DNA of 64,000 nt from an uncultured Flavobacterium sp. (GTDB lineage: Bacteria > Bacteroidota > Bacteroidia > Flavobacteriales > Flavobacteriaceae): assembly GCA_963513565.1 (NCBI GenBank), contig CAUPRE010000017.1, forward strand, positions 7,445 through 71,444, read 5' to 3'. Shown here piece by piece: positions 1-64,000 of this stretch; positions within the stretch are counted from its first letter, which is position 1; every line of letters starts with the position of its first letter. Both the position numbers and the translations under genes were made by a program. Below the pieces are notes generated by a model that was not told where the DNA came from, ran no database searches, and saw only the letters and a list, made by a program, of their open reading frames with translations.

Positions 1-41
1 CACAAAAAAAACGAATAGTAAACCTAATCTTTTCATAGCAT

Positions 42-269
42 CTATTTATTAGAATTATAAAACCTAAGAAAACGAATAATAGCGTAAACAATTAGCAAGA
101 CACCTAAGGCAATTCTATACTTAAACTCCATTGCCAAAGGAAAATCTTTCCAAAAGACAACTGCTAAGCCTAAAACTAAATAGACGCAAAAAAACAACAT
201 CCCTATAACGAGAAGAAATCGCTCTTTAGGCGATTTCTTCTTCATATTATCAACTAAATTTGTAATCAT
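42..269 (-). CDS. small hypothetical membrane protein (75 aa)
   Basis: ORF track. Two hydrophobic helices (LLVIGMLFFCVYLVLGLAVVF, IALGVLLIVYAII). Its ATG overlaps the TAA of the upstream tonB-like ORF by 1 nt (TAATG). Confidence 0.45.
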   Translation of the reverse strand: MITNLVDNMKKKSPKERFLLVIGMLFFCVYLVLGLAVVFWKDFPLAMEFKYRIALGVLLIVYAIIRFLRFYNSNK

Positions 270-1066
270 TATTCGGCTGATTGAATAGTAATAGGAAGAG
301 AATATAACACCCTCACTTTTTTACCATTTTGTTCACCAGGAACCCATTTTGGGCATTTATTTAAAACTCTAATAGCTTCTTTTCCTGTTCCGTATCCAAT
401 ATCTCTTAATACTTTGATATCTGTTAGAGAACCATCTTTTTCTACAACGAAAGTCACATAAACTTTACCTTTTAAACCTTCTTCTTCAGGTGCTTGGTAA
501 TTATTACCTACAAATTTGTAGAATTTTTCCATACCCCCTGGGAATTCAGGTTTTACTTCAATACCAGCAGTGTTGTAAACCGTATTGTCCTCTTCAACAA
601 CAGCAGCAGTACCTGTACCAACTGGTTCATCAACAGTTAAAATTGCATCTGGATCACCTTTTATAGTTTCAGCACCAATCTTTTTGTCTTTGATTTCTTT
701 TACCTCAACAATTTCCTCAACCACATCCTCTGCTTTAGCCACAACTGGCTTCACAAATTTCACTTGGTCCACTTTTGGTGGTGGTGGTGGTGGCGGAATG
801 TCTGGTTTAACTTCATCTTTCTTCTTAGGAGGTAATTTTACCGCAGTAATTTTTACATCAAGATTTTCATCTTCATCAGAACCGCTAGGCAACAAACTTG
901 CAATAAGTGGAGCACTAACCGCTAAACTGAAGACGATTGCACCCATTATAAGTGCTCTCATAGATGTCTTACGATTCGATTTTCTCAATTCATAAGCACC
1001 ATACAGTTTATTACGTCCTTCAAAAACGATATCAAGCCATTGATTTTTTAATATATCTAATTTCAT
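269..1066 (-). CDS. tonB: energy transducer TonB
   Basis: N-terminal anchor helix (ALIMGAIVFSLAVSAPLIA), Pro-rich spacer (PDIPPPPPPPK) and C-terminal TonB-type domain (PEFPGG...VYVTFVVEKDGSLTDIKVLR). Lies downstream of exbB-exbD-exbD on the same strand. Confidence 0.8.
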   Translation of the reverse strand: MKLDILKNQWLDIVFEGRNKLYGAYELRKSNRKTSMRALIMGAIVFSLAVSAPLIASLLPSGSDEDENLDVKITAVKLPPKKKDEVKPDIPPPPPPPKVDQVKFVKPVVAKAEDVVEEIVEVKEIKDKKIGAETIKGDPDAILTVDEPVGTGTAAVVEEDNTVYNTAGIEVKPEFPGGMEKFYKFVGNNYQAPEEEGLKGKVYVTFVVEKDGSLTDIKVLRDIGYGTGKEAIRVLNKCPKWVPGEQNGKKVRVLYSLPITIQSAE

Positions 1067-1103
1067 TTTTCTTAATTATTAGGTTATTAACAAAATAGTC
1101 AGA

Positions 1104-1661
1104 CTATTTTGCCGCTAACAATTTTGTTTCTTCCGGCGTAAACTCGTTTACAATAGCATAAGTAGGCACTTCTACTATAGCCATCTCATCTAAAATATCT
1201 ACTAAATTTCTATAAGTAGACTTCTTACTTGGTTTTATAATTACAATAATACCATTTTTAGGCTTCCCTTTTGCAGCAGAATACTCTAATACAGATTTTC
1301 TTCTAGAAAGCAATTCTTTACGAATCCCATCTTTCCCGTAAGTAATATCTTTAGGGCCAGCAATTGGAGTATTTAACATTCCCATGTAATATACCAACTT
1401 ACCATTCTCACCGATTAAGATCGTCATCGTACGATTTTCATCTACTTTGATATTCTTTTCTTCCTTATTGGGTTCATCTTTATCTGGCAACCCCAAATTC
1501 ATCGATTGAGGTTTTGATAGTGTTGTAGTCAACATAAAGAAGGTAATCAATAAGAAGGCCAAATCCACCATAGCAGTTAAATCTACCCTAGAATTTTGTT
1601 TTTTACTTCTTACTTTTCCACCACCTTTTTTGCCTCCACCACCGGTATTTAATTCAGCCAT
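1104..1661 (-). CDS. exbD: biopolymer transporter ExbD/TolR family
   Basis: Single N-terminal TM helix with the ExbD-type motif (DLTAMVDLAFLLITFFMLTTT). Operon context with the MotA/ExbB channel and TonB. Confidence 0.8.
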   Translation of the reverse strand: MAELNTGGGGKKGGGKVRSKKQNSRVDLTAMVDLAFLLITFFMLTTTLSKPQSMNLGLPDKDEPNKEEKNIKVDENRTMTILIGENGKLVYYMGMLNTPIAGPKDITYGKDGIRKELLSRRKSVLEYSAAKGKPKNGIIVIIKPSKKSTYRNLVDILDEMAIVEVPTYAIVNEFTPEETKLLAAK

Positions 1662-1680
1662 TATAGTGTGTCTTTATTAA

Positions 1681-2301
1681 TTAAAAATTCTTTCCTCTTA
1701 AACCAGTAACCAAACTAAAGTTGTTGATTTTTTGATCTTGCAAAATATCCATTACTTGTTTAATTGTAGCGTATTCTTCTTTAGCATCTCCTTTGATTGC
1801 TATTTCCAATTCTTTATCATTAATGTCAATATTAGCGCGTCTTGCATTTAAAAGCCACTCTTTCAATTGATTGTCTAACGAATCCTTTGGAATACCTGGT
1901 TGACCTGCTTTTGCTCTATCTGCCGCTTTCATATCTAAAATCTGCTTCAAATTTTGAAGTGGCACACCAAAATTTTCCATTAAGGCAAATTTGTTGGTGT
2001 CGTCATCAGAAAATTCCATTTCGTACTTTTGTCCCATTAATTCAAGAGTTTTTTTACGAACTTCTCTTCCTTTTAAGTCAAAAAACACTTTGCCTTTACC
2101 AATAGTGATAGTCGCTAAATTATCTGTAGGCAATTTGGTTTGCACTGTAGATTGTGGAGTATCAACTGGTATAACTTCAGGAGCTTTAGCGGTAGCAGTC
2201 AAAATAAAGAATGTTAGTAAAAGGAACGCAACATCACACATCGCAGTCATATCAGTAGTTGGTGCTGCTTTTTTCCCTCCTTTAGTATTTAATTCTGCCA
2301 T
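1681..2301 (-). CDS. exbD: biopolymer transporter ExbD/TolR family (second paralog)
   Basis: N-terminal motif DMTAMCDVAFLLLTFFILTAT. Tandem with the first ExbD, as is typical for Bacteroidota. Confidence 0.8.
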   Translation of the reverse strand: MAELNTKGGKKAAPTTDMTAMCDVAFLLLTFFILTATAKAPEVIPVDTPQSTVQTKLPTDNLATITIGKGKVFFDLKGREVRKKTLELMGQKYEMEFSDDDTNKFALMENFGVPLQNLKQILDMKAADRAKAGQPGIPKDSLDNQLKEWLLNARRANIDINDKELEIAIKGDAKEEYATIKQVMDILQDQKINNFSLVTGLRGKNF

Positions 2302-2361
2302 TTTTTTTGAATTTATTTTATCAAATGGAGTTTACATAATATAAACTCCATTTGACACTAA

Positions 2362-3189
2362 TTATTGTTTTAAACTACCTCTAAATTTTCTGTAAGTATT
2401 AACAATTGTAGTACCTGCCTCATCAATAGAGTAAGTTAAATTGTCAATTTTAGAAGTAAAGAAGTTATAAGAGATAATTGCTAATACAGAAGTAGAGATA
2501 CCCGTAGCTGTATTGATAAGTGCCTCAGAGATACCATTTGCAAGAGCAGATGAATCAGGAGAACCAGCAGCAGACAAAGCAGAGAACGCTTTAATCATCC
2601 CTGTTACAGTACCTAACAAACCTGCAAGAGTTCCCAAAGAAACTAATGAAGAAATGATAGTCATATTTTTCTCTAACATTGGCATTTCTAATGAAGTAGC
2701 CTCTTCGATTTCTTTGTGGATAGTTTCAGAAGCTTCTTCACTATTGAATCCTTCTTTTTTAACATCTTGATATTTTACTAAAGCTGATTTAATTGCATTA
2801 GCAACAGAACCTTGTTGTTTGTCACAAGCAGCAATAGCTTCATCAATTTTACCTTCTTTAATATCTCCTTGTACTTTTTTCATAAAAGTATCTAAATTTC
2901 CTTTTCCAGCAGCTTTAGTGATTACCATGTATCTTTCGAAAGAAAACACAATCACCATTAATAATAATCCCATCAAAACTGGAACGATAGGACCTCCTTT
3001 ATAAACCATTGCTAAGTAATTTCCTGGTAGTGGGTGACCTGTGTTTACTCCCCCTTCAAAGTTAGCACCGTCTCCCATAATAAAAGTCCATACTAACCAT
3101 CCTACAAAAATACATGATAAGATAATAATTCCTGAAACCATTCCTCCTCCATTTGAAGTGCTTTCTTTTTTTGCTTTAACGTTTGCCAT
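2362..3189 (-). CDS. exbB: MotA/TolQ/ExbB proton channel family protein
   Basis: Three TM segments with the conserved C-terminal channel region (LGTLAGLLGTVTGMIKAF...ALINTATGI). First gene of the exbB-exbD-exbD-tonB block. Confidence 0.85.
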   Translation of the reverse strand: MANVKAKKESTSNGGGMVSGIIILSCIFVGWLVWTFIMGDGANFEGGVNTGHPLPGNYLAMVYKGGPIVPVLMGLLLMVIVFSFERYMVITKAAGKGNLDTFMKKVQGDIKEGKIDEAIAACDKQQGSVANAIKSALVKYQDVKKEGFNSEEASETIHKEIEEATSLEMPMLEKNMTIISSLVSLGTLAGLLGTVTGMIKAFSALSAAGSPDSSALANGISEALINTATGISTSVLAIISYNFFTSKIDNLTYSIDEAGTTIVNTYRKFRGSLKQ

Positions 3190-3250
3190 TTTTTTTAATT
3201 TTAAAAATTTTAAATAATTTATTTTTTGTTATAATAAACTTGTAGAAAGG

Positions 3251-3258
3251 CAAATTTA
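3251..3258 (-). promoter_or_regulatory. candidate Bacteroidota sigma-A -7 box (TAAATTTG = TAnnTTTG) upstream of exbB
   Basis: The reverse complement of caaattta matches TAnnTTTG about 62 nt upstream of the exbB ATG. No clear -33 TTG seen. Confidence 0.3.
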
Positions 3259-3535
3259 TATGTTTAGTTTAAATAAAAAAATTTTTTTACCGCTAAAATT
3301 CGAAGTTATGATTTGAAAAACAAATCAACAAAACAAGTTTTTAGAATTATTCTTAGTAAAAACATTTATTTAACAGTTTATTCTCTAAAACAACTAAAAA
3401 AATAAAACCAAACTTAAGAATATATCAACTTTAAAAAAGCGTTAAAAAAAACACGATTCCTACAAATTTATGATTAAATCAATAAATATGCCTAAAAAAC
3501 TAAATTGATAGTTCTAAAAAAAAATAATAACTTGC

Positions 3536-5074
3536 ATGGAACAAAACATACCAAAAATGAGTCAAGAATCTGATTTCAAATCTTCTATTTCGGAGGGTTA
3601 TACTACTAAAGGAGAAAGCATTATATTAGGAGGAGCAATTTTAGACGGAGAAGCACTAGCTGATACTTTTGTAAAAATTCCCTTAAAAACATTGAATCGC
3701 CATGGCTTAATTGCCGGAGCCACCGGAACTGGCAAAACAAAGACCATTCAGGTGCTATCTGAGCAATTATCGGCATATGGCATACCCGTTTTGATGATGG
3801 ATATTAAAGGTGACTTTAGTGGCATAGCAATGCCTGGAGAAGAAAAGTCTTTCATAACAGAACGTCATCAAAAAATAAACATTCCATTTAGCGCCTCAAG
3901 CTACCCTGTAGAACTACTTTCTCTGTCTGACCAAAGTGGTGTTCGGCTAAGGGCTACAATATCAGAATTTGGCCCCGTTCTTTTCTCTAGAATACTTGAT
4001 TTGAATGACACTCAAGCAGGTGTAGTTTCAGTGATTTTTAAATACTGTGATGACAATCAAATGCCGCTTTTGGATTTGAAAGACATCAAAAAAGTCATCA
4101 ATTACATTACAGAAGAAGGAAAAGAAGAAATTGCCAATGCTTACGGGAAAATTTCAACAGCTACAACTGGAACTATCCTCAGAAAAATTATCGAATTAGA
4201 ACAACAAGGAGCTGATTTGTTTTTTGGAGAAAAATCATTCGAGATTGATGATTTAATGCGAATTGACGAGACTGGAAAAGGCTACATCAACATCATTCGC
4301 CTCAATGACATTCAGGATAAACCTAAATTATTCTCCACTTTTATGCTCAGTCTTTTGGCGGAAATTTACCAACAGATGCCCGAAAAAGGAGATTCGGAAC
4401 AACCCGAATTGGTTTTGTTCATCGACGAGGCACACTTAATTTTTAATGAAGCCAGTAAAGCGCTTTTAGACCAAATAGAAACTATTGTAAAACTAATTCG
4501 TTCAAAAGGAATAGGGATTTACTTTATCACCCAAAACCCAATGGATATTCCAAGTGGAGTTTTGGCACAATTAGGTTTGAAAATTCAACATGCTTTGAGA
4601 GCCTTTACCGCCAACGACCGAAAATCAATCAAACAAACTGCTGATAATTATCCATCAAGTGATTTCTACAACACAGAAGAAATTTTAACCAGTTTAGGAA
4701 TCGGAGAAGCCTTAGTTACCGCGTTGAACGAAAAAGGCATCCCTACTCCTCTTGCGGCCACTATGATGCGAGCTCCAACAAGTCGTATGGATGTGTTGAC
4801 CGAAAGCGAAATACAAACCATTAACACTAAATCCAAATTAGTAAAAAAATACAGCGAACTTATTGACAGAGAAAGCGCTTATGAATTATTGACTCAAAAA
4901 ATAAATGCCGCTCAAGAACAAGCCACACAAGCAGCAACTGAAGCTAAAGAAGAAAAAACATCTTCTGGACCAAGCACAACAGAAGTTGTCACTAAATCCG
5001 TTTTAAAAGTCGTAACAAGCGCCACATTTATTCGCGGCGCTTTTGGAATATTGTCAAAACTATTCAAGAAATAA
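3536..5074 (+). CDS. HerA-like helicase/NTPase, DUF853 (YjgR-like) family
   Basis: Walker A GATGTGKTKT and Walker B LVLFIDEAH. The size (512 aa) and C-terminal charged tail are typical of DUF853 proteins. Confidence 0.75.
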   Translation: MEQNIPKMSQESDFKSSISEGYTTKGESIILGGAILDGEALADTFVKIPLKTLNRHGLIAGATGTGKTKTIQVLSEQLSAYGIPVLMMDIKGDFSGIAMPGEEKSFITERHQKINIPFSASSYPVELLSLSDQSGVRLRATISEFGPVLFSRILDLNDTQAGVVSVIFKYCDDNQMPLLDLKDIKKVINYITEEGKEEIANAYGKISTATTGTILRKIIELEQQGADLFFGEKSFEIDDLMRIDETGKGYINIIRLNDIQDKPKLFSTFMLSLLAEIYQQMPEKGDSEQPELVLFIDEAHLIFNEASKALLDQIETIVKLIRSKGIGIYFITQNPMDIPSGVLAQLGLKIQHALRAFTANDRKSIKQTADNYPSSDFYNTEEILTSLGIGEALVTALNEKGIPTPLAATMMRAPTSRMDVLTESEIQTINTKSKLVKKYSELIDRESAYELLTQKINAAQEQATQAATEAKEEKTSSGPSTTEVVTKSVLKVVTSATFIRGAFGILSKLFKK

Positions 5075-5091
5075 AAACTTTATAATTAGTA

Positions 5092-5205
5092 GGGCGTGAC
5101 CCCATTTACAAAAAGGGGCAACTAGCAATAGTGTTATTCGCCCCTTTCAGTAAATGCGGTCGGGCTATCCATGCTACTTCGGTAGCTTATTGCTATCCCT
5201 CACGC
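5092..5205. repeat. family C repeat (~115 bp, GGGCGTGAC...GTCGGGCTATCC...CTATCCCTCACGC), copy 1
   Basis: Near-identical architecture to 62021..62135, and partly to 40433..40522. The termini GCGTGA/TCACGC are inverted. Contains internal hairpins (CCCC..GGGG, GCCCC). Confidence 0.8.
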
Positions 5206-5227
5206 AAAAAAAATAAAACATATAAAA

Positions 5228-5587
5228 ATGAAAAAATACACCTTACAAAAATCCCCTTTTATTGTTCCCACGACAGACGGAAAACTAATAGAAGAACATC
5301 ACGGCATCCCAACTACTCAAAATAAGGACGTTTCTATTGCACACATGATTGCGCCACCACAATGGAGCGAACCTTTTCAAACCCCAGAGTTCGACGAATA
5401 CACTTACATAATCAAAGGGAAAAAACAATTTATAATCGAAGGAGAGACCGTAATTATTGAAGCAGGACAATCGATACATATTCAAAAAAACACACGTGTT
5501 CAATATTCGAACCCATTTGAGGAGCCTTGTGAGTATATTGCTATTTGCACTCCCGCTTTTGATTTTAATAAAGTCCACCGCGAATAA
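5228..5587 (+). CDS. cupin domain-containing protein (119 aa)
   Basis: ATG start. The small beta-barrel pattern (EYTYIIKGKKQFIIEGETVIIEAGQSIHI) resembles a cupin fold. Function unknown. Confidence 0.55.
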   Translation: MKKYTLQKSPFIVPTTDGKLIEEHHGIPTTQNKDVSIAHMIAPPQWSEPFQTPEFDEYTYIIKGKKQFIIEGETVIIEAGQSIHIQKNTRVQYSNPFEEPCEYIAICTPAFDFNKVHRE

Positions 5588-5610
5588 CACCAATTTTTAT
5601 TGAACCATAT

Positions 5611-5657
5611 AAGACATTGAAGGGCATATAATTTTGGAGTGTAAAATTTTTAAATCA
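5611..5657. repeat. solo partial copy of the ~119-bp tandem-repeat unit found at 14043..14400
   Basis: tgaaccatataagacattgaagggcatataattttggagtgtaaaattttta resembles tggaaccatataaggcattaaaggacatataagtttggagtggaaaatatttta. Confidence 0.6.
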
Positions 5658-5760
5658 TTGGAGACCTAAAAGGAGCTTTAAGAAAAAAAACAAAATTGAA
5701 ATAAAATAGTGTCTACCATTTAAGTTGGACTAACATTTATTTTCAAATCGAATAAAACAA

Positions 5761-5798
5761 AAATCCCAAATCTAGCATCAATTTTAGATTTGGGATTT
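5761..5798. terminator. bidirectional intrinsic terminator hairpin (aaatcccaaatcta / tagatttgggattt)
   Basis: A 14-bp perfect inverted repeat flanked by an A-run and a T-run. It abuts the kmo stop codon. Confidence 0.7.
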
Positions 5799-5800
5799 TT

Positions 5801-7147
5801 TTATTTTACATTCAATAACTGAATAATTTTTTCTTCTACTTCTGGGCTATCCCATTTTTGGGCAATATCAGGAAACTGCATAATTTCCTCCATAATTTTA
5901 TTTTGAAAATCACCAATAGCCAAAGCTTCAGCATAAGGTTGTAAACTAAATGTTACACGGCTGTACAAGGGCATCCATTTTTCAGGATGCTTATCCGAAA
6001 ACCATTTCTCAATTTTCTTTTGCAGTAAAAATTTCGGGTCGGCAGTTTTGGAGCTCATTTCTTCAAAATTTCGTCTTGAAAGTTCGGCAATTGCATCTGC
6101 ATTTGGTTTTCTTGACTTTTGATATTCTGAAAAAATAGTTTTCCAATCGTCGCCATATTTCAAAATCATTTCATTTAGCGTGGTAATATCTTCAAAACCT
6201 GCATTCATTCCATGACCGTAAAAAGGAACTATCGCATGAGCCGAATCTCCAATTAATGCTACTTTATCACTATGCGTCCAAGGAAAACATTTGGTCATCA
6301 CCAAATAGCTTGTTGGGTTTCTAAAAAAATCTTCGACTAAATCTGGAATTACATCTTTGGTATCTGGGAAGTATTCTGCAAAAAAATCAACTAAAGTCGT
6401 TTCGTCTTTTAAATTTTCAAACGAATTTTCCCCTTCAAAAGGCATGAACAACGTACAAGTAAAACTTCCATCCAAATTAGCCAAACCCATCAACATAAAA
6501 TTGCCACGAGGCCAAATGTGTAGTGAGTTTTTATCGATTTTATGAGTTCCGTCTTCATTCGCTGGAATATGTAATTCCTTATAGCCAATCTTCATGAACT
6601 CTTGAGAATAATCAAATTGAGATTGACGCTGCATACGATGACGTACTCTTGAAAAAGCACCATCGGCTCCAAAAACTATATCATACTTTAATTCCTTCCA
6701 CTCTCCTTGCTCGGTTTCTCCTTCATAAAGAGAGGCATTCGCCAAAGAAACATCCCAAATTTTTCTATTAAAAAAGAATTCAGCTCCTGCTTCTTCCGCT
6801 AAATCAATCATTCTTCTGTTGAGAACTCCTCTGGAAAGCGAAAAGATGGACTCCCCTTCTTTTCCGTAAAATTGTGTGGTAAAAGTTCCATCTTTAAGAT
6901 GAATTCCTCTTTTGTCAACTTGAATACCAATTTTTTTTATTTCTTCTTCAAGACCAATATCTTGCAGTGTTTTCCAGCCGCGATTAGACATCACTAAATT
7001 AATAGAACGTCCAGAAAACTCAACAGTTCTGATGTCTGGACTTCTGTCGTAGACATGCACTGTGTGCCCTAATTTTTTCAGGTAAATTGCCAATAAAGTT
7101 CCAACTAAACCAGAACCTACAACGGCTATTTTTTGAGGTGTTTGCAT
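5801..7147 (-). CDS. kmo: kynurenine 3-monooxygenase (FAD-dependent)
   Basis: N-terminal Rossmann motif IAVVGSGLVGTLLAIYL, GADGAFSRVR and GDSAHAIVPFYGHGMN motifs, and the characteristic C-terminal extension. kynU lies nearby. Confidence 0.85.
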   Translation of the reverse strand: MQTPQKIAVVGSGLVGTLLAIYLKKLGHTVHVYDRSPDIRTVEFSGRSINLVMSNRGWKTLQDIGLEEEIKKIGIQVDKRGIHLKDGTFTTQFYGKEGESIFSLSRGVLNRRMIDLAEEAGAEFFFNRKIWDVSLANASLYEGETEQGEWKELKYDIVFGADGAFSRVRHRMQRQSQFDYSQEFMKIGYKELHIPANEDGTHKIDKNSLHIWPRGNFMLMGLANLDGSFTCTLFMPFEGENSFENLKDETTLVDFFAEYFPDTKDVIPDLVEDFFRNPTSYLVMTKCFPWTHSDKVALIGDSAHAIVPFYGHGMNAGFEDITTLNEMILKYGDDWKTIFSEYQKSRKPNADAIAELSRRNFEEMSSKTADPKFLLQKKIEKWFSDKHPEKWMPLYSRVTFSLQPYAEALAIGDFQNKIMEEIMQFPDIAQKWDSPEVEEKIIQLLNVK

Positions 7148-7210
7148 TCAAAGGGTATAAAAAAGTTAAGCAAAATTAGGGATTAATATGGGTAACCCCT
7201 TTATAAAAAT

Positions 7211-9601
7211 CTATTTTTTAATGGGATTAAAGATTAATTTTGTTGAAGTTGTAACGATTTCTGCTTTATTCATTTTCATTTTTCTGAATTTGCCTTCGTT
7301 ATACAATTGCGTTTGATCGGCATAATGAGCACTCATTGGATTCCCTGATTGACCTGTAGGGATAATACTCCAACTATTTTCCACATCCGAAAAATCGATA
7401 ATTCTTCTGGTAGAAGGCCCTCCAGTCACTTTATAATTCCCTGAAGCATTCAGACCAAACATCAAATTGTTAATCACTTCATTAGTACCAGCGATTTCAA
7501 AAGGCCCTACATTGAAAATTGGCTTCAATGCACTGACCTTACCTAATGGATGTTGGTGTTCTACAGTATGCACTTTGTTCCAAGTCCAAGATGCAACGGT
7601 AGAACCTACTTGCTTCTCGAGAGCAACTACAGCTTCTTTATACGATTTTTGCAAAATAAAGGCTTGCGTTTCTTTGGTTCCTTTTGTTGTGCTATCATCC
7701 CACCAAATCGAATTAGGATTCACAATAAGCTTTGTAGCCACTTGTTTCCCGATATGTGTTCCTAAAAACTGCTCGAATTTGTCTTTACCTAATTCATCTT
7801 CAAAGGTATTTTTTAAATACAAATAGAGCCATTTGTTGTAAATTGTTGGAGCCACTTGATTGAGATTACTATCACCTTTCCAATCCTTTAAGATAGTAAA
7901 AGCTTGTTTTTGATTTTCTGAAAGTGATTCGGTAGCAATAGAAGCCATCATCATTTTAAGCGTCTCAGTTACTGTTGAAGAAGTATTATCAACTATCATT
8001 TGGCTTACGGCTTGTTTGTTCCATTTTTGTTTGGCCTCTAAGAGCGTTGTAATTCGTTTGGCTCTATCTTCTGGAAGATAATACCCTGGATACAGGAAAC
8101 CTTCAACAGCTTCGGGCTGGTTATTGGCCGAAAAGACATAATTCCATGATGGATTTACGGCAGAGGGGTTTTTAGAAAAATCTAAATATTCTGCAATATC
8201 TTCTTTCCCTGATGCACCATTCAAAATAAAATTAGGATTTACACCAGGTTGGTGTTTGTACAGTTTACCTGTTGCCCACCAAGCTACATTTCCTTTGGCA
8301 TCACCATACATAACGTTCAACCCAGGAGCGGATATTAATGCCACGCCTTTCTGAAAATCAGTTATGTTTTGGGCGTGAGACAATCGATACACTGCATCTA
8401 ATATCTGAATCGGTTGTTGTGTGTAAATCCAAGAAAGAGCTACGGGTTGCTTAGTATTCAAACCTTTGATTAAATCATTTACAATAGGCCCATGACGGCT
8501 AATTTTCACTTTCAAGTTAACAGCAGAAGAATCTTTAACTTGGATAGTTTTGTTACGGATTTGGTAATTCACATATCCCTTTGGGCTCAAATAACTATTG
8601 GCATCATCTGCTTTGTTTTCTTCTTTATACAAATCCAAATCATCATTTTCGAACATCGTCAAACCATAAGCATACTTCCTATTGTGTCCTAAAAGCGGAT
8701 ATGGCGTTCCTGCTAAATAATACCCATACAATTCAAAATCAGGTGTGACGATGTGGGCTTCATACCAAGTAGCTGGTTGAGAAAATCCAATATGAGGGTC
8801 GTTGGCAAAAATAACTTTACCGTTCTCTGTTTTTGGCGGTGCAATAACCCAACTATTACTTCCAATAAAAGGTGGAATTGGAGATTGGTCAAGCAATGAC
8901 GTTACTGATTTTGCTATAGCTGAATACTCCTTTATTTTTTCATTCGCATTTTTGATTCTTGTAGTTCCCAAAGAGCCGTCCAAGCCAAAATCTTTTAAAT
9001 ACTCCGGTCCAAGTTGATCACGAATATCTGTCAATAATGGGTCTGTTTTTTGTGCCATTGCAAAGCTGAATGACATGTAACCAAAAATATTATAGACGTC
9101 TTTGAGTGTGAATTTTTCTTTTTTAACCCCAACTAAATGAAACTCAATAGGTGTTTTACCTTCTTCCAAATATTGATTAATCCCGTCCAAATAAGCCATA
9201 GCTAATTGATAATCTTTCCCGTTTTTATCTAATTTGGCAATTGCAATCTCAGAAGCTTCTTCGATACCTAAACCCGCAAAAAACATGTCATTTTTCAAAG
9301 CAACTGAACCAAAAATCTCAGATAATCTTCCAGGAGCAATGCGTCGCATCAATTCCATCTGCCATAAACGATCTTGTGCATGCACATAACCCAAAGCTAC
9401 CATTGCATCTTTTTGACTATCTGCATAAATATGCGGTACACCAAAATCATCAAAATAAACAGTAGTGGTTTTATCTATATGTTGTAAGGCCAATTCGCCA
9501 TCATATTTAGGTTTGGTGTAAAAAGCATAGCCTAGTAAAGCCAATGCTAGCACAATTAAAAACAAAAAAAGAAAAAGGGCAATTTTTTTAACTACTCTCA
9601 T
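7211..9601 (-). CDS. penicillin acylase family protein (Ntn hydrolase; possible acyl-homoserine-lactone/beta-lactam acylase)
   Basis: 796 aa with a signal/anchor sequence. Contains the internal autoproteolytic nucleophile motif GSNSWVIAP and the N-terminal DRLWQME motif typical of the family. Confidence 0.8.
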   Translation of the reverse strand: MRVVKKIALFLFLFLIVLALALLGYAFYTKPKYDGELALQHIDKTTTVYFDDFGVPHIYADSQKDAMVALGYVHAQDRLWQMELMRRIAPGRLSEIFGSVALKNDMFFAGLGIEEASEIAIAKLDKNGKDYQLAMAYLDGINQYLEEGKTPIEFHLVGVKKEKFTLKDVYNIFGYMSFSFAMAQKTDPLLTDIRDQLGPEYLKDFGLDGSLGTTRIKNANEKIKEYSAIAKSVTSLLDQSPIPPFIGSNSWVIAPPKTENGKVIFANDPHIGFSQPATWYEAHIVTPDFELYGYYLAGTPYPLLGHNRKYAYGLTMFENDDLDLYKEENKADDANSYLSPKGYVNYQIRNKTIQVKDSSAVNLKVKISRHGPIVNDLIKGLNTKQPVALSWIYTQQPIQILDAVYRLSHAQNITDFQKGVALISAPGLNVMYGDAKGNVAWWATGKLYKHQPGVNPNFILNGASGKEDIAEYLDFSKNPSAVNPSWNYVFSANNQPEAVEGFLYPGYYLPEDRAKRITTLLEAKQKWNKQAVSQMIVDNTSSTVTETLKMMMASIATESLSENQKQAFTILKDWKGDSNLNQVAPTIYNKWLYLYLKNTFEDELGKDKFEQFLGTHIGKQVATKLIVNPNSIWWDDSTTKGTKETQAFILQKSYKEAVVALEKQVGSTVASWTWNKVHTVEHQHPLGKVSALKPIFNVGPFEIAGTNEVINNLMFGLNASGNYKVTGGPSTRRIIDFSDVENSWSIIPTGQSGNPMSAHYADQTQLYNEGKFRKMKMNKAEIVTTSTKLIFNPIKK

Positions 9602-9847
9602 GGTGTAACTATTATTTTAGACTATGATTTAATTGAGTTATTATCATTGATTACAAACATCAAAAAAGACATTCGCAATTCATTTTTAATAAATTAGAAA
9701 AACAAATATAAAGGAATCCTGATGACATTTATCAAAGAAACTGTATGACAAAGGCATTTTTTGTCCAAAAAATCATAAATATATGTAAATTTTGTTTAAT
9801 AAATATTCGAAACAACTGAACAAGATTTATCTTTGAGTAAAAAAAAG

Positions 9848-10513
9848 ATGAAGCATTTAACAAAAGAGACTATTATACAAATGGATAAGATTTCAAAACT
9901 GAATCTTATTAACTCTTGCACGGGATATAAATCGGCAAATTTGATTGCCACCAAATCTATAGAAGGAGATACTAATGTAGCGGTATTTAGTAGCATCACA
10001 CACTTAGGAAGTAGCCCAGCTCTAATTGGTTTCATCATGCGCCCGACGACAGTACCTAGAGACACTTACAAAAACATTATGGAGACGGGCTACTTTACGG
10101 TAAATCATATTACGGTCGATATGATAGCTGACGCGCACCATACTTCAGCCAATTACGACACAGGCATTTCAGAATTTGATAAAACAAATTTAATAGAAGA
10201 GTACAAAAACAACCTTCCTATTCCATTTGTAAAAGGAAGTCCCGTACAATTATACTGTAAATATGTAAATGAGTATTTTATTAAAGAAAACGATACTATT
10301 CACGTCATTGCCTCAATAGAAGATTTATTTTTTAATGAAGAATTACAGCACAAAGACAGTTGGTTACAATTAGACAAGGCCAATGTAGTTTCATTGAATG
10401 GGCTAGACGGTTATAGTCTACCAAAATTAGTGGACCGTTTTCAATATGCAAGAAAAGACCAACCGACGACTTCCTTTTTTGACCAACAAAGCACATCAAA
10501 ATCAAATCTTTAA
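9848..10513 (+). CDS. flavin reductase family protein
   Basis: Flavin-reductase-like pattern (KSANLIATKS...NVAVFSSITHLGSSPALIGFIMRP). The track start at 9833 is a TTG, so I prefer the ATG at 9848. Confidence 0.65.
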   Translation: MKHLTKETIIQMDKISKLNLINSCTGYKSANLIATKSIEGDTNVAVFSSITHLGSSPALIGFIMRPTTVPRDTYKNIMETGYFTVNHITVDMIADAHHTSANYDTGISEFDKTNLIEEYKNNLPIPFVKGSPVQLYCKYVNEYFIKENDTIHVIASIEDLFFNEELQHKDSWLQLDKANVVSLNGLDGYSLPKLVDRFQYARKDQPTTSFFDQQSTSKSNL

Positions 10514-10628
10514 AAGATTATAGTAATACTACCCTAGCGATTTAAAATCTAATTGCGTCTATGATATTTATCAGTTTTTAAATCAATGCAATTCACAATA
10601 TTTGCATGGAATAAAATGCTATAAATAC

Positions 10629-12428
10629 ATGACTAACAAAAAATCACCACATACTTTTCACATTCCTGTGATGGGATTAGCTTATACGATAGATAGTCCT
10701 ATTCGCGTTGCTCAATATGGAATTTCTTCGGTAATTTCAATTGCGGATGATGAATTGATTGAAAAAATGAATGCTTTTTACAGCGAAAAATTTGAGATTC
10801 CTTACCAAGAAATCACTCAGAAAATTCACGACTATAGAGCTGAACGAATTACATCCTATCTTAATCTAGTAGATCGTATTGTAAAGAAAAAATTCGAGGA
10901 CTTCAAAACAGAATTAGTTGAGAGCAAACAGGCGTTAGACAATTACATCGCGCAGCTCCCAAATACATCTGATCTAAAGAAAGGCTTTTTGCAATTGATG
11001 GAAGAAGGTATCGCTTTTAAAGAAAACCTAAAACATTACATTGAGAACCAGCTAACACCAGGTGCCATTGATGTAAACATCATGACCAAACTAGACAAGG
11101 ACAATTCTGTAGGCAAAGAACAATTACCTGTTGAATTCAACGACGCTCATGCTGCATTAAGAGGTTTTGCCAATAGCAATTTAGGTTCTTCAGTAGTTTT
11201 AAGTGCCGGAATGAATCCAAGATTGTATAGTTATTTTGAGAACTTTCCTTGTTTTTTCCCAGATATAAACAATACGCTTAAAAAGAAAATAACCCTAAAG
11301 GTTAGCGATTTCCGTTCGGCTATGATACAAGGTAACTTTTTGGCTAAAAAAGGCCTTTGGGTTTCAGAATATCGCATAGAATCAGGATTGAATTGTGGCG
11401 GCCACGCATTTGCAACTGATGGCTTTTTGTTAGGCCCTATTTTGGAAGAATTCAAACAAAAGAAAGAGCAACTCATTCAATCAGCACATGACTTAATGGT
11501 AAAAGCATTAGGGCAAAAAGAACTTCCTGTACCCGAATCGCCATTAGAATTAAAAATCACAGTGCAAGGTGGTGTTGGCACTGCCTCAGAACATGATTTT
11601 TTATTGGAGCATTATCAAGTGGATTCTGTGGGATGGGGATCACCATTTTTATTAGTTCCAGAGGCAACTTCTGTAGACAACAAAACAAGAAAACTGCTAA
11701 CTGATGCAAAAGAAAGTGATTTTTATTTAAGTCATATTTCACCTTTAGGCGTTCCTTTTAACACCTTGAGAGGAACTAGTAATGAAATTGTAAGAGAAAA
11801 ACGCATACAAGCCAATAAAGCAGGTAGTTCTTGTCCAAAGAAATTCTTGGCTTTGCATAAAGATACTGAGGGCAATGGTATTTGTACCGCTTCGAAAAAA
11901 TTCCAAGACGAACAATTGGCTACTCTTGAAGAGAAAAAGCAAACGCTCAGCCTAGAACAATATGAAAGTTGCAAAAACAGCATTACCGAAAAATCTTGTC
12001 TTTGTGTTGGATTAGCCAATGCTTCATACTTGGAGAACAATATTCCAATAAAAGGGCAAGACCAAGGAATTGTAGTATGTCCTGGACCGAATTTAGCTTA
12101 TTTTGACCAAGAGGTTTCGTTGAAAAAAATGATTCAACACATTTATGGAAATGATACTGTACTTCGAGTGACTAATCGTCCAAACGTGTTCATCAAAGAA
12201 CTAAAGATGTACTTGGATTATTTCAAAAATGAATGCAAAACTGTTGCTTCAGAATCAACTGCAGCACAAATTAAGAAACTGCAATCATTCAAAAAAAATA
12301 TGTTAGAGGGAATTAGTTATTATCAAAATCTGCTGCCAAAAACAAGCTATTTTGAATCTATGACTAAAGAACTAGAAATGCAATTGCATGCTTTTCATCA
12401 AGAATTAAATTTTATAGAAGTAAAATAA
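10629..12428 (+). CDS. conserved hypothetical protein, possible FMN-dependent TIM-barrel oxidoreductase (function unknown)
   Basis: Long ORF. The track start at 10602 is a TTG, so I prefer the ATG at 10629. The motifs ESGLNCGGHAF and VQGGVGT...VGWGSPFLLVPE recall the E-x-GGH / GG-x-GT motifs of nitronate monooxygenase/PfaD-type enoyl reductases. Confidence 0.5.
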   Translation: MTNKKSPHTFHIPVMGLAYTIDSPIRVAQYGISSVISIADDELIEKMNAFYSEKFEIPYQEITQKIHDYRAERITSYLNLVDRIVKKKFEDFKTELVESKQALDNYIAQLPNTSDLKKGFLQLMEEGIAFKENLKHYIENQLTPGAIDVNIMTKLDKDNSVGKEQLPVEFNDAHAALRGFANSNLGSSVVLSAGMNPRLYSYFENFPCFFPDINNTLKKKITLKVSDFRSAMIQGNFLAKKGLWVSEYRIESGLNCGGHAFATDGFLLGPILEEFKQKKEQLIQSAHDLMVKALGQKELPVPESPLELKITVQGGVGTASEHDFLLEHYQVDSVGWGSPFLLVPEATSVDNKTRKLLTDAKESDFYLSHISPLGVPFNTLRGTSNEIVREKRIQANKAGSSCPKKFLALHKDTEGNGICTASKKFQDEQLATLEEKKQTLSLEQYESCKNSITEKSCLCVGLANASYLENNIPIKGQDQGIVVCPGPNLAYFDQEVSLKKMIQHIYGNDTVLRVTNRPNVFIKELKMYLDYFKNECKTVASESTAAQIKKLQSFKKNMLEGISYYQNLLPKTSYFESMTKELEMQLHAFHQELNFIEVK

Positions 12429-12581
12429 AGAATAGTAGAATTAGCAGCGTTTGAGACAAATGAATGCTACTCAAAATACCATTTAGTATGTACCTGTACT
12501 AGATTTCATGAGTAAAGAAGCACCTGAATTAGTTATAAGCTTCCCCTATATTTTGTCGTTCCTGTTCGTTTTATTACATAA

Positions 12582-12614
12582 AAAAGTCGGCTAGATTAAT
12601 CTAGCCGACTTTTG
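12582..12614. terminator. bidirectional intrinsic terminator (aaaagtcggctag / ctagccgactttt)
   Basis: A 13-bp perfect inverted repeat between convergent genes (10629..12428 on the plus strand and kynU on the minus strand), flanked by A- and T-runs. Confidence 0.75.
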
Positions 12615-12632
12615 GCTTTTATACCTGTATGA

Positions 12633-13925
12633 TTACTTTTTTTCTAAAATACCACGCTTGAGGATTTGTCCAAAATGGTACATATCTTCATAAGAAGTAT
12701 ACAAAGGAACAGGTGCTAAACGAATCACGTTCGGTTCTCTCCAGTCTGTTATTACTCCATTTTTCATCAAATAGTCGAACAAACTACGACCTTCACCGTG
12801 TAAAAAAACAGACAATTGCGAAGCTCGTTCCTCAGGATTACTTGGAGTGATAATCTCAAAAGTACTGTCTACTTCTTTATCTATTTCGTGTAAAATAAAT
12901 TCTAAATAAGAAGTTATATGGTCACGCTTTGCAATCAATGCCTCCATCCCCACTTCGTCAAATAAATGAACCGAAGCCAAATAAGGCGCTAAGGACAGAA
13001 TCGGTAAGTTACTAATTTGCCAACCATCGGCTCCGTGAACAGGATCAAATTGAGGTTCCATTTTGAAACGTCTTTCTTTGTTATGTCCCCACCAACCCGC
13101 AAATCTAGACAAAGTGCTGTCGTTGTGATGTTTTTGATGCACAAAACAACCTGAAGCATTTCCTGGACCTGAGTTCATGTATTTGTAACTGCACCAAGCG
13201 GCAAAATCCACATTCCAATCGTGTAGTTCTAGTTTTATATTTCCAGCAGCGTGTGCTAAGTCCCACCCTACTTTTGCTCCTACTTTATGACCTGCAGCAG
13301 TGATGGTTTTGATATCAAAAACTTGGCCGGTGTAATAGTTTACTCCTCCGATTAAAACCAGCGCCAGCTCATCGCCTACTTCGTTTATCTTGCTAATAAC
13401 ATCTTCGAGGCGAATGTTGTGTTCTCCTTCACGGCGTTTGATTTCAACTATGGCATCGTTTGCGTTGATTCCGCTGTTTTGAGCGTGAAATTGCACTTGA
13501 CTCTGAAACATGTATTGGTCAGAAGGAAAGGCTTTTTCTTCGCAAATGATTTTATATCTTTTAGGCGTAGGCTTATAAAAGGAAACCATCAACAAGTGAA
13601 GATTGACCGTTAGGGTATTCATCACCGTTACTTCGCTAGGCAAAGCGCCCACAATTTTACTCAATGGTGCTGCAAAACGTTCGTGATAATCCCACCAAGG
13701 TTTGTCGGCATAGAAATGACCTTCAACTGCAAGATTGGCCCAGTCGTTCATTACTTCATCAACATAGGTTTTGGTTCTTTTGGGTTGTATTCCAAGAGAG
13801 TTTCCAGTAAAATAAATTACCTTTTGGTTATTGACTTGCGGAAAAATAAATTCGTTTTGATAGCTTCTCAACGAATCTTGTGCATCTAATTGCTGTGCAA
13901 ATTCGAGCGTATTTTTGAAATTCAT
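12633..13925 (-). CDS. kynU: kynureninase
   Basis: PLP-lysine motif WCSYKYMNSGPG plus the N-terminal FIFP..N....IYFTGNSLG pattern typical of kynureninase. Confidence 0.9.
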   Translation of the reverse strand: MNFKNTLEFAQQLDAQDSLRSYQNEFIFPQVNNQKVIYFTGNSLGIQPKRTKTYVDEVMNDWANLAVEGHFYADKPWWDYHERFAAPLSKIVGALPSEVTVMNTLTVNLHLLMVSFYKPTPKRYKIICEEKAFPSDQYMFQSQVQFHAQNSGINANDAIVEIKRREGEHNIRLEDVISKINEVGDELALVLIGGVNYYTGQVFDIKTITAAGHKVGAKVGWDLAHAAGNIKLELHDWNVDFAAWCSYKYMNSGPGNASGCFVHQKHHNDSTLSRFAGWWGHNKERRFKMEPQFDPVHGADGWQISNLPILSLAPYLASVHLFDEVGMEALIAKRDHITSYLEFILHEIDKEVDSTFEIITPSNPEERASQLSVFLHGEGRSLFDYLMKNGVITDWREPNVIRLAPVPLYTSYEDMYHFGQILKRGILEKK

Positions 13926-14042
13926 AAGAGTTGTTTTGAGGGGTAAATGTAGTAAAAACCTAAATTCTATTACTTATTTGTGAAAAAATCTACAAGAATG
14001 TTTTTTGCTAAAACTGATTGTGCTTTTTGATTGGTGAAATTT

Positions 14043-14400
14043 AAACATATGAGACATAGAAGTTTTTTAACTGAATGGTTATGGAACCATATAAGGCATT
14101 AAAGGACATATAAGTTTGGAGTGGAAAATATTTTAATTTCTGTGCTTTGTATTGAAGATTTTAACATATGAGACATAGAAGTTTTTTAACTGTATGGTTA
14201 TGGAACCATATAAGGCATTAAAGGACATGTAAGTTTGGAGTACTAAATATTTTAATCTCTGTGATTTGTATTGAAGCTTTGAACATATGAGCCATTGAAG
14301 TTTTTAACTGGATATTCATGGAATCATATAAAGCAATAAAAGACATATAAGTCGTTGCTGTTGAATGTAATTTTGGAAAATTAATTTGTCTTTTTTTATC
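14043..14400. repeat. tandem repeat, about 3 units of ~119 bp (third unit degenerate)
   Basis: Units start near 14043, 14163 and 14282 (aacatatgagacatagaagttttttaactg.atggttatggaaccatataaggcattaaaggacat.taagtttggagt...tctgtg.tttgtattgaag). They lie in the intergenic space upstream of kynU. Confidence 0.85.
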
Positions 14401-14461
14401 TGTGAAAATCTGTGTATAAAAAACTATGCTTTTAAAGCATAAAAATTGTTTTGAAAAGGAG

Positions 14462-14600
14462 TTGCGTTAGGGATGGTAATGGAAATAAAGAGCACTGGCA
14501 CTGTAGTATTGCCCTAACGAGGAAGCGACCAACGGAAGCTCCCGCAGTAGGAGCAATAGTTAGTGCCAGCGCTCTTTATTGTAATGTACAGCCCGAAATA
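14462..14600. repeat. large GC-rich palindromic element (about 28-bp arms around a GC-rich core)
   Basis: The left arm ataaagagcactggcactgtagtattgc (14485..14512) pairs with the right arm gcaatagttagtgccagcgctctttatt (14553..14580). The core shares CGGGAG/GGGCAAT-type words with family D elements. Confidence 0.7.
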
Positions 14601-14605
14601 CGCCC

Positions 14606-14636
14606 AAAAAAAAATCTCGCCATTGCTGACGAGATT
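14606..14636 (-). terminator. intrinsic terminator downstream of queA
   Basis: On the minus strand: aatctcgtcagcaatggcgagat followed by a T9 run, directly after the queA stop. Confidence 0.7.
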
Positions 14637-14659
14637 GATTGAATATGTTTTTATGTGAT

Positions 14660-15709
14660 TTAAAGAATCAACATAGCATCTCCATAAGAATAAAATTTAT
14701 ATTCTTCTTTGATAGCCTCTTCGTAGGCACGTTTCATCAAATCGTGACCACAAAAAGCTGAAATCATCATTAATAAGGTTGATTTTGGCGTATGAAAATT
14801 GGTAATCATACAAGTGGCAATGCTAAAATCGTGTGGAGGAAAAATAAATTTATTGGTCCAACCATCAAAAGGATTTAAGGTGTTTTGAGAAGAAACTGAG
14901 CTTTCTACCGCACGCATGGAAGTAGTTCCTACGGTACAAATACGTTTTTTTCTTGCTTTGGCATCATTCACGACATCACAAGCTTCTTGTGTGATTTTTA
15001 GTTCTTCAGAATCCATTTTGTGTTTAGACAAATCTTCCACTTCTACTGGATTGAAAGTTCCTAAACCTACGTGAAGCGTAACCTCAGCAAACTTAACGCC
15101 TTTGATTTCTAATCGTTTTAATAAATGTTTAGAGAAGTGCAATCCTGCAGTTGGTGCTGCTACTGCTCCTTCTTCTTTAGCATAAATAGTTTGGTAACGT
15201 TCTGCATCTTCTGGAGTTACCTCTCTATTGATGTATTTTGGGATTGGAGTTTCTCCTAGCTCAGTCAATTTATTTCTGAATTCTTCATAAGAACCATCAT
15301 ATAAAAAACGTAGTGTTCTACCTCGAGAGGTTGTATTATCAATTACCTCAGCCACTAAAGAGTCGTCGTCACCAAAATACAATTTGTTTCCGATACGGAT
15401 TTTACGCGCCGGATCTACCAATACATCCCATAATCTTTGTTCTGCATTTAATTCTCTCAACAAGAAAACTTCAATTCTAGCACCGGTTTTTTCTTTGTTT
15501 CCATACAAACGCGCTGGAAAAACTTTGGTATTGTTTAAGATTAAAACATCGCCATCATCAAAATAATCAATTACGTCTTTGAACATTTTGTGCTCAATGG
15601 TTTGTTTTTTTCTATCGATTACCATCAAACGAGATTCGTCTCTGTTTTCTGCAGGGAATTCGGCTAAAAGTTCTTTTGGTAAATTGAAGTTAAAGTGGGA
15701 TAATTTCAT
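14660..15709 (-). CDS. queA: tRNA preQ1(34) S-adenosylmethionine ribosyltransferase-isomerase
   Basis: N-terminus [30 protein letters not shown] and the [10 protein letters not shown] motif. The length (349 aa) is typical. Confidence 0.93.
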
Positions 15710-15904
15710 ATTTGAGTATTAAGATATTAGAAGTAAGTATTAAGACATGCTGACTTAATAAAAATCTGGCTGCAAATATACGATTCTCAAATAGGCGTTG
15801 TCAAGTGTTTTGGTGTTTATTTTGTTTATTGCCACAACGACGGGCATTTACAAACTTTTACCTTTGTGAAAGCCCATACAAAAAACGATAAAACGGAGTA
15901 GAAA

Positions 15905-17152
15905 TTAGATTTCGGCAGATTGAAACCCTAAACTTTTTAAATCTGTCCAAAAATCAGGGTATGACTTTGAAACCACTTCGGCATTGTTGATTATGATTGG
16001 AACACGCAAAGCTAATGGAGCAAAAGCCATTGCCATACGATGATCGTTATACGTATCTATCGCGATATTTGGCAAAATAGTACTAGTAGGTTCCAAAGTC
16101 AAACTATCGTTAGTAACAGTAATGGCTGCGCCTAATTTTGTTAGTTCAATTCGAAGGGCTTCCAAGCGATCCGTTTCTTTAATTTTTAGGGTATGTAATC
16201 CCGTTAAATGACAGCCTATACCAAGTCCCAAACAAGTAACAACAATGGTTTGCGCAATATCTGGTGTATTATTCAAATCGAAAGTAACCGATTGATAATC
16301 GAAATTAGGCTGCTTTACCAAGGTCAGTTTATTTTCTTCAAAACGAGCCTCGACTCCCATTTTGGCGTAGATTTCAACCAAAGCCGAATCGCCTTGCAAA
16401 CTTGATTCTTTATAGCTACTCAATACGATAACGGCTTCGTTCGACAAAGCTGCCAAACTGAAAAAGTAAGACGCAGAACTCCAATCGGATTCGACAAGCC
16501 CCCTAGCCCCCGAAGGAGGAACTTCAGCTAATGGCTTAACCACTATTGTATTTCCTTCAAAACTTGTTACTGCGCCAATTTGATTGAGCAAGGCCAATGT
16601 CATTTTGATGTATGGAACAGAAGTAATTTCGCCAACCAAGGTCAATTCGATTCCATTTTCTAATTTTGGAGCCACTAACAAAAGTGCCGAAATGTATTGA
16701 CTACTTACATTGGCAGGAATACTCACTTTGGATTGGGTTATTTTTTGACCTTTGATTCGGATAGGTGGGAATCCCGGTTCTTTTTCGTAATAAATTTTAG
16801 CACCTAATTGTTGCAATGCTTCAACTAATACTTTTATGGGACGCTCAGTCATACGCTGAGAGCCTGTCAAAACTACTTCTTTTCCTTCGCTTACTGCAAA
16901 AAAAGCCGTTAAGAAACGCATGGCAGTTCCTGCATGATGAATATCTATAAGTTGAGAATCAGCACCCGAAAACTGAGTATTCTGCAAGGCTTTGGTCATC
17001 ACTTCCGAATCATCAGAATTGGAAGTATTGTCCAAAACAAGATTGGGATATAATGCCTGCAACAATAACAATCTGTTGGTTTCGCTTTTGGAACCAGTGA
17101 TTGAGATAGTAGCATTGAGATTTGAAATTGCAGAATGTAGTTGTAAATTCAT
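15905..17152 (-). CDS. aroA: 3-phosphoshikimate 1-carboxyvinyltransferase (EPSP synthase)
   Basis: GSKSETNRLLLL, AGTAMRFL and SDWSSASYF motifs. The track start at 17227 is a GTG, so I prefer the ATG at 17152 (MNLQLHS...). Carries an in-frame repeat insertion at 16498..16519. Confidence 0.9.
   Translation of the reverse strand: MNLQLHSAISNLNATISITGSKSETNRLLLLQALYPNLVLDNTSNSDDSEVMTKALQNTQFSGADSQLIDIHHAGTAMRFLTAFFAVSEGKEVVLTGSQRMTERPIKVLVEALQQLGAKIYYEKEPGFPPIRIKGQKITQSKVSIPANVSSQYISALLLVAPKLENGIELTLVGEITSVPYIKMTLALLNQIGAVTSFEGNTIVVKPLAEVPPSGARGLVESDWSSASYFFSLAALSNEAVIVLSSYKESSLQGDSALVEIYAKMGVEARFEENKLTLVKQPNFDYQSVTFDLNNTPDIAQTIVVTCLGLGIGCHLTGLHTLKIKETDRLEALRIELTKLGAAITVTNDSLTLEPTSTILPNIAIDTYNDHRMAMAFAPLALRVPIIINNAEVVSKSYPDFWTDLKSLGFQSAEI
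16498..16519. repeat. family A GC hairpin element (CCTCCTTCGGGGGCTAGGGGGC) inside the aroA CDS
   Basis: The same about 24-nt element occurs at 30830, 41860, 56419 and 59514. Here it is translated in frame as PPSGARGL just before the conserved ESDWSSASYF motif. Confidence 0.85.
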
Positions 17153-17258
17153 GGCTGTATAAAAGATGTTGTGAGCTGTGCTTTGTATTACCGCTCCAAT
17201 AATTTTGGGGTGCAATTTACAATTCACAACTCACAATTCACAATTTAGCCTTGACTAA

Positions 17259-17585
17259 TTATTTTAGTTTTTCGTTGTTTTTGTGACGATTTTTATCTCG
17301 AACAGATTTCAAATCCATTTTTTTATCAAAAGCGGCTTGCAAATCAATTCCTGTTTGATTGGCTAAACACAATACTACAAAAACTACATCGGCCAATTCT
17401 TCACCTAAATCTTTATTTTTATCGCTTTCTTTCTCGGACTGTTCTCCATAACGACGCGCGATGATTCGGGCTACCTCGCCTACTTCTTCGGTGAGTTGTG
17501 CCATATTGGTCAGTTCGTTAAAATAGCGAACGCCGTGTTCTTTAATCCAATTATCTACGTCGAGTTGCGAGTTTTTCAAGTTCAT
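17259..17585 (-). CDS. MazG-like nucleotide pyrophosphohydrolase family protein
   Basis: 108 aa. Contains the EEVGEVARII...ELADVVFVVLCLAN motif pattern (the EExxE...ExxD of all-alpha NTP pyrophosphatases). Confidence 0.75.
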   Translation of the reverse strand: MNLKNSQLDVDNWIKEHGVRYFNELTNMAQLTEEVGEVARIIARRYGEQSEKESDKNKDLGEELADVVFVVLCLANQTGIDLQAAFDKKMDLKSVRDKNRHKNNEKLK

Positions 17586-17658
17586 AATAGCTTATTTTGC
17601 TTCAAAGGTAACTAAAGTCAATAAAGTTTGGAAGGGACAAATGCTATACTAAAGATCA

Positions 17659-19644
17659 TTACACTTTTTTTAAGACGATTTTTTCGTTCAACTTATCGAT
17701 GGTTCTTTGAAAAAACTCTTTTAACATTTCATAATAATCCATGGGAACAATAACCTTATTTATTTGGCTACTTACCACCACTTGTAAAACATTTTCTTCC
17801 AATTTAGCATCATAAAAAAAACTAGCCAAATTATCTTGTGCATTAAGTCTTATAGGTGTGGGCAAATTCTCCAAAACATAACCCTGAGGCATCTCGATGT
17901 TAATGATAAACTTCTCTTGATTTGTAGGTCCAAAATAAATGGGCATTTTCCTGTCTTGCGTTTTAAATGGATTCTTCAATTCCTTAAAAAACAACAAAGG
18001 ATTGAGGTACATTTTATTTCCAATAACATCAAAAGAATGCTCTATTTCAAAAGAATAGGACTCCACCAAAGGTTTAGACAAATCGGTTTTAAGGTTCGTT
18101 ATGCTATAATCTGATATCGTTAAACCATTATGTTGACTTTCAATTTTCTCTACATGCATCTCTGTAGTTACATCTGCATTCTTTTCTCGAAAGGCTAGTG
18201 CTTCAAAATCGGTCTTTTGATTTTTATAGGTTCCTTTTAATACTCCGTTAGCATCTATTTTGCCATTGATTCCGAAGATGCTTTTAGACAAAGCAGTATC
18301 TGTTAATTTTACCTCGGTAGAATTCCCATCCGATTGAAGCATTCTCCCTGACCAGTTTACTAAGGGCAATGGATAAACATTTGGAGTGGTAAATTTATTC
18401 GCCGCATCTAACAAATAATTTTTGCCATCTGCAATTACAGAAACCATTACATAATTAAAACCGGTTCGCCCAGGAAAAACAGAAATTCCGTTATCAATTG
18501 TGCTTGCTAAGACAGGACTTGCATTAAAGCCAACAATATTAAGCATATTAATCAGGATAAAATTAATCTCAGCCACATTACCAGTTGACGTTTCATATGC
18601 CTTCTCAACTCCTTTATCCACATAAACCCCAAAAGTTTTATTCCAATTCATTTTTTCTTGCACATGCTTGAAAATGGCTTCCATTTTTTCAGTTTGTGTC
18701 GTTTTTCCTTCGACACAGCTGCTAACATAAGGAACAAAATACTTACTTTTTAGCAGTTCTGCTCCAAATTCCTTTTCCTTAAATATAGTCTTCGAAACGC
18801 CTTCCCATGTTATAGAATAGTCCTTATCGGGTTTGTCTGTGTAACGAACTCGTTCTAATTCTTGCTGGATTTTTGAAGTATAATTTTCAATATTGTTGAC
18901 AAAACTTTCCTCATGCAGGGGAGGTACATTTTGTACCTCATATTTAGTGTTTATTTGTGTAAAATTTAAATAAGACATTTGACGAAACTGATTTTCAAAA
19001 GAACATGAACCTTTCGTGATTTCATTAGTCGAGTTAACCTCAACGTAACCATTAAGTATACTTTTGTAAATGTACATGTCTGGAATTTCAGTAGTGTATT
19101 CAAAATTATTTACAGGAATATTGTACTGGATAATCATGTCAGGAAATTTGAAAATATTTTCAGATTTGTGCAAATATTTAAACTCCAATACAGAACCTTC
19201 TTTAACATTTGAAAAAGTGATACTTGTTTTTTTCCAAAATTTATTGATTTGTTCAACAAAACTTCCTTCACTCTTTACCTTTGTTTTGGTCACTTTACCT
19301 TGTTCTAAATTGTATGTAACCGCCTCCGAAAACTTAATTTGATCAGGATTCAATTCTTCATATCCTATATAATACGGAAGAGCAAATGTTGCCCATTTCA
19401 ACCCTTCTTTTTTATAGATTTTGATTCTATATGCTACTTCATGATTAGCAATAAAACCTGCTTTAACATTGTATGTAAAGAAGGTTCTTGCCTTTTTATA
19501 CAATATTGCAGCAACTGCGGAAGAATCTTTGGGGTGCTGCATTTCCTCAAGTTCTGTTACAGTTACTTTACCCAATTTAAAATCTTGTGCATTAGTTGAA
19601 CTTATCAAAACAAAAAACAATAGAAAAAAAAAGTTTTTTTTCAT
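17659..19644 (-). CDS. DUF3857/DUF3858-type exported protein (transglutaminase-like fold, catalytic Cys absent)
   Basis: Signal peptide MKKNFFFLLFFVLISSTNAQ. Paralogous to 19647..21659. The position equivalent to the GDC motif reads TGNVAEIN. Confidence 0.65.
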   Translation of the reverse strand: MKKNFFFLLFFVLISSTNAQDFKLGKVTVTELEEMQHPKDSSAVAAILYKKARTFFTYNVKAGFIANHEVAYRIKIYKKEGLKWATFALPYYIGYEELNPDQIKFSEAVTYNLEQGKVTKTKVKSEGSFVEQINKFWKKTSITFSNVKEGSVLEFKYLHKSENIFKFPDMIIQYNIPVNNFEYTTEIPDMYIYKSILNGYVEVNSTNEITKGSCSFENQFRQMSYLNFTQINTKYEVQNVPPLHEESFVNNIENYTSKIQQELERVRYTDKPDKDYSITWEGVSKTIFKEKEFGAELLKSKYFVPYVSSCVEGKTTQTEKMEAIFKHVQEKMNWNKTFGVYVDKGVEKAYETSTGNVAEINFILINMLNIVGFNASPVLASTIDNGISVFPGRTGFNYVMVSVIADGKNYLLDAANKFTTPNVYPLPLVNWSGRMLQSDGNSTEVKLTDTALSKSIFGINGKIDANGVLKGTYKNQKTDFEALAFREKNADVTTEMHVEKIESQHNGLTISDYSITNLKTDLSKPLVESYSFEIEHSFDVIGNKMYLNPLLFFKELKNPFKTQDRKMPIYFGPTNQEKFIINIEMPQGYVLENLPTPIRLNAQDNLASFFYDAKLEENVLQVVVSSQINKVIVPMDYYEMLKEFFQRTIDKLNEKIVLKKV

Positions 19645-19646
19645 TC

Positions 19647-21659
19647 CTATACTTTCTTCAATACAATTTTCTCATTCATTTTTTCAATCATTTTTTGGTA
19701 ATACTCTTTCAGCATAGGATAATAATCTGCTCCAATGATAGATGCATTTACTTGATGCTGCGCTGAAATCTGAATAGTTTTACCAGAAACATTGGTCAAA
19801 AATTTAAATGTCCCCAACTCATCTAACATACTTAGGTTAATAGAAGCAGGAATAGTTTCTACAGTGTAGCCCTCAGGAATTTGAACATTAATAGTATACT
19901 TATCGATAAAAGGAAAACTGTAGTCTATCGGGTACTCCCTTGTTTCTTGCTTGAAAGGATTCTCCTTATAAGTGTAAAATAGCATTGGAGTAATGTACAT
20001 TTTGTCTTGAATCACTTCACATAAATTGGAACCTTTAAAAGAGAAAACTTCAGTAACAGGCAAATGTAATTCCTTTTCGTTAGTACGGCTGTACTCTTCG
20101 ATTTCAATTTTTGAATGTTCATTTTCAAACTTTTCTAAATAAGCATCTTGATTTTCACTACTTATTAGATTACGGAACAACATTGCATTATAATTAGTTT
20201 GCATTCTTCGCAATTTTCCTTCCACCTTTCCAGTAGGTTCAACACTATAATTCATCGTAATAGCGTTATTTGAATGCACTTTTGGCATTAAATCAACTTC
20301 AGAGGAGGTACCGTCTTTTCGAATTAATCGACCAAACCAGTTCAAATCACGAGTAGGTAATATATTGGGTAAGGAATGTACAGCAGTAGCATCCAAAAGT
20401 ATCAATCCTTTTGAATCTTCAATAGCAGCGATTACATAATCAAAAGCAGTACGACTTGGATATAATGCAATTCCATTTTCTCGGGTACTAACAAGCACAG
20501 GATTTGCTTCAAAACCTGCATATCGTAACATGGCCGTCAACATCAAATTAATCTCACCTACATTTCCGGTCTTATTTTTAAATGCTGTTCGAACCCCCTC
20601 TTCACAATAAAAGCCACGAGAACCATTCCACTTTACATTTTGCTTCACATAACTAAAAATAGCTGCAATTTTTTCTTCTGGAGAATTAGCCGCAGCTAAA
20701 ATAGGGGCAATTGTCTCCTCAAAATAACCTGTTTTATTAAGTTCAGGGCCAAAATCTTGATAGTCATAGATTGTTTTGGTTACTGCCTTCCAATCTGTCG
20801 AATATGACTTAAGGTTCCTGTTCGGAAACTTAACCATAGCTAATTCTTGCACCAAAGTAGAGGTGTAATTATCAATATTATTCACATAACTCTCATCTTT
20901 CAGCGCTGGCACATTTTCAATTTGATAGGTAGTGCTATTCTCGAGATAATTTAATCGCTCCGTCGTAAAAGTTGTTGATGGACTCAGACCTGAACTTCGT
21001 TCTTTAAAGGTGAAATTAATCCCTTTATTTTTGATGTCTTTAGCAACTTTTAAGGGGAGAAAGCCCTTGGTATAACTATTGTAAGTATAGTATTCTGGTA
21101 TTCCAACTTTATACTCACAATAATTGATTGGAATAGCGGTTTGAAAATCCCAATCTCTAGGATGTTCGTCATTTGGAGTCCTAATGGTATATTCATATTC
21201 TATTATCGAGCCCTCTTTAACATTAGGCATCGTAATCTTCTTTCTGTTCCTGTATTTATTTACTTTTTCTTCGAACTCCCCATCACTTTTTAGTTTTGTC
21301 TTTTCTATGGCGCCATTAACTAAATTATACGTGACCGCTTTTGAAAATGAAATATACTCTTTTGGGGAAGAAGCTACATAATACTGAATCGATTTATTGG
21401 CCCAATCATACCCCCCCTTTTTATAAATTTTAATTTTGGTCTTAACAATCGTTTGCAGCAAAAAACCATACTCATCTGAATATTCAAAAGTCGTTACGCC
21501 CTTTTTAAAAATAATCGCCGCTACCGCCGCTGTATCTTTAGGGTGGTGTTTTTCTTGCAACTCGGCTATAGTTACTTTTCCTAGTTCATGTTCTTGTGCA
21601 CTTACCAATAATGCAGATGCGAAAACAACAAGGATAGTGAATAACTGCTTAATTTTCAT
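19647..21659 (-). CDS. DUF3857/DUF3858-type exported protein (transglutaminase-like fold, catalytic Cys absent)
   Basis: Signal peptide MKIKQLFTILVVFASALLVSAQ. Collinear with the neighbouring paralog (GKVT..EL.E..HPKD.(S/T)AVAAI...). Contains TGNVGEIN instead of a Cys motif. Confidence 0.65.
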   Translation of the reverse strand: MKIKQLFTILVVFASALLVSAQEHELGKVTIAELQEKHHPKDTAAVAAIIFKKGVTTFEYSDEYGFLLQTIVKTKIKIYKKGGYDWANKSIQYYVASSPKEYISFSKAVTYNLVNGAIEKTKLKSDGEFEEKVNKYRNRKKITMPNVKEGSIIEYEYTIRTPNDEHPRDWDFQTAIPINYCEYKVGIPEYYTYNSYTKGFLPLKVAKDIKNKGINFTFKERSSGLSPSTTFTTERLNYLENSTTYQIENVPALKDESYVNNIDNYTSTLVQELAMVKFPNRNLKSYSTDWKAVTKTIYDYQDFGPELNKTGYFEETIAPILAAANSPEEKIAAIFSYVKQNVKWNGSRGFYCEEGVRTAFKNKTGNVGEINLMLTAMLRYAGFEANPVLVSTRENGIALYPSRTAFDYVIAAIEDSKGLILLDATAVHSLPNILPTRDLNWFGRLIRKDGTSSEVDLMPKVHSNNAITMNYSVEPTGKVEGKLRRMQTNYNAMLFRNLISSENQDAYLEKFENEHSKIEIEEYSRTNEKELHLPVTEVFSFKGSNLCEVIQDKMYITPMLFYTYKENPFKQETREYPIDYSFPFIDKYTINVQIPEGYTVETIPASINLSMLDELGTFKFLTNVSGKTIQISAQHQVNASIIGADYYPMLKEYYQKMIEKMNEKIVLKKV

Positions 21660-21662
21660 AAA

Positions 21663-23576
21663 TTAAATGGTTTTGGTTAAAATTATTTTGGCGTTGTCAT
21701 TTTGACTCACTTGATCCATAAATTGGCGATAGGCGTCATATTCTTTGTTGGTATAAGTCCCCGAGTTCAGCATAAAAATGCGTTTATAGACTAGGCGATT
21801 TGCTTCTTTTTTCTCAAAGGAAACGGTATAAGTGCCAAACTTTGTTTTGCTTTCAAAAGCTAGCGGTACAAAATCTAAAGTAAATCCCGAAGGCAATTCT
21901 AGTACTATTTCATCTTCATCGACAAATCCTCTTGTCACTTCAAAAGGAGTTTTTCGATTACGAATGCGCTTTACACTATTCGACAAACGATTGAAGGCAT
22001 TTACAGTTACCATCATTTTGTCTCCAACTAAAGTGCCGTACTTCTCCGCTGATAATTTGGCATTTTGCGTAAAACGAATGTCTTTTTTATTATTGTCGTG
22101 TGTTACTTTTTCGATCTTCAAATTATGGATACCATCCCAATAATTTTTATAATACTTTTCCTTTTCATCAGGTTGCATTCGTTCTACGTCTGCTTTGGCT
22201 CCGTATTGAGTTCCAGTAGATACGATTTGAATTTCGCCCGAAAAATCGCCATTAGATGCTATTTTATATGACCCTTTACTCAATTGTGAATTCTCATTGG
22301 CAGCATATATTTTAGTATGTACAATTTGTCCACCCTCAGGTTTTATAATCAAAACATCTCGATCGTCTGTAAAATTGGCTTGAAAACCAAAGGGATCGGT
22401 TTGACTAGTACACTCTAACCAAGTATATTTATCGCCAACTGGAATTGTCAAAATGATATGATTTCCTTGCATCGAAACAAAATCGGTCTCAATATTTCTT
22501 CGATAACGGTCTCCATACAAAATAGTATAGTAGGAAGGAATGTCAACTGCTTTGAGTAACGCATGCGTATAATTGGTAAGCGCCTTACAATCACCATATC
22601 CCAAACGATCTACATCCGATGCCAACATGGGTTTCCATCCTCCAATTCCTACTTGTATACTAATGTACCTCACTTTTTGTTGCACATAATCATAGATAAG
22701 CTTTGCTTTTTGTATTGGATCAGTTTCATTACTCACCAAAGTTTTAACTTTAGTAACCGTTTCTGATGGCAAATCTATAGTGTTGTACAAAATTTTACTA
22801 GAATACCATTTTCCAAAGTCTTCCCACGATGCAGCAGTTCCATCTACTCCCTCTAAATGAAAAGATTCCAATCCTAACATCACTTTTGGAAACGTATCCA
22901 TAAAAAAAGGACTATAACTTTCTTCTTTTACGGGCACCATATTCACCGCAGTGTAACTAAGTTGTGTGCTAGTATCGACCGTTTTAGTGATTTGGTTGCT
23001 AGACAAAAGGCATTCTTTTTTCTTAAACCCCAAGTTATCTGGAAAAGTAACATTAAGCACGTTTTTTTCAACTCCTAATAAATAATCAGGCATAGGCAAC
23101 CATTGTGGTAAAAAAGCTGTTGCAGAAGTTTCGGTTTCGCAGTCAAAGATCATCGTAAATGGATAACTCACAGGCGTATAATCAAGATAAAGCACGCGAC
23201 TATCCGAATATAAAGTTCCTCCATCAACTGCACTATGGTCTTTAAAATCTTTCCTCTTTATTTTTTTAATTTCATTACCCACCACATCGATAACTGTGGC
23301 TTGGATATTTGAAATGCTTGTTGATTTATCATAATGAGCATAAGCATCAATGGCCGTTAAGCCCGCTTCATTAAAAACGGTGATAACACGTTTGGTCTTA
23401 ATAGACATTTTTCTTTGGGAAGCAATGACAATATCCAATTGATTCAGACGTATCACAGCATTGGCATTTGTCTTTAAACTATCTGGAATAGAAGTAACAG
23501 GATATTTTACTTCTTGCGCTGAAAGAACATTTAGCGAAAAGCAAATCAAAAACAATACAATAAACTTAAATTTCAT
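21663..23576 (-). CDS. DUF3857 + transglutaminase-like cysteine peptidase domain protein
   Basis: Retains the putative catalytic YGDCKALTNY and QGNHIIL motifs. The signal peptide MKFKFIVLFLICFSLNVLSAQ follows the ATG at 23576; the track start at 23624 adds an unlikely extension. Confidence 0.65.
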   Translation of the reverse strand: MKFKFIVLFLICFSLNVLSAQEVKYPVTSIPDSLKTNANAVIRLNQLDIVIASQRKMSIKTKRVITVFNEAGLTAIDAYAHYDKSTSISNIQATVIDVVGNEIKKIKRKDFKDHSAVDGGTLYSDSRVLYLDYTPVSYPFTMIFDCETETSATAFLPQWLPMPDYLLGVEKNVLNVTFPDNLGFKKKECLLSSNQITKTVDTSTQLSYTAVNMVPVKEESYSPFFMDTFPKVMLGLESFHLEGVDGTAASWEDFGKWYSSKILYNTIDLPSETVTKVKTLVSNETDPIQKAKLIYDYVQQKVRYISIQVGIGGWKPMLASDVDRLGYGDCKALTNYTHALLKAVDIPSYYTILYGDRYRRNIETDFVSMQGNHIILTIPVGDKYTWLECTSQTDPFGFQANFTDDRDVLIIKPEGGQIVHTKIYAANENSQLSKGSYKIASNGDFSGEIQIVSTGTQYGAKADVERMQPDEKEKYYKNYWDGIHNLKIEKVTHDNNKKDIRFTQNAKLSAEKYGTLVGDKMMVTVNAFNRLSNSVKRIRNRKTPFEVTRGFVDEDEIVLELPSGFTLDFVPLAFESKTKFGTYTVSFEKKEANRLVYKRIFMLNSGTYTNKEYDAYRQFMDQVSQNDNAKIILTKTI

Positions 23577-23610
23577 AAAATATATAGGGTTAAATAAAAC
23601 CAAAAAGCAC

Positions 23611-23640
23611 AAAAAAAACCTCAACAGCTTACCGTTGAAG
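23611..23640 (-). terminator. intrinsic terminator downstream of dtd
   Basis: On the minus strand: cttcaacggtaagctgttgagg followed by T8. Lies between dtd and the DUF3857 gene cluster. Confidence 0.55.
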
Positions 23641-23713
23641 TATTTATAATAGATTTGTTTTCTTTAATTTGTGGTAACCAAATATATCGTAATTCTTCTA
23701 ATAAAAAAATAAA

Positions 23714-24166
23714 TTATTCTTTATTTTTTGAGTCTATTTGTATCGTAACTGGGCCATCATTTAACAATAACACTTTCATATCCGCACCAAAAATACCAGT
23801 AGATACTTTTTTTCCTAATTTCGATTCTAGGGCTTTTACAAAACGTTCATACATAGGAATAGCGAAATCTGGTTTTGCAGCTTTGATATATGAAGGGCGA
23901 TTCCCTTTTTTAGTCGCTGCATGAAGTGTAAACTGACTGACCACAAGCACATCTCCTCCAACATCTTGAATAGAAAGATTCATCACCTCATTTTCATCAC
24001 CAAAAATACGAAGCTGGGTAATTTTGGTCACTAACCAATCCATATCTTCTTGAGTATCGGCATCTTCGATTCCCACTAAAACTAATAGCCCTTTTTGGAT
24101 TTCGGCTACTACTTTACCCTCAACAGTTACTGAGGCATGTGCTACTCTTTGGATAATAGTTCTCAA
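23714..24166 (-). CDS. dtd: D-aminoacyl-tRNA deacylase
   Basis: IIQRV..ASV N-terminus plus SQFTLHA and NDGPVTI motifs. 150 aa. Apparent TTG start 2 nt after the stop of the upstream ORF. Confidence 0.9.
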   Translation of the reverse strand: MRTIIQRVAHASVTVEGKVVAEIQKGLLVLVGIEDADTQEDMDWLVTKITQLRIFGDENEVMNLSIQDVGGDVLVVSQFTLHAATKKGNRPSYIKAAKPDFAIPMYERFVKALESKLGKKVSTGIFGADMKVLLLNDGPVTIQIDSKNKE

Positions 24167-24168
24167 AT

Positions 24169-24843
24169 TTATTTATAGTAGTAATTTAACTCTCTCAACT
24201 TATCAATAAGAGAGTTTTTAAATTTGACATAAGAAGGTAATTTTTCTAATTCGGAAATTTCAATTTTTTGACCAATAATTTGATACAAATCAGAAATATT
24301 TAACACTCTATTTCTTCTTCTTTTTGGCAGATCTTCTTTAGACAATCTAATTATATTCTCAATTAGACTTTTGGGATTCGTTATCGCTTCTGGGTTAAGA
24401 TGAATACCTAATTCCGCATCGGTTTTTTCTATTCCAATTTCTTCTTTCAATAGATTTTTATCTGCTAACATCCAAGATTCGGTCATTTGAATTGGAACAA
24501 TTGCTACAATGTGTTTACAATGCATATCATCTTGTAACAAAAGATTTTCTTTAGCAGGAACTATTTTTGATTTAAAAATTAAATCATCAGTTGTAGCATC
24601 AGAATCAGTATGAACGAATAGAAACAAAACACCAAACTTATCAAAAGCAAATCTTGAAGCTTCAATAATCTGTTGATTAAAATTCAATCCAGATTTATTG
24701 ATCGTAATAACCTCTACTTTTGTTTCAAATTCTCCTGCACAATCAAACACAACATCTATTAAAGTCCTTTCGACAACGCTAGATAAAAACCTGACATCAG
24801 TTGTTCCTTCTGTAAAAAGACCCGCAAGAATAAAATTACTCAT
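24169..24843 (-). CDS. Toprim-like (DUF4276-like) putative nuclease, partner of the upstream ATPase
   Basis: 224 aa. The N-terminal LFTEGTTD (Glu12) and FVHTDSD (Asp80-x-Asp82) form a Toprim-type Glu + DxD signature. There is a 3-nt gap to the ATPase ORF. Confidence 0.6.
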   Translation of the reverse strand: MSNFILAGLFTEGTTDVRFLSSVVERTLIDVVFDCAGEFETKVEVITINKSGLNFNQQIIEASRFAFDKFGVLFLFVHTDSDATTDDLIFKSKIVPAKENLLLQDDMHCKHIVAIVPIQMTESWMLADKNLLKEEIGIEKTDAELGIHLNPEAITNPKSLIENIIRLSKEDLPKRRRNRVLNISDLYQIIGQKIEISELEKLPSYVKFKNSLIDKLRELNYYYK

Positions 24844-24846
24844 ATA

Positions 24847-26247
24847 CTAAAAATTTGTCTCTTCAAATTGAGCAGTTTGCAAATAATCATTAACTATTGC
24901 CAAGGTTAACTTCCTGTCTTGTTCAGAAAAAATTAAGCGTAATTGTAAAAGTGAATTATCTTTTATTACCGGACTTATTTTTGTAGAATTTATTTTCAAT
25001 CTATCACCATTAATATCTGAAATTGACGTTCTCATCTGTGCGTACCAAATACTAACGTTTTTATCATTTTTCCAAGTATCCATATTACCAACTAGAACCG
25101 GAGAGTGAGTATTTACTATTACCTGTCTTAAAGGAATTTCTACTTCATTAAAATCAACACTAAGATCTTTTAATAATTCAGTCATTGCTCTAATTCTAAA
25201 AGGATGTATACCATTTTCTGGCTCTTCAAAACATAATAAACCAGTATGCTTTTCATCAAACTCTAAAATACACAAAGCTAAAATTCTTAAAGTCCCTTCT
25301 GACAAAACTCTGGAAGAAAACTCTTTTTTATCAACATCTTTAAGTTTAATTAAATACTGTTTGTTCTCATTGTCATCAACTACATCAACTTCTGTAAAGT
25401 TTGGCAAAAAACTATTAAGCTTTCTCGATATTTCTTTCAATGAATACTTATCATTTTGTTTAATTCTAAACAATGCAGCTGCTAAGTTTTTTCCACTAAC
25501 AGAAATTGTATCTTCTCCGTTGTTTTTACTTGTTGCCTGACGCAAATCTTCAGGGTTTAATTGCAAAAACTTCCAGCTCTTCATTTCTTCTTTAGCAGCC
25601 AAAACGTGTGGAAAATCGATTGTGTCAAAACTGCTCAAAACAGTTCTCGTTGCATTACTTAGAGGAAATCTTCTTTTATTACCTGTTGTACCATCTTGAG
25701 GAACTTGAATAATATCTAAATTATTTTCATTAACAGTTTCAATATATGGTATTCCTCTTTTACCTGTTCCAACTTTTGGCCTCCAATACTCTAAAGATTT
25801 CTTAGGTATGCTAATACTTACCCATATGTCATCTTGATGATTTAATTTTAATAGATTCTCTTTTGAAACGACTAAATCTTGAATCCCTGATACGTTTGTA
25901 ATTCTTTTAATTGACAACTCATATCTCAATCTTGTATATTTTAATTTAGCCTCATTACCCCAAGCATCTTTTATGTTTTTATTAACCAACATTTCTACAA
26001 CAAATTCCATTTCTGTTGCGTAGTTGTCATCACCATATTGCGTAAATAATTCGATAAACTCACCTCTTTGTTCACCAAAAGCCCTTTTTAAATTATCGGT
26101 TTCTGCTAATCTTGATAATAATGTTAATGCGTCAAATAAATTACTTTTACCAGAAGCATTAGCACCAGCAATCACAGTAAAAGGAGCAAATTCCATTTCA
26201 AAATTATGAAAGGACTTAAAGCCATTTATTTTTATATATGTTATCAT
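24847..26247 (-). CDS. AAA_15/AAA_21 (ABC/SMC-like) family ATPase, putative defence-system component
   Basis: Walker A GANASGKS (aa 28-35), signature-like LSEGT, Walker B LLCFEEPENGIHP and H-loop NTHSP. The N-terminus I.I.NFKSF is typical of OLD/AriA/GajA-type ATPases. Confidence 0.75.
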   Translation of the reverse strand: MITYIKINGFKSFHNFEMEFAPFTVIAGANASGKSNLFDALTLLSRLAETDNLKRAFGEQRGEFIELFTQYGDDNYATEMEFVVEMLVNKNIKDAWGNEAKLKYTRLRYELSIKRITNVSGIQDLVVSKENLLKLNHQDDIWVSISIPKKSLEYWRPKVGTGKRGIPYIETVNENNLDIIQVPQDGTTGNKRRFPLSNATRTVLSSFDTIDFPHVLAAKEEMKSWKFLQLNPEDLRQATSKNNGEDTISVSGKNLAAALFRIKQNDKYSLKEISRKLNSFLPNFTEVDVVDDNENKQYLIKLKDVDKKEFSSRVLSEGTLRILALCILEFDEKHTGLLCFEEPENGIHPFRIRAMTELLKDLSVDFNEVEIPLRQVIVNTHSPVLVGNMDTWKNDKNVSIWYAQMRTSISDINGDRLKINSTKISPVIKDNSLLQLRLIFSEQDRKLTLAIVNDYLQTAQFEETNF

Positions 26248-26313
26248 TTTATGTGCATTAATTAATTTTAAATTAAAATCTTATGCAATATAATAAAATT
26301 AAAAGTATCCGAT

Positions 26314-27291
26314 TTACTCCCTCGTTTTATCACTAGCTTTTCTGTCTTCATCATAGGAATCAACACGGTAATGTTCGTCGTCGCCTTCTAATATTTTCAG
26401 GTAACTGTTATAACGCGACCAAGCAATTTCATCTTTTTCTAAGGCGGCCTTTATAGCACAATGTGGCTCTTCTTTATGCAAACAATTGTTGAACTTACAC
26501 TGTTCTTTCAATCTAAAAAATTCAGGAAAATAATCGCTAATTTCTTGAGGCTCCATATCGACAATTCCAAAACCTTTGATCCCTGGTGTATCAATAATAC
26601 TAGCATTAAAAGACAAATCGTACATCTCTGCAAAAGTGGTGGTATGCTGTCCTTGCTTGCTTGCTACCGAAATAGTTTTCGTTTTCAAATCTAAGCTCGG
26701 CTCCAAAGCATTAACCAAAGTCGATTTACCTACACCTGAATGCCCCGAGAACATACTTGTGTTGCCTAACATTAATGCTTTCAAAGCGTCAACTCCTTTA
26801 CCTTCAGCAGCCGAAACGCGCAAACATTGATACCCAATTTCTTGATACACATGTTGCATGTACAACTGTTCGTCTAAAGTGACTTCATCTAAAGTATCAA
26901 TTTTGTTAAAAACTAAAATAGTCTCAATGCCATACGCCTCTGCAGTCACCAAAAAACGATCAATAAAATTAAAAGTCGTAGGAGGATTATTGACAGTAAT
27001 TAAAAGAAAAACACGATCAATATTGGCTGCAATAATGTGCATTTGATGCGACAAATTCACCGATTTTCGAACGATATAATTTTTTCGATCATGGATATGA
27101 TGAATCGTCCCAGTAATGGTATCCGAAGTTTCATCTTGTTCATAATCCACCATATCGCCAACTGCAATAGGATTGGTACTTTTAATGCCTTTCATTCGGA
27201 ACTTCCCTTTCATTCTGCACTCTATAAAATCACCTTGTTCGGATTTTACAGTATACCAACTTCCTGTAGATTTATATACGGTTCCTGTCAT
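26314..27291 (-). CDS. rsgA: ribosome small subunit-dependent GTPase A
   Basis: Circularly permuted GTPase motifs (NKIDT, then GHSGVGKSTLVNAL, then DTPG) and a C-terminal zinc knuckle CKFNNCLHKEEPHC. Confidence 0.9.
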   Translation of the reverse strand: MTGTVYKSTGSWYTVKSEQGDFIECRMKGKFRMKGIKSTNPIAVGDMVDYEQDETSDTITGTIHHIHDRKNYIVRKSVNLSHQMHIIAANIDRVFLLITVNNPPTTFNFIDRFLVTAEAYGIETILVFNKIDTLDEVTLDEQLYMQHVYQEIGYQCLRVSAAEGKGVDALKALMLGNTSMFSGHSGVGKSTLVNALEPSLDLKTKTISVASKQGQHTTTFAEMYDLSFNASIIDTPGIKGFGIVDMEPQEISDYFPEFFRLKEQCKFNNCLHKEEPHCAIKAALEKDEIAWSRYNSYLKILEGDDEHYRVDSYDEDRKASDKTRE

Positions 27292-27390
27292 ATAGGATTC
27301 TTGAGTTTTAATTAACGCTTTTAGATTTATGATTTATAACCTAAAAGTTTTGCAAAGATAAATGATTTTAAACGACTTCAAGACAAACAA

Positions 27391-27420
27391 AAAATCCCAA
27401 AACAAAGGTCTTGGGATTTT
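27391..27420 (-). terminator. intrinsic terminator at the end of the aromatic amino acid operon
   Basis: aaaatcccaaaac / gtcttgggatttt hairpin with flanking A/T runs, just downstream of the DAHP synthase stop (27458). Confidence 0.6.
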
Positions 27421-27457
27421 AATCAGAAATTAAAAAAATAAGCGTAATGAAATCCTT

Positions 27458-28540
27458 TTACGAATTCAATACTTTATCTTGTTTGTTGATACTTTCTTGG
27501 TGAATTGCTTTGAACATTTTTAAAACAAACTCTTCCGAAAGTCCTTTCTTTTCTCCTTCCAAAATCATTTTGCCTAAAATTTCATTCCAACGATTGTTTT
27601 GCAAAACCGCCACGTTTGCTTCTTTTTTCACCTGTCCAATTTCTACAGCCACTTTCATTCTTTTGCTCAAAAGCTCCAATAAATTAGCATCTAATACATC
27701 GATATTCGCTCTTAATTTACTCATTTTAGTCATAAACTCATCCGAAACATCGATTTGTTTTCTAACTCTCAAATCTTTGAAAATTTGTTTCAAAGCATCT
27801 GGCGTTACTTGTTGCGCAGCATCACTCCAAGCATTATCAGGGTCTGTGTGAGTTTCAATAATCATTCCGTCATAATTCAAATCCAAAGCTTCTTGCGTCA
27901 CTTCAAGAATCATATCACGATTTCCAGTAATGTGAGAAGGATCAATAATCAAAGGCAAATCTGGGAATTTGTTTTGCAATTCAATCGCAATTTGCCATTC
28001 TGGGATGTTTCTGTATTTTGTTTTTTCGTAAGTAGAAAAACCACGGTGAATCACCCCTAATTTTTCAATTCCGGCCATATGCAAACGCTCTACACCACCT
28101 AACCACAAAGCTAAATCTGGGTTCACTGGATTTTTAATCAAAACAATTTTGTCTGTCCCTTTCAAGGTATCTGCAATTTCTTGAACCGCAAACGGATTGG
28201 CCGTAGTACGTGCCCCAACCCATAATACATCAATATCATTTTCTAAAGCCAATTTACAGTGAGCAGCAGTAGCTACCTCGGTTCCCATTAACAAACCTGT
28301 TTCTGCTTTGGCTTTTTTCAACCATTTCAATCCTATTTCTCCAACGCCTTCAAATCCACCTGGACGCGTTCTTGGTTTCCAAATTCCAGCTCTAAACACA
28401 CTTACATCAGAATCTTTCAATTCGTGTGCAATTTTCAATACTTGCTCTTCTGTTTCGGCGCTACAAGGTCCTGCTATCACCAATGGATGCGTCAAATTGA
28501 ACGCTTCCAACCAATTTCTCATTTCTTTCTTGTTTTCCAT
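27458..28540 (-). CDS. bifunctional 3-deoxy-7-phosphoheptulonate synthase / chorismate mutase
   Basis: KDO8P/DAHP synthase type I-beta core (AGPCS.E, FRAG.WKPRT, DPSH) with a C-terminal chorismate mutase type II helix bundle (RANIDVLDANLLELLSKRMKVAVEIG). Confidence 0.88.
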   Translation of the reverse strand: MENKKEMRNWLEAFNLTHPLVIAGPCSAETEEQVLKIAHELKDSDVSVFRAGIWKPRTRPGGFEGVGEIGLKWLKKAKAETGLLMGTEVATAAHCKLALENDIDVLWVGARTTANPFAVQEIADTLKGTDKIVLIKNPVNPDLALWLGGVERLHMAGIEKLGVIHRGFSTYEKTKYRNIPEWQIAIELQNKFPDLPLIIDPSHITGNRDMILEVTQEALDLNYDGMIIETHTDPDNAWSDAAQQVTPDALKQIFKDLRVRKQIDVSDEFMTKMSKLRANIDVLDANLLELLSKRMKVAVEIGQVKKEANVAVLQNNRWNEILGKMILEGEKKGLSEEFVLKMFKAIHQESINKQDKVLNS

Positions 28541-28604
28541 TTTTTTAGTTTTTAATCTTTAAAATTATTCTATAGTTTCTTGTGTTAATTCTGTTCTTCT
28601 CTAC

Positions 28605-29462
28605 CTATTTTTTGGTATTCATCCCATTCAAAATGGCTTTAATTTTATTCACACTCTGCATTTCATCATAAATAGCATCATATTCTTCACTTTTCAACAA
28701 GTCTTTAAACTGCGTCAAATTGGCAATGTATTCCTCCAAACTTTTCACTACGTGCTTTTTGTTTTGCTTAAAAATAGGCGTCCACATAGCAGGCGAACTT
28801 TTGGCTAAACGCACGGTGCTCTCAAAACCTGAGCCTGCCATATCAAAAATATCCTGTTCGTCTTTCTCTTTATTAATGACCGTTTTTCCTAACATAAACG
28901 AACTAATGTGCGACAAATGCGATACGTAAGCAATGTGTTTATCGTGCGACTTCGGGTCCATATAGCGAATGCGCATTCCTAACTCTTTGAACAATTCGAT
29001 GGCTTTTTCTTGCAACTTAAAAGTCGTTTTCTCCACCTCACAAATAATATTCGTTTTCCCTTGAAACAATCCTTTTATAGCCGCTGATGGTCCCGAAAAT
29101 TCCGTTCCAGCAATAGGATGCGTGGCAATATAATTTCTTCTTCTTGGATGATTAGCCACCGCTTCACAAATAGGCATTTTCGTAGAACCCACTTCAAAAA
29201 CAATAGTGTTTTCGCCAATATGGTCCAAAACTTCGGGCAACACTTGCAACGCCACATCCACAGGAACCGAAACAATAACATAATCCGCATTGGCCAAATC
29301 CTGCATCGTAGCGGCTTTCTCCACAACCCCAAGCGCCATCGCTTCTTGCAAATGGGCTTCATTTTTGTCCATTCCGTAAATAGTCGCTTCTGGGTGTAAA
29401 GTCTTTATATCCAACACCATCGAACCTCCAATCAAACCTATTCCTATTACGTGTATATTCAT
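28605..29462 (-). CDS. tyrA: prephenate dehydrogenase
   Basis: N-terminal GIGLIGGS Rossmann motif and HPIAGTE catalytic His motif. Operon context. Confidence 0.85.
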   Translation of the reverse strand: MNIHVIGIGLIGGSMVLDIKTLHPEATIYGMDKNEAHLQEAMALGVVEKAATMQDLANADYVIVSVPVDVALQVLPEVLDHIGENTIVFEVGSTKMPICEAVANHPRRRNYIATHPIAGTEFSGPSAAIKGLFQGKTNIICEVEKTTFKLQEKAIELFKELGMRIRYMDPKSHDKHIAYVSHLSHISSFMLGKTVINKEKDEQDIFDMAGSGFESTVRLAKSSPAMWTPIFKQNKKHVVKSLEEYIANLTQFKDLLKSEEYDAIYDEMQSVNKIKAILNGMNTKK

Positions 29463-29482
29463 TATTATTTTTATTATTAGCT

Positions 29483-29551
29483 AATCCTGCTATCCGCTAT
29501 ATCTATTGTGGCGAACCCCGCTACAATAGGATGCCGCTACTATCAGGGCTA
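29483..29551. repeat. family D element (reverse orientation)
   Basis: The reverse complement reads tagccctgatagtagcggcatcc-[tattgtagcggggttcgccacaata]-gatatagcggatagcagga. Same flank-hairpin-flank layout as 42039, 50796 and 55524. Confidence 0.75.
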
Positions 29552-29562
29552 GGTATTATCTG

Positions 29563-30780
29563 CTAAAAACGACGAATCGCTTCTTCAATTTTTTCTTCTT
29601 TTACACACAAAGCAAATCGGATGTACCCTTCGCCATTCGAACCAAAAATTGTTCCTGGTGTAATAAAGATGTATTTCTCATATAGTATCTTATCAATAAA
29701 ATCCTCCGCCGATGTGATTCCTGCTGGGAGTTTTGCCCAAACAAACAATCCCACACCTTCTTTGTACACCACACAACCTAATTTCTCAGCCAACTCTTCG
29801 GTTAAAATTCTGCGTTTTGCGTAAATCGCATTCATTTCGTCGAACCAAGAAGCATCACTCTGCAAAGCTGCAATAGCCCCTTTTTGAATGCCGTAAAACA
29901 TTCCGCTATCCATATTACTTTTTACTTTCAATACCGCATCAATACAGGCAGCATTTCCAGAAACCATTCCTACACGCCATCCTGCCATATTAAAGGTTTT
30001 GGACAACGAATTCAACTCCAACGCTACTTCTTTTGCTCCCTCCACTTGCAACAAACTCATTGGTTGATCATTCAAAACAAAACTATATGGATTATCATTG
30101 ACTAATAAAATGTTGTGTTTTTGTGCAAAAGCTACCAGTTTTTCAAACAAAGCCAAATTTCCTCTGGCTCCTGTAGGCATATGCGGATAACCAATCCACA
30201 TCAATTTTACTTTAGACAAATCCATTTTTTCCAAAGCCTCAAAATCAGGTTCCCAATTGGTGCTTTCTTTCAAGTCATAATACATTGGCACCGCACCTAC
30301 TAAATTAGTCACCGAAATATACGTCGGATACCCAGGATTTGGAATCAAAACGCCATCACCTTCATTCAAAAATGCTAACGAAATGTGCATAATTCCTTCT
30401 TTGGAACCCATCAAAGGCAAAATTTCAGTGGTGGTATTTAGGATCACTTGGTAATTACGCTCATAAAAATCAGCCATAGCTTGTCTTAATTCAGGCAAAC
30501 CTTGATAGCTTTGATACTGATGTGCATTTTCGTCTTGCATCGCTGCTGTCATTGCGGCAATCACAGCAGGAGCAGGTTTTAAATCAGGACTACCAATTCC
30601 CATATTGATTACAGGTTTTCCTTCGGCGGCCAATTGGCGTACTTCTCTCAACTTTGAGGAGAAGTAATATTCTTCAACTACATCAAGGCGTTTGGCAAGC
30701 CCCACCCCAACCCTCCCCAAAAGGGAGGGAGCCGAAGCTGATGCTTTTTCTGAATTACTGCTTTTATCTAAACTTTTCAA
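29563..30780 (-). CDS. pyridoxal phosphate-dependent aminotransferase (class I/II; aromatic/prephenate aminotransferase by context); start codon uncertain
   Basis: SLSKTFNMAGWRVG PLP-lysine motif and the EYYFS.KL N-terminal pattern. There is no in-frame ATG upstream of the conserved core. Candidate starts are the TTG at 30780 or a GTG/TTG inside the family B repeat (30699..30731). Confidence 0.85.
   Translation of the reverse strand: MKSLDKSSNSEKASASAPSLLGRVGVGLAKRLDVVEEYYFSSKLREVRQLAAEGKPVINMGIGSPDLKPAPAVIAAMTAAMQDENAHQYQSYQGLPELRQAMADFYERNYQVILNTTTEILPLMGSKEGIMHISLAFLNEGDGVLIPNPGYPTYISVTNLVGAVPMYYDLKESTNWEPDFEALEKMDLSKVKLMWIGYPHMPTGARGNLALFEKLVAFAQKHNILLVNDNPYSFVLNDQPMSLLQVEGAKEVALELNSLSKTFNMAGWRVGMVSGNAACIDAVLKVKSNMDSGMFYGIQKGAIAALQSDASWFDEMNAIYAKRRILTEELAEKLGCVVYKEGVGLFVWAKLPAGITSAEDFIDKILYEKYIFITPGTIFGSNGEGYIRFALCVKEEKIEEAIRRF
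30699..30731. repeat. family B GC-rich element (CTCCCTCCCTTTTGGGGAGGGTTGGGGTGGGGC) in the 5' end of the aminotransferase ORF
   Basis: Same element as 45201, 58141 and 59319. In the long ORF it is translated as APSLLGRVGVGL. Confidence 0.85.
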
Positions 30781-30829
30781 TTTTTCTTTTTTTTAAATCA
30801 ACAATTATCTTTTTTCTTGCTTCTTGATT

Positions 30830-30854
30830 CCCCGCCTAGGCGGGTTAGGGGGCT
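30830..30854. repeat. family A variant (CCCCGCCTAGGCGGGTTAGGGGGCT) abutting the pheA stop
   Basis: The pheA stop TAG (30853..30855) overlaps the element by 2 nt at its edge. The element lies in the pheA-aminotransferase spacer. Confidence 0.7.
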
Positions 30855-31680
30855 AAGGTTTTGTATTTTTATATTCACCCAAAACTTTAAAATAATCCGC
30901 CATAATCGAAACTAATGCTTTCGCCTTGGCGTAATCTTCATACTTTTCAAAAGTCACATCTACAAAAAAAGAATATTTCCAAGGTGTTTCTATTTTTGGC
31001 AAGGATTGTATTTTGGTTAAATTCAGTTTACAATCGCTCATCACATTCAAAACAGCGGCTAAACTTCCGCGTTTATGGTCCAATTCAAACTTGATGGAGG
31101 CTCTATTGATTTCGTCTTCGGAAACAAAAGAATTCTCTTTTTTGAGGATTACAAATCGAGTCATATTGTTCTCGATGGTTTGAATCGAAGGCGCGATAAT
31201 CTCTAAATTATACATATCAGCAGCCGTTTCACTGGCGATTGCTGCAATTCCTTTGATTTGATTTTCGTGGATTCTGCGAGCGGTTTCTGCCGTATCTTTA
31301 TCTTCAACCAATTTAATGTTAGGGTATTTTTTCAAGAAGTCCATACATTGTAATAATGCCATCGGATGCGAATGTACTTCTTGTATATCCTCGATTTTTT
31401 GTCCAGGCAAAGCCATTAAATTTTGAATAATATCCAAATAATGTTCCCCTATAATGTGCAAATTATTCTTGTCGATTAGTGCATAATTTGGAATAATCGG
31501 TCCCGCAATGGAGTTCTCAATAGCCATTACCGCTTGGTCACTATCTCCCTTCAACAAGCTATCTACTAATTCTTCAAAAGACAAGCATTCATCTACTGCC
31601 ACATTTTGGTAGAAATAATCTTTAGCTACCTGATGGTGAAACGACCCCTTTATCCCCTGAATTGCAATTTTTGCTCTCAT
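30853..31680 (-). CDS. pheA: prephenate dehydratase
   Basis: AIENSIAGPI and TRFVIL motifs plus a C-terminal ACT domain. First gene of the aromatic operon. Confidence 0.9.
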   Translation of the reverse strand: MRAKIAIQGIKGSFHHQVAKDYFYQNVAVDECLSFEELVDSLLKGDSDQAVMAIENSIAGPIIPNYALIDKNNLHIIGEHYLDIIQNLMALPGQKIEDIQEVHSHPMALLQCMDFLKKYPNIKLVEDKDTAETARRIHENQIKGIAAIASETAADMYNLEIIAPSIQTIENNMTRFVILKKENSFVSEDEINRASIKFELDHKRGSLAAVLNVMSDCKLNLTKIQSLPKIETPWKYSFFVDVTFEKYEDYAKAKALVSIMADYFKVLGEYKNTKP

Positions 31681-31685
31681 ATATT

Positions 31686-31717
31686 CAAAAAAAAATCCTG
31701 ATTTTCATCAGGATTGT
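31686..31717 (-). terminator. attenuator terminator immediately upstream of the pheA ATG
   Basis: On the minus strand: AAUCCUGAU-GAAA-AUCAGGAUU followed by U9, ending 6 nt before the pheA start. Its 5' arm (ACAAUCCU) can alternatively pair with AGGAUUGU at the leader ORF stop. Confidence 0.7.
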
Positions 31718-31767
31718 ATTGTAGTTTTATTTGTTTTTTTGTCATTCAAATAACCATAGCACAATCC

Positions 31768-31824
31768 TTACTTCTCAAAGAAGAAATAAAAAGTATAGCT
31801 AAAGTAAAAACGGTTATTTGACAT
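31768..31824 (-). CDS. Phe/Tyr-rich leader peptide MSNNRFYFSYTFYFFFEK (18 aa)
   Basis: ATG at 31824, TAA at 31768..31770. 7 Phe + 3 Tyr in 18 codons. Located 50-140 nt upstream of pheA and followed by antiterminator/terminator alternatives. Too short for the ORF track. Confidence 0.6.
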   Translation of the reverse strand: MSNNRFYFSYTFYFFFEK

Positions 31825-32018
31825 TTTGTGTTCTAATTTTCAATAAATTCTTTGACAAAGATAAAAACTTATTTTGATGTCATCAAAAAAAACAGCATTA
31901 ATCCCTAACAAAAAAGGATTTCTTTGTGAAATTGATTTTCAATTAACAATCCTATAAAAAAGTTTACAGCAAAGCCTCTTTTTTTATTGATTATTCTTAT
32001 TGATTCGACACTAAAAAA

Positions 32019-32945
32019 CTATTTCTTCATCTTTGGAACCCTTGATGGCGTATCTTTTCCACTAATTATGGTTTGTGAACTGATGGCAATCGACTTGATA
32101 ATCTCCGTCATATTATCCATATCCAAAGTACTTATTTCGTCACTTAATTTATGATAATTCGGCTCAACATCCATTTTAGAAGTAGAAATAGTATGCGCTG
32201 GAACTCCTAAAGCAGCCAATCTTGCATTATCAGAACGATAAAATAATTGTTGCTCAGGATAAGGGTCTTGATAAAAGTTAAATCCAGAACCCACTAAATT
32301 CTTTTGCAAAATAGTTCCAAAATCAGAGCGCTCGAATCCTGTAATATAGGCTGAGTTCTTACCCCATTTACTATCCGTTCCAATCATTTCGATATTGAAC
32401 ATCGCTACCACTTCGTCTGCATTGATAGAATTTGAAAAAAAGGCTGAACCGTAGCCTCCTGTTTCTTCGCCCGTAAATGCTACAAAAATAAGTGTTCGTT
32501 CATTGTCGTTTTTCTTTTTAAAATATTCTGCCAGAGTAATTACCGCTGTAATTCCAGAAGCATCATCATTGGCACCATTAAAAATTTTGTCATCACCAGA
32601 CTCTTTCATTCCTAAATGATCGAAATGTCCAGAAAAAATGACATACTCGTTGGGGTTTGATTTTCCTGGAATAATTCCAATTACATTATTGGCTTTTTTC
32701 CCTTTAATCAAAAAATCTTGACGATAAGATTGTAATTCTTTATAGTAAGTCAATCCAATTCGTTTGAACTCTGCTTCTATAAAAGCCGATGCTTTCTCGA
32801 TTCCTGGTGTAAACATACCACGTCCTTCCATGGCATCCGAAGCCAATTCCGTTTCTATTCGAGTAACCTCGCTTTTTTGAATCCCACTCTGAGCTTGAGC
32901 CGTGAGTCCAAAAAGTACCATCAATCCTAAACTAATTTTTTTCAT
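32019..32945 (-). CDS. M28 family metallopeptidase (aminopeptidase)
   Basis: Signal peptide. Zn-ligand motifs SGHFDH, GANDDASG and TGEETGG typical of M28 peptidases. Confidence 0.8.
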   Translation of the reverse strand: MKKISLGLMVLFGLTAQAQSGIQKSEVTRIETELASDAMEGRGMFTPGIEKASAFIEAEFKRIGLTYYKELQSYRQDFLIKGKKANNVIGIIPGKSNPNEYVIFSGHFDHLGMKESGDDKIFNGANDDASGITAVITLAEYFKKKNDNERTLIFVAFTGEETGGYGSAFFSNSINADEVVAMFNIEMIGTDSKWGKNSAYITGFERSDFGTILQKNLVGSGFNFYQDPYPEQQLFYRSDNARLAALGVPAHTISTSKMDVEPNYHKLSDEISTLDMDNMTEIIKSIAISSQTIISGKDTPSRVPKMKK

Positions 32946-32956
32946 ATGTATGTGAT

Positions 32957-34207
32957 TTAATTGATTTCATTTTCTCGTAAAAGCCATTTTTTACCTTCAA
33001 CGATTCGTGTGACCATCATTGCCGATATCAAATCGCCATTAGCATTGAGCAAAGTCGCAATGGGATCGACTAGTGTTCCAATAATCATAGCAGCGGGCAA
33101 GGCTTGTTCCATTGGAAAACCATAAATGGTGATGGCTAAAATTTCACCGATATAACCTCCGTTTGGAATCCCTCCTTCCACTACTGATACAATAATTGTT
33201 ATTCCAATAGCTGTTAGAATCGTAATCGGATCTGTGAAATCCTTACCAAAAATAGCAAAAATCACCGCTATTTTTACAATAGACGACATACTAGAACCAT
33301 CTTTATGCAAAGGCGCCCCTAAAGGAATTACCAAATTTCGAATATAAGCAGGGATTTTCATTTGTGTAGCTCCTTCTAAATTGGCTGGAATTGTGGCAAT
33401 ACTACTGCAAGTTCCTATTGCCGTAAAGGAAGGCGTGATATTGTTTTTCCAAAACACTTTCACACCTAATAGCCCTCCTGAAAAAAAAGCATAGATAGTA
33501 AAGAATACTATAAAGTAAAAAGTACACATCCCATAATAAACAGCTAGTGGTTTGGCATAAGCTCCAAATAGCTGGGGACCAAAAATCCCAACCTGATACG
33601 CAAAATAGGCCCCAAGCCCAACTGGAGCTCCTTTCATAATGATTACTAACAACTGTTTCATCACCTCATTTGCCGAATGCAAAAATCGAGCAAAATCTTT
33701 ACCCTTTTCGCCAGCATTCAAAGTGGCAAAACCCATTAAAAAAGAAAAAAGGATCAAAGCCAACATATTTTTACGAGACAAAATTTCATAAAAATCATTC
33801 ACCGTTAACAGCTGAGTAACGGGCGAATCTGTTGTACTGTTATGAGCAGTAACCAAAGAAGATTTTGCTAAAAAAACAGCCTGATCAACAGGAAAAATAA
33901 AAATCCCAATAATCATTACTATGGCAGAAATAATTACCGTTACCAAAAAGACCACCAAAACAACTCCGAAAAGTTTACCAAGCTTATCGGTTTTTTGCAA
34001 ATTAGCAATTGAAGATGCTATGGTAAAAATCACCAATGGAATTATAGCAGTAAAAAGTAAATTAAGAAAGATATCGCCCAACGGTTTTATTACCTCAACG
34101 TCTTTACCAAAAAGCAATCCAGCCATACTGCCAAGTACAATCCCACCCAAAAGCAATAGGATACTGCTGTAATTTTCTAAAAAAGAATTTGTTTTGTCTT
34201 CGCTCAT
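32957..34207 (-). CDS. dicarboxylate/amino acid:cation symporter (DAACS family)
   Basis: 416-aa polytopic membrane protein with DAACS-type motifs (GTCSSIATIPAN, PLGAPLHKDGS, NANGD). Confidence 0.8.
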   Translation of the reverse strand: MSEDKTNSFLENYSSILLLLGGIVLGSMAGLLFGKDVEVIKPLGDIFLNLLFTAIIPLVIFTIASSIANLQKTDKLGKLFGVVLVVFLVTVIISAIVMIIGIFIFPVDQAVFLAKSSLVTAHNSTTDSPVTQLLTVNDFYEILSRKNMLALILFSFLMGFATLNAGEKGKDFARFLHSANEVMKQLLVIIMKGAPVGLGAYFAYQVGIFGPQLFGAYAKPLAVYYGMCTFYFIVFFTIYAFFSGGLLGVKVFWKNNITPSFTAIGTCSSIATIPANLEGATQMKIPAYIRNLVIPLGAPLHKDGSSMSSIVKIAVIFAIFGKDFTDPITILTAIGITIIVSVVEGGIPNGGYIGEILAITIYGFPMEQALPAAMIIGTLVDPIATLLNANGDLISAMMVTRIVEGKKWLLRENEIN

Positions 34208-34350
34208 AGCTATAAGTTTGAAGTAAATATAGAAATCTTAGCGCATTGGTAGGAATAAAAGCGAGATAAATTGATATCCAGCAAAAAACAAAATAGCTCA
34301 ATATTTTTTCATACTATCCAAAGAAACTTCCATAGCTTGGTTTTTCTGTT

Positions 34351-34358
34351 TACTTTTG
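34351..34358 (+). promoter_or_regulatory. candidate -7 box TACTTTTG (TAnnTTTG) upstream of the gldA-like gene
   Basis: Motif match 17 nt upstream of the ATG at 34375. The -33 element is not convincing. Confidence 0.35.
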
Positions 34359-34374
34359 CAACAAAACCATTCTT

Positions 34375-35271
34375 ATGTCTATAGAAGTTACAAATTTATC
34401 AAAAAGCTATGGTGCTCAAAAAGCAATAGACTCGATTACTTTTTCTGTAAAAAAAGGAGAAATCGTTGGTTTTCTTGGTCCAAATGGCGCTGGAAAATCT
34501 ACTTTGATGAAAATATTGACCACTTATCTAGCGGCTGATGAAGGCGTAGCACTAGTAAACGATAAAAATGTCATTTCAGACACCAAAGAAGTCCAAAAAA
34601 TCATTGGCTATTTACCAGAGCACAATCCGTTGTATTTAGATTTGTATGTTAGAGAGTATCTGGCTTTCAACGCCGATGTTTACAAAGTACCCTCCTCTCG
34701 CATTCAAGAAGTAATTGAATTGACAGGATTAACGCCCGAAAGTCATAAGAAAATAGGGCAACTCTCTAAAGGATACCGTCAACGTGTAGGATTAGCCAAT
34801 GCCTTGTTGCACAATCCAGAAGTACTCATTCTTGACGAACCCACAACTGGTTTAGACCCTAATCAATTGGTCGAAATAAGAAATGTGATTAAAAACGTGG
34901 GGAAAGACAAAACCGTTTTTCTGTCTACTCATATTATGCAAGAAGTAGAAGCGATTTGTGACCGTGTCATTATTATTGATAAAGGCAAAATTGTAGCTGA
35001 CAAAAAATTAGAAGTTTTGATTGCAGCCGACAAAGAACAAGTCATCGAAGTAGAATTTGATTTAAAAGTAACCGAAGACCAAATCAATACCATTCCACAT
35101 TTAAAATCATTCATCAAAAACAGTGATTATCTATGGGAACTGACTTTTTTATCGAGTCAAGATATGCGTCCAACCGTATTCGATTTCGCTCACGACAATG
35201 GTTTAAAAACCTTGCAACTCAACCAGAAAAACAAAAATCTAGAAGCGGTATTTAGGGAGATTACAAAGTAG
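34375..35271 (+). CDS. gldA: ABC transporter ATP-binding protein, gliding-motility GldA-like
   Basis: Walker A GPNGAGKST, signature LSKGYRQRV, Walker B LILDEPTTGLD. The size (298 aa) and N-terminus MSIEV.N.SKSYG match my recollection of Flavobacterium GldA. Confidence 0.65.
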   Translation: MSIEVTNLSKSYGAQKAIDSITFSVKKGEIVGFLGPNGAGKSTLMKILTTYLAADEGVALVNDKNVISDTKEVQKIIGYLPEHNPLYLDLYVREYLAFNADVYKVPSSRIQEVIELTGLTPESHKKIGQLSKGYRQRVGLANALLHNPEVLILDEPTTGLDPNQLVEIRNVIKNVGKDKTVFLSTHIMQEVEAICDRVIIIDKGKIVADKKLEVLIAADKEQVIEVEFDLKVTEDQINTIPHLKSFIKNSDYLWELTFLSSQDMRPTVFDFAHDNGLKTLQLNQKNKNLEAVFREITK

Positions 35272-35273
35272 TG

Positions 35274-35355
35274 ATTAGTCCCTAGCAGTTAGTAATTAGT
35301 GAATAGCAAAAAAACTAAGAACTAACTGCTAAGGACTAATTACAATTCACTAATT
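35274..35355. repeat. two interleaved inverted-repeat pairs (A-B ... A'-B') between convergent genes
   Basis: A is attagtccctagcagttagt (35274..35293) and pairs with A' actaactgctaaggactaat (35321..35340). B is aattagtgaat (35294..35304) and pairs with B' attcactaatt (35345..35355). Probably acts as a convergent terminator. Confidence 0.7.
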
Positions 35356-36397
35356 ACTCCAAGCTATCTTTTATCGCTTGAATCCAATCCTCAATAGTAG
35401 TTTCGTTGGTATTGATTGCGACACTTTTTGCTCCATAAGGCGCATATTTATCTGTTTTGGTAACCGAAAACAAACCTACTACTGGTAATTGAGCAGCACT
35501 AGCCAAGTGCATCATTCCGCTATCAGCGCCCACAAAAACAGCTGTATTTTTAAAAAATGCCGTAATTTCTCTAATGTCTTTACTGTAATAGGTTGGCGCA
35601 GCAAAATGTATTTGCGACACATTTTCTACAGGCAACACTTCCAAAATATTGTAGTCTGGAAATTCTTTTAAAATTCTTTCATAAAAAACGGCCCACCATT
35701 CCACCGAATAACATTTGGCTCCCGTGGCAAAAGTGAAAAGACAAATCGTTTTTTTAGATGCTGGAACAATGGCGTCCAAAAGTCCTTTCCCTTTAGCTAG
35801 TTCTTCGTGACTTAGTTGCAAAAGCAAATTAGGAATTGGTGCGTTCGGCACTTTCATCCCTACCGAAGAAAGAAAATAACGCAAATCATACACAGGATAT
35901 TTTGCAATATGAGTATAGTCAGAAAATTGACTAGAAAGATCGGTTGCTTGTTCCCCAAAACATTTGAATTTTGCATCGACTAGCTGAATAGACAAACGAC
36001 CTGATGAAGAATTTTTATCTGCATTGATGGCCAAATCGTATTTGTTTTTCTTCAGTTTCAACCAGCCCTTCATATAGTTTCCTAATTCGTCAAAATGCTT
36101 TTTAGGCAAACGAATAATCTGATTTACATTTGTGAAATTTTCAAAAACAATAGGACCAAGATTCCCTTTTATAAAAACATCAATAGTTGCATTCGGGAAA
36201 AGATTTTGTACTTCTTGTACCAAAGGTGTAATTAGCAACAAGTTTCCTAAACGGTGATTGGGTCTCGAAATCAAGACTCTTTTTACTTGTTGTGGATTAA
36301 TTGTTCCCTTATTTACATTCGAAGAGTTGCCAAGACCACTTGTTAGGCTTTGCATAACACTTCTTCTTATTCTATTAATTTTTATTTTGAAACTCAT
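35354..36397 (-). CDS. glycosyltransferase family 9 protein (heptosyltransferase-like)
   Basis: GADSGMMHLASA motif and the N-terminal RVLISRPNHRLGNLLLITP pattern. I prefer the ATG at 36397 over the track start at 36565. Confidence 0.7.
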   Translation of the reverse strand: MSFKIKINRIRRSVMQSLTSGLGNSSNVNKGTINPQQVKRVLISRPNHRLGNLLLITPLVQEVQNLFPNATIDVFIKGNLGPIVFENFTNVNQIIRLPKKHFDELGNYMKGWLKLKKNKYDLAINADKNSSSGRLSIQLVDAKFKCFGEQATDLSSQFSDYTHIAKYPVYDLRYFLSSVGMKVPNAPIPNLLLQLSHEELAKGKGLLDAIVPASKKTICLFTFATGAKCYSVEWWAVFYERILKEFPDYNILEVLPVENVSQIHFAAPTYYSKDIREITAFFKNTAVFVGADSGMMHLASAAQLPVVGLFSVTKTDKYAPYGAKSVAINTNETTIEDWIQAIKDSLE

Positions 36398-36587
36398 CGT
36401 AAAGTATATTTTAGCGAAAAAAGAATACTCTTTTTTGGAACTGCAAATGTAGAACTCTTGGGTAATATTATCAGAAGAAAATAAAAATTTAACCCTTAGA
36501 TAATTACTTTCGCCAAAGCCAAAAAAAAATACCCGACAAGCCAAAAGCTCATCGAGTACTTTCAATTGAAATAATATAATCCTTTTA

Positions 36588-37544
36588 TTAAAAAATCTGA
36601 CTAGCGATTTGTCTGATGTTCTCTGATTTCCCCATAGAATAGTAATGCAAAACAGGAACTCCCGCGGCTTTTAATTCTATAGATTGTTGAATCGCCCATT
36701 CTATTCCAACTTGACGAATTTCTGCATTGTTTTTACATTTTTCTACCGCAGCAATTAAATCTTCTGGCAAATCGATACGGAAAATTTGTGGCAACACTTG
36801 CAAATGTCTTTCTACCGCAATAGGTTTAATCCCTGGAATAATTGGAACTGTAATGCCCATTTCTCTGGCTTTGGATACGAATTCGAAATATTTAGCATTA
36901 TCAAAAAACATTTGAGTAACAACATAATCTGCTCCTGCATCTACTTTTTCTTTAAGACGTTTCAAATCGGTTTGCAAAGATGGAGATTCCAAATGCTTTT
37001 CTGGATAACCTGCCACCCCAATACAGAAATCGGCTTTATTGTCAATGTCCATTACTTCGTGCAAATACTTCCCTTGATTCAATTGATAAATTTGGCTTAC
37101 TAAATCGGAAGCATATTTATTCCCACCGTTGGTTGGCACAAACGATTGCTCGTCTTTCATCGCATCACCACGCAAAGCCATCACATTATCAATGCCTAAG
37201 TAATGACAATCTACCAACAAATACTCAGTTTCTTCTTTCGTAAAACCTCCACAAAGTACGTGCGGCACCGTGTCGACATTGTATTTATGTTTTATAGATG
37301 CACAAATACCCAAAGTTCCTGGGCGCATTCTTGTCAACTTCTTTTCTAATAACCCATTCCCTTTATTAACATAGATAAACTCTTCACGAGAAGTGGTCAC
37401 ATCAATAAATGGTGGCTTGAACTCCATCAACGGGTCGATGTTGTCGTATAATTCCTGAATGCTTTTGCCTTTTTGTGGCGGAATAATCTCAAAAGAAAAC
37501 AAGGTTTCTCCTTTGGCGTTTTCTATATGTTGTGTTACTTTCAT
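36588..37544 (-). CDS. metF: methylenetetrahydrofolate reductase [NAD(P)H]
   Basis: N-terminus FSFEIIPP.KG and TIM-barrel MTHFR motifs (GYPE.H, DYVVTQMFFD). Adjacent to metH. Confidence 0.9.
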   Translation of the reverse strand: MKVTQHIENAKGETLFSFEIIPPQKGKSIQELYDNIDPLMEFKPPFIDVTTSREEFIYVNKGNGLLEKKLTRMRPGTLGICASIKHKYNVDTVPHVLCGGFTKEETEYLLVDCHYLGIDNVMALRGDAMKDEQSFVPTNGGNKYASDLVSQIYQLNQGKYLHEVMDIDNKADFCIGVAGYPEKHLESPSLQTDLKRLKEKVDAGADYVVTQMFFDNAKYFEFVSKAREMGITVPIIPGIKPIAVERHLQVLPQIFRIDLPEDLIAAVEKCKNNAEIRQVGIEWAIQQSIELKAAGVPVLHYYSMGKSENIRQIASQIF

Positions 37545-37552
37545 TTCCTTTA

Positions 37553-37634
37553 GTTTGAAGTTTAAGGTTTAAGGTTTAAGGTTCTCACGAACAACTTTAA
37601 ACTTTAAACTTTAAACAAATTTTCAACTTTAAAC
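37553..37634. repeat. intercistronic heptamer-word inverted repeat (gtttaag x3 versus aacttta x3) between metH and metF
   Basis: The left arm gtttgaagtttaaggtttaaggtttaaggtt faces the right arm aactttaaactttaaactttaaac. They form an imperfect long hairpin. Confidence 0.7.
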
Positions 37635-37639
37635 TATTA

Positions 37640-40318
37640 TTAATCAGCTATATTCGGATTCAACCATTTCATCGCTACATCGGTCGAAACATTTCTTCGT
37701 TTGGCGTAATCAATTACTTGGTCTTCTTTGATTTTTCCGAGTCCGAAATACTTGCTCTCTGGATTTCCAAAATAGTATCCAGAAACAGATGAAGCTGGCC
37801 ACATCGCCATACTTTCGGTTAAGGTTACTCCAATTTCTTCTTCAACATTTAATAATTTCCAAATAGTCGGTTTCTCTAAATGGTCTGGACAAGCTGGATA
37901 TCCTGGTGCTGGACGGATTCCTTTATACGATTCTTCAATCAAGTCCTCTTTACTTAACACTTCATCTGAAGCATAGCCCCAAATTTCTTTACGGACTTTT
38001 TCGTGTAAATATTCAGCAAAAGCTTCTGCAAAACGGTCGGCCAAAGCCTTCACCATAATCGAATTATAATCGTCTAATGCGGCTTCAAATTCGGCAGCCC
38101 ATTCGTCAACTCCAAAACCTGTAGTTACACAAAAAGCTCCCATATAATCCACTTTTCCACTATCTTTTGGCGCAATAAAATCAGACAACGCAATGTTGGG
38201 CGCTCCTTTGGTTTTTTGAGCTTGCTGACGCAAAGTCAAGAATGTTTGCAATGGATTTCCGTTTTCATCTTTCAATTCGATATCGTCGTCGTTGATTTGA
38301 TTCGCAGGAAAAATACCGTAAACGCCTTTTGCAGTTAACTTTTTCTCCTCCAAAATCACTTTCAGCATTGCTTGTGCATCTGCAAAAACCGAAGTGGCTT
38401 GTTCACCCACTACTTCATCGGTTAAAATCGCAGGATACTTCCCGAATAATTCCCAAGTTCTGAAAAATGGCGTCCAATCGATATAAGGCACCAAAGTTTC
38501 TAAATCGACTTCTACGATTTGTTTGCCAATTACTTTAGGTTGAACAGGAGTAAAACTATCCCAATCCAATTGCAATTTATTTTTTCTGGCTTCCTCGATA
38601 GACAAGAAATTTTTATCTCGTGAACGATTCAAGAATGTTTCTCTAAATGCATCGTATTCTGCACGAATATCGCTCGCATAAATTTTTCGGTTATGGTCCA
38701 ATAAATTACCCGCTACAGTTACCGCTCTCGAAGCATCGTTTACGTGAATTACCGTTTCTCTGTATTGAGGCGCAATTTTCACGGCGGTATGCGCGCGCGA
38801 AGTAGTCGCTCCACCAATCATTACAGGAATTTTCATATTGCGTTTGTCCAACTCTTTGGCCAAATACACCATTTCGTCCAATGAGGGCGTAATCAAACCG
38901 CTCAAACCAATAATATCTACCTCGTGTTCAATAGCTGCTGCGATAATTTTTTCTGGAGGCACCATCACACCCAAATCGACAATCTCATAATTATTACAAG
39001 CCAATACTACCGAAACAATATTTTTTCCAATATCGTGAACATCGCCTTTTACGGTAGCCATCAGGATTTTTCCGTTCCCAGATTTGTCTCCAACTTGCTT
39101 GGCGGCTTCAATAAAAGGCAATAGATAAGCCACCGCTTTTTTCATCACACGTGCCGATTTTACCACTTGTGGCAAAAACATTTTACCCGAACCAAACAAA
39201 TCGCCCACGACATTCATTCCTGCCATCAAATTGATTTCGATTACTTCGATGGGTTTTTCGGCGGCCAAACGTGCTTCTTCTACATCAATTTCGATAAAAG
39301 CATCCACTCCTTTTACCAAAGAGTGCGTGATTCTTTCTTGCACGGTTCCATTACGCCATTCTTGTATTACTGCTTCATTTGTTTTAGAACCGTCTCCTTT
39401 TACATTCTCAGCAAAATCCAACAAACGCTCTGTAGCATCATCGCGTCGGTCCAAAATCACATCTTCAACGTATTCTAATAAATCTTTTGGAATCTCATCG
39501 TAAATCGACAACATCTCTGGGTTTACAATTCCCATCGTCATTCCGTTTTGAATCGCGTGGTACAAGAAAACCGAGTGCATCGCCTCTCTCACCACATCAT
39601 TTCCTCTAAACGAAAACGACACATTACTCACTCCACCACTAATGTGGGCGTGCGGTAAATTTTCGCGAACCCATTTGGTTCCTCTAAAGAAATCCAAGGC
39701 ATTCAAGCGGTGTTCTTCCATTCCTGTAGCCACAGGAAAAATATTCAAATCGAAGATGATATCTTGTGGTGGAAAATGTACTTTGTTCACCAAAATATCA
39801 TACGAACGCTGACAAATTTCGATACGTCTTTCGTAATTATCGGCCTGACCCACTTCGTCAAAAGCCATCACAATCACCGCCGCACCATAGCGTTTGATTA
39901 GGTTCGCGTGATGAATGAATCGCTCCTCACCTTCTTTCAAAGAAATCGAATTCACGACACATTTCCCTTGCACCACTTTCAATCCCGCCTCAATGATTTC
40001 CCATTTCGAGCTATCAATCATAATCGGCACACGCGAAATATCTGGTTCGGCCGCAATCAAATTCAGGAATTTGGTCATAGCATATTCGCCATCCAACATC
40101 CCTTCGTCCATATTGACATCAATAATCTGTGCGCCACCTTCTACTTGTTGGCGCGCAATATCCAGCGCCTCATCGTATTTCTCTTCCTTTATCAATCGAA
40201 GAAATTTTCGCGAACCCGTCACATTGGTTCGTTCCCCCACATTCACAAATACGCTTTCCGGCGTGATGATTAAGGGTTCCAATCCTGATAATACTAGGTT
40301 TCTTCTTTTTTCTGCCAT
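37640..40318 (-). CDS. metH: methionine synthase, cobalamin-dependent (pterin-binding, B12-binding and AdoMet-activation domains; lacks the Hcy domain)
   Basis: B12-binding motif [11 protein letters not shown], the pterin-binding barrel at the N-terminus and the activation domain at the C-terminus. 892 aa. Confidence 0.92.
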
Positions 40319-40432
40319 TTGTTTATTTTGAGTTACTCAGTGGCTAAATAGCTTAGCTACTAAGTGATTTTCTATTTTATATTTTATCTCCAGCTCGTCT
40401 TCAAAACTAAACTGGGTTTTCTTTTTTATTTT

Positions 40433-40522
40433 GGGCGTCTCCCAAGGGCCGGGCTATCCGTTCCCGCTTTTTTTCTTGATAAAAAAATCAAGAAAAAAGA
40501 GCTCCACTACTATCCCTCACGC
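40433..40522. repeat. family C variant (GGGCGTCT...GGGCTATCC...[ttcttgat..atcaagaa hairpin]...CTATCCCTCACGC)
   Basis: Shares both termini and the GGGCTATCC word with 5092..5205 and 62021..62135, but has a different internal hairpin. Confidence 0.65.
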
Positions 40523-40610
40523 GGGCATTGTGCAATACAACACCATTTTTGTTTCAATGAAACGGTTCCGTTTTTATAATTCACAACGGAATGAATTTTC
40601 CTCTTACATC

Positions 40611-40659
40611 CCAACGGATTAAAATCCGTTGCTACAAAATAGGTCGTTCCTACGGAACT
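40611..40659. repeat. family F element (GGATTAAAATCC hairpin + GCTACAAAATAGGTCGTTCCTACGGAAC)
   Basis: Second copy at 43769..43816 (tcgggttgaaacccgacgctataaaattatacgttcctacggaac). Confidence 0.75.
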
Positions 40660-40667
40660 TTTATGCT

Positions 40668-40758
40668 GCTAGCGCGAGCGTCCCGCTCGTGCTTATTCTT
40701 TTCTTGAAAATATTTTCCTGCCCTATATTATGTGCACGAGCGTGACGCTCGCGCTAGC
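40668..40758. repeat. 25-bp inverted repeat pair (GCTAGCGCGAGCGTCCCGCTCGTGC / GCACGAGCGTGACGCTCGCGCTAGC) with a 41-bp spacer
   Basis: The arms at 40668..40692 and 40734..40758 are reverse complements with one mismatch. Confidence 0.8.
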
Positions 40759-40783
40759 TGGACAACTGAATTTTCTCTGCCCT

Positions 40784-40854
40784 CCTGCAAGGTTTACAAA
40801 ACCTTGTAGGTCTATTAAATTAAATACCTACAAGGTTAAAAAAAACCTTGCAGG
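40784..40854. repeat. pair of related hairpins (cctgcaaggttt-acaa-aaccttgtagg and cctacaaggtt-a8-aaccttgcagg)
   Basis: Two self-complementary units at 40784..40810 and 40827..40854, just downstream of the Hcy methyltransferase stop. Confidence 0.75.
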
Positions 40855-40864
40855 AACAGTCTTT

Positions 40865-41914
40865 TTACATCACCGCAGTCGAAACCCTCGGCTTATACTC
40901 CTTAGCGATATCCGCAATTAATTTGATGTGTTCTGGGGTGGTGCCGCAGCAGCCTCCTATGATGTTGATTAAATTATCTTCTAAATAAGAACGAATTTGC
41001 GCTTGCATTTCCTCAGGCGTTTCGTCGTATTCTCCAAAGGCATTAGGCAATCCCGCATTAGGATGCGCCGAAATATTGAAAGAGGTATTATGCGACAAAT
41101 TTTGCAAATACGGCTTGAGCAAATCGGCGCCCAAAGCGCAATTGAATCCTACACTCAACAACGGAATGTGCGAAACCGAAATCAAGAAAGCCTCAACGGT
41201 TTGTCCAGAAAGTGTTCTTCCTGAAGCATCGGTGATGGTTCCAGAAACCATAATCGGTACATCGATGTTGCGTTCTTCTTTGACTTCTTCGATGGCAAAA
41301 AGTGCGGCTTTGGCATTCAAGGTGTCGAAAATAGTTTCTACCAAAAGAATGTCAGAACCTCCATCCAACAAGGCTTCGACTTGTTGTTTGTAAGCGATAC
41401 GTAAATCATCAAAAGTTACCGCTCGGTATCCTGGGTCATTCACATCGGGTGACATACTTGCGGTTCTGTTTGTGGGTCCAATGGAACCTGCTACAAAACG
41501 TGGTTGGTCTGGATTTTTGGCGGTGAATGCATCGGCTACTTCACGGGCTAATTTAGCGGATTCGTAGTTGAGTTCGTATACCAAATCCTCCAAATGATAG
41601 TCGGCCATTCCGATGGTGGTTCCTGAAAAGGTATTGGTTTCTACAATATCGGCTCCTGCCTCAAAATAGGCGGCGTGCACGGCTTTGATGGCCTGTGGTT
41701 GCGTGAGGGACAATAAATCATTGTTCCCTTTTAACGGATGTGGGAAATCTTTGAATCGTTCGCCACGAAAATCTTCTTCGGAGAAATTGTAGCGTTGCAA
41801 CATCGTTCCCATCGCTCCGTCGAGCACGAGAATTCTTTTTTTTATAGCTTCCCAAATAAGCCCCCTAGCCCCCGAAGGGGGAACTCCTATCGTATCTTTT
41901 AAATCTTTTGACAT
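40865..41914 (-). CDS. homocysteine S-methyltransferase domain protein (N-terminal module of split MetH)
   Basis: [15 protein letters not shown] and [11 protein letters not shown] zinc-ligand motifs. I prefer the ATG at 41914 because the track start at 41947 is a TTG. The N-terminus contains a translated family A repeat (VPPSGARGL). Confidence 0.88.
41860..41882. repeat. family A GC hairpin element inside the 5' end of the Hcy methyltransferase CDS
   Basis: gccccctagcccccgaaggggga. In frame it encodes PPSGARGL between the ATG (41914) and the conserved KKRILVLDG core. Confidence 0.85.
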
Positions 41915-42038
41915 ACTTTTTCTTGTCGCTAAGGCGCTAGAGCGCAAAGCTTTTTTTAATTTATATTTTCTGACATTCCTCTAGTTTGAGGAAATACATT
42001 GCTTTTTTTGTTTCTAAATAAGCCTATTGCTGGCTATT

Positions 42039-42109
42039 TAGCCCCGATAGCAGTGTAAATCCTTGTGTGCCGGGGTTCGGCATACAAGATTGTAACGGAT
42101 AGCGGGAAC
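42039..42109. repeat. family D element between the SAM riboswitch and its regulated ORF
   Basis: tagccccgatagcagtgtaaatcc-[ttgtgtgccggggttcggcatacaa]-gattgtaacggatagcgggaac. Confidence 0.8.
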
Positions 42110-42175
42110 GTTGATGCCAAAAAAGCGGCAATGATGCGCTCATTCAATTATTTAAAAATGTATCGGGAAAGGGGT

Positions 42176-42200
42176 TTGAAAAAATACGAGACTGTATTTT
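42176..42200 (-). terminator. riboswitch expression-platform terminator
   Basis: On the minus strand: AAAAUAC-AGUCUC-GUAUUUUUU, immediately 3' of the SAM-I aptamer. Confidence 0.5.
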
Positions 42201-42203
42201 GTT

Positions 42204-42307
42204 GTTATCTATCCGCGCTATGCTTGGTAGAATGTAGCACCTTCTTTAAAAAAGTAAAGGGTTGCTAAGGTTTCATCGGGTCTTTTCCCTCCGCCTTTCG
42301 TGATAAC
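42204..42307 (-). promoter_or_regulatory. SAM-I (S-box) riboswitch aptamer upstream of the Hcy-MT/metH/metF genes
   Basis: The minus strand reads GUUAUC-acgaaAGGCGGAGGGAaaAGACCCGAUGAAaCCuuAGCAACCc...gaAGGUGCUAcAUUCua...GAUAAC, matching the SAM-I conserved core and P1 helix. Confidence 0.8.
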
Positions 42308-42383
42308 TTTCAATAAAAATAGGAACGGTGCAAAGTAACGACATAACGCTAACAATTGCAAGTGTTTTTTTAGAAGTTTAAAA

Positions 42384-42476
42384 GTTTAAAAAAAGGTTTA
42401 AATTGTTTAAAGTTGTTTAAGATTGTCGCCGAATCGACGCAACACTTAAACTTTTAAACAATTTAAACCTTTAAAC
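42384..42476 (-). terminator. long word-repeat hairpin after the FNR-like gene (probable end of the cys operon)
   Basis: A 17-bp perfect core (ggtttaaattgtttaaa at 42394..42410 paired with tttaaacaatttaaacc at 42453..42469) lies within longer imperfect arms. The tip hairpin is gtcg-ccgaat-cgac. Confidence 0.45.
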
Positions 42477-42489
42477 GGAATAAACGAAA

Positions 42490-43545
42490 CTATACAATAG
42501 CTTTCACTACTGCTTTTGGCGCTTCTTTACGAGTACCGTCGAATCCGTCAACACCTGAAACGGTGGTGTACTTCATCACATATTTTTTACCTGGATTGAT
42601 AATTTGGTAAGCCGCTTGACACATTAAAGTGGCTTCGTGGAATCCGCAAAGAATCAATTTTAATTTTCCTGGATAGGTGTTTACGTCACCAATGGCGAAA
42701 ATCCCAGGAATGTTGGTTTGATAATCTAAAGCATTGTTTACTTTGATGGCATTTTTTTCGATTTCTAATCCCCAATCGCCGATAGGTCCTAATTTTGGAG
42801 TCAATCCGAAAAGTGGAATAAAATAGTCGGTTGCGATGGTTTGTTTAGCGCCTTTGTCGTCTTCTACCACTACAGATTCGATATGCTCGGCACCATTTAA
42901 GCCTACTACTTCTCCTGGAGTAATCAATCTGATTTTTCCAGCAGATTTTAATTCTTGCACTTTCTCTACAGAATCTAATGCGCCACGGAATTCGTTACGA
43001 CGGTGAATCAAGGTTACCTCTGATGCTACATTCGACAAGAAAATACTCCAGTCTAAAGCAGAATCTCCACCACCAGCAATCACGACTCTCTTGTCACGGA
43101 ATTTTTCTGGATTCTTGATAAAGTATTTGATTCCCTTGTCTTCGTAAAACTCAATGTCTTCGATTAAAGGTTTTCTTGGTTCAAAACTTCCTAAGCCTCC
43201 TGCAATAGCAATAACTGGAGCGTGGAATTTTTTTCCTTTGTTAGAAGTTACAATAAAGCTACCATCTTCTTGTTTTTCGATAGTTTCTGCGCGTTCTCCA
43301 AGGGTAAATCCTGGTTCGAATTGTTTGATTTGTTCCATTAAATTATCCACCAAATCTCCAGCTAGTACTTCTGGAAATCCTGGAATATCATAAATAGGTT
43401 TCTTAGGATACAATTCTGATAATTGTCCGCCTGGCTGTGGCAAGGCATCCAAAATATGACATTTTAATTTTAATAATCCTGCTTCGAAAACGGCGAAAAG
43501 CCCTGTTGGTCCTGCTCCTATTATTAATATATCTGTTTTAACCAT
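42490..43545 (-). CDS. ferredoxin--NADP(+) reductase, thioredoxin-reductase-like type (YumC-like)
   Basis: IIGAGPTGLF (FAD) and IAGGGDSALDW (NADPH) motifs. 351 aa and no CxxC redox pair. Confidence 0.8.
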   Translation of the reverse strand: MVKTDILIIGAGPTGLFAVFEAGLLKLKCHILDALPQPGGQLSELYPKKPIYDIPGFPEVLAGDLVDNLMEQIKQFEPGFTLGERAETIEKQEDGSFIVTSNKGKKFHAPVIAIAGGLGSFEPRKPLIEDIEFYEDKGIKYFIKNPEKFRDKRVVIAGGGDSALDWSIFLSNVASEVTLIHRRNEFRGALDSVEKVQELKSAGKIRLITPGEVVGLNGAEHIESVVVEDDKGAKQTIATDYFIPLFGLTPKLGPIGDWGLEIEKNAIKVNNALDYQTNIPGIFAIGDVNTYPGKLKLILCGFHEATLMCQAAYQIINPGKKYVMKYTTVSGVDGFDGTRKEAPKAVVKAIV

Positions 43546-43593
43546 TTTTTTTTATTTATACTTATTACTTCTTTTTTTTTTTTCATTTTGTAC

Positions 43594-43619
43594 GTGCAGG
43601 TCGCGACCTGTCCCTAAAG
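43594..43619. repeat. family E palindrome (CAGGTCGCGACCTGTCCCTA), copy 1
   Basis: Related copies at 43695..43720 and 44413..44437. Confidence 0.75.
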
Positions 43620-43694
43620 TGTTCAAATAAACGATTAATTCATTTGAGGATTCGTGATAAATATCACTTGGGTATTTTTTTTTATTGTGATGGA

Positions 43695-43720
43695 GGACAG
43701 GTCACGACCTGTCCCTACGC
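43695..43720. repeat. family E palindrome (CAGGTCACGACCTGTCCCTAC), copy 2
   Basis: See copy 1. Confidence 0.75.
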
Positions 43721-43725
43721 GTATT

Positions 43726-43768
43726 ATTTATTATTTTTTAATGCCTCGGTGATTTCGTTCATACGTTT
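43726..43768 (-). pseudogene. relic duplicate of the 3' end of the precorrin-2 dehydrogenase gene (encodes ...KRMNEITEALKNNK*)
   Basis: 43740..43767 matches 43832..43859 at 26 of 28 nt. Across the aligned codons the differences are synonymous. The relic is separated from the live stop codon by a family F element. Confidence 0.6.
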
Positions 43769-43816
43769 CATCGGGTTGAAACCCGACGCTATAAAATTAT
43801 ACGTTCCTACGGAACT
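43769..43816. repeat. family F element, copy 2
   Basis: catcgggttgaaacccgacgctataaaattatacgttcctacggaact. Its last base overlaps the first base of the live stop codon (43816..43818). Confidence 0.75.
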
Positions 43817-44397
43817 TATCCCTTGTTCTTCAACGCCTCGGTGATTTCATTCATACGTTGCACCTTTTCTTCAAAATTTCCTTTCAACGTTTTGCGATAT
43901 TCATTCAGGTTTTCGACCATTTTATTCACATCTTCTGGAATGACCTCTTCAAAAAATTCACGCAATCGCTTGGCGGTTGTTGGTGATTTCCCGTTCGTTG
44001 AAATGGCGATTTTTACATTGCCTTTGGTTACAATTCCGCCCAAATAATAATCGCATAAATCGGGCGTATCGGCAATATTACAAATCAAATAACGCTTTCT
44101 GGATAAATCATACACGCGTTTGTTCACCTTCAAATCATCCGTACAAGCTATTACTAAATTACGCTTGCGAAGCATCCAACGATTGAATTTCTTTGGCGTC
44201 AATTTTACTGAAGGATGTTTCTCAGCCAAAGCTTCCAACTCGGGAAGAAATCGCGGTGCGACCACTTCAACATTCGCATTTGGGCTTGATTTCAACATAA
44301 AAGATAACTTTTCTAAACCCACATTTCCACCACCTACAATCAATACATTTAATTGATGTAGTTTTAAAAATACGGGATATAATTCGTTTCTTTCCAT
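43816..44397 (-). CDS. precorrin-2 dehydrogenase / sirohydrochlorin ferrochelatase (siroheme synthase N-terminal-type, SirC/Met8-like)
   Basis: LIVGGGNVGLEK NAD-binding motif. 193 aa. Adjacent to cobA and sulfite reductase. Confidence 0.8.
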   Translation of the reverse strand: MERNELYPVFLKLHQLNVLIVGGGNVGLEKLSFMLKSSPNANVEVVAPRFLPELEALAEKHPSVKLTPKKFNRWMLRKRNLVIACTDDLKVNKRVYDLSRKRYLICNIADTPDLCDYYLGGIVTKGNVKIAISTNGKSPTTAKRLREFFEEVIPEDVNKMVENLNEYRKTLKGNFEEKVQRMNEITEALKNKG

Positions 44398-44412
44398 TGC
44401 TTATTTTTTTAA

Positions 44413-44437
44413 GTCAGGTCAAGACCTGACCCTACGG
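44413..44437. repeat. family E palindrome (CAGGTCAAGACCTGACCCTAC), copy 3
   Basis: Lies in the 46-bp cobA-sirC spacer. Confidence 0.7.
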
Positions 44438-44443
44438 ATTTAT

Positions 44444-45265
44444 TTATCGTATTTCTTTCGAAATAAATTCTTCGTAAAATCCTTTTAACTTATTGCTTTC
44501 TTTTACCACTTCGCCAATTACAATGATGGCGGGATTGCTCAAATTATGCGTTGCTACAACAGCTTCTATCGTATCAATAGTTCCTACTCCAATTCTTTCT
44601 TCTGGAGTCGTTCCGTTTTGAATGATGGCAATCGGCGTTTCACCTTTGCTTTCCTCTTGAAACAGGGCAACAATTTGCGCCAATTTACTCATTCCCATTA
44701 AAATCACCACCGTTGCCGTTGATTTGGCTGCTAGCTGAACATCATCTGATAATTTTCTTGCCGATGTTGTACCAGTAATTACCCAAAAGCTCTCTGAAAC
44801 ACCACGTTTTGTCAACGAAATCCCTTGATAAGCAGGAACTGCAATTGATGATGAAATACCTGGAACGACAAAGGTAGGAATTCCAAAGCTTTCAGCGTGC
44901 TCAATTTCTTCACTTCCACGTCCAAAAATAAATGGGTCACCTCCTTTTAATCGAACAACGTGACCGTAAGTCAAGGCATTATCAACAATTAACTGATTGA
45001 TTTGCTCCTGCGAATAGGCGTGACTTCCTTTGCGTTTGCCTACAAATATCTTGATTGAAGATTTTGGCGCAAACTCCATTAACTCTTCGTTAGCCAAAGC
45101 ATCATACAAAACGACATCGGCTTCAGCCAAAGCTTTTACCCCTTTTATAGTCAAAAGGTCTGGGTCACCTGGGCCTGCACCTACTAAAGTAACTTTAGGA
45201 GCCCCACCCCGGCCCTCCCCAAAAGGGAGGGAGGAAGAATTGGTACTTGTTATTTTATAGCTCAT
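44444..45265 (-). CDS. cobA: uroporphyrinogen-III C-methyltransferase
   Basis: LVGAGPGDPDLLT and GGDPFIFGRG motifs. The N-terminal 24 aa include a translated family B repeat (SSLPFGEGRGGAP). Confidence 0.88.
   Translation of the reverse strand: MSYKITSTNSSSLPFGEGRGGAPKVTLVGAGPGDPDLLTIKGVKALAEADVVLYDALANEELMEFAPKSSIKIFVGKRKGSHAYSQEQINQLIVDNALTYGHVVRLKGGDPFIFGRGSEEIEHAESFGIPTFVVPGISSSIAVPAYQGISLTKRGVSESFWVITGTTSARKLSDDVQLAAKSTATVVILMGMSKLAQIVALFQEESKGETPIAIIQNGTTPEERIGVGTIDTIEAVVATHNLSNPAIIVIGEVVKESNKLKGFYEEFISKEIR
45201..45234. repeat. family B GC-rich element inside the 5' end of the cobA CDS
   Basis: gccccaccccggccctccccaaaagggagggagg. No alternative in-frame ATG lies between it and the conserved core. 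Confidence 0.85.
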
Positions 45266-45277
45266 ACGCTTCCGCTT

Positions 45278-47368
45278 TTATGCTTTTGATAAATCTAGTG
45301 CTCTGTATGTTTCAATCGTTTCAAAAAACGCAGTTGCTGTGGCAATGTATTCTTTGGCAAAAGTTTCAGATGGTTCGTTTTCTTTTATTTTATAGACCAA
45401 TTCTTTAAAAGAAGTGGCTAATTGTATTTTATTCGTCTCCACAAAAACAGTATCAAATAAATCGATGATTCCTGCGTGATGATTTGTTTTTTGGTTTTCA
45501 GCTAACAACAAAGCTTTGGCTCCATTTACAAATCCAGCATAAGCTAAATAAATCGCATCCGACCATTTTTTATCCTCGAAAGCTTCTTGTGCAAACGTCA
45601 ATTTGTCTTTGGCTTCGTACAACAAAGTCGCAACTAAATCAATTACCACTCCCGCACATTCGCCCACTCCAACTGCTTTCACATAATTATCGGCGTTGCC
45701 CCAATCTACAAAATCAGCTTCGGTTAAATTGGTCACATCGGCTAAGGGTTTCAAAAATTCATAGAAATATTTTTCCCCTTTAGCATCGTAATAGTTCAAA
45801 AATGACTGACCGTTGGCATTGGCTTCAAAATCATTCAAAATCAATCGTAAAGCTTCTGGGCCACGACGACTCGGGATTTTGATTACTTTATCAGAAAAAC
45901 GTCCTTGTCCGTTTCCTAAATTCCCTCCACCCAACAATACTTGTAAAGCTGGTGCTACCAATTTACCTGCATTGATAGACATTCCTTGAAAACCAATTTC
46001 GGCCATATTGTGTTGCCCACAAGCGTTCATACAACCACTAATCTTAATCGTGATTTCGTTTGAATTGGCATAGTGTGGATATTCTGTCGCTAAAACTCTT
46101 TCTAATTCTACTGCAATTCCAGTACTGCTCGCGATTCCTAAATTACAAGTATCTGTTCCAGGACAAGCGGTAATATCTGCGGTACTATTGTAGCCTAAAG
46201 CAACAAAATCTAATTTGGCTAATTCTTGATAAAAGAAAGGCAATGCTTCTTCTTTTATATGACGAATTAAAATATCTTGACGCAACGTAAAACGCAATTC
46301 GTTGGTAGCATAATTTTTGATTAAATCAGCCAATTGTCGGGCTTTATCAATATAAAAATCGCCAAGAGCTACTTTGATTCCGATAGCCACATAACCCGCT
46401 TGTTTCTGCGGAATAACATTGGCTTTTTTCCAAGCTTCGAAGGCAGCAACATCATCAATTACTACTTGTGGAGCATCCAATATTGGCGTTGGAATGGCTT
46501 TTTCAAAAGGAGTTGTATCAATTTCAACTACTTGATGCGATAAAGCTTTTTTCTCTTCTTCGACCAAACGCAAAAATTCTTCTTTTCCGATTTCTTTAAC
46601 CAAAAACTTCATTCTCGCTTTCAATCGTTTGGCTCTTTCGCCGTGACGGTCAAAAATTCTCAATATTCCTTCTGTGGTTGGAATGATTTGATTGGCAGGG
46701 ATGAATTCAGACAATAATTCGGCGTGACTAGGTTGTGACCCTAAACCACCTCCAAACAATACTTTAAATCCTTTTTGACCATTAACAATCTTTGGAATAA
46801 ATCCTAAATCGTGCAAATAGCTCAAAGCGGTATCTTTATCAGAAGAAGAAAAAGACATTTTGAATTTACGCCCCATTTCTTGACACACTGGATTTCTCAA
46901 GAAAAATTCGAATAGTGCGTGTGCATATGGAGACACATCGAAAGGTTCGTCTGGGTCGATACCAGCAGTTTCGCTAGCGGTAATATTTCTAACCGTATTC
47001 CCACAAGCTTCTCTTAAGGTAACATCATCTTTCTCTAGCTCAGCCCAAAGTTGTGGTGTTCTGTCTAAACTCACATAGTGAATTTGAATATCCTGACGCG
47101 TAGTGATGTGCAAACGTCCTGTAGAATATTCTTCAGAAACTTTACAGATACGGTGTAATTGTTCGCTTGTCACTTTACCAAAAGGCAATTTGATACGAAT
47201 CATTTGTACACCTTCTTGACGCTGACCGTATACACCTCTTGCTAAACGAAGAGAACGAAAACGTTCGTCATCGATTTTTCCATCGCGGAATAAAGCAATT
47301 TTTCTTTCTAAATCGATAATATCCTTTTGGACAATCGGATTCTCTATTTCGGTTCTAAAACTTTCCAT
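45278..47368 (-). CDS. sulfite reductase hemoprotein (nitrite/sulfite reductase family) with a C-terminal extension
   Basis: Siroheme/[4Fe-4S] cysteine motifs CPGTDTCNLG and SGCMNACGQH. At 696 aa it has about 130 extra helical residues at the C-terminus. Confidence 0.85.
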   Translation of the reverse strand: MESFRTEIENPIVQKDIIDLERKIALFRDGKIDDERFRSLRLARGVYGQRQEGVQMIRIKLPFGKVTSEQLHRICKVSEEYSTGRLHITTRQDIQIHYVSLDRTPQLWAELEKDDVTLREACGNTVRNITASETAGIDPDEPFDVSPYAHALFEFFLRNPVCQEMGRKFKMSFSSSDKDTALSYLHDLGFIPKIVNGQKGFKVLFGGGLGSQPSHAELLSEFIPANQIIPTTEGILRIFDRHGERAKRLKARMKFLVKEIGKEEFLRLVEEEKKALSHQVVEIDTTPFEKAIPTPILDAPQVVIDDVAAFEAWKKANVIPQKQAGYVAIGIKVALGDFYIDKARQLADLIKNYATNELRFTLRQDILIRHIKEEALPFFYQELAKLDFVALGYNSTADITACPGTDTCNLGIASSTGIAVELERVLATEYPHYANSNEITIKISGCMNACGQHNMAEIGFQGMSINAGKLVAPALQVLLGGGNLGNGQGRFSDKVIKIPSRRGPEALRLILNDFEANANGQSFLNYYDAKGEKYFYEFLKPLADVTNLTEADFVDWGNADNYVKAVGVGECAGVVIDLVATLLYEAKDKLTFAQEAFEDKKWSDAIYLAYAGFVNGAKALLLAENQKTNHHAGIIDLFDTVFVETNKIQLATSFKELVYKIKENEPSETFAKEYIATATAFFETIETYRALDLSKA

Positions 47369-47375
47369 TTTTATT

Positions 47376-47463
47376 TTGGCTCTTAGCTATTGGCTTTTAG
47401 CTTTTAGCTGATTTGTATATCTGTTTCTATTCTTTGCCAAAGGCTATAAGCCAATAGCTAACA
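47376..47463. repeat. intercistronic word-repeat hairpin (ttagctattggctt / aagccaatagctaa) between cysN and sulfite reductase
   Basis: A 14-bp perfect inverted repeat (47383..47396 with 47449..47462) embedded in ttagc/ggct word repeats. Confidence 0.7.
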
Positions 47464-47464
47464 A

Positions 47465-48709
47465 CTATTTTATAAATCCAACGCCTGCAGTGGTGTTGGT
47501 TGCAGCATCTATTAGGATAAAAGCTCCATTTGATTTGTTATCGTTGTAAGCGTCAAAATAAATGGCTTTGCTCAATTTTATAGTTACTTCACCAATTTCG
47601 TTTATTGCCAATTGTGTTGCTGGTGTTACCCCAGAATAATCGGTTGCGATCACGTTTTTCACGCTGTCAATTTTGGCCAAAACTCTATTGGTGTTGTGTT
47701 GCACAAAATACTTTGCTCCTGCCACTAATTTTTTACTGTCCATCCAACAAACGGTTGTTGTGATGTCTTTTTCAATTCTAGGAAGCTCGCTTGATTTTAC
47801 AATCATATCACCACGAGTCACATTGATGTCATTTTCCAATTCAATAGTGATGGAGGAACCAGCAATGGCTTCATCGTATTGCTTATCGAAAAAGTGAATG
47901 TTGGTTACTTTAGATTGTGTTAAAGAAGGTAAAACGGTTACTGCATCGCCTACTTTAATTGAATTTCCATATAATTTTCCTGCATATCCTCTAAAGTCGT
48001 GGTACTCTTCCGTTTTTGGACGAATAACGGTTTGTACTGGAAAACGAGTAATACCATTTTCATAAATATCATTCGGTTCCAAAGACTCCAAATGTTCCAA
48101 AACGGTTTGCCCAGAATACCAAGGCATATTTTCTGATTTTTGAGCCACATTCCCACCATTGATAGCACTTAGCGGAATATAACTTACGTTTTGTTCTTTG
48201 AAAGCGCTTTTAGCATTTAAGGCTTGAAAATCAGCTTTGATTTTATTGAAAACTTCTTCGGAATACTCCACCAAATCCATTTTGTTAATGGCCACAATCA
48301 CGTCTTTTACACGCAATAAATTATTGATGAAAAAGTGACGGTAGGTTTGCTCAATTACTCCTTTTCGAGCATCAATCAAAATAATCGATACTTGAGAAGT
48401 AGAAGCGCCTGTCACCATATTACGAGTATATTCTACGTGACCTGGTGTATCGGCAATGATGTAACTTTTTTTGGCAGTAGAAAAATAAATATGTGCTACG
48501 TCTATTGTAATTCCTTGCTCTCTCTCAGCCACCAAACCATCAGTCGCCAAAGAAAAATCCAGGTAATCATATCCTTTTTGTTTGCTGCTTTTTTCTATTG
48601 CTTCAATTTTATCGGTAGTCAAGGATTGTGTATCGTATAATAATCTTCCGATTAACGTACTTTTTCCGTCGTCTACACTTCCTGCTGTTGCTATTTTTAA
48701 AACTTCCAT
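47465..48709 (-). CDS. cysN: sulfate adenylyltransferase subunit 1 (GTPase, no APS kinase domain)
   Basis: G1 GSVDDGKSTL, G3 DTPGH and G4 NKMD. At 414 aa there is no fused CysC domain. Confidence 0.9.
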   Translation of the reverse strand: MEVLKIATAGSVDDGKSTLIGRLLYDTQSLTTDKIEAIEKSSKQKGYDYLDFSLATDGLVAEREQGITIDVAHIYFSTAKKSYIIADTPGHVEYTRNMVTGASTSQVSIILIDARKGVIEQTYRHFFINNLLRVKDVIVAINKMDLVEYSEEVFNKIKADFQALNAKSAFKEQNVSYIPLSAINGGNVAQKSENMPWYSGQTVLEHLESLEPNDIYENGITRFPVQTVIRPKTEEYHDFRGYAGKLYGNSIKVGDAVTVLPSLTQSKVTNIHFFDKQYDEAIAGSSITIELENDINVTRGDMIVKSSELPRIEKDITTTVCWMDSKKLVAGAKYFVQHNTNRVLAKIDSVKNVIATDYSGVTPATQLAINEIGEVTIKLSKAIYFDAYNDNKSNGAFILIDAATNTTAGVGFIK

Positions 48710-48718
48710 TTATTTTTT

Positions 48719-48752
48719 GTTTAAAGTTTAAGGTTTAAAGTTGTTTAACTTT
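48719..48752. repeat. tttaaag/tttaagg word-repeat tract in the cysD-cysN spacer
   Basis: tgtttaaagtttaaggtttaaagttgtttaacttt. Same word family as 37553, 42384, 49709 and 57616. Confidence 0.55.
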
Positions 48753-48802
48753 CTCCTTACATCTTTTAATTTTTTAAATCCTTAAATCTTTCAATTGCTA
48801 TT

Positions 48803-49702
48803 CTAAAAGTACCCTTGTTGTTTTCTTTTTTCCATAGCGGCTTCCGAACGTTTGTCGTCGATTCTGGCGCCTCTTTCAGAAATAGTAGAAGAACGAATTT
48901 CTCCAACTACTTCAGCAATAGTGGCGGCATACGACTCTACTGCGGCGGTACAACTCATATCACCAACGGTTCTGAAGCGAACAATTCGTTCTTCGATTTG
49001 TTCGTCTTCTTCTTGGTACACATAAGGAGAGTGTGACCAAATTAAACCGTCTCTCAAAAAAACTTTTCTTTTGTGTGAAAAATAAATCGACGGAATCTCG
49101 ATTTGTTCTTGTTCGATATAACTCCAAACATCCAATTCGGTCCAGTTTGAAATTGGAAAAACACGTACGTTTTGACCATTTTCGATTTTACCATTCAACA
49201 AATCAAACAATTCAGGACGTTGATTTTTTTCATCCCATTGTCCAAAATCATCACGTACTGAGAAAATACGCTCTTTGGCTCTGGCTTTTTCCTCGTCTCT
49301 ACGTGCTCCACCGATACAAGCATCGAATTTAAATTCTTCGATGGCATCCAAAAGTGTAGTGGTTTGCAATGTATTTCTACTAGAATACTTTCCTGTTTCT
49401 TCTACTACCTTACCTTCATCAATCGCGTCTTGTACATTGCGAACGATTAATTCTAATCCTAATTCTGCCACCAATTTATCTCTAAACTCGATGGTTTCTG
49501 GAAAATTATGTCCCGTATCTACGTGCAACAACGGAAAAGGAATTTTTGCTGGAAAAAAGGCTTTTTGTGCCAAACGCACCAAGGTAATCGAATCTTTCCC
49601 GCCCGAAAAAAGCAAAACAGGTCGGTCAAATTGAGCAATTACTTCTCTAAATATGTAAATAGCTTCGCTTTCTAAAGCATTTGTTTTTAATACTGAACTC
49701 AT
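48803..49702 (-). CDS. cysD: sulfate adenylyltransferase subunit 2
   Basis: PP-loop FSGGKDS and the C-terminal KRKQQGYF typical of CysD. Confidence 0.93.
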   Translation of the reverse strand: MSSVLKTNALESEAIYIFREVIAQFDRPVLLFSGGKDSITLVRLAQKAFFPAKIPFPLLHVDTGHNFPETIEFRDKLVAELGLELIVRNVQDAIDEGKVVEETGKYSSRNTLQTTTLLDAIEEFKFDACIGGARRDEEKARAKERIFSVRDDFGQWDEKNQRPELFDLLNGKIENGQNVRVFPISNWTELDVWSYIEQEQIEIPSIYFSHKRKVFLRDGLIWSHSPYVYQEEDEQIEERIVRFRTVGDMSCTAAVESYAATIAEVVGEIRSSTISERGARIDDKRSEAAMEKRKQQGYF

Positions 49703-49708
49703 TATTTT

Positions 49709-49745
49709 TAGTTTAAGAGTTTAAAGTTTAAAGTGTAAGGTTGTT
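49709..49745. repeat. tttaaag word-repeat tract in the cysH-cysD spacer
   Basis: tagtttaagagtttaaagtttaaagtgtaaggttg. Confidence 0.55.
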
Positions 49746-49819
49746 GTGACCTCGACTAAAATCTTACCACTATTATTGTTTTTTCTATTCTCTTTATTCT
49801 ATTTTCTAAAATCTGCCTT

Positions 49820-50527
49820 CTATTTTTGGTGCAACCCACATTCTTTGTGACTGGATTCCCAAGACCATCTTCCGGCTCTGATGTCTTCTCCCTCGGCAAT
49901 CGCTCTCGTACAAGGTGCACAACCGATGCTCACAAATCTTTTTTTGTGCAATGCGTTTTGTGGCACATTGTTGGTATCAATATATTCTTGAACCTCTTTT
50001 AAACTCCACTTCAACAAAGGATTGAATTTGATGATATCAAAATGGGCATCGTATTCGAAAAGGGCTAAATCATTTCTGTTTTCAGATTGCTCTGCTCTCA
50101 GCCCTGTAATCCAAACTTTATTTCCCGCTAATCCTTTTTTCAACGGCACCACTTTTCGAATGAAGCAGCACTCTTTTCTGTTTTCTACCGATTCGTAAAA
50201 ACTGTTTGGTCCTTTGGTGTTCAACAAGTTTTCTACTTGACTCGTTTCTGGATAGAAAGTCTGAATATTCACTTTGTATTTCTTTAGCGTCTTATGAAAA
50301 ACATCATAGGTTTCTTGAAACAACCTTCCAGTATCGAGTGTAAATATTTTTATCGGCAATTCATTGGTTGCGATTAAAGCCGTAATTACTTGGTCTTCTT
50401 GTCCGAAAGAAGTCGAAAAAACTACTTTTTCTGGAAATTCATTAGCCAAAAAAGCTAAAGTTTCCTCGATGGGAAGGTTTTCGGTTCTTTTTATTAATTC
50501 TTGTGCTACTTCAATGCTCATAGTCAT
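49820..50527 (-). CDS. cysH: phosphoadenosine/adenosine 5'-phosphosulfate reductase (Fe-S, APS-reductase-like signature)
   Basis: C-terminal KECGLH motif plus the Cys pairs ECCFIRKVVPL and GCAPCT, which characterise [4Fe-4S] APS reductases. Confidence 0.88.
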   Translation of the reverse strand: MTMSIEVAQELIKRTENLPIEETLAFLANEFPEKVVFSTSFGQEDQVITALIATNELPIKIFTLDTGRLFQETYDVFHKTLKKYKVNIQTFYPETSQVENLLNTKGPNSFYESVENRKECCFIRKVVPLKKGLAGNKVWITGLRAEQSENRNDLALFEYDAHFDIIKFNPLLKWSLKEVQEYIDTNNVPQNALHKKRFVSIGCAPCTRAIAEGEDIRAGRWSWESSHKECGLHQK

Positions 50528-50795
50528 TTCATTTTAAAATCTATTACCCTATCGGTTTTGTAGATTACTTCGCAAAAGTACTACTATTTTCTAAATCACA
50601 AAATTTATTTTAAAAAATTAGCGTTGTTTTTACATCAAAAAATCAAGTCCATTAAGAAATTAAAAGATTTATTGTTAAAGTCATAGGCGTAACATCTATT
50701 CTTTTTATGAATAGCAATGAAGAATGAAGTCTTCTCTCATTTTCATAAAGTAACATAAAGAAGGAAAAGTGAATTAAAAAAGCAGACGTCTTTAA

Positions 50796-50873
50796 TAGCC
50801 CCGGGAGTAGCGGCATCCTTTTTTGTCTCGTTTTTTTTTTACGAGACAAAAAAGATATAGCGAATCACGGGAG
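50796..50873. repeat. family D element in the cysH/tauE divergent spacer
   Basis: tagccccgggagtagcggcatcc-[ttttttgtctcg-t10-acgagacaaaaaa]-gatatagcgaatcacgggag. Confidence 0.75.
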
Positions 50874-50954
50874 GAGACGTGATGAAAAAAAAATAATTTG
50901 TGCTTCAATAAAATTTAATTCTACTTAATCGATAGGATTATTATAAATTTATTT

Positions 50955-50962
50955 TATTTTTG
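50955..50962 (+). promoter_or_regulatory. candidate -7 box TATTTTTG (TAnnTTTG) upstream of the TauE-like gene
   Basis: Motif match 18 nt upstream of the ATG at 50980. Confidence 0.35.
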
Positions 50963-50979
50963 CCAAAAAATTATTTAAG

Positions 50980-51762
50980 ATGGATTTTCAAATAGGTTTT
51001 GTTATTGCAGGTTTAGTGGTAGGTTTTGTTGTTGGACTAACAGGTGTTGGCGGGGGTTCATTGATGACTCCTATACTGCTTTGGTTTGGTATTCCTCCAA
51101 CAACTGCTGTAGGAACTGATTTATTGTATGCGGCTTTTACCAAAATGGGAGGGATATTTGTTCACAATAAAAAAAGCAATATCAATTGGACCATTGTGGG
51201 ATGGCTTTCGCTAGGAAGTTTACCTGCTGCTGCTGTAACCTTATGGATTTTAGAAAGTTTTAAGGCTGATATTTCGGGACTGAATAGCATCATCAAATAC
51301 AGTCTAGGCTGGGCGTTATTGTTCACCTCTATTGCGATACTATTCAAAAAGAAATTATTGGTATTTTCTCAAAAACACGCGGGAGATAAATTTCATAGTG
51401 AAAGCAAGACTCAAAATTTTCTAACTGTAGCTATTGGAGTGATGCTAGGTGCAACAGTGACATTGACGTCTATTGGTGCTGGTGCCCTAGGAACTGTAAC
51501 GCTGTTTTTTTTGTATCCACTTTTACCTACCCCAAAATTAGTAGGTACAGAAATTGCGCACGCCGTTCCTTTAACGCTAGTGGCTGGCTTTGGTCACGCA
51601 TCGATGGGTAATATGGACTATGGGCTATTAGTGCAATTATTAATGGGGTCTCTACCAGGGATATATATAGGCAGTATGCTCAGTGGAAAAGTTCCTGATT
51701 TATTGCTAAGAAACGCCATAGCAATGATGCTGTTTTTTGTTGGATATAAATTGATTTTTTAA
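50980..51762 (+). CDS. sulfite exporter TauE/SafE family membrane protein
   Basis: 260 aa, about 8 TM segments, with internally duplicated G-rich helices (GLTGVGGGSLMTP / LTSIGAGALGT). Divergent from the cys operon. Confidence 0.8.
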   Translation: MDFQIGFVIAGLVVGFVVGLTGVGGGSLMTPILLWFGIPPTTAVGTDLLYAAFTKMGGIFVHNKKSNINWTIVGWLSLGSLPAAAVTLWILESFKADISGLNSIIKYSLGWALLFTSIAILFKKKLLVFSQKHAGDKFHSESKTQNFLTVAIGVMLGATVTLTSIGAGALGTVTLFFLYPLLPTPKLVGTEIAHAVPLTLVAGFGHASMGNMDYGLLVQLLMGSLPGIYIGSMLSGKVPDLLLRNAIAMMLFFVGYKLIF

Positions 51763-51822
51763 TTCTCTCATACCACTAAATAAATTTCTAAAACCGAAAC
51801 GATAACTGATAGCATAACAAAG

Positions 51823-51875
51823 AACCGCAAATTCGCAAATTTTAAAACCTAGTTAAAATTTGTGAATTTGCGGTT
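51823..51875. terminator. bidirectional terminator hairpin (aaccgcaaattcgcaaatttt / aaaatttgtgaatttgcggtt)
   Basis: An inverted repeat of about 21 bp with one mismatch, lying between the tauE stop and the Rrf2 3'-end relic. Confidence 0.7.
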
Positions 51876-51880
51876 AATTT

Positions 51881-51975
51881 TTAAAAAGCAATGTCTGCCA
51901 AAGTGTTGTTCTCCAAAATCATTAAAGTATTGTCACGCACTTCCATCATCAGTTTACGAACGGCGCAAGTGGCTT
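51881..51975 (-). pseudogene. orphan duplicate of the last 92 nt + stop of the Rrf2 regulator gene
   Basis: 91 of 95 nt are identical to 54336..54430. All four differences are synonymous in the Rrf2 reading frame (tgc/tgt, act/acc, ttg/ctg, act/acc). No upstream coding continuation. Confidence 0.85.
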
Positions 51976-52080
51976 AGTATTTTAAAGACTCATAAAAGAG
52001 AGCTCTTTAACTAGAAAAGATAATAAAAAAATAGTGCCTCTTTAATCAAAAATTTTAATTATCAAGGACTGCATCCCAAA

Positions 52081-52956
52081 TTAATTTTTCAAGAATGTTA
52101 TACTTGCTTTTTCGTTTGACTTTAAACTTGTTTTTAAATCAAATGTTCTTTCTCCATCAACAATTTTAATAGTCACAGTATTTAATCCTTTATCCCCTTG
52201 ATTCAATGCTTCTATTTTAAAAATGTGATTCCCTTTACTAAGAAACAAAGGGATTCTTTTCTTTGTATTTAGTATAGTATAGTTAGATAAAATAATCCTA
52301 TCATCTTGATATAAATTTATCTTATCTCCATCTTCATTTTCTGAATCAAAAATTTCTATTTCAACTGATTCAGACTTCACAAAAACATTTAAATTTTGAT
52401 CTTTAACTAAATTGTTCACTTTTAGGCTATCGAGTAAACTAATTGGATTAGCCTTTGCTTTAGTAGTAACATCCAATTTCTTGCTCTTCTGTATTTTATT
52501 ATTTACTTTATTAAGTACTTTATAAATTCTCTCTGATCCTACTAATGTAATTGTACCATTAATACATTTTCTTTTATTTTTATAAAGTCCCGTAAAATCA
52601 CCATCGATTTTGGTTGTCTTGTCATTAAGCTTCACTTTTCCATTAAAATTAACAAAACAAAAACTCTTTTCTGAAAATGTAGATTTTGTGTATAAAATAT
52701 CATCTTCTTTAAATTCTAAAATCTTATTTTTATTATCAAAAGTACCTGAAATGGAGTTTTTAGTTTCATTATCACCACCCAAATCAGTAATTGAATATCC
52801 ATTTATTTTATTATTAGATAGTTCAAAAACCAAGCGATAGGTTATTAAAGTTTTATCATTTCCATTCAACTTCAAACCACCAAAAAACTCGAATCTTTTT
52901 TGTGAATAATTTTTGAAACAAAAAAATAGAAGAATTAAAAAACATATTTTTCTCAT
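52081..52956 (-). CDS. hypothetical exported protein (291 aa)
   Basis: Signal peptide MRKICFLILLFFCFKNYSQ. Lys/Asn-rich and very AT-rich coding sequence. I recognise no family. Confidence 0.55.
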   Translation of the reverse strand: MRKICFLILLFFCFKNYSQKRFEFFGGLKLNGNDKTLITYRLVFELSNNKINGYSITDLGGDNETKNSISGTFDNKNKILEFKEDDILYTKSTFSEKSFCFVNFNGKVKLNDKTTKIDGDFTGLYKNKRKCINGTITLVGSERIYKVLNKVNNKIQKSKKLDVTTKAKANPISLLDSLKVNNLVKDQNLNVFVKSESVEIEIFDSENEDGDKINLYQDDRIILSNYTILNTKKRIPLFLSKGNHIFKIEALNQGDKGLNTVTIKIVDGERTFDLKTSLKSNEKASITFLKN

Positions 52957-52972
52957 AAATCAAATTTAAATT

Positions 52973-52980
52973 TATATTTG
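52973..52980 (+). promoter_or_regulatory. candidate -7 box TATATTTG (TAnnTTTG) upstream of the first TM2 gene
   Basis: Motif match 31 nt upstream of the ATG at 53012. Confidence 0.3.
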
Positions 52981-53011
52981 CAAGTATAACCTTAATTTTT
53001 TAATTTAAATT

Positions 53012-53386
53012 ATGAAACTAAAATTTTTATTATCAATGATTGCGTTGTTATTTATAACATCGTTTTCTACGTATGCATCATTCCCTGTTGAGCAAGCAAC
53101 AAAAAACGGGACAACTCAAAGTACAATTACTAAATCTACTAATGATGATGATGAACTCTCATCTCCAGCTGCAGCTGCATCAGGCAAAAGCCAAGTTACA
53201 GCCTTAATTCTTGCTATTTTAATAGGGGGAATTGGAATTCATCGTTTTTACTTAGGCTATACTTGGCAAGGTATAGTTCAACTATTAACACTAGGCGGTT
53301 GTGGTATTTGGTCATTAATAGATTTAATTAGAATTATTACTGGCGATCTTCAACCAAAAAACGGTAACTATACCGAAACGCTATAG
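53012..53386 (+). CDS. TM2 domain-containing protein
   Basis: Signal peptide, Thr/Ser-rich linker, then the TM2 hairpin GKSQVTALILAILIGGIGIHRFYLGYTWQGIVQLLTLGGCGIWSLIDLIRI. Confidence 0.8.
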   Translation: MKLKFLLSMIALLFITSFSTYASFPVEQATKNGTTQSTITKSTNDDDELSSPAAAASGKSQVTALILAILIGGIGIHRFYLGYTWQGIVQLLTLGGCGIWSLIDLIRIITGDLQPKNGNYTETL

Positions 53387-53388
53387 TG

Positions 53389-53703
53389 ATGATTAAAACT
53401 ACTGTATTTTATATAAGAGTCATTATTACAATAATATCTCCTTTCATTCTATTATTTTTACCAGCTAATTATTTTGATCAAGGAGATAGTATTTGTTTAT
53501 CAAAAATGCTTCTAAACTATCAATGTTATGCCTGTGGATTAACAAAAGCAACTATGCATTTTATTCATTTTGAATTTGAAAAAGCATGGAGTTACAATAA
53601 ATTAGTCTTTATTGTTGTGCCAATGTTGGTTCCATTATGGGCAAAAGCAATTTATGAAATACAAGGTAAAAAGATGCCTGGTGTATTAGGTAGACTTACT
53701 TAA
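53389..53703 (+). CDS. DUF2752 domain-containing membrane protein
   Basis: The CLSKMLLNYQCYACGLTKA motif resembles the C-x-G-x-x-CP-x-CG-x-TRA pattern of DUF2752. The ATG lies 2 nt after the TM2 stop codon. Confidence 0.6.
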   Translation: MIKTTVFYIRVIITIISPFILLFLPANYFDQGDSICLSKMLLNYQCYACGLTKATMHFIHFEFEKAWSYNKLVFIVVPMLVPLWAKAIYEIQGKKMPGVLGRLT

Positions 53704-53886
53704 TGCATTATTCAAAACATTACTAGCACTCTAGAAATAGAGTGCTTTTTTTTTAATAAAAAAAGTTGAGGAATTAAATCTAGTTTTCAATTCGAAAATA
53801 ATTTTTAAAATTAAGTAAAAAAAATTGCGAAGCTAAGTTATTTATTGTTAATTAGTTGTATCAAATAATCTTTAATAAAAACTTTT

Positions 53887-54261
53887 ATGAGAAAACAATT
53901 TTTATTTTCGCTGATTGTATTATTTTTCATCTCTTCGTTTACCTCTTACGCCTCATTTCCTGTAGAAAATAGAGCAACAAGTAATACGACAAGTCAAACC
54001 ACCATTACAAATGCAACTGAAAAAGAAGAGCTTGTTTCACCAGCAATACTTGGTTCTGGCAAAAGTCAAGTTGCAGCACTAATTCTTTGTGTTTTTGTGG
54101 GAGTACTAGGAATACATCGTTTTTATCTTGGCTATACTTGGCAAGGTATTGTTCAATTACTCACTTTGGGAGTATTTGGAATTTGGACATTGATTGATCT
54201 TATCAGAATTATTACTGGTGATTTACAACCTAAAGGAGGAAGTTACTCCAAAACTTTGTAA
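53887..54261 (+). CDS. TM2 domain-containing protein (paralog)
   Basis: The C-terminal 70 aa are nearly identical to 53012..53386 (GKSQVAALILCVFVGVLGIHRFYLGYTWQGIVQLLTLGVFGIWTLIDLIRIITGDLQPK). Confidence 0.8.
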   Translation: MRKQFLFSLIVLFFISSFTSYASFPVENRATSNTTSQTTITNATEKEELVSPAILGSGKSQVAALILCVFVGVLGIHRFYLGYTWQGIVQLLTLGVFGIWTLIDLIRIITGDLQPKGGSYSKTL

Positions 54262-54302
54262 TAAAAACATTATAAAAAAACCACTCATAAACAATTTTAT
54301 AT

Positions 54303-54330
54303 AAAAATGACTGCTTAGGCAGTCATTTTT
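54303..54330. terminator. bidirectional terminator (aatgactgc-ttag-gcagtcatt)
   Basis: A 9-bp stem with flanking A5/T5 runs between the convergent TM2 and Rrf2 genes. Confidence 0.7.
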
Positions 54331-54335
54331 ATACT

Positions 54336-54746
54336 TTAAAAAGCAATGTCTGCCAAGGTGTTGTTCTCCAGAATCATTAAGGTATTGTCACGCACTTCCA
54401 TCATCAGTTTACGAACGGCACAAGTGGCTTCGTCATTGCAATCGTCGCAGGGTTCATAAAAATTGTGACTAGCACAAGGCAATAAGGCAATTGGTCCTTC
54501 GAGTATACGATAGACTTTGGCCATATTGATGTCTTTGGGTTCTTTGATTAAATAGTATCCGCCGCCTTTTCCTTTTTTGGCACCCAAAAAACCCGAATGA
54601 CGCAAAAGCAATAAAATGCTTTCCAAAAACTTCAAAGAAATATGCTCTGCTTTAGCAATTTCGGCAATTTGCACAGGTGTATTGTCCTTTTGTCGTGCCA
54701 AAAAAGTAAGGGCTTTGATTCCGTATTTCGTTTTTTTTGAAAGCAT
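54336..54746 (-). CDS. Rrf2 family transcriptional regulator (Fe-S cluster-ligand cysteines present)
   Basis: N-terminal wHTH MLSKKTKYGIKALTFLA and a C-terminal Cys cluster LPCASHNFYEPCDDCNDEATC. Confidence 0.88.
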   Translation of the reverse strand: MLSKKTKYGIKALTFLARQKDNTPVQIAEIAKAEHISLKFLESILLLLRHSGFLGAKKGKGGGYYLIKEPKDINMAKVYRILEGPIALLPCASHNFYEPCDDCNDEATCAVRKLMMEVRDNTLMILENNTLADIAF

Positions 54747-54876
54747 AATGAATTTGAATTAATCCCAATAGTAATCGGGACTGATGTTTAATTTTTTTAG
54801 AATCGAAAACAAATCGTCTTTAAATTATGTTTACGAAACTACAAACTTTATCCTTTTGTTACCAAATTGAATGAAT

Positions 54877-55395
54877 CTAATTTAAAATTTCGTTGCAAAT
54901 TGAAGTTGCATATTCTTTTTGAGTATAAAAATTGTGCCCCTTATTTTTTATGATTTCAAAATTTATCGAATGCTTTTCAAACCAATTGTTGCTTGGTTTA
55001 TTGATGTCATTTTCTCCATAATAAAGTTTAATTACTCCATTAGGAATATCTTCCTCAAAGCGCAATCTTGTTGATGAAACGGCAAATAAATTTCGAATAT
55101 CCAATCCCTTCAAAGCAGCTTTCCAAGCAATTGTTCCACCAACACTAAAGGCTAAAATATCAATCTGATTTTTCTCTGCTTCCAAAAGATTTTCAATCAC
55201 CTTTTCGATTCCGCCATTGACAAATTGGATGTGGAGACTTTCTTCAGTATAATTGGTGCTGTCGATTGCTCCCAACTCGCAACAATCATAAAATTGAATT
55301 TCGAATTTATCTTTCAATTGTTCAACATAATCGGAAACCCAATCTGATTTTTCTTTTCCACACAAATCCGATAAAATGATTAATCTTGGTTTCAT
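54877..55395 (-). CDS. small alpha/beta hydrolase fold protein (172 aa)
   Basis: Nucleophile-elbow-like AFSVGG and a C-terminal GH motif. Function unknown. Confidence 0.5.
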   Translation of the reverse strand: MKPRLIILSDLCGKEKSDWVSDYVEQLKDKFEIQFYDCCELGAIDSTNYTEESLHIQFVNGGIEKVIENLLEAEKNQIDILAFSVGGTIAWKAALKGLDIRNLFAVSSTRLRFEEDIPNGVIKLYYGENDINKPSNNWFEKHSINFEIIKNKGHNFYTQKEYATSICNEILN

Positions 55396-55523
55396 TTACT
55401 TTTAATGTCAAAAACCAAATTTACACTTTTAACAAATCAAAACTCAATTATTCTATCGTCTGAATTCGATAAATAGTATTTCTACCATTTTGGATGATAA
55501 CAAAAATGCAAAATCTTTCCTTT

Positions 55524-55601
55524 TAGCCCCGATGGAAGGGAAAATCCTTTTTTGAGTCGATCTTTTTTCGACTCAAAAAAGATTGGAATGACAGCGGGAA
55601 C
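55524..55601. repeat. family D element
   Basis: tagccccgatggaagggaaaatcc-[ttttttgagtcga-tctttt-ttcgactcaaaaaa]-gattggaatgacagcgggaac. Confidence 0.8.
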
Positions 55602-55718
55602 TTTCCCTCCAAAAAAGCCAAATCTTTCTGCTCCAAATTAATCGTTTTACTATAATATCCCTTTTATAACCACAAAACCCACAGCCGAAAGCGTGGGTTT
55701 AAAATTGTTATAAAACTA

Positions 55719-56318
55719 TTAAAGATCAAAAACGACTTTTGCCTTAAATTTTAAGTTTGGAAAAACGGCACTTTGGAGGAGGCTTTTTTCTGTAATCGGT
55801 TTTAATCCTACGAATCTATCGTTTTCGAGAACGTAGATCAAAATCATTTTTTCCATAGGATTAACTATCCAATACTCTTTAACTTTATTTTCTTGGTAGA
55901 GATCAAATTTCAAATCCATTTCTTTTGTGGAATTCCCTGGCGAAAGAATTTCGATGATCAAATCGGGAGCGCCAATACATCCTTTTTCATCTAATTTATT
56001 ATGATCACAAATAACACATAAATCAGGTTGAACCACAGAAACTATCTGACTATCATCACTACTGTTTTTAAAATCAACCAATCGAACATCAAATGGTGCT
56101 GCATACATTTTACAGGATGTTTTGCGGAAAATTTTATCTAACTGTCTTGCAATTATCCAAGAAATTTCTTGATGATTCCTGCTAGGAGCTGGACTCATTT
56201 TTAAGATTTTCCCCTTAATCAACTCTACCCTTTCCGAGAATTGCCATAGCAAATAATCAGCATAAGTATAACTTCCTTTAGGATCTAATTGATTGATGTT
56301 GTTAATAATAGTACTCAT
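55719..56318 (-). CDS. Uma2 family (DUF820) restriction-endonuclease-fold protein
   Basis: The pattern YTYADYL...ELIKGKI..MSPAPS..HQ...PDL..EILSP.N...D...K...Y...V.EYWIV is typical of Uma2. I prefer the ATG at 56318 because the track start is a TTG. Confidence 0.75.
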   Translation of the reverse strand: MSTIINNINQLDPKGSYTYADYLLWQFSERVELIKGKILKMSPAPSRNHQEISWIIARQLDKIFRKTSCKMYAAPFDVRLVDFKNSSDDSQIVSVVQPDLCVICDHNKLDEKGCIGAPDLIIEILSPGNSTKEMDLKFDLYQENKVKEYWIVNPMEKMILIYVLENDRFVGLKPITEKSLLQSAVFPNLKFKAKVVFDL

Positions 56319-56418
56319 TTTAACAGCTTTGGAATACAAATTTAATTAAAAAAACTTTCACAAAACATAACCCACAGCTGAAACCGTGGGCTATTACTAT
56401 AATTCAAAACTTTTGCAT

Positions 56419-56441
56419 TCCTCCTTCGGGGGTTAGGGGGT
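56419..56441. repeat. family A GC hairpin element overlapping the stop codon of the metB-like gene
   Basis: tcctccttcgggggttagggggt. The element supplies the final Thr-Pro codons and the TAA stop of the ORF. Confidence 0.8.
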
Positions 56442-57608
56442 CAACGCCTGATCCAAATCGGCAATCACATCTTCTACGGTTTCTAATCCTACAGAAACAC
56501 GTACCAAACCATCGGTGATGCTCACCGCCAAACGCTCTTCTATAGATAATTTACTATGCGTGGTAGAGGCTGGATGGGTTACAATAGTTCTAGTATCTCC
56601 CAAATTAGGCGATAACGAACATAATTTTATTTTATCCAAAAAGGCTCTTCCTGCTTCAAGTCCGCCTTTGATTTCGAAGGCCACGATGTTACCGCCCAAT
56701 TTCATTTGCTTTTTAGCAATTTCGTATTGCGGATGCGATTTCAAGAAAGGATATTTCACTTTATTGACTTGTGGATGATTTTCTAAAAACTCGGCTACTT
56801 TCAAAGCATTTTCACAATGTCTATCTACACGAACCGCCAAAGTTTCTAAACTTTTAGACAATACCCAAGCGTTAAATGGCGACAAAGAAGGTCCTGTCAA
56901 ACGAGAAAAAAGATAAATATCTTTAATCAAATCCGACCTTCCAACGGTAATTCCTCCTAAAACTCTGCCTTGTCCATCGATTAATTTGGTAGCCGAATGA
57001 ATCACCAAATCCGCTCCCCATTTAATGGGTTGCTGAATATAAGGCGTAGCAAAACAATTATCGATAATCAAAATCAAGTTGTGCTTTTTGGCAATGGCGC
57101 CCAATAATTCCAAATCAATGATATCGATGGCTGGATTCGTTGGAGATTCGGCATAAAGAATCTTGGTGTTGGGCTTAATAAAGCTTTCTATAGTTTCAGG
57201 TTGATTGATATCAAAATAGGTCGTTTGAATATTCCACTTTGGAAAATAATTCATAAACAAAGAATGCGAAGCACCAAAAACACTGCTTGACGAAACGATA
57301 TGATCGCCCGACTTCAACAAAGCTGCAAATGTAGAATAGATGGCTGCCATTCCTGATGCAAAAGCATAACCAGCTTCAGCTCCTTCCATTTTGCAAATTT
57401 TATCAATAAACTCAATGGTGTTTGGGTTGCTATAGCGGCTGTATACATTACGCTCTTTTTCTTCTGCAAATGAAGCTCTCATATCTTCGGCATCCTCAAA
57501 TACAAAACTTGACGTTAAGTATAAAGGCACCGAATGTTCTAAATATTGTGATCGTTCTATCTGACCGCGAATGGCTTGGGTTTCAAAACCAAAATCTTGT
57601 TCGTTCAT
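56433..57608 (-). CDS. Cys/Met-metabolism PLP-dependent enzyme (cystathionine gamma-synthase / O-acylhomoserine sulfhydrylase type)
   Basis: PLP-lysine motif HSATKLIDGQG and the YSRYSNPN N-terminal motif. 391 aa. Confidence 0.85.
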   Translation of the reverse strand: MNEQDFGFETQAIRGQIERSQYLEHSVPLYLTSSFVFEDAEDMRASFAEEKERNVYSRYSNPNTIEFIDKICKMEGAEAGYAFASGMAAIYSTFAALLKSGDHIVSSSSVFGASHSLFMNYFPKWNIQTTYFDINQPETIESFIKPNTKILYAESPTNPAIDIIDLELLGAIAKKHNLILIIDNCFATPYIQQPIKWGADLVIHSATKLIDGQGRVLGGITVGRSDLIKDIYLFSRLTGPSLSPFNAWVLSKSLETLAVRVDRHCENALKVAEFLENHPQVNKVKYPFLKSHPQYEIAKKQMKLGGNIVAFEIKGGLEAGRAFLDKIKLCSLSPNLGDTRTIVTHPASTTHSKLSIEERLAVSITDGLVRVSVGLETVEDVIADLDQALTP

Positions 57609-57615
57609 TTATTTT

Positions 57616-57684
57616 TGTTTAAAGTTTAAAGTTTAGAGTTTAAAATGGTTAAAAACCAGCTATCGACTCTTACTCTTTAAACGA
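57616..57684. repeat. tttaaag word-repeat / partial hairpin in the osmC-metB spacer
   Basis: tgtttaaagtttaaagtttagagtttaaaatgg ... ctctttaaacgaa. Confidence 0.5.
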
Positions 57685-57699
57685 ATCCTTTACTTATTT

Positions 57700-58134
57700 T
57701 TAAATCTTTTCTAACAGGCTACCATTCAAAACCACTTTGTAGTGAATGGTTGCGGTTGGTTCTAATGTTTTGGAAACAGAACAATATTTCTCAAAAGAAA
57801 GTTGTGCTGCACGAGCTGCTTTTTCGGGGATAATGTCACCTTCCAAATAAAACACTACGTGAATGTCTTTGAAGGGTTTGGCTTCGCCCACTTGTACCCG
57901 TTCTCCTTCTACCTCAGCTTTGAAAGAGGTGATTTCTTGACGTTGTTTCTTCAAAATCGAAATCATATCGATGCCGCTACAACCTGCCACACCCATCAAT
58001 ACTAATTCCATTGGACTTGGTCCCATATCATTTCCACCAAATTCAGGACGCGCATCTACATTTACTAGATGACCTCTGTCATTTTTTAACTCGAAATGGA
58101 AATTTTCGTTTACTCTGTTTAATGTTGCTTTCAT
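57700..58134 (-). CDS. OsmC family peroxiredoxin-like protein
   Basis: Two conserved Cys motifs (VAGCSGID, EKYCSVSK). I prefer the ATG at 58134 because the track extension (MGRVGEGII) is just a translated family B repeat. Confidence 0.85.
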   Translation of the reverse strand: MKATLNRVNENFHFELKNDRGHLVNVDARPEFGGNDMGPSPMELVLMGVAGCSGIDMISILKKQRQEITSFKAEVEGERVQVGEAKPFKDIHVVFYLEGDIIPEKAARAAQLSFEKYCSVSKTLEPTATIHYKVVLNGSLLEKI

Positions 58135-58140
58135 AATAAT

Positions 58141-58195
58141 CCCCTCCCCAACCCTCCCCAAAAAGGGAGGGAGTATAAGACTGGAGGTAAGTCTT
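58141..58195. repeat. family B element + gactggaggtaagtctt hairpin, 6 nt upstream of the osmC ATG
   Basis: About 90 percent identical over about 65 bp to 59311..59373, including the cataataa start-codon context. Confidence 0.85.
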
Positions 58196-58225
58196 TTTTA
58201 AATTATAAAATTATTCTTCCAATAC

Positions 58226-59313
58226 TTAAACATCAAGCCTTTTTAATTCTTGCTCAATTTCTTCAATGGTAGGCAAGCTACTTTTTAGGTTATCTGGCAA
58301 ATTTTCCGTTAGTTTCAATTCGCTTATCCCTATAGGTTTGTTTATGTCTCGTAAAGCAAATTCAGCTTCTAAATTACTTTTATCTTTACAAAGCAAAATA
58401 CCAATAGTTGGATTGTCGTCATTTTGCTTGACCAAACTATCCACTGCTGACAAATAAAAATTTAATTTCCCTGCAAATTCTGGTATAATTTGGTGTTTTT
58501 TAATTCAACCACCACATAACATTTAAGCCGAGTATGATAAAAGAGCAAATCGATATAATAATCATTATCGGCAATAACCAAATGATATTGTTGTCCAACA
58601 AATGCAAATCCTTTACCCAATTCTAGCAAAAACTTAGTGATATGTTGTACCAATTGGTTTTCGATATCTCGTTCTCTATATTTTGTATCTAAAGCAATAA
58701 AATCAAAAACATAAGGGTCTTTTAGCGTTTGAATGGCTAAATCTGAAAAAGGTTCAGGCAACGTATTTTTGAAATTAGTTATCGATTTGCCTTGTCTTTC
58801 ATATAAGTTTGATTTAATTTGAAGGTCTAAAATATCTCTACTCCAATTGTTTTCAATGGTTTGTTGGATGTAAAAAACCGCTTCATTTGTATCCTTTGAT
58901 TTCGTAAAAATAAGGATATTATGTCCCCAAGGCACTTGAATTAACAGTTGCTGCATTTTGTTTAATGACTGATTACTTGAGCTTTGCAACTCAGGGCTTG
59001 CTAGTTGCTCCATTAGTGCAACAGCTTGTTGCACTAAATCGGAAGCGTAAAATTTATAAAATTGCTTACAATTAAAAAGGTTTCTTCTTGAAAGTCCTTT
59101 CATTTCAGGAAACTCTTCCTTTAAGTCTTGTGCTACCTTTTCAATTAATTTGCTTCCCCAAACGCTTTCTTTTTCACTAATTGATTTTCCTAATTCCCAA
59201 TAAAACGCAATCAGCTCACTATTTACGGCAATTGCCGCTTTAATTTGTGAAGAACGAATTTTGCTTTTTAGCTCAACAAGCCAATTTTTATATTCAGTAG
59301 TTGTTATTTCCAT
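58226..59313 (-). pseudogene. yhcG: PDDEXK nuclease YhcG-like (DUF1016) gene with a single frameshift
   Basis: The N-terminal 283 aa (MEITTTEYKNW...) and C-terminal 75 aa are in different frames. Shifting the frame near 58488 restores ELKNTK-x-IPEFAGKLNFYLSAVDSLVKQNDDNPTIGILLC, the canonical YhcG core. Confidence 0.7.
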
Positions 59314-59318
59314 AATAA

Positions 59319-59373
59319 GCCCCTCCACAGCCCTCCTAAAAAGGGGAGGGAGCATAGACTGGAGGTAAGTCTT
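59319..59373. repeat. family B element + gactggaggtaagtctt hairpin, 6 nt upstream of the yhcG ATG
   Basis: Direct repeat of 58141..58195. Confidence 0.85.
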
Positions 59374-59513
59374 TATATAATTAATACTTTATATAATAAT
59401 GTTTATAATTCTACTATACTTGGACAAGCCAAACTCAGAAAAACAATGTTCCATCCTCTCCATCTAAAATCAAAAATTGTTACTCTTAATTCAAAAATCA
59501 TTTATCTTTTCAT

Positions 59514-59537
59514 TCCCCCTTCGGGGGCTAGGGGGCT
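59514..59537. repeat. family A GC hairpin element immediately 3' of the thrA stop
   Basis: tcccccttcgggggctagggggct. The thrA stop codon is at 59539..59541. Confidence 0.8.
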
Positions 59538-59538
59538 T

Positions 59539-61950
59539 TTACCCTTTATCCGACAACCTCAAAATATCGCCAAACACACCTCTCGCCGTTACTGCCGAAC
59601 CTGCTCCTGCTCCTTGAATTACAATAGGTCGGTCACCGTAGGATTCGGTGTAAATTTCGAAGAAAGAATCCGAACCTTTCAAACCTCCCAAAGCAGTATC
59701 CGAAGGTACAGAAACTAATTTTACTTCCAGATTTCCTTTATCGTTTTGCAAATCGCCAGACAATTCTCCAATATAGCGTAAAACGTGGTTGGGTTGCTGT
59801 TCTGCTTTTATTTTGGCATAAATAGGGTCGAACTCTTTTAGTTTATTCAAGAAAGTCGACACATCGCCTTCACGCAAATGCTCTGGAATTAAATTCTGAA
59901 TAGCAATCTCATCAAATTCGTTTTGCAAATCCAATTCTCTGGCCAAAATCAATAGTTTTCTACCTACGTCGTTACCACATAAATCTTCTCTAGGGTCGGG
60001 TTCAGTGTAACCGTTGTCGATTGCTTCTTTCAAAATTTCGCTAAACGGAACATCTTTGGCTGAGAAATTATTGAACAAATAACTTAACGTACCTGAAAAC
60101 ACTCCTTTGATTCTGGTGATGTTTTCACCCGACAAATGCAACAATTTGATGGTATCAATCAAAGGCAAACCTGCACCAACATTGGTTTCGTACAAATAAC
60201 TTTTTTGATTCTCATCCAAAACCTTTCTCAATTTTTTATAAAAACTATAGCTCAACGTATTGGCCACTTTATTAGAAGAAATCAAGTCGAAACTACTTTC
60301 AACTAATGGAATATAATTTTCAACAAAAGCTGCACTGGCGGTATTATCGATAGCAATTAAGTTCTCTAAATGATGCTCCTTCGCGTAGGCGATAATCTCA
60401 TCTATAGAATAAGAATGTCCGTTAGTTTGAATTTCATTTCTCCAATTTGGCGACACCCCATTTTTGTTCAACAAGACATTTTTTGAATTGGCTATCGCAA
60501 AAACATTCAATCGAATATCCTTGCGTTTTTCAATCGCATCTGCCGATTCTAAAATTTGGTTAATCAACGTTCCTCCTACCAATCCGTGTCCGAAAATCGC
60601 GATATTAATTTTCTTCGAAACCCCAAAAATTTCTCCGTGGATTACGTTCAACGCACGGTTCAATTCAGATTTATGCACCACCAAACTCACGTTTTTCCCT
60701 GTCACGGTGTTGTTGAACAAAATCGGAACAATCTTGTTTTTGATTAAAGCGGTGTAAGGTTTGTGAAACGTGCTCAAATCCTGCCCGATAATAGAGATTA
60801 CAGAAACTTCATCAGTAACCGAAATTTTATTTACGTCTTTGGAATAAAAGTCATTTTCGAATTCTTTTTCCAATTCAATCATCGCTTTACTCGCTTTGTC
60901 TGCGGCAACTACCAAACCAATACCACGTTCAGAAGACCCTTGAGAAATAATACTTACACTAATATCATTATCGCCCATCACTCTAAAAATACGCGCGTCA
61001 ACACCCGTTTTTCCAAGCAAACCTCGACCTTCTAAATTGACCAAAGCCACATTCTCCAAAACCGAAAGCGTTTTAATACCTTCCTTTCCAGCATTCGAAG
61101 TGATTAAAGTTCCTTTATTTTCGTGATTGAACGTATTTAAAATTCGTAGCGGAATATTTTTCTCCAAAAGCGGAATAATGGTTTTCGCGTGCAAAATAGT
61201 AGCGCCAAAATTGGCTAGCTCATTGGCTTCGTTAAACGATAGGAAGTCAATTTTTTTAGCATCTTCTACTAATTCTGGATTGGCCGTATAAATTCCATCC
61301 ACGTGCGTAAAATTCTGCAATTCGGATGCATTCAAATAATTCGCAAAAAGCGATGCCGTGTAGTTACTTCCGTTTCTACCCAAAGTCGTTGCCTCATTTT
61401 TGTTATTTGAACCAATAAAACCAGTAATTATGTTGACTTTATCGCTGTGTTGTTTAAAAAACTGCACCACATTTTTCTTAGAAATTTGCTCAATAGGTTG
61501 CGCATCACCAAATTTTCCATCGGTTTTTATCAATGCTCTAGCGTCAGCAAAATTGGCATTGACTCCTTTTTGCTTCAAAATAGCCGTAATCAATTTGGCC
61601 GACAGTAATTCGCCTTGCGATAAGACTTGGTCTTTGATTTTTTCGCTATAATCGCCAATCAAACTTACCCCTTCGAACAATTTTTCAAGCACGGTAAATT
61701 CCTCCGACAAATCCACCGTTGGGTAATCCGCTTGTTGATAGGCTTTAAATTTCTCGAACAAAGGTTTGTAGTTTTCATTTTTAGACGCAATCGCTAACAA
61801 ATCTTCCAACTCATCCGTTGCATTTCCTCTTGCCGAAACAACCACAGCAAATTCTTCTCCCTTCAACACTTTGTCTGAAAGTATCGCCAAAACTTTATTC
61901 AATCCATCGCCATTCGCTAATGATTTTCCTCCGAATTTTAATATTTTCAT
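59539..61950 (-). CDS. thrA: bifunctional aspartate kinase / homoserine dehydrogenase
   Basis: N-terminus MKILKFGGKSL (aspartokinase), two ACT regions, and a C-terminal homoserine dehydrogenase with the Rossmann motif IAIFGHGLVGG. 803 aa. Confidence 0.92.
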   Translation of the reverse strand: MKILKFGGKSLANGDGLNKVLAILSDKVLKGEEFAVVVSARGNATDELEDLLAIASKNENYKPLFEKFKAYQQADYPTVDLSEEFTVLEKLFEGVSLIGDYSEKIKDQVLSQGELLSAKLITAILKQKGVNANFADARALIKTDGKFGDAQPIEQISKKNVVQFFKQHSDKVNIITGFIGSNNKNEATTLGRNGSNYTASLFANYLNASELQNFTHVDGIYTANPELVEDAKKIDFLSFNEANELANFGATILHAKTIIPLLEKNIPLRILNTFNHENKGTLITSNAGKEGIKTLSVLENVALVNLEGRGLLGKTGVDARIFRVMGDNDISVSIISQGSSERGIGLVVAADKASKAMIELEKEFENDFYSKDVNKISVTDEVSVISIIGQDLSTFHKPYTALIKNKIVPILFNNTVTGKNVSLVVHKSELNRALNVIHGEIFGVSKKINIAIFGHGLVGGTLINQILESADAIEKRKDIRLNVFAIANSKNVLLNKNGVSPNWRNEIQTNGHSYSIDEIIAYAKEHHLENLIAIDNTASAAFVENYIPLVESSFDLISSNKVANTLSYSFYKKLRKVLDENQKSYLYETNVGAGLPLIDTIKLLHLSGENITRIKGVFSGTLSYLFNNFSAKDVPFSEILKEAIDNGYTEPDPREDLCGNDVGRKLLILARELDLQNEFDEIAIQNLIPEHLREGDVSTFLNKLKEFDPIYAKIKAEQQPNHVLRYIGELSGDLQNDKGNLEVKLVSVPSDTALGGLKGSDSFFEIYTESYGDRPIVIQGAGAGSAVTARGVFGDILRLSDKG

Positions 61951-62020
61951 TTTATTCTATTTTACGAGTCATTCAACTCCTTTTATTTACTTCATTTTTA
62001 TATTTTCCCCTCATTAATTA

Positions 62021-62135
62021 GGGCGTGACCCTGTTAAAAAAAGGGGCTTATCTATAGCACCGTTTACAAAGCCCCTTTCTTTAACAGCGTCGGGCTATAC
62101 GCGCTACTTTGGTAGCCAGCTGCTATCCCTCACGC
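62021..62135. repeat. family C repeat, copy in the metX-thrA spacer
   Basis: gggcgtgaccctgttaaaaaaaggggc...gtcgggctatacgcgctactttggtagccagctgctatccctcacgc. Confidence 0.8.
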
Positions 62136-62176
62136 AAGATTCCAAAAGAACTTTTAGTGGAATCTCATTTTTTCAA

Positions 62177-63148
62177 CTAATCAAAAACCGTTGCAAGCAA
62201 ACGATGCAACTGCTGGAATTCTATTAAAAAAGCATCGTGTCCGTGAATAGAATCAATTTCTTGATACGATACTTGGTGCTGTAATTGTTGCAATTCTAGA
62301 TTTGTTTTTCGATTTTCCGTTGGGGTAAAAAACAAATCGGTATTGATTCCAATAATATGAATGTTTGCCGTTATGGGCGCTACCACACTTTCAAAAGAAC
62401 CTCTTCCGCGAGTGATATCAATGGTTTTCAACAACTGATTCATCAATTTATAAGAAGCCAATTGAAACCGTTGTTGCAATTTCTCTCCGTGATGCGCCAA
62501 CCAACTTTCGATATTAAAAACACCCAATTCGCTATTAATCGTTCGGTTGAATTTAGCTTCAAACGATTCTGGAGTGCGGTAACACAACATCGCGTGTATT
62601 CTTGCGTCTTCAATAGGGCGAGAGGAATGATTCAGAATTTGTTCTTGCAAATAGCAATTGGCCATCAACCAATCGGTCGCTTTCCAATCCGTTGCAATTG
62701 GAATTAAATGCTGTGCGAGTTGTGGCGACAAAGCGGCCATTTCCCAAGCAATTCCTCCACCAACAGAACCTCCAATAATGGCATAAACACCATTAATCTC
62801 GAGTTGTTGTAAACCTAAATTAAAAAGCTGTGCCACATCGCGAGCGGTAAAATCCAAATAGGATTCAATTACACTGCCATCAAAACCATTGCCTGGCACA
62901 TTAAAGGCAATCACGGTATATTTTTGAGTGTCGATAGTTTTTGCAGGTCCAATTAAATCGTTCCACCAGCCTGTTGCGCCAATCACTTGTGAATTTCCCG
63001 TCAACGCGTGATTTACTACCACAATAGGAGCGGTATGCAAAGCGGGTCCAAAAACTTGATAACTTAAGTTTAGGGTAGCATAAAAAGCACCACTTTCGGT
63101 GGTAAAATTAGTAAGGGTAAGTATGTTGGGTTTATTTTCCAATCTCAA
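62177..63148 (-). CDS. metX: homoserine O-acetyltransferase (alpha/beta hydrolase)
   Basis: Nucleophile motif IIGGSVGGGIAWE, a C-terminal HGHDAFL and the LESG-like N-terminus. Apparent TTG start, with no in-frame ATG near the N-terminus. Confidence 0.8.
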   Translation of the reverse strand: MRLENKPNILTLTNFTTESGAFYATLNLSYQVFGPALHTAPIVVVNHALTGNSQVIGATGWWNDLIGPAKTIDTQKYTVIAFNVPGNGFDGSVIESYLDFTARDVAQLFNLGLQQLEINGVYAIIGGSVGGGIAWEMAALSPQLAQHLIPIATDWKATDWLMANCYLQEQILNHSSRPIEDARIHAMLCYRTPESFEAKFNRTINSELGVFNIESWLAHHGEKLQQRFQLASYKLMNQLLKTIDITRGRGSFESVVAPITANIHIIGINTDLFFTPTENRKTNLELQQLQHQVSYQEIDSIHGHDAFLIEFQQLHRLLATVFD

Positions 63149-63221
63149 ATCTTTGTTGTTGTTGATTTGTATTTGGAATATTAGAAAGAAAAACTAGTGG
63201 AGACTAGAGGTATTTTGTTGC

Positions 63222-63322
63222 GTTATCTTTTTCGCTAGGCGAATAGAATGTAGCACCTTCTTCGATTTCCGAAGGGTTGCTAAGGCTTCATTGGGTCTAA
63301 TCCCTCCGCCTTTCTTTATAAC
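63222..63322 (-). promoter_or_regulatory. SAM-I (S-box) riboswitch aptamer upstream of metX-thrA
   Basis: The minus strand reads GUUAU-aaagaaAGGCGGAGGGAuuAGACCCAAUGAAGCCuuAGCAACCcuucgg...gaAGGUGCUAcAUUCua...AGAUAAC. A weak hairpin (CUAGU-n4-ACUAG + U5) follows at about 63186..63208. Confidence 0.8.
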
Positions 63323-63456
63323 ATTTCAATACGTTTGTGAACTTAAAGCTGCAAAGTAACTATTTATTTTTTTAACACGCAAATTTTTAAAACAACAACC
63401 AAGTTACAAATCATTTGCAAACTTGGTTATTGTTAGCTATTAGAATCTAGTATTCT

Positions 63457-63666
63457 TTAAATGAAAAGCGTATCGTTTTCGTTAGAATACAAATGAAACA
63501 ACATTGATTTCTTAGTAGTTTCATTCGTAGCTTCAGAAGATTTATCCATAATAAAACGCGGATGAATCAACTCGTGTACGGATTGATCTACTTTTTCTAT
63601 TTTATTTTTGATGTTTTTTCTACTAAAGAAAGAAACTATTTTGCTGAAGGTTATATTTGTTTTCAT
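63457..63666 (-). CDS. hypothetical protein (69 aa), weakly supported
   Basis: ATG-initiated ORF 35 nt downstream of the metY stop and upstream of the riboswitch. No recognisable motifs. Confidence 0.25.
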   Translation of the reverse strand: MKTNITFSKIVSFFSRKNIKNKIEKVDQSVHELIHPRFIMDKSSEATNETTKKSMLFHLYSNENDTLFI

Positions 63667-63700
63667 GATGATTGTTTTTTATTTGGTTTATCTTTTTTAT

Positions 63701-64000
63701 TTAACCGAAGCTATCAAACACAGCTTTTAAATCGGCTTTTAAATCTTCTATATCCTCTAATCCGACCGAGAGTCGAATCAAATCTTTGGTAACTCCTGTT
63801 GTCACTTGGTCTTCATCGGACAATTGTTGATGTGTGGTACTCGCTGGATGAATGATTAACGACTTCGTATCTCCAATGTTGGCCAAGAGTGAAAAAAGAT
63901 TCGTTTCATCGGCTACTTTTTTCGCTGCTTCGAATCCTCCTTTGAGTCCGAAAGTTACGATACCACTCTGACCCTTAGGTAAATAGCGCGTTACCAAATC
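63701..64000 (-). CDS. metY: O-acetylhomoserine aminocarboxypropyltransferase/sulfhydrylase, 3' end only (gene continues beyond the window)
   Basis: The C-terminal motifs [21 protein letters not shown] and [13 protein letters not shown] are typical of MetY/MetZ-type PLP enzymes. Confidence 0.85.

Follow-up and report, generated by a model that had tools for sequence, protein, structure and literature searches.

A four-gene islet of 2.4 kb lies between two copies of the 3' end of an Rrf2-family regulator gene in the window, the 64,000 nucleotides of DNA from an uncultured Flavobacterium sp. that we have analysed. We consider it probable, at about 60%, that this islet is a segregating insertion allele with a recombination scar at the Rrf2/cys-operon hot spot, and that it is neither autonomous nor mobilised in a site-specific manner. 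The case is one of fairly ordinary bacterial genome shuffling, in that it looks like an old recombination scar and not a self-moving element. The features are collected in Table 1.

Table 1. Positions of the islet genes, repeat copies, hairpins and adjoining genes in the window
Feature	Position	Strand	Support
TauE/SafE family exporter (tauE)	50980..51762	+	Pfam; convergent with Rrf2 and the orphan
Native bidirectional terminator hairpin, between orphan and tauE	51826..51872	+	
Orphan copy, last 92 nt plus stop of Rrf2	51881..51975 (repeat to 51880-51978)	-	Alignment, repeat search
sec291, secreted 291-aa protein	52081..52956	-	235 homologs; no Pfam model
TM2a: signal peptide, Thr/Ser-rich linker, TM2 two-helix hairpin	53012..53386	+	Pfam E ~2e-20
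DUF2752 membrane protein, C-x10-C-x2-C loop	53386..53703	+	Pfam E 2.4e-14
Terminator-like hairpin closing the TM2a-DUF2752 unit	53725..53746	+	
TM2b, second TM2 paralog	53887..54261	+	Pfam E ~2e-20
Islet-borne hairpin, terminates functional Rrf2 (TM2b on opposite strand)	54299..54334	-	
Functional Rrf2 3' end, second repeat copy	54336..54430	-	Alignment, repeat search
Rrf2-family transcriptional regulator, 136 aa	54336..54746	-	Pfam

The duplicated Rrf2 end and the islet genes

The two copies of the Rrf2 end, compared by pairwise alignment and by script, are identical at 91 of 95 positions. The mismatches fall at offsets 21, 35, 45 and 84; all four are transitions, and all four are synonymous in the Rrf2 frame (TGC/TGT, ACT/ACC, TTG/CTG and ACT/ACC), both copies being translated as ATCAVRKLMMEVRDNTLMILENNTLADIAF*. 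Four random changes in the repeat sequence would all be synonymous with P = 0.0023, or 0.016 if only transitions are allowed. A repeat search extends the duplication to 99 nt (51880-51978 and 54335-54433, 95% identity, spacing 2455). Thus the duplication and its synonymous-only mismatches, reported in the initial annotation, are reproduced on a rechecked alignment, and they support its proposal that both copies evolved as coding sequence. Its further suggestion that one copy probably arrived from another genome is not required by the pattern, which exchange with functional alleles would keep regenerating. The annotation had also named an orphan lying within a longer paralog as a result that would speak against its account. 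We reject this possibility, as an in-frame stop codon lies directly upstream of the orphan and the similarity ends there. Orthologs of the orphan are found in L081, L082, L083, L089 and L099-L107.

In empty-site genomes the native hairpin directly follows the stop codon of the intact Rrf2 gene. In the window this native downstream context, hairpin and tauE, stays with the orphan, and the functional copy is followed by the islet-borne hairpin. A hairpin of the latter type is also present 3' of Rrf2 in L098. The Rrf2 gene lies upstream of sulfate-assimilation genes, and the flanks, named by Pfam or by synteny with related loci over ~2-3 kb on each side, encode CysD, CysH and TauE, and Rrf2, a 172-aa protein, Uma2 and MetY, respectively. 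The Rrf2 protein is 100% identical across the window, population M and L082, with no amino-acid differences among 14 full-length genes (the window, population M occupied and empty, and L082), a small sample with 6 occupied and 7 empty sites.

The gene content given in the initial annotation is confirmed by Pfam for both TM2 proteins (73.1 and 72.9 bits against a gathering cut-off of 27.9 for PF05154) and for DUF2752 (53.6 bits against 27 for PF10825), while the 291-aa reading frame matches no family. TM2a is transcribed divergently from sec291 and forms an operon with DUF2752, for which the start in the public gene calls of relatives corresponds to ATG 53389, 2 nt past the TM2a stop. Its nearest relatives are the TM2 genes of the canonical rpoD-pnp site (82% amino-acid identity to L097). 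TM2b is a separate transcription unit of a separate lineage, shared with L082 and L098 and 69% identical to TM2a in amino acids. The sec291 protein belongs to a conserved Flavobacterium family (dN/dS 0.085), and is predicted to comprise a signal peptide, an N-terminal eight-stranded β-barrel, a helical linker and a C-terminal β-sandwich (pLDDT 88.6). Foldseek finds no match to it in the PDB at E<0.001, with weak similarity of the barrel to avidin-like folds and weaker similarity of the sandwich to MmpS5. The TM2 proteins match eight PHROG families of unknown function, and a literature search on DUF2752, PF10825 and PF05154 returned nothing on bacterial function. With dN/dS values of 0.07-0.15, the four islet genes are functional and under purifying selection.

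The islet is GC-poor as had been noted, at 27.4% against 35.7% for the window. This is not a sign of foreign origin. The cluster lies 5-10 points under its flanks in each context where it is found, including the site between rpoD and pnp, and its low GC is intrinsic to its genes.

Empty sites and other locations of the cluster

The Rrf2/tauE junction is empty in all 44 loci from related Flavobacterium species, none of which has a second Rrf2 end. Empty contigs (L109, L112-L117) are also seen close to occupied ones. Four of them, L109, L113, L115 and L117, are 98-99% identical to the occupied contigs L099 and L103 on both flanks; they differ from these by precisely the insert and one copy of the repeat, and the only Rrf2 end that they have can be aligned to both copies. 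Relative to the empty junction the islet is therefore an insertion, which answers a check that the initial annotation had proposed. It is present in some strains and absent from others, and is thus a segregating insertion/deletion allele. The exact Rrf2 protein is found in 1053 indexed blocks, compared with 186 for the islet DUF2752 protein.

The empty locus L001 cannot be a simple repeat-mediated pop-out, as its Rrf2-tauE spacer is unrelated to those of the window and L082 lineages, an observation that also counts against the reading of a segregating allele; this spacer resembles those of L006 and L010. The interval between Rrf2 and cysH also varies in whether it contains tauE. This gene is not adjacent to Rrf2 in 36 loci of other genera and in 9 of the 44 Flavobacterium loci, in 5 of which it is replaced by a divergent, oppositely oriented TauE gene.

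The cluster of TM2, DUF2752 and secreted-protein genes lies between rpoD and pnp in L086/L087, L088, L097 and L120; neither rpoD nor pnp is within the 64-kb window. In L119 it adjoins a gene for a XerC/D-type recombinase (xerD). It also occupies the Rrf2 site in the absence of the orphan in L084/L085, L094-L096 and L098, where L084/L085 lack tauE and L098 has the Rrf2-hairpin-TM2b junction of the window. This comes close to a finding that the initial annotation had set against itself, namely the genes present with no duplicated Rrf2 end. The gene cluster is conserved in Flavobacterium and is known from at least three places in the chromosome, so it has relocated several times, whatever the mechanism. 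A neighbor-joining tree of 121 sec291 proteins is near-star, with one canonical-site sequence nested among those from the Rrf2 site, a topology compatible with one or with several relocations to this site. A metagenome scan with sec291 returned only 5 loci. The linkage kept in three contexts suggests that the four genes act together, and their products probably make up a small complex of the envelope or inner membrane, together with a partner that is periplasmic or secreted.

Comparison with L082 indicates the age of the islet. The two are collinear, with 82.6% nucleotide identity in the islet and 88-90% in the flanks. Synonymous divergence (dS) is 0.34-0.38 for the backbone genes metY and cysH and 0.46-1.09 over the islet. 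It is 0.46-0.48 for Rrf2, TM2b and DUF2752 and 0.93-1.2 for TM2a, sec291 and tauE, with a recombination breakpoint inside the islet between DUF2752 and TM2a. The islet is old and vertically evolving, with dS of ~0.5-1.1 between lineages. A test for horizontal spread did not reveal an element that is closer between hosts than the backbone and moves as a unit.

Probable exchange between the repeat copies

The encoded peptide is the same in all 23 repeat copies, apart from the first 24 nt of the L082-lineage orphan, which are eroded; 11 of 24 positions differ at this 5' edge against 5 of 71 elsewhere (Fisher P=6e-5). The orphan is invariant across all 10 population-M contigs that include it, and differs from the window orphan at 8 of 95 sites, all synonymous, including a CGT versus AGA codon. 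The functional copies combine orphan-type blocks with blocks of other haplotypes in a mosaic, and the switch points lie at four or more positions over the 95 nt. That of L099 is 1 nt from the orphan, that of L100 is orphan-like in its 5' half, and those of L089 and L102 are orphan-like in the 3' 62 nt. The orphan haplotype is also present in empty-site Rrf2 ends, as in L109, which is identical to the population-M orphan at 94 of 95 positions.

Synonymous diversity is several-fold higher in the repeated 95 nt than in the rest of Rrf2. Along the gene in occupied population-M genomes, diversity is 0.004, 0.000 and 0.008, and then 0.053 in the repeat; with the window added the values are 0.013, 0.000, 0.009 and 0.055. 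Twelve of the 19 variable Rrf2 sites lie within the last 95 nt (P=2e-4), with zero amino-acid changes. The sequences compared are mostly metagenome assemblies, in which haplotype phase rests on the assemblers; the assembly k of 119-141 exceeds the repeat length and the block boundaries lie within 8-nt shared stretches, which real reads must span. As read from these sequences, the mosaic haplotypes and the raised diversity in the repeat suggest that orphan and functional Rrf2 ends continue to recombine homologously with each other. The same mosaic blocks would be expected from recombination with empty-site alleles or from intragenomic conversion, and in the population data the scattered exchange points fit homologous and not site-specific recombination.

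Origin of the islet and comparison with known systems

On the reading that we favor, one old recombination event would have set the conserved cluster between Rrf2 and tauE, comprising the TM2a-DUF2752 operon, the divergent sec291 and an extra TM2 paralog. The same event would have duplicated the last ~99 nt of Rrf2, thereby leaving the gene intact with a new terminator and its old end stranded beside the native one. Occupied and empty alleles, found together in one species complex, would have coexisted since then; the mosaic haplotypes and exact empty sites suggest that ordinary homologous recombination, acting through the flanks and the 95-99-nt repeats, converts one into the other and shuffles them. 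The orphan would not be free to decay, because functional Rrf2 3' ends repeatedly overwrite it, either through recombination with alleles of the empty type, whose Rrf2 end is under selection, or through intragenomic gene conversion. It would also donate variants back to the functional copy. Since only changes passed by selection would circulate, the differences between the copies are always synonymous.

A simple double crossover does not usually leave a duplication of ~99 nt; site-specific integration produces exactly this. The islet might then be a non-autonomous integrative element, comparable to a cis-mobilisable element, that brings a replacement Rrf2 end for attachment and is integrated and excised by a recombinase of the tyrosine or serine type encoded elsewhere in the genome. 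This would explain direct repeats made up of target-gene 3' sequence, the displaced native end, the new end and terminator brought by the element, the exact empty sites inside one population and the occurrence of the cluster in at least three contexts. We nevertheless consider it improbable. Pfam detects no integrase domain in the four islet reading frames and there is no recombinase in the immediate flanks, in agreement with the initial annotation. The cargo is conserved and chromosomal, and occupies the Rrf2 site in other lineages with no repeats. The islet is at least as divergent as the backbone and has an internal breakpoint, exchange points are spread over the repeat and not confined to one core, and the low GC is intrinsic. 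A scan of viral contigs found no DUF2752 relatives, and the four islet proteins gave no matches in PADLOC. Given the lack of a recombinase in the islet and its immediate flanks, the conserved cargo, the repeat-free occupancy and the scattered exchange, the earlier description of a classic footprint and an apparently mobile module is unsupported.

Alternatively, tauE could be the piece that moved. A segment containing the last ~99 nt of Rrf2, the native hairpin, tauE and cysH would have come from an empty-type donor into a recipient that already had Rrf2-hairpin-TM2b...sec291 next to cysH, integrating homologously on the cysH side and illegitimately on the other, and the orphan would be hitchhiking donor DNA. 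The topology is simple and needs no circular intermediate. This would fit the module at the Rrf2 site with no orphan (L084/L085 with no tauE, and the L098 junction), the patchy distribution of tauE and the deep divergence that the sec291-orphan block shares with tauE. In addition, GTC, ACT at codon 16 and ACT at codon 24 are each found in two of three orphan lineages and are absent from functional copies of the GTG-CGT type, which suggests that the ancestral orphan was already a different allele, although these variants could be recurrent C-to-T changes. Against it, the clade with the exact Rrf2 protein is mostly empty, and empty and occupied contigs have the tauE allele and hairpin in common, so that the islet looks like extra DNA in its own population; a second step would be needed to return the composite allele to the clade. 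We regard movement of tauE as unlikely, if worth keeping in view.

Direct selection of the orphan, as a 22-codon micro-ORF (MMEVRDNTLMILENNTLADIAF) or as an RNA element in which the Rrf2 3' end, hairpin and spacer would now serve in the sec291 3' UTR, seems to us very improbable. The conserved part of the L082 orphan does begin exactly at TG ATG ATG, with the upstream 24 nt decayed, yet a short tract recombined in from an empty-site allele would explain this boundary equally well. The window and L082 share 88-93% identity over the orphan, hairpin and spacer, with the neighboring genes near synonymous saturation, and the invariance of the orphan in population M would also be consistent with selection. 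Five synonymous differences between the population-M copies lie upstream of the ATG, at sites that a micro-ORF would not constrain, which makes its selection unlikely. Selection acting on an RNA would not give variation that is synonymous by codon. Conservation of the hairpin and spacer does not extend across the genus, strains with an empty site carry no separate copy, and Rfam gives no significant match in the islet, with a sub-threshold STnc370 match over the hairpin only.

More speculatively, and we would not put much weight on this, presence and absence of the module may be a long-lived balanced polymorphism, driven for example by phages or predators exerting pressure on a complex that TM2, DUF2752 and the secreted β-protein would form at the cell surface. 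The duplicated gene end would be retained as an integrase-free recombination handle, by which the cassette could be precisely dropped and regained with no damage to Rrf2. The dS of ~1 in the TM2a-sec291-tauE block, the exact empty and occupied alleles and the occurrence of the cluster at at least three sites are compatible with this.

Returning to the recombination scar, a footprint like that of an integrative element (a duplicated gene end, synonymous mismatches, low GC and empty sites) can arise and persist in the absence of mobile machinery, and caution is required in calling islands from it. A stranded 95-nt gene fragment that is kept gene-like by recombination with functional alleles would be a clean natural example, in which such recombination locally lifts synonymous diversity several-fold. 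The conserved Flavobacterium cluster, with TM2, often DUF2752, and a secreted two-domain β-protein, offers a start for assigning function to TM2 and DUF2752.

The eukaryotic TM2D proteins (TM2D1/BBP, TM2D2 and TM2D3, the Drosophila orthologue of TM2D3 being almondex) share Pfam PF05154 with TM2a and TM2b. In both groups a signal peptide precedes an extracytoplasmic linker, which is variable, and a hairpin of two helices with a conserved short loop (HRF in TM2a and TM2b, DRF in animals). The bacterial genes differ in being linked to DUF2752 and a secreted β-protein, and no functional information transfers.

Some genomic islands and integrative elements use the 3' end of a gene as their insertion target and bring a substitute for it. 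Examples are the islands that target tRNA and tmRNA genes and, among ICEs, ICESt3 in fda; in Streptococcus, the cis-mobilisable elements (CIMEs) are integrase-less derivatives of such elements. The islet resembles them in its repeats from the target-gene 3' end, intact gene, displaced native end and exact empty sites. It differs in lacking recombinase and mobilisation genes, in its conserved chromosomal cargo and divergence at least equal to that of the backbone, and in its internal breakpoint, scattered exchange points and repeat-free occupancy elsewhere. Homology-facilitated illegitimate recombination, described in natural transformation of Acinetobacter and Streptococcus pneumoniae, would explain a stranded fragment beside a homologous anchor with no recombinase; unlike those cases, neither donor nor junction microhomology is identifiable here.

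Gene conversion links an expressed gene with silent partial copies in Neisseria pilE/pilS, and duplicated genes evolve in concert in tufA/tufB of Salmonella. Unlike pilE/pilS, only synonymous variants are exchanged here (23 copies), generating no phenotypic diversity, the repeat is just 95-99 nt, and other cells with empty-site alleles, rather than a single genome, may be the route for much of the Rrf2 exchange. In a manner resembling both systems, the promoterless orphan and its parent Rrf2 may swap tracts of variable length, which would create mosaics and keep the silent copy gene-like.

The duplicated Rrf2 end and the genes between its copies

The initial annotation had described a 3' end of the Rrf2 gene, 91/95 nt identical and with synonymous mismatches only, recurring as a stranded copy (the orphan) beyond a 2.4-kb islet of four genes. 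Alignment of the orphan with the functional copy, which ends the intact Rrf2 gene, gives just this identity; the four mismatches are all transitions, and on rechecking none of them changes an amino acid in the Rrf2 frame. Either copy encodes ATCAVRKLMMEVRDNTLMILENNTLADIAF followed by a stop. A repeat search extends the match to 99 nt, with 95% identity and a spacing of 2455 nt. The chance of four out of four changes being synonymous is 0.002, or 0.016 when only transitions are allowed. There is an in-frame stop immediately 5' of the orphan and the similarity ends at the same point, so that the orphan does not derive from a longer ancestral paralog. The sequence observation is correct, and chance does not account for it.

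Pfam matches are found for two TM2 proteins, one DUF2752 protein, Rrf2 and TauE, and the 291-aa secreted protein (sec291) matches no Pfam family. Its AlphaFold2 model is confident (pLDDT 88.6), and in it a signal peptide is followed by a barrel of eight beta-strands, a helical linker and, at the C terminus, a beta-sandwich. In a structure search of the PDB there is no match with E<0.001; the barrel has a weak avidin-like likeness, and a weaker MmpS5-like likeness probably corresponds to the beta-sandwich. Sequence features of the TM2 proteins are a signal peptide, a linker rich in Thr and Ser, and a hairpin of two helices that contains an HRF loop; the DUF2752 protein has a C-x10-C-x2-C loop flanked by two hydrophobic segments. 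A PADLOC search of the islet proteins gave no match, the TM2 proteins have matches to eight PHROG families, all of unknown function, and no paper on DUF2752 was found in the literature searched. The region is divided by three terminator-like hairpins, the islet-borne one beside the functional Rrf2 stop having the sequence AGTATAAAAATGACT.

TM2a and TM2b form direct repeats flanking DUF2752 (237 nt, 72% identity). Several lineages have a single TM2 gene and no DUF2752 (L084, L094, L098 and L120 are noted in connection with these repeats), and recombination between TM2a and TM2b could be the origin of such versions.

Features of the window discussed in the text
Feature	Position	Strand	Remark
AAA_21/AAA_15 ATPase (466 aa), then 224-aa protein	24169-26247	-	
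Flavo-1 RNA (RF01705)	29479-29554	-	
Flavo-1 RNA	40443-40531	-	
Flavo-1 RNA	42036-42113	+	
SAM riboswitch (RF00162)	42202-42309	-	adjoins preceding Flavo-1 copy
Flavo-1 RNA	50793-50878	+	
tauE	50980-51762	+	
Bidirectional hairpin	51826-51872		between tauE and orphan
Orphan Rrf2 end	51881-51975	-	
sec291	52081-52956	-	
TM2a	53012-53386	+	
DUF2752	53386-53703	+	
Hairpin	53725-53746		3' of DUF2752
TM2b	53887-54261	+	
Hairpin	54299-54334		directly 3' of functional Rrf2 stop
Functional Rrf2 end	54336-54430	-	
Flavo-1 RNA	55521-55605	+	
Uma2-family gene	55719-56339	-	
YhcG/DUF1016 PDDEXK nuclease gene	58462-59355	-	297 aa
SAM riboswitch	63220-63324	-	

Occupied and empty sites

The window is Flavobacterium DNA. 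A scan with its Rrf2 protein gave 80 species-representative loci, 44 from Flavobacterium and 36 from other genera. In all 44 Flavobacterium loci the gene directly after Rrf2 is tauE, an oppositely oriented, divergent TauE gene, or cysH; TM2, DUF2752 and sec291 are all missing near Rrf2, and each of the 80 loci has its own Rrf2 end only once. The predicted empty Rrf2/tauE junction thus exists in relatives, and a look-up with the exact Rrf2 protein finds it within the same population. Both flanks of four empty contigs (L109, L113, L115 and L117) are 98-99% identical to those of the occupied L099 and L103. Each of these empty contigs has a single Rrf2 end, which can be aligned with either repeat copy. 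What distinguishes the two alleles is therefore exactly a 2361-bp insert plus one repeat copy, and compared with the empty site the islet is a genuine insertion. The hairpin and spacer that follow the intact Rrf2 stop in the empty genomes are those that follow the orphan in the occupied ones. The native downstream context has therefore stayed with the orphan, and what follows the functional copy is islet-borne, as expected of the replacement end that had been proposed.

By backbone genes the window, the empty L001, the Flavobacterium sp. RSSA_27 locus (L082) and population M (metagenome contigs L081, L089 and L099-L108) form one tight clade at 89-93% nucleotide identity, all other species being at 83% or below; in two of four genes L082 is more similar to L001 than to the window. 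L082 and the many contigs of population M have the window-type arrangement, orphan included. Between the window and L082, dS is 0.34-0.38 for metY and cysH, 0.45-0.48 for Rrf2, TM2b and DUF2752, and 0.93-1.20 for TM2a, sec291 and tauE, and dN/dS of the four islet genes is 0.07-0.15. We conclude from these values that the islet genes are functional, that the orphan-bearing arrangement is old and that a recombination breakpoint lies inside the islet, which thus behaves as ordinary chromosomal DNA of a recombining population and not as a recently transferred unit. The hairpin and 60-nt spacer (window 51762-51880, L082 9064-9183) are 88% identical even though the flanking sec291 and tauE are near synonymous saturation (pS 0.57-0.60), reflecting either a short recent recombination tract or 3' UTR constraint.

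Within L001-L080 the Rrf2-cysH interval is a hot spot of gene content. In 35 Flavobacterium loci it is occupied by a convergent tauE; L002, L011, L012, L014 and L032 have there an oppositely oriented, divergent TauE-family gene of 300 aa, and L004, L007, L009 and L044 have no gene in it. Flavo-1 RNA has five matches above the gathering score in the 64 kb, all between ORFs of at least 150 aa. Its positions differ among close relatives, so it behaves as a dispersed, insertion-polymorphic repeat: the window and L082 have a copy between tauE and cysH that L001 does not, and L001 has the window's copy between Uma2 and a 172-aa gene. The two SAM riboswitches lie upstream of methionine/sulfur metabolism genes. 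The Uma2-family protein, a putative endonuclease, has a match (E 1e-50) to PDC-S03, a candidate defence family of PADLOC; among related loci its gene, between metY and the 172-aa gene, is limited to the window and L001, making this another variable spot. The 224-aa protein after the ATPase has a weak, sub-threshold DUF4276 match, and such gene pairs are typical of OLD/Gabija-like or AbiEii-like defence modules. The YhcG/DUF1016 nuclease gene appears truncated, its product being shorter than the 362 aa of L111 and matching only positions 2-89 of the 157-position C-terminal model.

Probable exchange between the two Rrf2 ends

A freely evolving fragment of the orphan's age should be heavily mutated, and the first 24 nt of the L082 orphan are a picture of such decay. 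Compared with its own gene there are 11 differences in these 24 nt and five in the other 71 nt, the latter all synonymous (Fisher P=6e-5). Outside this eroded edge the same peptide is encoded by 23 of 23 repeat copies. The orphan is identical in the ten population-M contigs that include it, and differs from that of the window at 8/95 sites, all eight synonymous and including CGT versus AGA. The population-M functional copies are mosaics. That of L099 has the orphan haplotype bar 1 nt, L100 is orphan-like in its 5' half, and L089 and L102, from independent projects, are orphan-like over the last 62 nt; L103 and L105 have only GTC AGA in common with the orphan, and L101 and L108 have GTG CGT, as do the window, L082 and L001. 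The orphan haplotype is also present in the single functional Rrf2 end of empty population genomes, that of L109 being 94/95 identical to the population-M orphan.

Over successive quarters of Rrf2, nucleotide diversity among the occupied population-M genomes is 0.004, 0.000, 0.008 and, in the 95-nt repeat, 0.053; the corresponding segments of empty genomes have 0.005, 0.015, 0.010 and 0.027. Among the window gene and five population-M genes the last 95 nt hold 12 of 19 variable sites (P=2e-4), with no amino-acid change. A limitation is that most of these haplotype sequences are metagenome assemblies. Their k-mers of 119-141 are nevertheless longer than the repeat, and several haplotype boundaries lie inside shared stretches of 8 nt, which must therefore be covered by real reads.

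The pattern is most simply read as ongoing homologous exchange between orphan and functional Rrf2 ends. Functional ends, from empty-site alleles (which have >1 kb of shared downstream homology with the orphan) or from the same genome, would overwrite the orphan, and the orphan would hand variants back. Only selection-filtered changes would circulate. The repeat edges would erode because exchange requires homology on either side. The scattered switch points fit homologous recombination and not a site-specific core.

The cluster at other sites and the founding event

The sec291 family has at least 235 proteins, and every genus-named match is from Flavobacterium. We inspected its neighbourhoods in 13 further lineages. 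The rpoD-pnp interval is the site of the cluster in L086/L087, L088 (F. salilacus), L097 and L120 (F. solisilvae), with DUF2752 and TM2 on one strand, divergent from sec291; in L119 the cluster is flanked by genes for an OmpA-like protein and a XerC/D-type recombinase. At the Rrf2 site, clusters with TM2 and sec291 also occur in other lineages without a duplicated Rrf2 end, in the orders Rrf2-TM2-sec291-cysH (L084/L085), Rrf2-TM2-sec291 with 33 nt to tauE (L094-L096), and Rrf2-hairpin-TM2b-like-sec291 (L098, with no orphan within 339 nt downstream). In L098 a 232-nt gap separates the TM2b-like gene from sec291. The closest relatives of the window TM2a, DUF2752 and sec291 are the L097 trio at rpoD-pnp (82%, 74% and 65% aa), and TM2b belongs to a separate lineage common to L082 and L098.

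The islet does have the low GC noted initially (27.4%, against 35.7% for the window). The module is 5-10 points below its flanks at every site, rpoD-pnp included, and low GC is therefore a property of these genes and not a sign of recent import. DUF2752 is absent from several versions, leaving TM2 plus sec291 as the minimal conserved pair. Linkage over three chromosomal contexts is the best evidence that TM2, often DUF2752, and sec291 act together; we infer that their most likely role is as a small complex associated with the envelope.

The arrangement could have been founded by either of two candidate routes. A fragment comprising Rrf2 end, hairpin, TM2b and onward to sec291, from an L098-like lineage, could have come into an empty Rrf2-tauE site, for instance as a circle through one crossover; in favour of this route, empty alleles with the same tauE predominate in the population with the exact Rrf2 protein. 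Alternatively, an Rrf2 end, native hairpin, tauE and cysH from an empty-type donor could have entered a genome with the module already next to Rrf2, its cysH side anchored by homology and its other side joined by illegitimate recombination. Entry of this tauE piece is favoured by its simpler topology, by the existence of orphan-less versions and by the patchy occurrence of tauE, since 36/36 loci of other genera have no tauE next to Rrf2. Three orphan-type variants each occur in two of the three lineages with an orphan and in none of the GTG-CGT-type functional copies. They suggest that the two repeat copies were already different alleles at the start, which is compatible with either route.

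The initial annotation had read the islet as an element integrating into the 3' end of a gene. The scattered switch points, the age of the islet, its internal breakpoint and the orphan-less clusters at the Rrf2 site do not favour this. On the evidence, an integrating mobile element is less likely than an old recombination scar in an accessory allele that segregates and that homologous recombination has kept and shuffled.
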